In this document: in pieces, positions 1 through 64,000 of the stretch
Position numbering within the stretch: position 1 is the first letter of the stretch
Layout of the letters: each line of letters starts with the position of its first letter
NCBI RefSeq assembly: GCF_041886205.1
Contig: NZ_CP169029.1
DNA length: 64,000 nucleotides
Source of the DNA: Escherichia coli
Lineage (GTDB): Bacteria > Pseudomonadota > Gammaproteobacteria > Enterobacterales > Enterobacteriaceae
Direction: 5' to 3' (one strand)
Program-made: the position numbers and the translations under genes
Notes under the pieces: generated by a model
What the model saw: only the letters and a program-made list of their open reading frames with translations
What the model was told of the DNA's origin: nothing
Databases searched by the model: none

Positions 1-346
<346 letters not shown>

Positions 347-628
347 TCAGCACGCTGGCTCATGGATTAAGCACCTGATTGCAACCGTTTTCACTTTCCG
401 TGCTTCTCCTAAAGACAGAAGCATCGACTTCGTGTAGGGTTTGCCAGCAAATTTATTTATCAACCGTCTTACAGACGCTTCCATTCTGGTTAGTGGTAGC
501 GATAATGCTATGCATAAAAACCGTAAAGTCTGCGCCTGGCGCGGTCAGGTCGGTGTCGCTATGGCAACAAGCCTAAAGGCATAACCCGACAGGGATAAGA
601 CGAAAAATCCGAGATTAGTTAACCATAT

Positions 629-1786
629 ATGAACCCAGTACCCGCGCAACGTGAATATTTCCTCGACTCCATCCGCGCCTGGCTGATGTTGTTAGGGATC
701 CCTTTTCATATTTCTTTAATCTATTCGAGCCATACATGGCATGTGAATAGCGCCGAACCGTCATTGTGGCTGACCCTTTTTAATGACTTCATCCACTCGT
801 TCCGCATGCAGGTATTTTTCGTTATATCCGGCTACTTTTCCTACATGCTTTTTTTACGCTATCCCTTGAAAAAATGGTGGAAAGTACGTGTCGAACGTGT
901 AGGTATCCCGATGTTAACAGCCATCCCCCTACTGACATTGCCGCAATTTATTATGCTGCAATACGTCAAAGGGAAAGCGGAAAGTTGGCCTGGGCTGTCA
1001 TTGTATGACAAATATAATACGTTGGCCTGGGAATTAATATCACACCTGTGGTTTTTACTGGTGTTAGTGGTCATGACGACGCTGTGCGTATGGATATTTA
1101 AATGCATCAGAAATAATTTAGAAAATTCTGATAAAACGAATAAAAAATTCTCGATGGTAAAACTATCGGTGATTTTTTTGTGCCTCGGCATCGGTTATGC
1201 GGTAATAAGAAGAACGATTTTTATTGTGTATCCGCCCATTCTGAGTAATGGCATGTTCAATTTTATTGTCATGCAAACGCTATTTTATTTGCCGTTCTTT
1301 ATCCTCGGCGCACTGGCTTTCATTTTCCCTCATCTTAAAGCCTTGTTTACCACGCCGTCTCGTGGCTGTACCCTCGCTGCAGCATTGGCGTTTGTCACTT
1401 ATTTACTCAACCAGCGCTATGGCAGTGGCGATGCCTGGATGTACGAAACCGAGTCGGTGATCACCATGGTCCTCGGTCTGTGGATGGTGAATGTGGTCTT
1501 CTCCTTTGGCCACCGTTTGCTTAACTTCCAGTCAGCGCGGGTGACTTACTTTGTTAACGCATCGCTGTTTATCTATCTGGTTCACCACCCGTTAACGCTG
1601 TTTTTCGGCGCGTACATTACACCGCACATCACCTCCAACTGGCTTGGTTTTCTCTGTGGCCTGATATTCGTAGTAGGGATTGCGATAATTCTGTATGAAA
1701 TTCATTTACGCATCCCGTTACTGAAGTTTTTGTTCTCTGGGAAACCGGTTGTTAAGCGTGAGAACGATAAAGCACCAGCCCGTTAA
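629..1786 (+). CDS. opgC: Glucans biosynthesis protein C (OpgC/MdoC), membrane acyltransferase
   Basis: 385-aa ORF, polytopic hydrophobic protein recognised as OpgC; conserved position next to opgG. Confidence 0.9.
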
Positions 1787-1793
1787 GCCACGC

Positions 1794-3284
1794 TTACAAT
1801 AACCATTCCACGGGCAATATCGACGCCAGTCTGACCATAACCCGCTTCCAGAAACTGGTGGCGGGTTCTTTTTTGAGAATAATCTCTTTCTTTGCATGAC
1901 GATCAACCCAGTTGATCCGTCCCCACCTGTCCAGACGGAGCTGCCAGGCCGCATCATACTGGCTCTGAATAAAGCGTTTATCAATTAACTGTGCCAGCGT
2001 TTCGCTCTCTATCACGAAGCCCATTTCAGTATTGAGCAATGTTGAACGCGGATCGAAATTGAAAGAGCCGATAAACACCGTTTTACCATCGATGCTAAAG
2101 GTTTTAGCATGCAGGCTGGCACCGGAATTACCGGTTATGCCGCGATCGTGTAACGTACTACTTTGTTCACGCGTCGGCTTGAGTTCATATAATTCCACGC
2201 CATAGCGGAGCAATTTTTTGCGCCAGCGCGCGTATCCGGCATGGACGACAGCAACATCGTTAGCGGCAAGAGAATTGGTTAGGATCGCAATCTTTACCCC
2301 TTTTCTCACCATCCGTAAGAGTTGTGCCACACCTGCTCGTGTCGGTACAAAATAGGAAGAGATAATATCGATGCGTTCACTGGGTGAGCCCATGATATCG
2401 AACAGGCGCTGCGGTAACAGTGAATGCCGTTTTGCCTTGCCCTCCCCTTTCGCCGGATCATCACTTAATAAACGTGTTTTCGCCCAGATAAGCGGCAACG
2501 TTCCATCAACCAGATGATTTATAAACGGACTGGATTCCATTTTGCGTAAGTAACGATGCGTCATGGCATCGTTATGCCAGGAGGCGGGTAACTCGATGCG
2601 ATCCGCCATTTCACCTTCCGGGACATCCAGCACCTGCTGTAAGGGTGAAACCGATTTGCAATACCAGTAGCGGGCGAAATCATCGGCAACGTCCTCTACC
2701 ACGGGTCCTATTGCCATGACATCTAAATCCGAAAAAAGTGGCTCCTCCCCTGCTCCAAAATAGGCATCACCAATATTTCGTCCTCCCACCAGGGTCACCA
2801 CGCCATCGACAGTGAAACTTTTATTGTGCATACGGCGATTAAGACGGGAAAAGTCGGTGATATAACCAAGCGGACGCAGCAAGCGAAACGAGAAAGGATT
2901 AAAAAGCCGGACTTCAATGCGTGGATGACTGTCAAGCAAGCGTAAAATGTCGTCAAGTCCGGGCGTATTGTTGTCGTCCAGCAACAAACGGACGCGAACG
3001 CCACGCTTTGCTGCGGCTAACAGGGCGGAAAACAGTAACCGACCCGACATATCGTCCTGCCAGATGTAATACTGAACATCGAGCGTATGCTCTGCCATTT
3101 CGGCCAGACGATACCGGGCGGCAAACGCATCCAGACTTTTCTCCAGAGGAAAAAGGCCACACTGACCGGGATGTTGCGAACACAGTGGCAGCACCGCGCT
3201 CGCCAGCCGGGGCAAATCATTCATCTCCTTGTTGGGTAAGGAGTCTTTCGTAGAGGTGGGCGTTTTCTTCATCATAACAGACAA
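1794..3284 (-). CDS. clsC: Cardiolipin synthase C (PLD-family)
   Basis: 496-aa ORF with PLD-type HxK motifs ([15 protein letters not shown]); start may be internal (ATG near 3224); overlaps ymdB 3' end. Confidence 0.85.
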
Positions 3285-3750
3285 AGTATACCTGTTCGGG
3301 TAAAGCGTGACGGGTAATAAATTCTGAAACGGTTTTTACTGCGATTTCAGCCGCTGCCGCACGAGGGTAACCATAAACCCCAGTACTGATTGCAGGAAAA
3401 GCCACTGACGTATAGCTGTTTGCCGCCACCAGTCGCAGGCTATTGAGATAGGCATCCTGCAAAAGCTGGTCTTCGTTTTGTTCACCACCACGCCAGACTG
3501 GCCCGACGGTGTGCACTACGGCTTTAGCGGGAAGATCGCCTGCAAGCGTAATAACGGCATGCCCCGTAGGGCAATCGCCCTGCTGTTGCCTGACTTTTAA
3601 ACAGGCATCCAGCAGGGCCGGACCCGCTGCGCGATGAATGGCCCCATCGACGCCGCCGCCTCCCATTAATGACGGATTAGCCGCATTCACAATCACATCA
3701 ACGGCCAGTTTGGTAATATCACCCTGCACAACATGAATACGCGTTTTCAT
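3217..3750 (-). CDS. ymdB: O-acetyl-ADP-ribose deacetylase, macrodomain protein YmdB
   Basis: 177-aa ORF starting [25 protein letters not shown] with [13 protein letters not shown] macrodomain motif. Confidence 0.9.
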
Positions 3751-3844
3751 AACGCCTCCTTACACCTTCTTGTTTCTTAAGTGTACAGCAGGCTTTTTGG
3801 TTAAATCGCATTTTTCTGCTCAGCAACGTGAGTTGTTCAGAAAC

Positions 3845-4608
<764 letters not shown>

Positions 4609-4620
4609 ATTCTTCTCCCG

Positions 4621-4645
4621 AAAAAAAACAGGGCTTGCGCCCTGT
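4621..4645 (-). terminator. Rho-independent terminator after csgA
   Basis: Hairpin ACAGGGC-TTGC-GCCCTGT at 4628-4645 preceded on the plus strand by an A8 run (T8 after the hairpin on the minus strand), about 22 nt after the csgA stop. Confidence 0.65.
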
Positions 4646-4666
4646 TTCTGTAATACAAATGATGTA

Positions 4667-5122
4667 TTAGTACTGATGAGCGGTCGCGTTGTTACCAAAG
4701 CCAACCTGAGTCACGTTGACGGAGGAGTTAGATGCAGTCTGGTCAACTGCAGCACCGTTGCCACCACCGAACTGTTTAACAGTCATTTCAGAATTTTTGC
4801 CGTTCCACTGATCAAGAGTAGCGCTGTTACCGAAGCCACGTTGGGTCAGATCGATTGAGCTGTCATCCGAGCCCTGACCAACATCTGCACCATTACCGCC
4901 GCCATGCTGGGTAATAGTCAAGTCAGAGTTACGGGCATCAGTTTGCAGAGCAAGTGCAGAGTTACCGCCACCGTACTGGTAAATGTTCAGCTCTGAATTT
5001 GGGCCGCTATTATTACCGCCACCACCGTGGTTACCGCCGCCGCCGTACTGAGGAACAACACCTGCCAGAGCGCTACCGGAGAATACGATTGCTGCAATTG
5101 CTGCTACTTTTAAAAGTTTCAT
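4667..5122 (-). CDS. csgA: Major curlin subunit CsgA
   Basis: 151-aa ORF with signal peptide and Gln/Asn/Gly-rich imperfect repeats (SELNIYQYGGGNSALALQTD...). Confidence 0.95.
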   Translation of the reverse strand: MKLLKVAAIAAIVFSGSALAGVVPQYGGGGNHGGGGNNSGPNSELNIYQYGGGNSALALQTDARNSDLTITQHGGGNGADVGQGSDDSSIDLTQRGFGNSATLDQWNGKNSEMTVKQFGGGNGAAVDQTASNSSVNVTQVGFGNNATAHQY

Positions 5123-5162
5123 GTAAAACCCCCATCGGATTGATTTAAAAGTCGAATGGAAA

Positions 5163-5618
5163 TTAACGTTGTGTCACGCGAATAGCCATTTGCGACTGTC
5201 TCTGCACTACAATTGCCGTTTTTTGAGTACCATACTGTGTAATATTTGCTTTATTACCAGAACCTTTCTGGATAATCATCGCAGTATTACCATAAGCACC
5301 TTGCGAAATACTGGCATCGTTTGCACTGCCCGCCTGATCAATATATGCAAGGTTATAATCTCCTGTCTGGTCAATCTTTGCCCGATTGCTACTACCTTCT
5401 TGCGCAACAACCGCCAAAAGTTTTGAGCCTCCCTGCCGTAACTGAGCACTATTATTCGTCCCAGCTTGACCAATTATGGCTGCCTGATTAAATGAAGACT
5501 TACTCAATTCATTTACCGCGAAGTTATATTCTGAATTAGCTAAATCATAACCTGCTGCGGCTGCAATCCCAGGCGCACCCAGTATTGTTAACATCATAAA
5601 TAACAATTTGTTTTTCAT
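5163..5618 (-). CDS. csgB: Minor curlin nucleator CsgB
   Basis: Start taken at MKNKLLFMMLTILGAPGIAAA (151 aa); curlin repeat units. Confidence 0.9.
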   Translation of the reverse strand: MKNKLLFMMLTILGAPGIAAAAGYDLANSEYNFAVNELSKSSFNQAAIIGQAGTNNSAQLRQGGSKLLAVVAQEGSSNRAKIDQTGDYNLAYIDQAGSANDASISQGAYGNTAMIIQKGSGNKANITQYGTQKTAIVVQRQSQMAIRVTQR

Positions 5619-6371
5619 GTTGTCACCCTGGACCTGGTCGTACATTTAAGAAATTAAATCATTTCAACTTGGTTGTTAACGCAACCTGTATTTTGTTAAC
5701 GCTGCGTTACGATGGAAAGTATGTCTGCGGAAATATTTTTAATAACTCACCCGCGCGTTGTATTTTTCTTTTTTTGTTCATACCAAAGTATTAAAACCCA
5801 CGTAAATACGCTGTTATCTACGCAAAAAATATTTTGTTTTCTTTTAAATCTCCGTTTTCCGCTATCAAAAATCACCAGACAGTCATTTTTCTTGCCCGTC
5901 GCTGATTGCTGCGATATGTCTTGCGCACAAGCCGTGACAAACCTCGTCTTTTTGCAGTAAAAAATTGTCCACGGAGGTGCGGAGAAAAAACAAGAACGTT
6001 TTACGTGACGAAAGGACTACACCGAAATATTTTTTATATGTATTATTAGTAAGTTATCACCATTTGTATGATTTTTTAAAATTGTGCAATAAAAACCAAA
6101 TGTACAACTTTTCTATCATTTCTAAACTTAATAAAACCTTAAGATTAACATTTTAATATAACGAGTTACATTTAGTTACATGTTTAACACTTGATTTAAG
6201 ATTTGTAATGGCTAGATTGAAATCAGATGTAATCCATTAGTTTTATATTTTACCCATTTAGGGCTGATTTATTACTACACACAGCAGTGCAACATCTGTC
6301 AGTACTTCTGGTGCTTCTATTTTAGAGGCAGCTGTCAGGTGTGCGATCAATAAAAAAAGCGGGGTTTCATC
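5619..6371. promoter_or_regulatory. csgB-csgD divergent intergenic regulatory region
   Basis: About 750 bp AT-rich non-coding spacer between divergent csgBAC and csgDEFG; known in E. coli as a heavily regulated promoter region; individual sites not mapped here. Confidence 0.6.
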
Positions 6372-7022
<651 letters not shown>

Positions 7023-7026
7023 AGCC

Positions 7027-7416
7027 ATGAAACGTTATTTACGCTGGATTGTGGCGGCAGAATTTCTGTTCGCCGCAGGGAATCTTCACGCCGTTGAGGT
7101 AGAAGTCCCGGGATTGTTAACTGACCATACTGTTTCATCTATTGGCCATGATTTTTACCGAGCCTTTAGTGATAAATGGGAAAGTGACTATACGGGTAAC
7201 TTAACGATTAATGAAAGGCCCAGTGCACGATGGGGAAGCTGGATCACTATAACGGTCAATCAGGACGTTATTTTCCAGACTTTTTTATTTCCGTTGAAAA
7301 GAGACTTCGAGAAAACTGTCGTCTTTGCACTGATTCAAACTGAAGAAGCACTAAATCGTCGCCAGATAAATCAGGCGTTATTAAGTACGGGCGATTTGGC
7401 GCATGATGAATTCTAA
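7027..7416 (+). CDS. csgE: Curli secretion specificity factor CsgE
   Basis: 129-aa ORF with signal peptide, immediately after csgD. Confidence 0.9.
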
Positions 7417-7440
7417 ATAAAAAATTGTTCGGAGGCTGCA

Positions 7441-7857
7441 ATGCGTGTCAAACATGCAGTAGTTCTACTCATGCTTATTTCGCCATTAAGTTGGGCTGGA
7501 ACCATGACTTTCCAGTTCCGTAATCCAAACTTTGGTGGTAACCCAAATAATGGCGCTTTTTTATTAAATAGCGCCCAGGCACAAAACTCGTATAAAGATC
7601 CGAGCTATAACGATGACTATGGTATTGAAACACCCTCAGCGTTAGATAACTTTACTCAGGCCATCCAGTCACAAATTTTAGGTGGGCTACTGTCGAATAT
7701 TAATACCGGTAAACCGGGCCGCATGGTAACCAACGATTATATTGTCGATATAGCCAACCGCGATGGTCAATTACAGTTGAACGTGACAGATCGTAAAACC
7801 GGACAAACTTCGACAATCGAAGTGTCGGGTTTACAAAATAACTCAACCGATTTTTAA
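7441..7857 (+). CDS. csgF: Curli assembly protein CsgF
   Basis: 138-aa ORF with signal peptide; operon position. Confidence 0.9.
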
Positions 7858-7883
7858 GCCCCAGCTTCATAAGGAAAATAATC

Positions 7884-8717
7884 ATGCAGCGCTTATTTCT
7901 TTTGGTTGCCGTCATGTTACTGAGCGGATGCTTAACCGCCCCGCCTAAAGAAGCCGCCAGACCGACATTAATGCCTCGTGCTCAGAGCTACAAAGATTTG
8001 ACCCATCTGCCAGCGCCGACGGGTAAGATCTTTGTTTCGGTATACAACATTCAGGACGAAACCGGGCAATTTAAACCCTACCCGGCAAGTAACTTCTCCA
8101 CTGCTGTTCCGCAAAGCGCCACGGCAATGCTGGTCACGGCATTGAAAGATTCTCGCTGGTTTATACCGCTGGAGCGCCAGGGCTTACAAAACCTGCTTAA
8201 CGAGCGCAAGATTATTCGTGCGGCACAAGAAAACGGTACGGTTGCCATTAATAACCGAATCCCGCTGCAGTCTTTAACGGCGGCAAATATCATGGTCGAA
8301 GGTTCAATTATCGGTTATGAAAGCAACGTCAAATCGGGCGGGGTTGGGGCAAGATATTTTGGGATCGGTGCCGACACGCAATACCAGCTCGATCAGATTG
8401 CCGTGAACCTGCGCGTCGTCAATGTGAGTACCGGTGAGATCCTCTCCTCGGTGAACACCAGTAAGACGATACTTTCCTATGAAGTTCAGGCCGGGGTTTT
8501 CCGCTTTATTGACTACCAGCGCTTGCTGGAAGGGGAAGTGGGTTACACCTCGAACGAACCCGTTATGCTGTGCCTGATGTCGGCTATCGAAACAGGGGTC
8601 ATTTTCCTGATTAATGATGGTATTGACCGTGGTCTGTGGGATTTGCAGAACAAAGCAGAACGGCAGAACGACATTCTGGTGAAATACCGCCATATGTCGG
8701 TTCCACCAGAATCCTGA
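7884..8717 (+). CDS. csgG: Curli secretion channel lipoprotein CsgG
   Basis: 277-aa ORF with lipoprotein signal (LLSGC); operon position. Confidence 0.9.
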   Translation: MQRLFLLVAVMLLSGCLTAPPKEAARPTLMPRAQSYKDLTHLPAPTGKIFVSVYNIQDETGQFKPYPASNFSTAVPQSATAMLVTALKDSRWFIPLERQGLQNLLNERKIIRAAQENGTVAINNRIPLQSLTAANIMVEGSIIGYESNVKSGGVGARYFGIGADTQYQLDQIAVNLRVVNVSTGEILSSVNTSKTILSYEVQAGVFRFIDYQRLLEGEVGYTSNEPVMLCLMSAIETGVIFLINDGIDRGLWDLQNKAERQNDILVKYRHMSVPPES

Positions 8718-8725
8718 CAGATAAA

Positions 8726-8795
8726 AATGCCGGAATTAATAATCCGGCATTTTACTGTTTAAGCGAAAGCGTGAGTGCCCCTCACGCTTTATTTT
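8726..8795. terminator. Tandem hairpins between convergent csgG and ycdZ
   Basis: ATGCCGGA-ATTAATAA-TCCGGCAT (8726-8750) followed by TTTTACTGTTT, then GCGTGAG-TGCCCC-TCACGC followed by TTTATTTTT. Confidence 0.5.
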
Positions 8796-9273
8796 TGATT
8801 TCCTGCTCACGGTGAGCCGTCTTTGCACTACGCGCCGCCAACCACAGGCCGCTGTTTTTCATTGCGTAACCAAATACCAGCCCAAGCGCCAGCGAAGGTA
8901 ACACCAGTTTCCAGTCACCCTGCCCGGCAAACGTCGCGCATGCGCCTATAAACGTCCCCGGAACAAATGAAAGCAGCAGCTGTTTGGCCTGAATACACAT
9001 CAGAAACGCCACAATACCGGTTATGACATAACCGAGAATTTCCAGATGTGGTGCCAGTGCACTACCGTAAATAATGACCATCGCCCACACCACGCCACTA
9101 AGCAGGGTTGCAGCGGAGATCGCCAGCCCTTTCAGCCCACCTTGCGGGCAGGCAAAGTAGGCCGTACAGCCCAGGAAGCCCGCCCAGCTTAGTAAGCCCA
9201 GGGAAACAGCCACCCATCCCCAGATACCGGAGAGAATGCCTGTTGTGATTGCAATAGAGAGAAGTATGTTCAT
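8782..9273 (-). CDS. ycdZ: Inner membrane protein YcdZ
   Basis: Start taken at MNILLSIAITTGILSGIWGW (163 aa), multi-TM. Confidence 0.8.
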   Translation of the reverse strand: MNILLSIAITTGILSGIWGWVAVSLGLLSWAGFLGCTAYFACPQGGLKGLAISAATLLSGVVWAMVIIYGSALAPHLEILGYVITGIVAFLMCIQAKQLLLSFVPGTFIGACATFAGQGDWKLVLPSLALGLVFGYAMKNSGLWLAARSAKTAHREQEIKNKA

Positions 9274-9374
9274 GCCGCGCATGATAGCAGAAAACGCGGC
9301 CATGAATGAGATCGAGCACACATTTTATGCAACAACAAATTATCTGTTGCAGTTATGAGTGACGATGATCACAT

Positions 9375-9929
9375 TTACTCTTCAGAATCTTCTTCCAGCT
9401 CGTCCCACATTGCACTAATGGCATCACGGGTTAGCGGTGCCATGGTGCGCCAGAAAGGCGTGGTTGCATGGGCCTCCACTTTGCCGAGGAACGCACCACA
9501 CCAGGGTAACAGATACTCACTGAACAGTGTTTCCAGTGCTTCGCTCTCATCTTCCGTTGACTGATCTTCCAGCCAGGAAGCCGCAAGCAGCAATGTGCCG
9601 ATGTGATCGGCTGGCGTATCCGCCAGTGGCATCCCTCGTTCGGAAAGAAAAGCGCGCACTTCCGCTTCCGTTGCGTCCTCAACCCATGCGCTACGATATG
9701 GCGGCACGGCACATTCATCGCCGATAAACAACGCATTGTAATCGGCAGAGACTTGCGCCATATCACAGCTTTTCTGTAAACGCGTCAATAGCTCATCCTG
9801 CTCCAGTGGCCAGTTCGCAGCCAGTTTCCCCTCACGAATCAGGGTAAACAGCGGCACCAGTAAAGGATCTTGCGGTTGGCGGTAATAGAGCGAACCCAGC
9901 ACACGACAGAGGATAGAAAACTCGTTCAT
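9375..9929 (-). CDS. ycdY: TorD-family redox enzyme maturation chaperone YcdY
   Basis: 184-aa ORF MNEFSILCRVLGSLYYRQPQDPLL...; conserved synteny with ycdX. Confidence 0.85.
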   Translation of the reverse strand: MNEFSILCRVLGSLYYRQPQDPLLVPLFTLIREGKLAANWPLEQDELLTRLQKSCDMAQVSADYNALFIGDECAVPPYRSAWVEDATEAEVRAFLSERGMPLADTPADHIGTLLLAASWLEDQSTEDESEALETLFSEYLLPWCGAFLGKVEAHATTPFWRTMAPLTRDAISAMWDELEEDSEE

Positions 9930-9952
9930 TAATATATTTCCATTACTAGTAA

Positions 9953-10690
9953 TTAAAGGTCTGCAAATTCCGCAATCGGTGCCATACCGCGAGATTCAAG
10001 GAAGTTCAGTAAGCGGCGCGGAGAAACATTCAAAATGCGCTCTGGCGGAAAATCTACCGCGTCGAGGATTTTAAGACACTCTTCAAATTCCCCCATGGTA
10101 AACGCGGTGTGAGAATCCGAGCCTAATGCCACCCAACCTCCAGCATCACGTACCGCTGCGGCTACCGCATGACAGTTGTCTTCACTGCCCTTACGTGAGT
10201 GTAAAAATGAAGAATTATTGATTTCCAGCGCCACCTGATGTTTCGCGGCTGCTTCAGCAACGGCTTTCACATCTATTTCATATTTGGGATTTCCGGGATG
10301 GCTTATTATATGCACATTGCCGCTGGCGATAGTGGCGATCATCGCTTGTGTATTGGTCGCTTTGTCATGTGGTGCAAAAACCGGCTCATGAAAACCGGCA
10401 ATAATCAGATCCAGCGAGTCAAACATTTTACCGCTGCAATCAATTTCACCATCAACATTTTTAATGTTAGCTTCGATGCCGCGCAGGATCCCTACCCCAT
10501 CAACCACTCGCGGCCAGATACGCATGTTAATGAAGTGCCAGTGATGCGGAGCATCTTCCATATCCGGGCCATGATCGGTGATCGCAAAAAGTTTAATGCC
10601 CTTTTGTTTGGCCTGGGCAATGTAATCACTCAATGTGCTATATGCATGTGTGCTGGCAACGGTATGCATATGAAGGTCGACGGGATACAT
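9953..10690 (-). CDS. ycdX: PHP-domain zinc phosphatase YcdX
   Basis: 245-aa ORF starting [20 protein letters not shown] (PHP His-rich motifs). Confidence 0.85.
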
Positions 10691-10744
10691 AACTCTCTCC
10701 TGTATTCAATTCCCGCCAAGGATAGCAGGAATCCTGATGCTTTA

Positions 10745-11722
<978 letters not shown>

Positions 11723-11916
11723 TTATCGTTATGATCTACAAAGGCCACCAGCATAACAAATCCGTGGTCGGTGGCAAAAAAAGCAGATTTCGCTTATTAA
11801 AACCACACATTGATTGAAGTTTGAATAAACGCGCGATTTTTTCAAAAAGTTTGTTGACCTCAGGTCGTGATTTCCCTAAATTAGCGCCCGTTCCAGCAAG
11901 ACAGGAACGACAATTT

Positions 11917-12004
11917 GGTGAGGTGTCCGAGTGGCTGAAGGAGCACGCCTGGAAAGTGTGTATACGGCAACGTATCGGGGGTTCGAATCCCCCCCTCACC
12001 GCCA
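11917..12004 (+). tRNA. serX: tRNA-Ser (GGA anticodon, long variable arm)
   Basis: 88-nt sequence GGTGAGGTGTCCGAGTGGCTGAAGGAGCACGCCTGGAAAGTG...GGTTCGAATCCCCCCCTCACCGCCA with acceptor stem, D and T arms, CCA end; marks the island boundary. Confidence 0.9.
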
Positions 12005-12153
12005 GATTACAAGCGCATGTTATTGTTTAACATGCACTTTTTTATTTATCCTTCCAGGCAGTATGCCACCGGGTATGCCATTTGAAATCGGTTTATATGC
12101 CCCACGATCATATCTTATCGGACAATTTCCGATCTTTGAGCATACTGGCAAAG

Positions 12154-12996
12154 CTATACTGCCAGCATGTCAGGATAGTGTTTTGCGATAATATCATTCA
12201 GTCTGTCAACCAGTTCTGGCTTCCTGAACGTGATGTGCGCAGAGCCCTTCTTAAAGTATTTAATAATGAACATCTCATCTTCATAGCATTCTTTTCCCTG
12301 AAGAGACCGGATGTGATCGTCCAGATGAATAGTTATGTTTTCCCTGTTGTCGGGGATCGGTTTGCCGCTGAACAGATGCAGCATTCTTTCTAGGTCGGCA
12401 AGTCTATCTGCCTGTTGCCCGGTGATAAGATGCAATCCCCACCGGTCCCACCTCACCAGATTGTTGACGATAATTTTATTGCCAAATTTACAGGGGCAAT
12501 TGGTTTTGTAATTCCAGCTCAACCCTCTGAAGAGGTTGATCACTCCTCGCTCAAACACTTCATCCTTATTCTGGTGTAGCTGCTCAAACGTACTCAGAAT
12601 ATTCTCTTCACTGATTTCCGGAAAATTATCGTACTCCAGTGACCGGTACCATGTATCACGGGCCTGTGCATCCATTAAGGAAAGCATCCCGGAGCATTGC
12701 ATCAGGTCACGCCAGATTTCGCGATCGAGATTGCGGGTGATAGCTTTCATTGCTGTATCAGGTTTATCCATGAGCCAGCAGCCGCAGCGAAAATCCTGTT
12801 TCATGGCCCAGTCCAGTGCGGTTTTACCGCCAATACTTTCTGTCATTGCTGATATTTCAGTCAGTTGCCGGATAAGTGTGTCGATTTGCAGCAGTGTAGT
12901 CTTTCGCACAGCCAGAATGTGGCGGATACTGGTTGAGCAGATAACGTCCGTATGCCCGTTGACCACTTCCGGACGGGCGATTGTGATGCCTGACAT
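12154..12996 (-). CDS. DUF4942-like protein of CP4-type prophage remnant
   Basis: 280-aa ORF directly downstream of the cbtA-like toxin and YeeW-like gene, the usual position of this family; family assignment from memory, not searched. Confidence 0.55.
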   Translation of the reverse strand: MSGITIARPEVVNGHTDVICSTSIRHILAVRKTTLLQIDTLIRQLTEISAMTESIGGKTALDWAMKQDFRCGCWLMDKPDTAMKAITRNLDREIWRDLMQCSGMLSLMDAQARDTWYRSLEYDNFPEISEENILSTFEQLHQNKDEVFERGVINLFRGLSWNYKTNCPCKFGNKIIVNNLVRWDRWGLHLITGQQADRLADLERMLHLFSGKPIPDNRENITIHLDDHIRSLQGKECYEDEMFIIKYFKKGSAHITFRKPELVDRLNDIIAKHYPDMLAV

Positions 12997-13309
12997 AATC
13001 GGTTTTCCTTTCTGTTTATAAATGAAAACGCCAGCCGTATTCAGGCTGGCGTCGGGGGAATGAAGTGTGGTGAGAAAGATAATGAGTGAAACTCACCGGT
13101 TCAGGTGCTGAAACTGCAGATGGCGCAGAGTTCGGACATCCTGTCGCGCCTGTTCGATACAGGGCAACAGTGCTGCCGAATCCGTTTTATCCTCATCGTT
13201 GTCAAAGATAATTTCCGATTCGCAGTCAATATTGTCCTGCAGCCACGCAATCAGAATATCCAGCGCCGTTTCTGTGGTTAATAATTTCATCCAGTGTCTT
13301 TTGTCCTGA

Positions 13310-13798
13310 TTACCAGTCGAAAGTGGGGAACCCCGGCAGACATTCTGCGCTGGCGTCCAGATGAATGAGACTGACGCCATAACGCCGGGTGAGTGTGACA
13401 ACCAGACGACGGAACGTTTTTGACAGGCCCAGGCGCTTAAGCCGCAGAACCGGGTATGACCACGCATCGGTACGTAACAGATAGCCGCTACCTGTGAAAT
13501 GAATCCATTCTGATTCACCAACGTCACTGGTCTGGTGTGACAGCGAGTACAACCAGGCGTTGTCCGTTTCCGTGATATGTGCGGTACTGCAGCGTATGCC
13601 GGCAAGGGTTGCAAATGGCGGAGGTGTGCAGGTTGACTGTTGGTCGGATTCCTCCACCACACGGAGTGAATAACCGTTTTCAGCGACGTTATTAATCAGT
13701 TCAGTGAGATTAACACCATCGACGTCAACGACAATGCGCCCCATGTTCAGTGCCTGCACGTTAACGCTGTCAGCTTCCAGCGTCAGGGCCAGTTTCAT
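13310..13798 (-). CDS. YeeW-like protein
   Basis: 162-aa ORF starting [36 protein letters not shown], overlaps cbtA stop by 4 bp. Confidence 0.5.
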
Positions 13799-14172
13799 CG
13801 TTTCGCCTCCTGATACTTACCCAGGGTAATGTTATTTACCGTTCGGTAATTGTCGCGGGTCATCAGGCCAGTCGCCCGGCGAGCCCGGAGGATATCGATG
13901 CTGTTTATTAACTGAGAGCGGGTACAGGCACTGAATTCCGGCTGGTCGGTACGCACCAGCGCGTATTTTTCCACGAGAAAATTCACCGCATCACACAGTG
14001 AAATGCCTGCCTCAATATGCTGCTCAATCACACGTTCATCGGCAAACGGTGTGTCATTCAGTGTAAGGCCGTAATGCTGGCCCAGTAGTCGGGAGAGCAG
14101 AGTCTGCCAGATGGTGACGGGAGACGGGCAGCTCGATGCCTCCCGTACGTGTGTATCGGGTAATGTTTTCAT
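13795..14172 (-). CDS. cbtA: Type IV toxin CbtA/YeeV family (cytoskeleton-inhibiting toxin)
   Basis: 125-aa ORF ...[54 protein letters not shown]... matches YeeV/YkfI/YpjF family. Confidence 0.85.
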
Positions 14173-14261
14173 ACTGAAGGTTTTCCTGATATGCAGAGAT
14201 GAAAAATGGAAAAGTGGCGTGGTGAAAGCACCAGGCCGGAGCAGAAGGTTATTCCGGTGGT

Positions 14262-14630
14262 TTACTTTTTCGTTTCGGGCGTCGGATAAACAGCCAGATA
14301 AACGTAACCACCGCTACCGAGAGTGTCAGCTTTGCAGGTCAGACCTTTTGCATACAGCGTGACGGTATGCTGATGGCGGGGATTCAGTTCACCGCTGGTG
14401 AGCATGAGTTCCAGTTGTTTCATCAGCAGCGGAAAGGCCTGGTCCAGGTGGTACGCATCTGCATCGCTGAACAGGCCTCTGATACCGGCGCGGTCGGCAA
14501 GGTAATGCAGGCGGTTACCCTCCTGCACCAGACGTGCCCCGAAACAGGGCGTCACGGTGCAGGGCAGCCCCCACCAGAGGCGGTCGTGATTGTCGTCGGG
14601 AAGTATTGTCCCGGGGAGTGTGTCTGACAC
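14262..14630 (-). CDS. cbeA: Type IV antitoxin CbeA/YeeU family
   Basis: 122-aa [55 protein letters not shown]... matches YeeU/YafW/YfjZ family. Confidence 0.85.
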
Positions 14631-14709
14631 GATAAAATCCTCACAGAAAATCGGTTAAGAATGGTCCGGTGGTGGCGATAATTCTGCTCATCTGAATACC
14701 CTTCCAGAC

Positions 14710-14931
14710 TCAGTTCAGAGTGACGCTCATCAGCCGGACATACGGGCCAAAACTGTCCTTACGACGTTCAGCAAACACGGCCAGCACACCGGGAATATCC
14801 TGCACTTCACGACCGGTATACGCTTCAGTGCTGCCGTGCCAGCGGTATTTGCCGGTACAGAACGGGAAAAGACGGGATGTCGGATGTTGTTGGTGAATAC
14901 GCATGGCTTCACCACGAGTGATAACTTTCAT
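14710..14931 (-). CDS. YeeT-like small protein (DUF987)
   Basis: 73-aa ORF in conserved position upstream of the cbeA/cbtA pair. Confidence 0.65.
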   Translation of the reverse strand: MKVITRGEAMRIHQQHPTSRLFPFCTGKYRWHGSTEAYTGREVQDIPGVLAVFAERRKDSFGPYVRLMSVTLN

Positions 14932-14993
14932 AATGGGATACCTCTGAAGACAGAAGATAAAAGAGAAAACAGGTGTGATGTGGTTGTGACGGG

Positions 14994-15485
14994 TTAAAGC
15001 AGACCATGTTCGGCAAAGGAGAAAACCTGGTTGCCACCGACTATCAGATGGTCCGGCACCCGGATATCCACCAGGCCCAGTGCCTGTACCAGACGTTCGG
15101 TGATAAGCCGGTCTGCCTTACTGGGTGTGACTTCACCGGACGGGTGATTGTGCGCCAGCACCACGGCAGCGGCATTGTGGTACAGGGCGCGTTTAATCAC
15201 TTCCCGGGGATGGACTTCCGTGCGGTTGATGGTGCCGGTGAAGAGGGTTTCACCGGCAATCAGCTGATTCTGGTTATTCAGATACAGCACCCGGAACTCT
15301 TCACGCTCCAGTCCCGCCATGTTCAGAATCAGCCATTCCCGTGCCGCACGGGTGGAGGTGAAGGCCACACCGGGTTCATGAAGATGGCGGTCCAGGGTTT
15401 TCAGGGCCCGCAGAATGAGACTGCGCTCACCGGGCGTCATCGCTCCGGGCAGAAAGGAAAGCTGTTGCATTGTGCTTCTCTCCAT
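14994..15485 (-). CDS. RadC-like JAB-domain protein (YeeS/YfjY/YkfG family)
   Basis: 163-aa ORF with JAMM-like motif VVLAHNHPSGEVTPSKAD. Confidence 0.8.
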   Translation of the reverse strand: MERSTMQQLSFLPGAMTPGERSLILRALKTLDRHLHEPGVAFTSTRAAREWLILNMAGLEREEFRVLYLNNQNQLIAGETLFTGTINRTEVHPREVIKRALYHNAAAVVLAHNHPSGEVTPSKADRLITERLVQALGLVDIRVPDHLIVGGNQVFSFAEHGLL

Positions 15486-15971
15486 TCAGTCGATGATGCG
15501 CATAATGGCGCTGCATTCCGGATGCTGCAGGGCGTAATCCCGCAACCGGTAATAATGGACCGTCATGGCATAACACTCCGTACGACAGGCGTGATGACTG
15601 TACGTCATCAGACAGGCAGCAATGCCGGCGGCTTCCGGGCTCATTTCAGCGCGGTTGCCGTTCATGGCATTGAACAGTACCCATGTTTCGTCATCATCGT
15701 CATCCGGTTCGGGGGCCATAAATGCCCCGCCGTTGTTCAGAGTGTACAGATTCCAGATACCACCGCAGTAGTCTTCGCACAGACGGTCCATCCAGCCGAA
15801 AACACGGGGCTCCAGGGTCACCCACTGTGGAATGAGGCCAAAATGCTGCGGCCAGAAGCTGATGCGCTGTTCATCAGGGACTATGGTGGCAACCAACTGA
15901 GGCTGGTCATTCCCTGATGCAGCGGTTACGGAAACAGAAGATGTGGTGGAATTATGTGAAATGGTTTTCAT
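15486..15971 (-). CDS. Antirestriction protein (KlcA/ArdB-like, YfjX family)
   Basis: 161-aa ORF abutting the radC-like gene; acidic stretch PEPDDDDDETWVLFNAMNG; typical CP4-type module order. Confidence 0.7.
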   Translation of the reverse strand: MKTISHNSTTSSVSVTAASGNDQPQLVATIVPDEQRISFWPQHFGLIPQWVTLEPRVFGWMDRLCEDYCGGIWNLYTLNNGGAFMAPEPDDDDDETWVLFNAMNGNRAEMSPEAAGIAACLMTYSHHACRTECYAMTVHYYRLRDYALQHPECSAIMRIID

Positions 15972-16025
15972 GAAATGACTCCTTAAAGGACAAATAAATG
16001 CGTGGTTTTCAGGGTAATGGCTGAA

Positions 16026-16844
16026 TCAGCGCAGGCTCTCCAGCAGCGTTTCCGCCATCACCCACAATGCGCGGTTGAGCTTAATGTCAGTGTCAATGCT
16101 GTGAATGGCACGGGTATGGATACGTTTTCCTTTAGCGCTGCGACCTGAAATTCCGCCTTTCAGCATATTCTCCTGAATGGTCTGATAAGCACTCCACAGG
16201 TCCTTACCGTAATCCTCCCGGCGTCGTGGCGTCAGAATGTCGGCGGTGGTGACGGGCTGATGTTCGTCACCATAACGGTAAGTCAGTGCCGCCTGTGCCA
16301 GCGCCTGGCGTGCCGGTGGCGGCAGAATCAGCGACTGCATGGCATCACGCTTTTCCTCAATCCGGTCAAACACGCCCACCACCTCGTAAGCCCCTTCAAT
16401 GACTCTGTCCACCACATTTCCCCGGTGCGGAACACGCACTTCCCCCAGAGACTGACCACAGACGCATCCGTTCTGGCAGACGAACCTGAAGTAACCCGGC
16501 AGCATCTGGTAGCTGGAGGTACCGTCATGAGAGTTGAGCAGAATAATTTCAGGGACATGTTCTCCGTTTATCTCTCCGGCCCGCCGCAGACGCAGCATGT
16601 GTTTTGTGTATCCCCGGCGGCCCGGGTCGCGCACACGGGTCTGGCAGGCGAAGAATGGCTGAAAGCCTTCCCGCTGCAGGCTTTCCAGTACGGTGATGGT
16701 GGGGATGTACGTATAGTTCTGGCTTCGGGACGTGTGTTTATCTTCCCCGAAAATCCCCGGCACATAGTGCATCAGTTCTTCGTGTGTCAGCGGACGGTCA
16801 CGGCGTATCTGGTTCGCATAACCAAAACGACTGGCTAGTCGCAT
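16026..16844 (-). CDS. DUF932-family protein (YafZ/YfjQ-like)
   Basis: 272-aa ORF in the conserved island module. Confidence 0.6.
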   Translation of the reverse strand: MRLASRFGYANQIRRDRPLTHEELMHYVPGIFGEDKHTSRSQNYTYIPTITVLESLQREGFQPFFACQTRVRDPGRRGYTKHMLRLRRAGEINGEHVPEIILLNSHDGTSSYQMLPGYFRFVCQNGCVCGQSLGEVRVPHRGNVVDRVIEGAYEVVGVFDRIEEKRDAMQSLILPPPARQALAQAALTYRYGDEHQPVTTADILTPRRREDYGKDLWSAYQTIQENMLKGGISGRSAKGKRIHTRAIHSIDTDIKLNRALWVMAETLLESLR

Positions 16845-16943
16845 AATTTGCTCCTTATCGGTGGTTAAGATTTACTGGTGTAATAAATGAAAAAGCCACG
16901 TCTCCCGGAGAAGACGCGGCCTGATGGGTGAAATGAATGACGT

Positions 16944-17177
16944 TTATTGTCTGAGAAGACCGTCACTGGCGAGCCGCGTATTAAGCACCTTTCCGGCATC
17001 GGGTTCAGAATTCCGGCAGCGCCAGCGTCGCTGACCTTCCGCGTTGCGGATAACCCGACGGAAATGCATTCCCGGGTCATCCTGGATAAACACATTGCGG
17101 TAAGCGGTTATGACAGCAACCGCCTGCCCGTATGAGAAAGATCCTTCAGCCAGGACATACTCTGTGTAACCCGGCAT
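16944..17177 (-). CDS. Small DUF905-like protein (YkfF-like)
   Basis: 77-aa [37 protein letters not shown]...; size and context only. Confidence 0.4.
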
Positions 17178-17255
17178 ATCTGTTTTCTCCTGATAAATAA
17201 AAAGCCTCTGCCACGCGTTGTGACAGAGGCTGAAGCATGAAACTGACTTCAGGGA

Positions 17256-17711
17256 TCAGTTAACGTTTTTTCCGGAAACGGTAATCAGCAGTGGATGGTA
17301 GTCCTGGGGATTGAAAACCGATAACGGCAGACTGACACGATGGCCGTTACTTTCTTCAGTTGCTTTAATGATTTCGGTTGTGGCGACATTTTCCACGCAC
17401 TCCGTTTCCAGAAATGCGTCTGTGGTTCGCGTGGCATTACTGTCACCAAAAGCTTCCGTTTCCATTTTTCTGGTCACCAGCGTCTGACCATATTTGTCTT
17501 TGAGTTGCAGAGTGATGGTGAGGGGGCCAAATCCTTCATCGTTTCCGCCATTATCCAGCCGGAACTGGTAAGCACAAATATTTCCCGGGAGCCATATCGT
17601 ATCTGTATTGCGTATACTGATGTAACGTTGATCCTGTGCCCGGAGTGGGGCAGACCACGTTAACCCCAGAATGAAGGCGGTAATCATGCAGGTTTTGAAC
17701 AGGTGAATCAT
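17256..17711 (-). CDS. Hypothetical secreted protein
   Basis: 151-aa ORF with N-terminal signal peptide (MIHLFKTCMITAFILGLTWSAPLRA). Confidence 0.4.
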   Translation of the reverse strand: MIHLFKTCMITAFILGLTWSAPLRAQDQRYISIRNTDTIWLPGNICAYQFRLDNGGNDEGFGPLTITLQLKDKYGQTLVTRKMETEAFGDSNATRTTDAFLETECVENVATTEIIKATEESNGHRVSLPLSVFNPQDYHPLLITVSGKNVN

Positions 17712-17786
17712 GGTATTTACCTCTCTGAGTCATGACGATGACACTGACAAATCAGGTGATAAAGCGTAAAAGGCGCAGAATAGCCG

Positions 17787-19508
17787 TTATGCCGGTAACT
17801 CCGGGGGTAATGCTTCTTCCAGTCGGTTAACCATATTGCCGAGATGGGATGCATCATATTCCATGACGGGGCGTTGCCTGATGATACTGACCACCAGTGG
17901 TTTGATTAACATATTGGTCGCGGCCCGTTGTTGTATACCGGCGGCGAAAATGATCTCCAGAGCATTCTGATCGATAACACGGGCCAGATTCTCGTTCAGA
18001 TTTTCAATCTCATGTCCGGTCAGCAGGAAACTGCCGGCAAGCCATGTCACCTGCTCCTGAATCATTGCCAGAATTTTGACGCGATCTTCTTCAACCAGCG
18101 CTCCGGCAATTTTTCCTGATACAGCGGAGGCAATCATTCCCCCCAGAACACCGCCAACCACACGCCCTGTCAGTGCACCAAATGGTCCCAGTGGACTGAA
18201 CAGTATCCCGCCCGCCACTGACCCGACAGCTCCACCTGCCACACCGGAAGATGCCACGGCAAGATTCCTGATGAACTGCGCACCGGAGATCCGTCCCCGC
18301 AACATTTTGATCATGTCAGGGCCGGTTGTGACAGCTACCAGTGCCAGAGATGTCACCAGCGTACCCTTCATTACTTTGTTCAGGGCACTGATATTTCCTG
18401 CACCGGTCCCCTTCTGAAGAGCCAGTCGGACAGTCGGGCTGGCAGTCGAAAAATCAATGTGCTTCAGCATACCCTGAACAACACTGAGCCGGTGGAGTTG
18501 CTGGGTTGTGACGTAGACAGCCAGTGTGCGGGTGAAGGTTTTTCCTGCTTGGACAGCAGCTGTCTGCAGGGCAGCATCGCGATCGCCGGTGCTGAGCCAG
18601 AAGACCGATGCCGTCAGGGCAAAACTGATCCCTCCGGCCGCCAGACTGACAACCGAACCCTCGGCAATATCATAAGTGACCGATTCGATGGTCCCGAACC
18701 GGGTGATATTACGGGCCTGAGTATAAGTCAGATGTCCCCGACGAATCAGCCGGGACGCTTCTGCGGGATCGGTTACACCGGGTACTTTACCTTCGCGGAT
18801 CTTATTCCTCATGGTTTCAACAGCGCCGGCATACTGATCACGGGGGACTTCCAGTTGCATGGGGCCATTATTTCCCATGTAACGATACTGTCCGTTTTGT
18901 CCGTCGAATGCCGCACCGACGCTACGGGCTGCAGTTGAACAATATTTCGTCTGGATTTCTGTTCCGCTGACCAGTCTGTCTGCTCCATTTCTGGCATTAT
19001 TATCACCGAGGATCCGTGCGTTTTTCAGACGGACTCTGTCGACAATATGGTTTCCCCGTTCAGCGGCAAACCCATGTCCCTGCCCTCCGGAAGCAAACAT
19101 TTTCTCATTTGTACTCCAGGTTTCCGGCAGTTTCATGAGAATCAGACCATTCGCCGTTGCATCGGAAATAAAGCTGTTGTAAGGGCGTTCATAAATTTCC
19201 TGACACAGTGTTTCTGTTTCGCGACAAAGAGAGGAGCAGTACCATTCCGGATCCGGCTTATGATTTTCCGGGGCATGATGTACTTCTGTCAGCCCGCAGG
19301 AGGCACAGATACGAAGCTCATCCACGTGATGGAATGATACAAAACGGCGACCTTCTGAAAAGGGATACCAGTCACCGCCGTCCAGGCAACGATCGAGAAA
19401 ATCGTCATTCGCTTCCGGTGATAAATTCAGGCGGTTCCGGAAGAGCGTTTTCAGTTCATCAGGTGTGAATGACAGGTTCTCTTTCAACTGTTCGTTAAAC
19501 CCTGCCAT
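17787..19508 (-). CDS. YeeR-like inner membrane protein
   Basis: 573-aa ORF with Cys-rich N-terminal segment and Gly/Ala-rich hydrophobic segments; position downstream of flu as yeeR in CP4-44. Confidence 0.5.
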   Translation of the reverse strand: MAGFNEQLKENLSFTPDELKTLFRNRLNLSPEANDDFLDRCLDGGDWYPFSEGRRFVSFHHVDELRICASCGLTEVHHAPENHKPDPEWYCSSLCRETETLCQEIYERPYNSFISDATANGLILMKLPETWSTNEKMFASGGQGHGFAAERGNHIVDRVRLKNARILGDNNARNGADRLVSGTEIQTKYCSTAARSVGAAFDGQNGQYRYMGNNGPMQLEVPRDQYAGAVETMRNKIREGKVPGVTDPAEASRLIRRGHLTYTQARNITRFGTIESVTYDIAEGSVVSLAAGGISFALTASVFWLSTGDRDAALQTAAVQAGKTFTRTLAVYVTTQQLHRLSVVQGMLKHIDFSTASPTVRLALQKGTGAGNISALNKVMKGTLVTSLALVAVTTGPDMIKMLRGRISGAQFIRNLAVASSGVAGGAVGSVAGGILFSPLGPFGALTGRVVGGVLGGMIASAVSGKIAGALVEEDRVKILAMIQEQVTWLAGSFLLTGHEIENLNENLARVIDQNALEIIFAAGIQQRAATNMLIKPLVVSIIRQRPVMEYDASHLGNMVNRLEEALPPELPA

Positions 19509-19520
19509 GTTTCTTTCATA

Positions 19521-20309
19521 CTAGGCATTGTTCAGTAACCAGTTTCCGTCTGCCAGTTCAAATTCCCTCAGCTCTCCCCGGGAAATCCGTTGAGAAATGA
19601 GCGTCAGCCAGATGCGCTCCGTCAGTGAGTCAGGAAGGCTGTAATCGTTTTGCAAACTGGTCAGCCACGATTTACTGTTGAGCACCGGTTGTTCTTCCAG
19701 TGTCTGGCTGATGGCACAGGTCAGTTTTTTCAGCGCCTGGATCTGGCTGGCTGCCCATAGCAGCGTCACTAATGCAGCCAGCCAGTACAACAACCCGCCC
19801 CACCACATCAGTGACGGTGAAATATCGTACTGTAACGCGATCAATGGTGCGCATGCAGAACACGCCATAAGGAAAAAGGCAGTATAAAAACAGCAGTAAT
19901 ACCCGTTAATTTCCTTGCTGATATCTTCTGGTGTGATCCCGTTCTGCTGAATGTTTTTGATCTGCAGGGGAACAGCCAGCAGACCACCGGCGAGAGCGGT
20001 GGTCAGAATAAATTTCACAGAGTCAAAGGTGTGAGCCTCCAGCGCGATATGTTTACCATCAAGTCCCCACATGAAGCTGATGATCATTCCGGCAATCGTC
20101 AGAAATACGCCTGCCAGCCAGCGAACATGGAACAACCGGGTTATGCGTTCGGTGATATAGCCAGCCAGTAAGGCCGGGCCGAACAGACACAGCAATATGA
20201 GCCCTGCCAGCGCAGAAGCCGTGCTGATTAATGCTCTGAACAAAAGGCGAAGAATGGCAAATCCTGCGATCAGCAGGATCAGCGCGCCGACTATCTGTAA
20301 CATAGTCAC
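19521..20309 (-). CDS. Hypothetical polytopic inner membrane protein
   Basis: 262-aa ORF with several hydrophobic helices; immediately downstream of flu. Confidence 0.45.
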   Translation of the reverse strand: MTMLQIVGALILLIAGFAILRLLFRALISTASALAGLILLCLFGPALLAGYITERITRLFHVRWLAGVFLTIAGMIISFMWGLDGKHIALEAHTFDSVKFILTTALAGGLLAVPLQIKNIQQNGITPEDISKEINGYYCCFYTAFFLMACSACAPLIALQYDISPSLMWWGGLLYWLAALVTLLWAASQIQALKKLTCAISQTLEEQPVLNSKSWLTSLQNDYSLPDSLTERIWLTLISQRISRGELREFELADGNWLLNNA

Positions 20310-20423
20310 TCCGTGATGAATATCATGTTATTGTTAATGCCAGCGAATGTGGCGTTGAAGATCCGTTGCGCCGGTCCGGGTCCCGGTCATGATGACCGGG
20401 ACCACAGAGAGGCGATGGTTCTG

Positions 20424-23270
20424 TCAGAAGGTCACATTCAGTGTGGCCTGACCGTTATACCCTTCAGCGCTGCTGCCGCTGACGCTGTGGGCATAACCGG
20501 CCTGAACGCCCAGGGTGATATTTTCCCGGACACGGGCTTCCAGTCCGGCCTGCAGGTCCAGTGATGTGCCATTCTGTGAGGGAGAGAACGTCATCCCGCT
20601 GCCTGCAGTGGAAGTCCCCACACGCATATCTCCCCGGGAGCTGAAGGTGCGGATAACAGAAGGCTGTACCCACCAGTTCACCGGTAATTCACTCACACTG
20701 TGTTTTGCACTGTCACGCAGGGGGGCACGGGATGAGGTGCCTTCGCCAAAGGTCATATCGTTGTGGCTGCCCAGACGGAAACCGGCACGCACATGTTGTG
20801 CACTGCCATGCCCGAACTTCACATAACCGGCGTTGTCCTTACCGTCATCCAGGGAAAGTCCCTGCCAGGTATACTGTAGTTGTGGCTCCAGCATCAGGTT
20901 GTCAGTGATACTGAAGGGCAGACCGGTTTCCAGTGAACCCAGCCAGCCCCAACCCCGGGCGCGGAAGTCGTTATTGTCCGTTGACGCTTTCATGCTGTGG
21001 CGGGTTCCCAGGGCCACAATGTCAGCCCACAGTCCGGAGGCGTTGTGTATCAGATTCAGGTATCCGCCCAGGCTGCCGGCATCATCCCGGACCGTGCCGG
21101 CGCGGGAGCCGTCATCATCCTTAACATCAACGGAAGAATGGCCTGCAGCACCATACACCCCTGTCGTCAGAGACATACCGGCAACCTCTGTTCTGAGCAG
21201 GTCACCCTCCAGACGGACGAAGCCATAGCTGCCGCTGCTTTCCGGCGTGGCTCCACGGGCAATACCGCCGTTGTTATCGTGACCGAGATGACCGCCCTGA
21301 ATGCTGAGACGGACGCTGTTATTTTCACCGTTTACACCGGTCTGATGGCTGCGGGAGCCTGCCAGAATCCGGTCATAGTCCATTGCCTGTGTCAGCATGG
21401 ATGTATACAGGGGGACTTCAGCACGATAAGCATTTTCACTGCGCAGGTACCAGTCTTCATCGCTGTCACGGTTCAGGGTGTAGTTAAAGGCGCCGGCCTG
21501 AAGCGGGCGACTCAGGGCAAACGCACCTTCTTCTGTGGTGGCGCCATTCTGTGCATCCACAACCCGGATACCCTGTCCGGAGGTTGCCACCCCGAGGTTA
21601 CTGTTTCCGACATTTGTAAACGCAAGCCAGGTTTTGCCGGTTGCCTGACCACCATTAATCACCAGCTGGTCAGAGGTATTGCTGCCATCAAGGCGAACAC
21701 GCATATTGATGGTGCCACCCTGACCGGTGAGGTTACTGGTGGTCAGTTTATGGAACGTTACCGGGGAGTCGCCTTTTGCAACAGCACGGCTCAGCGCGGC
21801 ATCCGGTGTCGTCTGATTATCAAAGCGAATCTCCCCTGCGTTAACAATATCGCCGGTACTGACCACATCACCATTCAGTACCATGCTGGCACCTTTACTG
21901 AGCTGTGTTCTGCCACTCAGATTTCCCCCGGCAGCCAGCGTCAGTGTTCCACGATGTCCGACAGTGGTGTTGCCAGCCTGTCCTCCGGCATTAACCGTAA
22001 AGCTGCCGCCATTTTCCAGCAGCAGGCCGCTGGCCTGACCGGAGATACCATCAATACTGAACTTACCGCTGGCATTGGTCCCCTCAACAGTGGCACCACT
22101 GTCTGCTATCAGGGCACCACCGGATGTCATGGTGACATCTGTTGCCTTACCACCGGCAGACACTGCCAGGATACCGCCGTCATCCACCAGGGTATTCTGT
22201 GCTGAATGGCTCTCCAGTACATCCAGACGACCGCCGGATTCCAGAACAACACCGTCAGCCTTACCGTTTTCCACAGTGAAATTGCCCAGACGGTTGCTGC
22301 CGGTGACGGTTGCCGCCGTACTGGTGACCAGTGCGCCTCCCTGCTTCAGGGTGACATTCGTGGCTGTACCACCGGCGTTCACCTGCAGTTTGCCTTTCTG
22401 GTTAACGGTGGTGAAATCCGCCAGACCACCTTCCTTGACAATCTGCCAGCCGTCACTGTTTACAACCGTGTCAGAGGCTGTGCCTCCGTTGTGCACATAC
22501 TGGTAACCGCCATTCAGTGTGGTATCCAGCGCATGCCCGTGTACCGTCTGGTCGCCGCCGGCATAAACCACAGTGGTATTTGCTGTTCCTTCAACAGCCA
22601 CAATCTGACGACCATTTTTATTGATGGTGGTACGTACGGCATTTCCGCGAACAAACTGCCCGGTATCACCATTTTCTGCATCTGGTCCCCCTTCCGCGCC
22701 GGTATTCACAACCGTGTCGGTTGCCATTGCGCCGGATTTGACGGCCTGCCAGCCCTTCTCATTAATGACGGTACCCGTTGCAATCCCGCCTTCATGTACC
22801 CACTGCTCACCGCCGTTCAGAGTGGTATTCACTGCCTGCCCCTGAAGGCTCTGTCCGCCTCCGGCACTGATAACCGTGTCTGAAACGCTTCCTCCGGCAT
22901 TCACTCTCTGAAGACCACCACCGGTGACAGTAGTGTTGTTGGCGATACCGCCATTTTGTATCCATTGCCCGCCGGTATTGGCCTCGTTATCCGGCCCATA
23001 CTCCAGACCGGTACTGATGGTCATTCCGTTGGCCGTACCGAGAACAATCTGGTTGTCATGATTTGTCAGTGTTCCGCCGCTCACGGTTTCTCCCGCCTGT
23101 ACAACCGTGTCAGCAGCCAGTGCCGGGACTGATGTGACAGCAGCAAGAGACAGCGCAATCGCCACACCGGCGCGTTTTCCCCGTGAGCGGGCCAGTTCGG
23201 AGGCCACCACCAGGGTACCCGTAATGTGATTCCATACCAGCCTGTAGCTGGTGTTCAGATGTCGTTTCAT
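20424..23270 (-). CDS. flu: Antigen 43 self-associating autotransporter adhesin
   Basis: Start taken at MKRHLNTSYRLVWNHITGTLVVASELARSRGKRAGVAIALSLAAVTSVPALA (extended autotransporter signal); passenger repeats and C-terminal beta-barrel ending ...NVTF; overlapping plus-strand ORFs rejected. Confidence 0.9.
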   Translation of the reverse strand: MKRHLNTSYRLVWNHITGTLVVASELARSRGKRAGVAIALSLAAVTSVPALAADTVVQAGETVSGGTLTNHDNQIVLGTANGMTISTGLEYGPDNEANTGGQWIQNGGIANNTTVTGGGLQRVNAGGSVSDTVISAGGGQSLQGQAVNTTLNGGEQWVHEGGIATGTVINEKGWQAVKSGAMATDTVVNTGAEGGPDAENGDTGQFVRGNAVRTTINKNGRQIVAVEGTANTTVVYAGGDQTVHGHALDTTLNGGYQYVHNGGTASDTVVNSDGWQIVKEGGLADFTTVNQKGKLQVNAGGTATNVTLKQGGALVTSTAATVTGSNRLGNFTVENGKADGVVLESGGRLDVLESHSAQNTLVDDGGILAVSAGGKATDVTMTSGGALIADSGATVEGTNASGKFSIDGISGQASGLLLENGGSFTVNAGGQAGNTTVGHRGTLTLAAGGNLSGRTQLSKGASMVLNGDVVSTGDIVNAGEIRFDNQTTPDAALSRAVAKGDSPVTFHKLTTSNLTGQGGTINMRVRLDGSNTSDQLVINGGQATGKTWLAFTNVGNSNLGVATSGQGIRVVDAQNGATTEEGAFALSRPLQAGAFNYTLNRDSDEDWYLRSENAYRAEVPLYTSMLTQAMDYDRILAGSRSHQTGVNGENNSVRLSIQGGHLGHDNNGGIARGATPESSGSYGFVRLEGDLLRTEVAGMSLTTGVYGAAGHSSVDVKDDDGSRAGTVRDDAGSLGGYLNLIHNASGLWADIVALGTRHSMKASTDNNDFRARGWGWLGSLETGLPFSITDNLMLEPQLQYTWQGLSLDDGKDNAGYVKFGHGSAQHVRAGFRLGSHNDMTFGEGTSSRAPLRDSAKHSVSELPVNWWVQPSVIRTFSSRGDMRVGTSTAGSGMTFSPSQNGTSLDLQAGLEARVRENITLGVQAGYAHSVSGSSAEGYNGQATLNVTF

Positions 23271-23479
23271 CAGCTTTTCCTTACAGAGGGTGAATAAAAA
23301 AGCCGGTACCCACAAATGTGGATACCGGCAGGTACAAAACAGCATGGTCAGATAAAGTGGTTTTTCCCGGGCATAAATGCTTCCCCTCTCTCATCCGCCA
23401 GAGAAGTATCAGTCCGTTGTGTGCAATTCCGTTCTGCATGATGAAGAGATTCAGCTGCCTTTTCGCAGACCATTAACCA

Positions 23480-23530
23480 CTATAAACGATCGATAGTAAC
23501 GATCAATACCTGTTTTATCGATCGTTTTAT
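23480..23530 (-). promoter_or_regulatory. flu phase-variation switch (three GATC sites; expected Dam/OxyR target)
   Basis: GATC at 23488, 23501 and 23520 in ...AACGATCGATAGTAACGATCAATACCTGTTTTATCGATCGTTTTATTC..., about 220-250 bp upstream of the flu start. Confidence 0.6.
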
Positions 23531-23642
23531 TCTATTAATAACAAGGCGGCCACGCAAGAGAAACAGGAGGGGTATGAGGTGTTTGTGTCATGTTTTCAGT
23601 TGGTTAACGCAATGTAATCAGGCATTTCCCCTGGCAGAGTGT

Positions 23643-24554
23643 TCAGAAGAAAATCCAGTTCCATACAGCGCGGGCAACAGAGACCACCGTGTCACGGACG
23701 GCACGCAGAACCGTACGGGCAACAGAGGCAACACAGACGCTCTCCGCCGTGTCAAATATCCGGTCCACCGCACCGGTAAACTGTTCACGGGCCTGAGCGC
23801 GGACAGATTCCGTGCGCAGCTCGTCCTGCAGGCGGGTCATCAGGGGACTGGCGGCATGGTCGGGAAGCGCTGTCATTAGCGCACTGACCAGCGTATCCAG
23901 CTCCCAGCCGGTGCGGGCCGATACGGCAACAACCGGATGTACGGGCCGGAACAGACGGAATACCGCATCTGTTTTTTCGCGAATGTTCTGTGCCTGTGCG
24001 GGAGAAGGCTGAATGCCGGCCATATCCCATTCATGGCAGGGCTCCGTTTTGTCGGCCTGCGTCACCACAAACAGCACCTGCTGATGTCCCCGGTGCAGGA
24101 TGTGTCGCCAGAAATACTCATCCACAGACAGGGCACGGTCATCGGCTTTAATCAGCCACAGTACCAGGTCAAGTTCAGGCAGAATGTCACGGTACAGGGC
24201 CTCATACTCTGCATCCCTGTCCCGGCTCTCGCCCACCCCGGGCAGGTCAGTGATAACCATGCTGTGACCGTGGCCACTCAGACGGAAGCGCCGTACTTCC
24301 CGGGTGCCGGCGTGAACATCACTGACCGGGGTGACCTCCCCCTGAAACAGTGCATTACAGAGTGAGGATTTACCGGCCCCGCTTTTACCCATAATGCCAA
24401 TCACGGGTTCGTGACGGGTGAGTTTGCGCAGATGTTCCAGGATGTGACGGGAAAGTGAGTAAGGCAGGGAGGAGAGCGGTTTTTCAATTGCCTCAATGGC
24501 ATCAGACGGATTCATACATGTATTCCCGGTGAAAAAAGACAAAACCCCGCGCAC
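23643..24554 (-). CDS. YeeP/YkfA/YfjP-family GTP-binding protein
   Basis: 303-aa ORF with P-loop GIMGKSGAGKSSLCNALF and DLPG motif. Confidence 0.75.
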   Translation of the reverse strand: MRGVLSFFTGNTCMNPSDAIEAIEKPLSSLPYSLSRHILEHLRKLTRHEPVIGIMGKSGAGKSSLCNALFQGEVTPVSDVHAGTREVRRFRLSGHGHSMVITDLPGVGESRDRDAEYEALYRDILPELDLVLWLIKADDRALSVDEYFWRHILHRGHQQVLFVVTQADKTEPCHEWDMAGIQPSPAQAQNIREKTDAVFRLFRPVHPVVAVSARTGWELDTLVSALMTALPDHAASPLMTRLQDELRTESVRAQAREQFTGAVDRIFDTAESVCVASVARTVLRAVRDTVVSVARAVWNWIFF

Positions 24555-24870
24555 CGGAAAGGTGGCGGGGGATTCACAACGATAATATCTGTCTGAAATT
24601 ATTTGGAATGCAGGTATATGCAGCTAATTTGTATCGGCTCATTAGTACAGAACTAAACCTCATCTGACAGTCCGCTCTATGTCATAAGCGGTCCTTATAT
24701 ACACTAAGGTAGAATTGTCTTCTGGGGCGGGGTTGTCCAAATAAAATCCTAAAGTATCTAATTTATACGTAGTGATTCAGTATCATGTGCTACGTGTTGA
24801 ATTATAAATTTAGTTTAAATTGGTTGTTTAGATATCTGCATGATAACTATCAGACCATTGTGGAGTATTT

Positions 24871-25389
24871 ATGACGATTCTTGAAGAAATGGAAGCAGAA
24901 GCATGGCATATCCTAACAACCATCTATACGTATCAGCGGTTGATGGAAGGCCTTACTAATAGCAGTACAAGATATGAGCTTGCCAATCAGTTGGTAGCCC
25001 TCAATGCATTGTTGGAAATGTTGGTGATCCGTTTAGCGCGTCTTGCGGATAAAAGGAAAGATGTGAGATCTGTATCAATGTTTTTGAAACGCGGCTCGTA
25101 TTCTGCTTCACCAGAGGCTGTGAAATTGGCAGCTGAAAAGTTCCTTGCACTCACAGAACCAGTATTAAAGATTAGGCATGAGCAGATTGCACATATGAAG
25201 CCCGGCACACTCAGTAGCTTCGAGCCTCGAGAACTTCCAAATGAAGCTCTGAGAGCAACTGAGGCTCTAATCGATCTCATTGACATTGCCAGAGGTCACC
25301 CTCAGTCTTACACATACCGAGTTGGCTCACAGGAGCCTGCCATTAATTTGAGAGCTTCAGTAGAGACTAGCGAACTAGTTAAAATCTAA
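24871..25389 (+). CDS. Hypothetical protein, 172 aa, possible HEPN-like R-x5-H motif
   Basis: ORF in AT-rich DNA; contains KIRHEQIAHMK; no family recognised; convergent with the 459-aa gene. Confidence 0.5.
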   Translation: MTILEEMEAEAWHILTTIYTYQRLMEGLTNSSTRYELANQLVALNALLEMLVIRLARLADKRKDVRSVSMFLKRGSYSASPEAVKLAAEKFLALTEPVLKIRHEQIAHMKPGTLSSFEPRELPNEALRATEALIDLIDIARGHPQSYTYRVGSQEPAINLRASVETSELVKI

Positions 25390-25411
25390 TAATTCACTCA
25401 AGTCTATGCTA

Positions 25412-25439
25412 CTTTGCCGAGTTGCTTTACTCGGCAAAG
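25412..25439. terminator. Hairpin between convergent genes (bidirectional terminator candidate)
   Basis: Perfect 11-bp stem CTTTGCCGAGT / ACTCGGCAAAG with 6-nt loop. Confidence 0.5.
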
Positions 25440-25525
25440 TAATTAGCTCCCCGTTAATAACAGATCCGGCAGCCCCTCAACCTTTTTGCTTAAGTGAATA
25501 TATTTTCACAATATTTCCTACTGCT

Positions 25526-26905
25526 TCAGTCATAAAATTTATTTTTGCCTTTTGACGTCATGAGAAGGAAATATGAAGGGTGACTCTTTATTTCTGAAGA
25601 GTGGCTTGTTATACTAAAAACCTCTTTTAGAATCGTAAAGGCTCCTGTAGCCAACGACACTGGATTTGGTGCCCCAATAAAACCTATCAATGATGGCGCA
25701 ATGTTAAGAAAAAGTTCTTTATTACTTTTCCGCTTATAGGTCTGTATTTTTTGCTCAATATCGGTCAATCCTTCATCCCATATGCGCTCGACAAAATGCT
25801 GATTTATCAGCTGCCTCTTATATGGGTCACTTTCTGCTTCTATGTCATACGCAGCTTCACGTAGCACAGAGCGGAAGGCATTAAAACTCGATTCGTAGTC
25901 AGTTCTAATTTTGTAGAGTTCACTTGGAGTAAGCCCCTCTAGAAATGGAACGTCAATAGAGAGTTTAACCCTCTGAACTTCATTCCTTTGATCCAGTTTA
26001 CGAAGAATTTCTCCATGAAATGGGCAATATGCGCCCAGGGACGCTCTGCATGAATGCGCTTGGTTAAGATCAGTAATAAGGTTTTTATAATGAAAGAGAA
26101 CTGTACGATTTTTTGCTCCCTGCACCCACCGTTCATAACTTTTTTTTCCGCTATGCTTTCCCATGACAATTTCCATAGACATGGTACCATCATCATTATC
26201 AATGGCATTATTTATATGTTGATACATATATCCATTTGTATACGAGCTTTCGCAGCCTTTAATTTTCAACATAATTTCATTCGTTAAAACATTTCTGTTT
26301 AACAACCGAATTTTATTTGTGTTGCCCAGACGTTCTATATTCTGTACGGATAGTCTACTTTCATACAGACGGGCAATATTAGGGGGGAGATATCGAAATA
26401 GGAAATTAGTATCAGAGTTATCTTCTAAAATTCCATTAGCTCTCTCCGAATCTTTAATAGAGGATTCTCTTCGTACAAAAACGATAAACTCTCCACGGAT
26501 AAGATCAAAGTTTTCTTTAGCAAACCTGATAAACCTAGCAATTTCCTTCCTGAGATGTTCAACCTTCTCTTTGCTATCGCTTTCAATAAATTTTTCAACT
26601 ACGTTTTCTGATAGATTTACCCTGTATCGTAGGCTCAATGAATATAGAACGTCATCAAGAATGACTCTGTCCATTGAAAACAAACCACTCTTATACCTTT
26701 CAATATTACGATTCCCCGCCATGTAAACATTCAGCCGGGACTCCTGTACAGAATTTGTTTGTTCGATAATGAATGAATCTATCCTTTTATTATATTCAGC
26801 TAATTCAACTAGCAATTCGTTCAATCCGATATTTTCATATTCCTGTTCTAAAAGTCGATCAACCCAAAAAAGGCTTTCTGTGAGCGCATAGAGGTTGTTG
26901 TACAT
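25526..26905 (-). CDS. Hypothetical protein, 459 aa, no recognisable domain
   Basis: Long uninterrupted ORF in visibly AT-rich DNA, Lys/Glu/Asn-rich, no TM segments; sits between the GTPase and the type I RM operon. Confidence 0.6.
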   Translation of the reverse strand: MYNNLYALTESLFWVDRLLEQEYENIGLNELLVELAEYNKRIDSFIIEQTNSVQESRLNVYMAGNRNIERYKSGLFSMDRVILDDVLYSLSLRYRVNLSENVVEKFIESDSKEKVEHLRKEIARFIRFAKENFDLIRGEFIVFVRRESSIKDSERANGILEDNSDTNFLFRYLPPNIARLYESRLSVQNIERLGNTNKIRLLNRNVLTNEIMLKIKGCESSYTNGYMYQHINNAIDNDDGTMSMEIVMGKHSGKKSYERWVQGAKNRTVLFHYKNLITDLNQAHSCRASLGAYCPFHGEILRKLDQRNEVQRVKLSIDVPFLEGLTPSELYKIRTDYESSFNAFRSVLREAAYDIEAESDPYKRQLINQHFVERIWDEGLTDIEQKIQTYKRKSNKELFLNIAPSLIGFIGAPNPVSLATGAFTILKEVFSITSHSSEIKSHPSYFLLMTSKGKNKFYD

Positions 26906-27857
26906 ACTAGCTCCTTTTTACCAAGCTTCAGTACTGTGTTCTCAAGATTACTCAGTGGTTTTCACACAGAGTGCACTCTCATTTTACATTTAAATGTACT
27001 TCCTAGCATCCTGCTGTTAGTGCCGGATTACAGCACTTATCAACTGTATATTTAGAAAACAAACTGCGCATAATCCTAGTGAGTTGTTATGTCCGCTCCT
27101 CGCTCAAAGCAGACCATTCGCTCAGTTAACGCATCAGTGTCGTGCTAAAAGTAGACGTGGTTAACAACAATGTGAGTTAATCAACGGAGAGCAGGTCAAC
27201 TCTAACCTGTATCAAAAAAACAAATGTGTCACAAAGATGCCGCATGCCTTAATTTGAGTATAATTGAGACGGAAGTAGACGGTTTATGGCTAAATATTGT
27301 TGATATATAGCTATTTGAAGAGTTGTAGCGCAAGTGTATAGCCCAAACTAATAACGCTACCCCTTACCTTTGACGCCTCTTATCAAAGAGCTGCGATGAT
27401 GCACAGCCCGCACGAGGCAATATTCGCACAAGAATCAGGTTCAGAAATAACCTGCTCTGGCATGGTGGGGAGAGTATCACTGATCAGGCTTTCGTTAAGA
27501 TGCGGCGGGATGAGGCCGTGTTGCGTGAGTTGCAGCAGTACAAGATCGCCCGCAGAGGGTAAGCTACAGCGCGAGATCCTAGGTTTCTATCAGGGATTCG
27601 GCAAAGCGGGCGCAGTTGTCGACCAAGGCGGTGAAATCTATAGTGGCATTATAAGGGAACGAACAATAGATCGAGTAAATCGCAGTCAGGGACAAGGATT
27701 GTAGTCTATAGAGAAGTCTCCTGTAACGGTTTTCAGGAGGCTAATTCCGACGCCTGATTTTGCAGGCGCGGAGGGAGAGGATACTGCGACCATTAATCCG
27801 CCACAAAGCATTTACGTGCATAAATCACGCAGTCAGATCCGACTCTCACTGTAGTTC

Positions 27858-28094
27858 TTGAACCTGATACCACATTTAGCTAATTTAGCTAACTTATCCA
27901 GTATACCAGTGGTTGCCATGAATATGAATGAAGACGAGATTTATCGTCATATCCGGCAGGCACTTTCCAGTGCGCCGCGTAACCAGTACACCGTCGAGCT
28001 GCACCTGCAAATGATTAAATATGCCGACGAACTGGAACACATTACGGCAAAAGCCTTTTGCGAAGGCACCGGTCTGAATACCGATCTGCTGTAA
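27858..28094 (+). CDS. Small hypothetical ORF upstream of hsdM
   Basis: 78-aa ORF (possible internal start MNMNEDEIYRHIRQ...) ending 40 bp before hsdM; no family recognised. Confidence 0.25.
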   Translation: MNLIPHLANLANLSSIPVVAMNMNEDEIYRHIRQALSSAPRNQYTVELHLQMIKYADELEHITAKAFCEGTGLNTDLL

Positions 28095-28133
28095 CCGACT
28101 TACGGCACATTATCGCGCAAAACGAGATATTTA

Positions 28134-30572
28134 ATGGCTATCAAAAAAACCGAACTCTATTCTTCCCTGTGGGCAAGCTGCGACGAACTGCGTGGCGGGA
28201 TGGACGCCAGCCAGTACAAAGACTATGTACTGACCCTGCTGTTTATGAAGTACGTTTCCGATAAGTATAAAGGCGATCCTTACGGGATGATCGTGATACC
28301 CAAAGGAGCCAGCTTTGACGATATGGTTGCGCTGAAAAATGACAAAGAGATCGGCGATAAAATCAACAAAATCATCCACAAGCTGGCGGAAGAGAACGGC
28401 CTGAAGGGCGTCATCGACGAAGCCGACTTTAACGACGAAGATAAACTCGGCAAAGGCAAGGAAATGATTGACCGCCTGAGCAAGCTTGTCGGTATCTTTG
28501 AAGGGTTAGATCTCTCCAGCAACCGGGTCGAAGGCGACGATCTGCTGGGCGATGCCTATGAATATCTGATGCGTCACTTCGCAACCGAATCCGGCAAGAG
28601 TAAAGGACAGTTTTACACTCCGGCGGAGGTGTCACGTATTCTGGCAAAGGTGATTGGTATTACTCCCGATACGCCGCGAGATGCAACGGTTTATGACCCA
28701 ACCTGTGGCTCTGGTTCGCTGCTGTTGAAAGTGAATGATGAAGCCCGGCGCGGACTGTCGATTTTCGGCCAAGAGATGGATAACGCTACCAGTGCGCTGG
28801 CGCGGATGAACATGATTCTGCATAACAATGCCACCGCGAAAATCTGGCAGGGCAATACGCTGAGTGATCCGCAGTGGAAAGAGGCGAACGGCAAACTGAA
28901 AGCCTTCGATTTTGCCGTGGCGAACCCGCCTTTTTCCAATAAAAACTGGACCAACGGGCTGACGCCGAAAAAAGATCCGTTTGAACGCTTCGGCTGGGGT
29001 ATTCCGCCGGAAAAAAACGGCGATTATGCTTTTTTGTTGCATATCATTAAAAGCCTGAAAAGTACCGGCAAAGGCGCGGTGATCCTGCCCCACGGCGTAC
29101 TGTTTCGCGGTAACGCCGAAGCGAATATCCGTGAAAACCTAATCAAGCAGGGCTATATCAAAGGCGTTATTGGTTTGCCAGCCAACCTGTTTTACGGCAC
29201 CGGCATCCCGGCGTGCATCATTGTGATTGATAAAGAGCACGCCCACAGCCGCAAAGGCATTTTTATGATCGACGCCAGTCGGGGCTTTATCAAAGATGGC
29301 AACAAGAACCGCCTGCGTAGCCAAGATATTCACCGTATTGTGGACGTGTTCAACCATCAGCGAACGGTGCCAGGCTACAGCCGGATGGTGCCCTCCAGCG
29401 AGATCGCCGGGAATGATTACAACCTGAATATTCCTCGTTATATCGAGAGTGGAGAGCCGGAAGATTTGCACGATCTGACCGCGCACTTACAGGGCGGTAT
29501 TCCAGTGCGCGATGTAGATGCTTTGAAGGATTACTGGCGGGTATTCCCTGCCCTGCGTAATGTGCTGTTTGCTGACGACCACCCCGGTTACTGCCGGGCG
29601 CAAGTGGACGCGCAGCAGGTGAAACCGACCATTCTGGCTCATCAGGAGTTTAAGGATTTTGCCACCCGCAGCCTGCTACCGTTTAAGTCGTGGGTAAAAG
29701 AGGCAGGTCTGGAAGAGATCCGCAAAGGAGATAAACCCAAAGCGCTAATCCACGATATCAGCGAAATGCTATTGGCGCAGTACGCCAACAGTGAGTTGCT
29801 GAACAAATACAGCGTGTACCAGATCCTGATGGATTACTGGGCTGATGTCATGCAGGACGATGTGTATGTGATTATGCAGGATGGCTGGAAAGCCGCCGCG
29901 CAAATCCGCGAGCTTCAGCCGGTGAAAGGCAAAGATGGCAAAAACATCTGGAAAGAAACGCACGATTTCGAGTTTACCAAACGGCGCTACAAGGCCGATG
30001 TGCTGCCCCGTTCGCTGGTGGAAATTCGCTGTTTCCCGGAACTGCTGGATGCGCTGAACCGCGCGCAGGAGCGCAGTGAAGAAGCCAGTCGTCAGCTAGT
30101 GGAATTCATCGAGGAGCAGGCAGGGGAAGAGGATCTGCTGGCTGAGGTGAAAAACGATAAAGATAAGGTGACGCAAAAGCTGGTGAATGCCCGTCTGGCA
30201 CAGTTGAAGCCCCCCCCTGCCGACCCGGATGAGCTGGCAGTGCTGAACCGCTGTCTGGCGCTGATTAAGGCCGAGGCCAGTGCGAAAAAAGCGCTGAAAG
30301 CCGCACAGGAAGCGTTGGATCGAGCGGTATTTAAACATTATCCCACGCTGGATGAAGCAGCGATTAAAACGCTGGTAGTGCAGGATAAGTGGCTGGCAAC
30401 GTTGCAGGCAGGGATCAAAGCGGAGATAGAGCGTATTACCCAGCAACTGGCGTCGCGCGTAAAGGAGCTGGAAGAGCGTTATGCTGAACCGTTGCCAGCA
30501 CTTGAAGCCGCCGTTGAGGCGTTGAGCGAGAAAGTGGCCGGGCATTTGCGGGCGATGGGGCTGGAGTGGTGA
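28134..30572 (+). CDS. hsdM: Type I restriction-modification system methyltransferase subunit M with long C-terminal extension
   Basis: 812 aa; HsdM N-terminal domain (MAIKKTELYSSLWASCDELRGGMD), AdoMet motif VYDPTCGSGSLL, catalytic NPPF (FDFAVANPPFSNKNW); about 300-aa Ala/Glu/Lys-rich helical tail. Confidence 0.9.
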   Translation: MAIKKTELYSSLWASCDELRGGMDASQYKDYVLTLLFMKYVSDKYKGDPYGMIVIPKGASFDDMVALKNDKEIGDKINKIIHKLAEENGLKGVIDEADFNDEDKLGKGKEMIDRLSKLVGIFEGLDLSSNRVEGDDLLGDAYEYLMRHFATESGKSKGQFYTPAEVSRILAKVIGITPDTPRDATVYDPTCGSGSLLLKVNDEARRGLSIFGQEMDNATSALARMNMILHNNATAKIWQGNTLSDPQWKEANGKLKAFDFAVANPPFSNKNWTNGLTPKKDPFERFGWGIPPEKNGDYAFLLHIIKSLKSTGKGAVILPHGVLFRGNAEANIRENLIKQGYIKGVIGLPANLFYGTGIPACIIVIDKEHAHSRKGIFMIDASRGFIKDGNKNRLRSQDIHRIVDVFNHQRTVPGYSRMVPSSEIAGNDYNLNIPRYIESGEPEDLHDLTAHLQGGIPVRDVDALKDYWRVFPALRNVLFADDHPGYCRAQVDAQQVKPTILAHQEFKDFATRSLLPFKSWVKEAGLEEIRKGDKPKALIHDISEMLLAQYANSELLNKYSVYQILMDYWADVMQDDVYVIMQDGWKAAAQIRELQPVKGKDGKNIWKETHDFEFTKRRYKADVLPRSLVEIRCFPELLDALNRAQERSEEASRQLVEFIEEQAGEEDLLAEVKNDKDKVTQKLVNARLAQLKPPPADPDELAVLNRCLALIKAEASAKKALKAAQEALDRAVFKHYPTLDEAAIKTLVVQDKWLATLQAGIKAEIERITQQLASRVKELEERYAEPLPALEAAVEALSEKVAGHLRAMGLEW

Positions 30573-31921
30573 TGGTGGATTTAATGGTGAATGAGCAACG
30601 GTCGGGTACGGCGGGGAAAGATGTGCCTGCGGGGTATAAGCTGACTGAGGTGGGGGTGATTCCTGAGGATTGGGTAGTAATCTCTATTGATGACTGTACA
30701 ACCAAAGTTGGTAGTGGAAAAACACCAACTGGTGGAGCATCTGTTTATATTGATAGCGGACGCCCTTTTGTCCGTAGCCAAAATGTTGATTGGGGAAGAT
30801 TAGATCTCGCCGATGTCGTACATATTACAGATGAAACCCATAACACATTCTCTGGTTCTGAAATTCAGCAAGATGATGTTTTACTCAACATAACGGGAGC
30901 ATCTATCGGCCGATGCGCTAAAGCTGATTTTAGGGTTATAGGTGGTAATGTTAACCAACATGTTTGCATCATCAGAACAGAGGCAAAAAAACTCTCCCCA
31001 TCCTTACTGGTTGAATTAATCAATTCAAATTATGGACAAAACCAGATTGATAGTTATCAAGCCGGAGGAAACAGAGAAGGACTGAATTTTTCTCAAGTTA
31101 AAAATCTTAAGTTTGCTATTACACCAAACTCCTTTGAACAAACGGAAATTGTCAGAACATTAAATGATATTAATGCATTTACTCTCGCTCTGGAAAACTT
31201 AATTGCTAAAAAACAGGCCATAAAAGCCGCTGCTATGCAACAACTACTTACCGGTAAAACCCGTTTGCCACAGTTTGCGTTGCGCAAAGATGGCTCTGCT
31301 AAGGGATATAAAAAGAGCGAGTTGGGGGAGATTCCTGAAGATTGGAATTGTATTAATCTTGGTGAGCTAGGTAATTGCATTATTGGGTTAACTTACAAAC
31401 CTGAAGATACATCTGATTATGGTACATTGGTATTACGCTCATCCAACATTCAAAATAATCACTTAGCTTATGATGATAACGTCTTCGTCAGCATAGAACC
31501 ACCTGAGCGCACAATTGTGAAAGAAGGTGATATCTTGGTATGTGTAAGAAATGGCAGTCGCCAACTTATTGGCAAATGCGCATTAATTGACAAAAATGCG
31601 CAGGGCTCAGCATTCGGTGCATTTATGTCAGTATTCCGAACTGATATATATGGATTTACATTTCACCAATTCCAGTCTGATATTATTCAAAAGCAAATCG
31701 CTGAAGTTATGGGTGCCACTATCAATCAGATAACTAACAAAGATATGTTGGGCTTTAAAATCCCATTACCTGAAAATACAGAAGAACAAGCCGCCATCGC
31801 CGCCATCCTCTCCGATATGGACAAGGAAATCCAGATCCTGCAACAGCGTCTGGACAAAACCCGCCAGCTTAAGCAAGGGATGATGCAGGAACTGTTAACC
31901 GGGAAAATCCGCTTAATATAG
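30566..31921 (+). CDS. hsdS: Type I restriction-modification specificity subunit S
   Basis: 451 aa; two target-recognition domains each followed by conserved helical repeats (QAIKAAAMQQLLTGKTRLP and QAAIAAILSDMDKEIQILQQRLDKTRQLKQGMMQELLTGKIRL); start overlaps hsdM stop. Confidence 0.9.
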   Translation: MVMVDLMVNEQRSGTAGKDVPAGYKLTEVGVIPEDWVVISIDDCTTKVGSGKTPTGGASVYIDSGRPFVRSQNVDWGRLDLADVVHITDETHNTFSGSEIQQDDVLLNITGASIGRCAKADFRVIGGNVNQHVCIIRTEAKKLSPSLLVELINSNYGQNQIDSYQAGGNREGLNFSQVKNLKFAITPNSFEQTEIVRTLNDINAFTLALENLIAKKQAIKAAAMQQLLTGKTRLPQFALRKDGSAKGYKKSELGEIPEDWNCINLGELGNCIIGLTYKPEDTSDYGTLVLRSSNIQNNHLAYDDNVFVSIEPPERTIVKEGDILVCVRNGSRQLIGKCALIDKNAQGSAFGAFMSVFRTDIYGFTFHQFQSDIIQKQIAEVMGATINQITNKDMLGFKIPLPENTEEQAAIAAILSDMDKEIQILQQRLDKTRQLKQGMMQELLTGKIRLI

Positions 31922-31933
31922 AAGGGAAAGCAC

Positions 31934-32590
31934 ATGGCTTATGATTACAGCGCCAGCCTCAACCCGCAAAAAGCTCTGATCTGGCGTATCGTCCATCGGG
32001 ACAATATCCCGTGGATTCTGGATAACGGGCTGCACTGCGGCAACAGTCTGGTGCAGGCGGAAAACTGGATCAATATCGGCAACCCGGAGCTGATCGGCAA
32101 GCGTGCCGGGCATCCGGTACCTGTCGGAACGGGCGGGACACTGCATGACTATGTGCCGTTTTATTTTACCCCCTTCTCGCCAATGCTGATGAACATCCAC
32201 AGCGGGCGCGGCGGCATTAAGCAACGCCCCAATGAGGAGATCGTTATTCTGGTCAGCAACTTGCGAAACGTGGCAGCACACGACGTACCCTTCGTGTTTA
32301 CCGACAGCCATGCTTACTATAACTGGACCAACTACTACACCAGTCTGGATAGTCTGGACCAGATCGACTGGCCCATTTTGCAGGCACGGGACTTTCGCCG
32401 CGATCCAGACGATCCGGCTAAATTTGAACGCTATCAGGCAGAGGCGCTAATCTGGCAACACTGCCCGATCTCTCTGCTGGATGGGATAATTTGTTACAGC
32501 GAAGAGGTCAGGTTACAATTAGAACAATGGCTGTTTCAGCGTAATCTAACAATGTCCGTTCACACACGGGCTGGATGGTACTTCTCATGA
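31934..32590 (+). CDS. darT: DarT-like ssDNA ADP-ribosyltransferase toxin (DUF4433)
   Basis: 218 aa; motifs [30 protein letters not shown] and QAEALIW align by eye with DarT family; RBS GAAGGGA upstream; 16-bp overlap with darG. Confidence 0.85.
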
Positions 32591-33654
32591 TCACATATAC
32601 ACAAGGCAATTTACTGGACGCACCGGTGGAAGCTCTGGTGAATACGGTTAATACCGTCGGTGTCATGGGGAAAGGCATCGCGTTGATGTTTAAAGAGCGC
32701 TTCCCCGAAAATATGAAAGTCTATGCCCTCGCCTGCAAACAAAAGCAGGTGATCACCGGCAAAATGTTCATTACCGAAACCGGGGAACTGATGGGACCGC
32801 GCTGGATTGTTAATTTTCCGACCAAACAGCACTGGCGCGCTGATTCCCGCATGGAGTGGATTGAAGATGGCTTGCAGGACTTACGCCGCTTTTTGATTGA
32901 AGAGAACGTGCAGTCCATCGCCATTCCACCACTGGGCGCAGGCAACGGTGGTTTGAACTGGCCGGACGTTCGGGCGCAGATTGAATCTGCCCTTGGCGAC
33001 CTTCAGGACGTTGATATCCTGATTTACCAACCGACTGAAAAATACCAGAACGTTGCCAAAAGCACTGGCGTAAAAAAGCTCACTCCCGCCAGAGCCGCCA
33101 TCGCTGAACTGGTGCGTCGCTACTGGGTATTGGGGATGGAGTGCAGCCTACTGGAAATCCAGAAACTGGCCTGGCTGTTACAACGCGCCATTGAGCAGCA
33201 TCAACAGGACGATATCCTCAAACTGCGGTTTGAAGCTCACTATTATGGCCCCTATGCGCCCAATCTGAACCATCTGCTTAATGCGCTGGACGGCACCTAT
33301 CTTAAAGCCGAGAAACGCATCCCGGACAGCCAACCGCTGGATGTGATCTGGTTTAACGATCAGAAAAAAGAACACGTTAATGCGTATCTGAACAACGAAG
33401 CCAGAGAGTGGCTACCTGCGCTGGAGCAGGTCAGCCAGTTAATTGACGGCTTTGAATCGCCGTTTGGTCTGGAGTTGCTGGCAACCGTAGACTGGTTGCT
33501 GAGCCGTGGCGAATGTCAACCAACGCTGGATTCCGTTAAGGAAGGGCTGCACCAGTGGCCTGCGGGCGAACGCTGGGCCAGCCGTAAGTTGAGGCTGTTT
33601 GATAATAATAATCTGCAATTTGCCATTAACCGCGTAATGGAGTTCCATTGCTGA
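32575..33654 (+). CDS. darG: DarG-like macrodomain antitoxin (ADP-ribosylglycohydrolase)
   Basis: 359 aa; N-terminal macrodomain ([36 protein letters not shown]) plus C-terminal domain; translationally coupled to darT. Confidence 0.85.
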
Positions 33655-33672
33655 GGGTTTAAGGAGCGCCTT

Positions 33673-36600
33673 TTGAGTACCGTGGGCCAGCGCGAACGCG
33701 CCACACAGCAGCGTCTGATTCAGTTTTTTGTTGAAGATTTAGGTTACCGCCATCTGAGTCACCGCACCGGGTACACCGGGAACAGCAACATCGACACTAA
33801 TATACTGAGCGCGTGGCTAAAACGGCGCGGCGTTAATGATACGTTGATCACCCGGGCGTTGCGGCAACTGGATTCCGCCGCCGCTCTGGGCGAAGGCAAA
33901 AAACTCTATTACGCCAATAAAGAGGTCTATCGCCTACTGCGTTACGGCGTGAAAGACAAAGAAGGCGCAGGCGAGCAGAACCAAACCGTGTGGCTGATTG
34001 ACTGGGCCAACCCACAAGCCAATGATTTCGCCATCGCCGATGAGGTGACGGTCAAAGGCGAGTACTGCAAGCGCCCGGATCTGGTGCTGTACGTTAACGG
34101 CATTGCGCTGGGCGTGATTGAACTTAAGCGTTCGTCAGTGCACGTCAGCGAAGGCATCCGGCAGAATCTCGATAATCAAAAGAAAACCTTTATCCGCGAT
34201 TTCTTCACCACTATGCAGTTAGTGATGGCGGGCAACGATACGCAGGGCCTGCGCTACGGCACCATCGAAACCCCGGAAAAATACTATCTGGAGTGGAAAG
34301 AAGATAATCCAGGCGACTATACACATAAACTCGACTTTCATTTAAGTCGTCTGTGTAGCAAATCCAGGCTGTTGGATATCGTCCATAATTACATTGCCTT
34401 TGATGTCGGGGTGAAAAAACTCTGCCGCCATAATCAGTTCTTCGGCGTCGAGGCGGCTAAACAACATATTGCCCGTCGTGAAGGCGGTATTATCTGGCAC
34501 ACACAGGGATCGGGTAAAAGCCTGACGATGGTCTGGCTGGCGAAGTGGATCCGTGAAAATGTGCCAAACTCCCGCGTGTTGATTGTGACTGACCGCACCG
34601 AACTGGATGAACAGATCGAAAGCGTGTTTATGGGCGTGAATGAAGATATTTATCGCACCTCCAGCGGCAACGATCTTATCGCAACGCTCAATCATCCTAA
34701 CCCGTGGCTCATTTGCTCGCTGGTGCATAAATTTGGTCGTCGCAGCGAAGCTGAAGACAATGCAGCTACCGACGCCTTTATCACCGAATTACAGCACTCC
34801 CTGACGAAAACATTCCGCGCCAAAGGCGATCTGTTTGTTTTTGTGGACGAGTGCCACCGCACACAATCCGGCAAGCTGCATAACGCCATGACTGCCATTC
34901 TGCCGGACGCCCTGTTTATCGGTTTTACCGGCACACCGCTGATGAAGAAAGATAAGAAGAAGTCGGTTGAGGTGTTCGGCCCTTATATCCATACCTATAA
35001 ATTTGATGAAGCGGTGGCCGACGGTGTGGTGCTGGATCTGCGCTACGAGGCACGCGATATTGACCAGTATCTGACATCAGAGAAAAAGGTCGATGACTGG
35101 TTTGAAGCCAAGACTCGCGGTTTGTCGAATTTAGCTAGGACCCAGCTTAAGCAAAAGTGGGGATCAATGCAGAAGCTGCTCTCCAGCAAGTCGCGGCTGG
35201 AGCAGATCGTTAACGACATTTTGCTGGATATGGATACCCGTCCACGCCTGATGGACGGGCGCGGCAACGCCATGCTGGTATGCAGCAGTATCTATCAAGC
35301 CTGCAAGGTTTACGAGATGTTCAGCCAGACCGAGCTGGCAGGAAAAGTAGCGATTGTGACCAGCTATCGCCCCGATGCCGCCAGCATCAAAGGCGAAGAA
35401 ACGGGCGAAGGGTTAACGGAGAAACTCTCTAAACACGCCACCTATCGTAAAATGTTGGCTGACTATTTTGAACAAAGTGAAGAGAAGGCCGCCGCACGCA
35501 TTACCGAGTTCGAGCGGGAAGTGAAACAGCGTTTTATTGAAGAGCCGGGGCAAATGCGCCTGCTTATCGTGGTGGATAAGCTGCTGACTGGCTTTGACGC
35601 GCCGTCCGCCACCTATCTCTACATTGATAAAACCATGACCGACCATACGCTGTTTCAGGCGATTTGTCGGGTGAACCGGCTGGACGGTGAGGATAAAGAG
35701 TATGGCTATATTATCGATTATAAAGATCTGTTCCGTTCGCTGGATAAAGCGATTACCGATTACACCACGGGCGCGTTTGATGATTACGATCGGGACGATG
35801 TGGCCGGGTTGCTGAAAGACAGGCTAGAGCAGGCGCAACTGGATCTCGACAGCGCGCTGGAGATGGTTCGCAGCTTATGTGAACCCGTCAAAACCCCGCG
35901 CAGCCTGCAGGACTATCAGCACTATTTTTGCGGTGAATCAGGAGAGAATCAGACTTCGTTAAACGAAAAAGAGGCGCTGCGCCTGACATTTTACCAGTGC
36001 GTCGCCCGTCTGCTACGCGCTTATGCCAACATCGCCAATGAAATGCCGGAAGCAGGCTACACTGCCGAAGAGGTAGAGAGCATTCGCGCCGAAGTCGCTG
36101 AATTCGAAAAACTGCGCTATGAGATTAAGCTGACCAGCGGCGATCTTCTGGATATGAAGCGCTTTGAACCCGCTATGCGTCATTTACTGGATATGTATGT
36201 TCGCGCCGATGATAGCGAAGTGCTGATGGATTTTGAAGAGTTAAGTCTGATTGAACTGATTGTCGAGAAAGGCTTGGCGGCGACCGTCGCCCTGCCGGAT
36301 GATATCCGTAATAATCAGGATGCGATGGCGGAAACCATCGAAAACAACGTGCGCAAAACCATCGTGGATGAAAACCCGGTTAACCCAAAATACTATGGAC
36401 GCATGTCGCAACTGCTGGATGAACTGATTACCCTTCGCCGACAAAATGCGCTCAATTATCAGCAGTATCTGGAACGTATCCGCGATTTGTGTAAACAGGT
36501 CATCCGCCCGGAGCAAACCGCCGGAGCGTGCTACCCTGCCACCATGGATACACAAGCAAAGCGCGCCTTCTATGATAACTTCGGCCACGACGAGGTACTG

Positions 36601-36768
36601 GCGACCCGCATAGATACGACGATTCGCTATACCAAAAGGGCAGAGTGGATTGGCGATCGTTTTAAAGAACGGGAAATTGCCAACGCATTACGTGAAGAGA
36701 CCGCCAGCTATAATATTGATATTGATGAGGTGATAGCGCTTGCCCGTCAGCAGAAGGAATATCACTGA
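33673..36768 (+). CDS. hsdR: Type I restriction enzyme endonuclease/translocase subunit R
   Basis: 1031 aa; helicase motifs GSGKSLTM (Walker A) and FVFVDECHR (DEAH-like), N-terminal nuclease region; probable TTG start at 33673 preceded by AAGGAG. Confidence 0.9.
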   Translation: MSTVGQRERATQQRLIQFFVEDLGYRHLSHRTGYTGNSNIDTNILSAWLKRRGVNDTLITRALRQLDSAAALGEGKKLYYANKEVYRLLRYGVKDKEGAGEQNQTVWLIDWANPQANDFAIADEVTVKGEYCKRPDLVLYVNGIALGVIELKRSSVHVSEGIRQNLDNQKKTFIRDFFTTMQLVMAGNDTQGLRYGTIETPEKYYLEWKEDNPGDYTHKLDFHLSRLCSKSRLLDIVHNYIAFDVGVKKLCRHNQFFGVEAAKQHIARREGGIIWHTQGSGKSLTMVWLAKWIRENVPNSRVLIVTDRTELDEQIESVFMGVNEDIYRTSSGNDLIATLNHPNPWLICSLVHKFGRRSEAEDNAATDAFITELQHSLTKTFRAKGDLFVFVDECHRTQSGKLHNAMTAILPDALFIGFTGTPLMKKDKKKSVEVFGPYIHTYKFDEAVADGVVLDLRYEARDIDQYLTSEKKVDDWFEAKTRGLSNLARTQLKQKWGSMQKLLSSKSRLEQIVNDILLDMDTRPRLMDGRGNAMLVCSSIYQACKVYEMFSQTELAGKVAIVTSYRPDAASIKGEETGEGLTEKLSKHATYRKMLADYFEQSEEKAAARITEFEREVKQRFIEEPGQMRLLIVVDKLLTGFDAPSATYLYIDKTMTDHTLFQAICRVNRLDGEDKEYGYIIDYKDLFRSLDKAITDYTTGAFDDYDRDDVAGLLKDRLEQAQLDLDSALEMVRSLCEPVKTPRSLQDYQHYFCGESGENQTSLNEKEALRLTFYQCVARLLRAYANIANEMPEAGYTAEEVESIRAEVAEFEKLRYEIKLTSGDLLDMKRFEPAMRHLLDMYVRADDSEVLMDFEELSLIELIVEKGLAATVALPDDIRNNQDAMAETIENNVRKTIVDENPVNPKYYGRMSQLLDELITLRRQNALNYQQYLERIRDLCKQVIRPEQTAGACYPATMDTQAKRAFYDNFGHDEVLATRIDTTIRYTKRAEWIGDRFKEREIANALREETASYNIDIDEVIALARQQKEYH

Positions 36769-37484
36769 TGCCAATCATGCAAATAGGCTCGTTACACTTG
36801 CTGGTCAACCGTAAGGCGATTAAGAATCTGCATATCAGCGTGCTGCCGCCTGATGGCAAAGTCCGCGTTTCAGCGCCGGAACATATGACGGAGACGGCGA
36901 TTCGTATGGCGGTTGCTTCACGCTTTCGCTGGATCAGAAAACAGCAGCAGGATTTCGCCAGACAGCCTCGTCAATCAGAGAGGGAAATGGTCAGCGGAGA
37001 GTGCCACTATCTTTGGGGCCGAAGATATCGCCTACTTGTGATTGAGCGTCACGGGCGTCACGAAGTAAAAGTTGCGGGAAATAATAAGCTCCAGCTTTAT
37101 GTTCAACCGGGAACCCGTGATGAAAATAAGGCATTGGCGTTAAGTGAATTTTATCGACATGAACTAAAACAGCAGGTGGCTAAGCTTCTACCTGAATGGC
37201 AGGACCGAATCGGTGTTCCCCTAACATTCTGGGGCATCAAAAAGATGAAAACCTTTTGGGGCACCTGTAACACTACAACAAAACGAATCTGGCTCAATCT
37301 GGAGCTAATTAAGAAGCCGCCGGAGTGTCTGGAGTATATTCTGGTGCATGAACTGGTTCATCTTCTGGAACGTCACCATAATGCTCGCTTCCGGTTGCAT
37401 ATGGATCGGTTTATTCCTGACTGGCGTGAGCGTCGGGATTTGTTAAATAATATGCCGTTAGCGTTTGAGGCATGGGAGTATTGA
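36768..37484 (+). CDS. M48/DUF45-family zinc metallohydrolase (YgjP/WLM-like)
   Basis: 238 aa; HExxH motif in ILVHELVHLLERHHNARF; start overlaps hsdR stop, indicating co-transcription. Confidence 0.7.
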   Translation: MPIMQIGSLHLLVNRKAIKNLHISVLPPDGKVRVSAPEHMTETAIRMAVASRFRWIRKQQQDFARQPRQSEREMVSGECHYLWGRRYRLLVIERHGRHEVKVAGNNKLQLYVQPGTRDENKALALSEFYRHELKQQVAKLLPEWQDRIGVPLTFWGIKKMKTFWGTCNTTTKRIWLNLELIKKPPECLEYILVHELVHLLERHHNARFRLHMDRFIPDWRERRDLLNNMPLAFEAWEY

Positions 37485-38023
37485 TTGAGCCTGTAACTGT
37501 TTTTTGTCCATAAATTAACCTTCATTTGATGCTGGATTGAACATATCAAAATCAGACAATTACACAAATCTATGTACAGGCTCAACTCCTGCCATGGAAC
37601 GTAGTACTCACCAATAAGTAAGCATCAATACGGCGCTCCGTTAACGCTTACTAGCATGGTTATCTCCTTAAAAAATTGAGGCGACAACTATGCTGACGCA
37701 GGGGGGTATTGGGTGATCTCCTTCCATGAAAATACGCAGCTTGATTGCATTAAATTTATTTAATTTGCACTAATTTTGTTTAAGTTACATTACCACACGT
37801 GGGATATTGGAATACAAGCAACGCGAGGAATCAGTAAATATACCAATAATTGTATCACCCCTTTAATATTCATTAAGGTTTCAGGCCCTCCGGCACGATT
37901 CACCTGGCGAATCAATTCACGAGTCGCCCCAGAGTCACCGCCAATAAACATGCGATTCAACTCCCGATTCGATTCTCACTAATCTATTGTTTTATATAAA
38001 GATAGTCAGTACTGACTCTGTGA

Positions 38024-38063
38024 CGACTCGCCGATGACTTGCCATAGAGTCATCGGCGAGTCG
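38024..38063. repeat. Perfect 16-bp inverted repeat (hairpin) with 8-nt loop
   Basis: CGACTCGCCGATGACT-TGCCATAG-AGTCATCGGCGAGTCG; no flanking T/A run, so not a classical terminator. Confidence 0.45.
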
Positions 38064-38273
38064 GATCGGCATAATAAAAATTATCATAACGTAATTCTGA
38101 AATTATAACTTTATGATTTTAAATACCTATCAGCAAAAACTTGGTTTTGCATGGGGTGTGGAGATTTTGAGGTAAGAAGCAGGCTATCGTAAAATAGCCT
38201 GCTGGGATGGATTCAGTAATCACCGAATAAATTGCGGAGCAAAAAAACCGCCAATCAAGAGATGGGTTAGCAA

Positions 38274-38609
38274 TCAATTTTCGTATTTAAATTCAATATT
38301 AATCTTTAAAGCCTCTACATCTACTGTCACTTCACAGCCATGCCAGAATGGTTTTTCCTGAGATTTAAAGTTATCTAGAAAATAATTTCTTAATTCCACA
38401 AGAAAATCAAATAAATCACCGTTTGCTTGTGCCCCTGCCGAAAACCAATCAGTATTGCCAGTATCTGCATTTATATAGTCAAATTCACATTTACAATGAT
38501 CATTTTCAGGAGACAGTTCTGCTCTCATGATCACTTTGGATGCATTTTCAGGCGCAATGGATAGCAATACTGAACCTATATCATTATAAATCTCTTGATC
38601 AGTCCTCAC
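38274..38609 (-). CDS. Putative CdiI-type immunity protein of orphan module
   Basis: 111-aa ORF whose ATG directly follows the stop of the VENN-containing toxin fragment; no family recognised, assignment by gene context. Confidence 0.5.
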   Translation of the reverse strand: MRTDQEIYNDIGSVLLSIAPENASKVIMRAELSPENDHCKCEFDYINADTGNTDWFSAGAQANGDLFDFLVELRNYFLDNFKSQEKPFWHGCEVTVDVEALKINIEFKYEN

Positions 38610-39038
38610 CTACTTACCTCCGGGTACATTTTTAAACGTTTCAGATACCGGCCTTATGCTGTTACCTGTATAAGATGGCTGGATATTAACTTTAATGCTC
38701 ACTATCCCTGACTCATCCATCTGCTGCATCAACAGAACGGATAAGTCATTCTTCATTGCCCACGGAATATCTTCACCCAATGCCCTGTCTATGGCTTCGT
38801 GAACCAACAAACTGTTAGCAGGGATGTCACCGTACTTCTCTTTGCAGGCTGTCGGGCTCGAAGCACATGTTGCGATCAGTTCATTACGCTGCTTGAGACT
38901 CAGATCTTCCATTTCTTTCACGATCTGACCACAGTCACCACGGGCCTCACAACCTTTCGCCCTCGCCGCAAAGTTATCGATCTGATCAGCACTCAGGTAG
39001 TTATTCTCAACAACAATCCCAACTAAAAGGGTTGGGAT
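38610..39038 (-). CDS. Orphan CdiA C-terminal toxin fragment (VENN motif, no N-terminal region)
   Basis: Reverse-strand frame opens after TAA-TGA stops and reads IPTLLVGIVVENNYLSADQIDNFAARAKGCEARGDCGQIVKEMEDLSLKQ...; VENN encoded at 39000-39011; only an internal ATG. Confidence 0.6.
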   Translation of the reverse strand: MPTLLVGIVVENNYLSADQIDNFAARAKGCEARGDCGQIVKEMEDLSLKQRNELIATCASSPTACKEKYGDIPANSLLVHEAIDRALGEDIPWAMKNDLSVLLMQQMDESGIVSIKVNIQPSYTGNSIRPVSETFKNVPGGK

Positions 39039-39039
39039 T
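39013..39039. repeat. Hairpin at junction of the two toxin/immunity modules
   Basis: AATCCCAAC-TAAAAGG-GTTGGGATT between the stop of the 147-aa gene and the VENN fragment. Confidence 0.4.
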
Positions 39040-39047
39040 CATTACCC

Positions 39048-39491
39048 TTATGTATAAAGACTATCGTCGTAGGGTGCTTCAGTCAGAATTTTTTGAATTT
39101 CATGTCGTGCTTTTAGCTCCCATGAAAGATTCATATTTGCCATTAACTCAATAAATTTTGGGAACGCGATACGTCGTCCATCTCTGCCTTTAACCCTGTG
39201 TTCTAATTCATATTGGAATGCTGTCTTATAAGCGAGTTCTGACATGATCCAATAAAGTAGCTCATCTAGTGACCTAGTAACCTTCCGCGAGAATTCATAA
39301 CCTCTTTCTGAATGAATGTAATTATATACATTGTTTTCAAATGTAACATATGGTGTGCCATCACCAATTGGAGCGGAACAAAGATTAACTGAATGTCTTG
39401 GGAGACCAGCTTGCAAGGTCAACGCGTCAATTTTCCTTTGTATTTCATTGATATTCAGCAACATATTAGCGAACCTCACGAATATATCCAT
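39048..39491 (-). CDS. Putative immunity protein of upstream orphan toxin module
   Basis: 147-aa ORF whose start overlaps the 3' end of an upstream start-less toxin-like frame by about 26 nt. Confidence 0.45.
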   Translation of the reverse strand: MDIFVRFANMLLNINEIQRKIDALTLQAGLPRHSVNLCSAPIGDGTPYVTFENNVYNYIHSERGYEFSRKVTRSLDELLYWIMSELAYKTAFQYELEHRVKGRDGRRIAFPKFIELMANMNLSWELKARHEIQKILTEAPYDDSLYT

Positions 39492-39747
39492 TCTTCAATA
39501 GCCATTCCACATTCACTCGATCTTGCATATTAGGTAATATCTGAATCCCCCCTCCAGGCTCACCAAAAGCGGGGGCAATCTTTCCTTGTATAGCAGGCAA
39601 GGGTTTTATTACCTCATATTCATAGTATTTATATGAACGCATCCCGTTTGCAAGGCATCCATTGTTTTGACATGACGGGTAGGTTGCAGCTTTATATCCG
39701 GCTTTATTGCAGCCGTAACGCTGCGAGCCCCTATGTAATTCGCCGAC
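39466..39747 (-). pseudogene. Truncated toxin C-terminal domain remnant (no start codon)
   Basis: Hand translation of the reverse strand gives an open frame of about 93 codons (VGELHRGSQRYGCNKAGYKAATYPSCQNNGCLANGMRSYKYYEYEVIKPLPAIQGKIAPAFGEPGGGIQILPNMQDRVNVEWLLKNGYIREVR) bounded upstream by TGA and adjacent to the IS110-family element. Confidence 0.35.
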
Positions 39748-39904
39748 TCACCCCTTATTTTCACGGCGGACTTCAAGCCCAAAATACTGTTCAGGTTTAG
39801 TGAGTCACGGTCTTACCTGTCTTTGTCATCACTCTGGCCGCCATAGCAACCTTTCAGCATTCACCCTTTTGTTAAGAGTTCATTGTTTAATGGTATCAGC
39901 GATT

Positions 39905-40056
39905 AATATGGTCTGATACTGACGTGGTTCCTGTCATACTTACGGTCATGGGCGGTTATCGCCCATACTGTTCGTGCCAGCTTGTTTGCCATGGCGACGA
40001 TTGCCACACTGGCTGGACGACGTTTTTTCAGTTCGGTTATCCACGGGCCAGGCTCT
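39905..40056 (-). pseudogene. IS110-family transposase, 3' part (separated from 5' part by IS66 insertion)
   Basis: Reverse translation reads EPGPWITELKKRRPASVAIVAMANKLARTVWAITAHD..., in frame with the 289-aa fragment at 42760-43629 once IS66 and one copy of the 8-bp duplication are removed. Confidence 0.6.
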
Positions 40057-40094
40057 TTAGCTACGTAAGCGACTCGTCAGAACCGTATTGATAT

Positions 40095-41666
40095 TTACTG
40101 AGAGCTCAGATCAACTTTCCAGGGCAACAGATCGCGTACCCGGTTTGCCGGCCAGTCCTGGATATGTTCAATGACGTAACGCAGCCACTTTTCTGGCTCC
40201 ACATTGTTCAGACGGCATGTGCCGATCAGCGAGTACAACACCGCCGCATGTTCACCACCGCTGTCGGAACCCGCGAACATCCAGTTTTTCCGGCCTACGG
40301 CCACTCCCCGTAAGGCGTTCTCTGCGATGTTGTTGTCGATTTCCACCCAGCCATTACTGCAGTACACGTTCAGTGCATCCCACTGTTTCAGCAGGTATGC
40401 GAACGCTTTTGCCGTATCTGAGTGACGCGACAGTGTTTTCATCTGTTGCTGTATCCAGTCATACAGTGACTGCATCAGTGGCGCGGCTCTGGCTTTTCTT
40501 GCCGCCAGACGCTGTTCTGCTGAACAGCCCCGGACCTCTGCCTCGATGGCATACAGTTCACCGATACGCTGCAGGGCTTCCGTGGTGATGTAGGTGGACG
40601 CTCTTGCATGCACATCGTGGATTTTTCTCCGGGCATGAGCCATACACGCGGCTTCCGTTATTCTGCCGGATTCGTATAACGCCCGGTAACCACCGTAAGC
40701 ATCGGCCTGAAGCACACCGCTGTAACCGGCCAGGTGATTTTGTGGATGGATACCTTTCCGGTCCGGACTGTACGCGAACCAGACCGCCGGGGGCATCTGT
40801 GAACCGGCGTTACGGTCATCACGGACGTAGACCCACAGCCGGGCTGTCCGGGTTTTACCGCTGCCCGGCTCCTGGACCGGGACGGGGATATCATCAGCAT
40901 GGACTTTACCGGGCATCAGCACATACTGGCGCAGGACGTCATACAGCGGCTCCAGCAGTTCAGCAACAGCACCTGTCCAGCGCCCCAGTGTGGCACGGCT
41001 CAGCTCCACTCCCTGACGACGGTATATTTCTGACTGGCGGTATAACGGCAGATGGTCTGCATATTTCCCGGTGACAACATGGGCCAGAAGCCCCGCTCCG
41101 GCATAACTGCGTGCAATGGGTTTTGAAGGTACTGGTGCCTGCACGATATGGTCGCACCGGCAACAGGCCTGTTTCGGACGTTGTGTTTCGATAACCTTAA
41201 AGGCGCTGCTGATAAGCTCCAGTTGCTCTGACACATCACATCCCAGAGAACTGAGTTCACCACCACAGGCAGGACAGCATTCCTCTTCCGGCCGGATAAC
41301 CCGGGTTTCACGGGGAAGTGAGGCCGGTAACGGTTTACGGGCTGAAGACTGGCGCAGGGCGGATGGCAGTACCGGGTCATATTGCTCACCCAGCGTTTCC
41401 GCCATTTCTTCCTGAAGTGCGCTGATTCGCTCCTGTGCTTCCTGTATCTGCCGTTCGGTTTTTGCACGAAGTTTTTCTGAGCTTTTACCGAACTGCATAC
41501 GTTGCAGTTTCGCAACCAGCGCCTTCAGCCGGTTGATTTCGGAAGCATAAGCCGCCACCCGCTGTGAGAGCAGGCGGTTGTATTCAGCCATCTGGCGGAT
41601 GGTGTCCTGTTGCGTCTGCAACAGTGCCCGCAGGCGGGCGTTCTCATGAGCAAGTGAGGTGTCCAT
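40095..41666 (-). CDS. IS66-family transposase (TnpC/orf3)
   Basis: 523 aa with N-terminal coiled-coil/leucine zipper, Cys-rich zinc-binding segment and DDE region. Confidence 0.9.
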
Positions 41667-41685
41667 ATCCTCACTTTACAACGGG

Positions 41686-42033
41686 TTATATGCGGATTCC
41701 AGCGCGTTCCGTTCGTTTCGGGTGCTTCCAGTTGATACCTTCAAGAAGCATGGATAACTGAGCCGGAGTAAGGTGCACCTTGCCGTCACGGGTGACTGGC
41801 CAGACGAAGCGGCCCCGCTCCAGGCGTTTGGTGAAGAGGCACAGTCCGTCACTGTCAGCCCACAACACTTTTATCTGGTCACCCCGGCGTCCGCGGAAGA
41901 TGAACAGGTGTCCGGAGAACGGGTCATCCTTCAGGACGTTCTGAACTTTTGATGCCAGGCCGTTAAAGCCATTTCGCATATCGGTGATACCTGCAACCAG
42001 CCAGATACGCGAACCTGCAGGGAGAGATATCAT
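41686..42033 (-). CDS. IS66 Orf2 (TnpB-like accessory protein)
   Basis: 115 aa MISLPAGSRIWLVAGITDMRNGFNGLASKVQNVLKDDPFSGHLFIFRGRRGD... Confidence 0.9.
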   Translation of the reverse strand: MISLPAGSRIWLVAGITDMRNGFNGLASKVQNVLKDDPFSGHLFIFRGRRGDQIKVLWADSDGLCLFTKRLERGRFVWPVTRDGKVHLTPAQLSMLLEGINWKHPKRTERAGIRI

Positions 42034-42710
42034 CAGTGGCTGCTCCCTTTTATTTCGCGGATAAGTGTCTGTAATAACGCCGGCGTCAGTTTACCTTTAA
42101 GCCTGAGAGTTCCGGCCGGCAGAACCAGCTCACAACACAGACTGTCGGACGGTGTATTTATCTGCTCTGGTTCCTGTGCGGGGGCCGGGATTTTATTATC
42201 CGGCTCCGGCGTTAACGTCACGGGAAGCAGTGCCGGCATATTTTTTCCGGAAGGCAGCAGGCCACCTTTCCGGTATTGATGGCGCCAGTTGAAGAGCAGG
42301 TTATCGTTGATTCCGTTTTCCCGGGCGATCTGCGCCACACAGGCTCCGGGCTGCAGTGACTGCTCCACTAAGGCGATTTTAAACTCATAAGGGAAGTTGG
42401 GCCGCCGGGGACGTTTTTTTACCACGGGGGCTTCGGATATAACGGTGCTTTCAGGACGTACGACTGGTACCGTGGAAAATTGTCCGTAAAGGCAGGCATC
42501 AAGTTCCTGCTCCGACATGCCTGCGGGCAAAGGCCACGAAAGGCCAGCTCTCCGAAAGCGCACGAACATACTACAAACTGTTGATTTTGGTACACCCAGG
42601 CGACGCCCGGCCACAACCCGGGGTAAATGTTCTTCAAAGTGAAGACGTAAAGCTTCAGTGATCCAGGTCCGGTGTTTCATACGATAGTGTCCATTAAAAA
42701 TGATGGACAT
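42033..42710 (-). CDS. IS66 Orf1 (HTH accessory protein)
   Basis: 225-aa ORF with helix-turn-helix region; first gene of the IS66 element. Confidence 0.8.
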   Translation of the reverse strand: MSIIFNGHYRMKHRTWITEALRLHFEEHLPRVVAGRRLGVPKSTVCSMFVRFRRAGLSWPLPAGMSEQELDACLYGQFSTVPVVRPESTVISEAPVVKKRPRRPNFPYEFKIALVEQSLQPGACVAQIARENGINDNLLFNWRHQYRKGGLLPSGKNMPALLPVTLTPEPDNKIPAPAQEPEQINTPSDSLCCELVLPAGTLRLKGKLTPALLQTLIREIKGSSH

Positions 42711-42759
42711 TATTTTTGTAGAGCCGGAGGAAACAGACCAGACGGTTTAAATGAGCCGG

Positions 42760-43629
42760 TTACTTAGCTACTAATGCCACCGCTCTTGCACCGTGGATAA
42801 ATAATGTCCTGAGATAAGTGTCACCACGTTTGCTTATCCCCAGCAGACGTACTTTCCCTCCGGAGCCAGTTTGTTTTGGAACCAGACCAACATATGCGGC
42901 GAACTCTCGCCCCGATTTAAACGCTGATGCTTCCCCCATGGTGGCCACCGCTGCCGTCGCAATAAGTGGTCCAACGCCAGGAATATCCAGCAACCGCTTA
43001 CAGGTTTCATTCTGCCTCGCCACGCTGGTAAGCTGTTTTTCAATATCCTCTATCAGTGAGTCCAGCTCATTCAGTCGGTTGTACTGGTTTTCCAGAACCA
43101 TAATGAGATACGGTGGCAGTCTCTCTTTCATCCGTTCCAGTGCTTCGGGGAACTCCCGCTCCATCGCTGCCCGGCCTTTGTGGATGGTTTCACCAAACTC
43201 CAGTAACGTCCCGTGCAGGGCATTAATTTGTGCGGTCCGGAACTTCACCAGTTGCATGCGGGTACGGTGCAGAACCAGTACCGACTGCTGTTCTTCTGTT
43301 TTTACGGCGATTTCTTTACCCGGCTGCTGAACCGCCATCCAGATAGCCCGGGCATCCATCACATCATTCTTATTGCCCATGACGAATGCCTTAACGAAGC
43401 GGGCCTGCAACAACCGGACTTTATGACCAAGTTTTGTCAGTTCCCGTGCCCAGTGCTGAGAACCTCCACAGGCCTCCATACCAATCAGGCATGGCTCACG
43501 GTTGCCGAAGAACATCAGAAAATCCTGTCTACGCAACTGTTTATCAACCACTTCACCTGTGTGCTCATTGATGAAGTGAATCTGAATGACATGTTTTGCG
43601 ATATCAACGCCAACCGGTGTATATTTCAT
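42760..43629 (-). pseudogene. IS110-family transposase, 5' part (disrupted by IS66)
   Basis: 289-aa ORF with DEDD-type N-terminus (MKYTPVGVDIAKHVIQIHF...) and DIPGVGPLIATAAVATMGE motif; reading frame terminates inside the IS66 junction. Confidence 0.8.
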
Positions 43630-43771
43630 TTGTGGAGTCTCCAGTCTGAGGGAGCTTTATGCATCCCGTATTGGGCACTATGATGCCGGAAATCTGCGAG
43701 GCTCCACACCTGCCAGTTTCACCCTTTTAACCATCATACTGCTCCGTGTTTAATTGTGTGGGATGCGTTCA

Positions 43772-64000: not shown

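Follow-up and report, generated by a model that had tools for sequence, protein, structure and literature searches.

The toxin/immunity module at positions 39048 to 39747 of the window (the whole 64,000-nucleotide stretch of Escherichia coli DNA that was analysed) is very probably, at a probability of roughly 0.88, the decayed 3' end of an E. coli cdi toxin/immunity array: a TNT-type toxin stub cut by the insertion sequence ISEc11 lies beside an intact Imm63 immunity gene, the ancestor was a cdiA-CT with a TNT tip, and the junction between toxin and insertion sequence most likely arose in two steps. As such, it is an ordinary decayed toxin/immunity module, and the public annotation (PGAP, strain ZYB62) already labels it so. 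Orphan or degraded cdiA-CT/cdiI modules, IS-rich cdi loci and stand-alone immunity genes (reviewed in PMC9086364), the experimentally characterised ISEc11 with its seekRNA (PMC11187229) and the pairing of TNT with Imm63, predicted in 2012, were all known beforehand; the sole lead beyond this known picture is the hairpin at the junction with the next module. Three adjoining features carry the argument:

39466..39630, minus strand: TNT-type (NAD+ glycohydrolase) CdiA C-terminal remnant, the last 54 codons and the stop, by homology to intact cdiA-CT
39048..39464, minus strand: intact Imm63-family immunity gene, 138 aa from Met10, by Pfam and the start annotation of homologues
39631..40064, minus strand: 3' part of ISEc11 (IS1111 group, IS110 family), by 99.8% identity to an intact ISEc11 copy

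The initial annotation had read a minus-strand frame that has no start codon and is 93 codons long (39469-39747, between the stops at 39748-39750 and 39466-39468, with the end ...GEPGGGIQILPNMQDRVNVEWLLKNGYIREVR) as a toxin C-terminus followed by its cognate immunity gene. This pairing is borne out: the last 54 residues of the frame, KYYEYEV...REVR, are identical at 53 of 54 positions to the C-terminus of the full-length CdiA of strain STEC17-190, the Pfam TNT family (PF14021) aligns to them over model positions 39-88 of 88 (52.7 bits, E 6e-14), and the adjoining gene belongs to Imm63 (PF15599). Both checks proposed at that stage were productive, in that a domain search with the 93-aa fragment and the 147-aa protein encoded next to it returned Pfam TNT and Imm63, and a comparison with related genomes lacking the insertion sequence uncovered the intact parent cdiA, in STEC17-190 and IGC_RcoliRes_1.1, where the same sequence forms the 3' end of the full-length gene. 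At the nucleotide level, the remnant is 95.8% identical to intact cdiA-CT/Imm63 loci and the match stops at 39630; with 21 other E. coli genomes, megablast gives a match that begins at 39055 and breaks off at exactly this position. The corresponding PGAP label in ZYB62 is 'TNT domain-containing protein', incomplete and missing its N-terminus.

How much of the toxin is left? The parent C-terminal region extends 314 aa past VENN and consists of DUF6862 followed by the TNT domain at residues 224-313 (Pfam). The 54-codon remnant has retained the GGGIQ segment, but the DRYG (DRxxG) segment and all that lies upstream of it, VENN included, are gone; some 37-38 N-terminal positions of the TNT model and the LDRYG segment of the parent are absent, with IS DNA in their place. 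Relatives of the parent domain in the PDB are fungal NADases and Mycobacterium tuberculosis TNT; the domain is homologous to the latter (the C-terminal domain of CpnT, PDB 4QLP) and to fungal AfNADase with E values from 9e-6 to 4e-17, and shares with both the DRxG...GS[FY] and GxGxQ segments. Unlike the mycobacterial toxin, which reaches its target by way of an outer-membrane channel protein, the E. coli toxin would be delivered by type V CdiA, and it is a putative NADase. The antitoxin of M. tuberculosis TNT is IFT, the place of which is taken here by Imm63. Both the NADase activity of the parent CdiA-CT and its neutralisation by Imm63 are predicted from family membership, and NAD+ hydrolysis is not expected from the 54-aa stub. 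Zhang et al. 2012 (PMC3482391) listed Imm63 among the immunity families given for Ntox40 and named DRxxG as the Ntox40 motif; this motif is present in the intact toxin tip, as the LDRYG segment, and Ntox40 and Pfam TNT appear to be one family.

The frame itself is open and start-less, as had been described, but only its last 54 codons are toxin. Because homology to cdiA-CT stops at 39630 and homology to ISEc11 begins at 39631, IS DNA that is in frame by accident makes up 39 of the 93 codons. These first 39 codons (39631-39747) contain all three cysteines and most of the glycines, so that the Cys/Gly-rich segment formerly ascribed to the toxin is in fact the right end of ISEc11. A reading of the whole Cys/Gly-rich frame as a toxin remnant, with its 5' limit at the stop at 39748 and the insertion sequence ending about 150 bp further on, is therefore hardly tenable. 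It draws on a Pfam alignment of the 93-aa translation to TNT positions 9-88 (57.2 bits) and on an 'RYG' in the IS-derived part at about the spacing of DRYG in the real toxin, yet the C-terminal 54 residues alone account for 52.7 of these bits, the N-terminal 39 alone give no TNT match, and 39631-39747 is about 99% identical to ISEc11 copies residing in unrelated genes and has no similarity to intact cdiA at that position. Splitting the sequence in this manner rules out that TNT homology reaches into the IS part; the extension is an alignment artefact that adds only 4.5 bits over a chance 'RYG'. The former placement of the IS end some 150 bp beyond the frame does not hold either, since the transposase stop at 39903 had been taken for the end of the element, whereas its real end, at 39631, lies inside the frame. 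Past the transposase stop there follow about 270 bp of non-coding IS DNA comprising the seekRNA region and a subterminal inverted repeat. The parts of the element and of its surroundings are these:

39633-39645, minus strand: ISEc11 subterminal inverted repeat ATGAACGCATCCC, present at both IS ends
~39700-39904, minus strand: ISEc11 non-coding seekRNA region
39757..39790, minus strand: seekRNA target-matching segments ACAGUAUUUU (39790-39781, pairing with the top strand of the target) and GUGAAAAU (39764-39757, pairing with the bottom strand), by pattern and fold
39903-40064, minus strand: C-terminal codons of the ISEc11 transposase
40065..42763, minus strand: ISCro1-like IS66-family element (tnpA, tnpB, transposase), by junctions against uninterrupted ISEc11, PGAP and ORFs
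42764..43779, minus strand: 5' part of ISEc11, with the N-terminal 289 transposase codons, the left end AAATGTA and a subterminal inverted repeat, by 99.9% identity to intact ISEc11 and a left-end junction common to three other copies
43780..44670, minus strand: IS66-family tnpA and an N-terminal tnpB fragment ending ...GTGA, the left flank of ISEc11, by PGAP and the same flank at the ISEc11 copy in plasmid p15648-3

An intact ISEc11 copy of 1442 bp aligns to 39631-40068 and 42764-43779, and the element has the subterminal inverted repeats, the DEDD transposase and the 3' non-coding seekRNA segments of its class; in ZYB62, PGAP labels its two parts as IS110-family transposase fragments. These properties agree with the ISEc11 of Siddiquee et al. 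2024 (PMC11187229), who described an element of 1443 bp with subterminal inverted repeats, a 3' non-coding region holding two target-matching segments, and the target GTGAAAATACTG, entered after GTGA, i.e. GTGA|AAATACTG. The order within the seekRNA, with the top-strand match 5' of the bottom-strand match, also agrees with their account (PMC11187229), as does the canonical left flank in IS66 tnpB. A small stem-loop lies between ACAGUAUUUU and GUGAAAAU, just upstream of the stop that opens the 93-codon frame. A search of 38000-45000 against Rfam 15 at E<=1 matched no bridge or seekRNA family. Unlike the published element (PMC11187229), the present copy has as its right flank a one-mismatch mimic in the toxin gene that is not contiguous with the left flank, and it is inactivated by the insertion of ISCro1 into its transposase gene; an 8-bp target duplication TTAGCTAC flanks ISCro1 at 40057-40064 and 42764-42771. 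The elements are nested, with ISCro1 inside ISEc11 and ISEc11 inside the tnpB gene of IS66.

Truncation by an IS110-family element had been suspected from the outset and is confirmed in a more direct form than had been assumed: at 39630/39631, the toxin codons and the right end of ISEc11 meet with nothing in between. The boundary is fixed from the IS side too: for ISEc11 copies residing in an IS66 tnpB gene, a phage-type integrase gene and the rne-rluC spacer, the similarity to the window ends at 39631 except for short target-like bases, and past this point the three differ from one another. On the toxin side, the breakpoint falls on AAATACTATG, which matches the right half of the ISEc11 target at 9 of 10 positions; intact cdiA reads GCTGAAAAATACTATG at this point, and the left half of the target is matched there at 5 of 8 positions. 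Sites within one mismatch of AAATACTGTG occur only twice in the 12.6-kb intact cdiA locus (25 kb on both strands), and one of the two is the breakpoint. It follows that the IS machinery, and no random deletion, set the position of the junction.

Could the stub nonetheless be a natural orphan, i.e. a cdiA-CT fragment displaced by a newer module, alongside which an insertion sequence merely happened to land? Orphan CTs normally lack a start codon (reviewed in PMC9086364), and in strain M8 this TNT/Imm63 pair occurs as an orphan truncated at its 5' end. However, orphans typically begin at the pre-toxin motif, VENN or similar (PMC9086364), whereas here 260 residues past VENN are gone; the M8 orphan has about 318 codons, close to the length of the post-VENN CT (314 aa); and the break in the window matches the ISEc11 right end and the target mimic to the base. 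Taken together, these points make an origin by displacement highly improbable. The M8 locus bears on the ancestor in another way: because it holds the same pair as a truncated orphan, the ancestor of the window locus need not have been a full-length cdiA. What it would have possessed is a cdiA-CT whose tip is a NAD+ glycohydrolase of the TNT type (314 aa past VENN), an Imm63 gene, and a further orphan VENN module.

The left flank of ISEc11 is the canonical target (...ATGGTGA| in IS66 tnpB) and the right flank is AAATACTA in cdiA-CT, two different loci, and a 500-nt chimeric query for the reciprocal junction, joining the ISEc11 left end to the cdiA sequence upstream, found none among 5426 complete genomes, ZYB62 included. 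Since the two flanks do not belong together and these 5426 genomes contain no reciprocal junction, a second step is required. Neither an inversion within ZYB62 nor a surviving intermediate finds support, no genome covering both halves of the chimeric query, and an intermediate with cdiA on both sides of ISEc11 was not found in the 5426 genomes. It is probable that ISEc11 initially joined cdiA-CT at a pseudo-target, the right half of which mimics the target read by the seekRNA, and that a second event then removed the VENN region, the N-terminal part of the TNT domain including DRxxG, and whatever lay upstream. For the second event, the most likely mechanism is homologous recombination of one ISEc11 copy, situated in cdiA-CT, with another in IS66 tnpB, which would have deleted the DNA between them; ISCro1 split the ISEc11 transposase gene later.

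A clean insertion at the cdiA site would itself have been inefficient, because the left half of the target is matched at 5 of 8 positions only and altered flanks block ISEc11 transposition (Siddiquee et al. 2024; PMC11187229). Perhaps, then, no second copy was involved, and an ISEc11 resident in IS66 tnpB used its seekRNA and transposase to join its right end to the half-site in cdiA-CT on the same replicon, deleting the intervening DNA in one step. This course of events would fit the target match in cdiA, which is good on the right (9/10) but poor on the left (5/8), as well as the facts that the left flank is the canonical target and that no full insertion intermediate was found in the 5426 genomes. 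Nevertheless, we consider it possible but unlikely: according to Siddiquee et al. (PMC11187229), ISEc11 moves through a circular intermediate for which both flanks are required, and donor flanks that had rejoined once the element was excised were not detected; their paper describes no one-ended ISEc11 rearrangement. The sequence alone would look the same after either route. By either route, the junction illustrates how, in nature, an RNA-guided element of the IS1111 type has landed on a half-site with one mismatch in a toxin gene, or has recombined with it.

The joining of the two sequences left behind a short open frame of 58 codons (39466-39642), whose ATG (39642-39640) comes from the ISEc11 subterminal repeat and which reads four IS codons into the 54-codon stub. 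This fusion ORF is probably meaningless. That it should be translated into a small functional protein, for instance a decoy for Imm63 or a regulator, is suggested by the in-frame ATG created by the IS end, but there is no promoter consensus nearby and no Shine-Dalgarno motif was seen upstream of the ATG, the fusion is confined to this lineage among the 5426 genomes, and more than 40% of the domain is absent, all of which renders such a function very unlikely.

The immunity gene, by contrast with the toxin, is intact, and the present remnant would thus consist of a dead toxin stub and a complete Imm63 gene. The longest ORF runs from 39048 to 39491 (147 aa), covers the Pfam Imm63 model (PF15599) from position 1 to 82 of 82 (E 3e-29), and overlaps the 93-codon frame by 26 nt. 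The overlap noted in the initial annotation is thus real for the ORFs as listed, but the likely start is the ATG at 39464 (Met10), 1 nt past the toxin stop TAA (TAA-T-ATG) and 9 nt after GAGG, and this start probably leaves no overlap at all. At all homologous loci, annotation places the start of the immunity gene at the ATG that corresponds to 39464, which gives 136-138 aa, and the upstream ATG at 39491 corresponds to the toxin's own AAT GGA (Asn-Gly) codons in ...KNGYIREVR; because of both facts, the overlap is probably an artefact of the longest-ORF rule. The protein is identical at 129 of 138 positions to two homologues adjoining full-length TNT-type cdiA, and its frame is intact with a dN/dS of ~0.15, a figure that mostly reflects divergence older than the truncation. 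PGAP labels it 'immunity 63 family protein' in ZYB62. The pair of TNT and Imm63 was found in 22 of 5426 complete E. coli genomes, always adjacent, i.e. Imm63 adjoins a TNT-type toxin gene in every one of the 22 genomes that have it, and the same linkage was reported by Zhang et al. 2012 (PMC3482391). A promoter/terminator consensus scan of 38900-39950 returned no sigma-70 consensus promoter and one weak plus-strand terminator-like site (39583-39603). Judged by its family, the Imm63 product, if the gene is expressed, would bind and neutralise TNT-type CdiA toxins coming from neighbouring E. coli.

The intact loci resemble the window closely over the part that the two have in common. In STEC17-190 (CdiA WP_215735908.1, Imm63 WP_024209848.1) and IGC_RcoliRes_1.1, the last 54 toxin codons and the whole immunity gene are 95-96% identical at the nucleotide level to those of the window, and the stop/start junction is the same TAA-T-ATG; unlike the 54 codons present here, these loci encode a complete secretable toxin of several thousand residues. 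IGC_RcoliRes_1.1 is the closest intact counterpart with regard to layout, as its full-length cdiA is followed by Imm63, by the same hairpin and by another orphan, with the same junction into VVENN. In the window, the following orphan and the intervening hairpin comprise:

38610..39011, minus strand: orphan VENN cdiA-CT with two internal deletions, by three-piece alignment to the full-length CdiA of GN02350
38274..38609, minus strand: intact immunity gene of the VENN module, 111 aa (WP_001258403.1, the same accession as beside the full-length CdiA in GN02350)
39015..39039, minus strand: junction hairpin with a 9-bp stem (AAUCCCAAC/GUUGGGAUU) and a 7-nt loop, by fold and recurrence

Compared with the CdiA of GN02350, the VENN toxin lacks about 165 aa, corresponding to the core of a DNA/RNA non-specific endonuclease, and a further 12 aa, so both tandem modules consist of a dead toxin and a live-looking immunity gene. 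An NCBIfam scan of the four module proteins gave nothing useful.

The hairpin had been placed exactly at the junction of the two modules, a placement that stands on both fold and position: it is found past the Imm63 stop (39048-39050) and ahead of the next module's VVENN codons, into which (GUUGUUGAGAAUAAC) its 3' arm runs, and the 61-nt context that includes it folds at -16.2 kcal/mol. In IGC_RcoliRes_1.1, another orphan comes after the same Imm63 gene, and between its hairpin and that of the window one A-U pair of the stem is changed to G-C in a compensatory manner. A scan for GGATTGTTGTTGAGAATAA in one genome per species gave 16 loci, 10 of them in Enterobacterales, and the hairpin recurs at 12 other cdiI-to-orphan junctions in several genera:

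Further hairpin loci (labels of the analysis): L008 5037-5096, L011 2505-2564, L012 2494-2553, L013, L016, L017, L021, L022, L024, L025, L026, L028

The hosts belong to at least 8 genera of Enterobacterales (E. coli, Citrobacter, Pseudocitrobacter, Mangrovibacter, Trabulsiella, Tenebrionibacter, Erwinia and Edwardsiella). In every case, the element is situated 19-46 nt past the stop of a small ORF and before a start-less IVVENN... frame with a diverse tip; it measures ~35-45 nt, with a stem of 9-17 bp, and its 3' arm GGGAUUGUUGUUG leads straight into the ENN codons. The small ORFs 5' of it are immunity-like and unrelated to one another. When the scan loci are considered together with three further E. 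coli junctions, the 5' arm is found in 13 of 15 junctions, the inner 9-10 bp are nearly always paired, and covariation is seen in the apical stem, one pair of which alternates (AU:5, GC:5, GU:2); the covariation score is modestly raised, at 0.212 versus 0.177 in shuffles, 3 of 500 of which scored as high. The stem has no U-tract behind it and hence does not qualify as a canonical intrinsic terminator.

What might such an element be good for? One may tentatively suppose, with the odds rather against it, that it is a conserved cassette-boundary element of Enterobacterales CDI orphan arrays and not a local curiosity. If so, the hairpin could insulate silent orphans from transcription or terminate transcription into them; alternatively, it could provide a 3' handle for incoming toxin/immunity cassettes that recombine at VENN and displace the resident tip. 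A literature search found no description of an orphan-junction hairpin.

The wider surroundings are those of a genomic island. Positions 38160-47950 are 99.95% identical, and positions 32740-38167 100% identical, to the chromosome of E. coli ZYB62 (bovine; NZ_CP074366.1), the closest complete genome, which carries an extra copy of ISEc23 (IS66 family) at window position ~38160-38167 that is absent here, so that the window stems from a near relative of ZYB62 rather than from that strain. A 68-nt fragment resembling an IS66 end is found at 37584-37651. The setting is a tRNA-Ser island next to csg/ghrA, which also holds Ag43, CbtA/YeeU and a type I restriction-modification system with darTG; according to the ZYB62 annotation, ~28100-37500 contains an hsdM, hsdS, hsdR operon with darT-darG between hsdS and hsdR, followed by an M48 metallopeptidase gene. 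In strain M8, too, the orphan array that contains this TNT/Imm63 module has an hsdR gene next to its end. In the window, the stretch separating the M48 peptidase gene from the array holds a long near-perfect palindrome, GACTCGCCGATGACT...AGTCATCGGCGAGTC (38009-38071); its match to a miRNA, the only one of the Rfam 15 search, is spurious. Across the span of the 64-kb window in ZYB62, neither cdiB nor a full cdiA is annotated, IS elements and uhpC being found upstream instead, and no cdiBAI operon precedes the TNT/Imm63 module.

Orphan cdiA-CT/cdiI modules downstream of E. coli cdiBAI were described by Poole et al. 2011, as related in PMC9086364. Like them, the present array has start-less toxin fragments, each with an immunity gene directly after it, in tandem, with insertion sequences nearby and with the immunity genes intact. 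Unlike them, the TNT stub does not begin at or upstream of VENN but is cut 260 residues past it by the IS end, and for this reason it cannot be resurrected by recombination. A stand-alone cdiI in an orphan islet of Salmonella Typhi (Barretto and Fowler 2020, as related in PMC9086364) offers a second parallel, in that, going by that account, an immunity gene has been retained where a functional CDI toxin is lacking and presumably affords protection from competitors; the species and the immunity family are different, and in the window, in contrast to what is related of the islet, the IS junction preserves a record of how the toxin was lost.

Beyond the correct annotation of the locus, the importance of these findings is small. 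They do carry the lesson that a start-less open frame beside a genuine toxin stub can run by chance into IS DNA. For E. coli, the locus shows a CDI locus decaying to immunity-only remnants, which may still protect their host against competitors armed with TNT.
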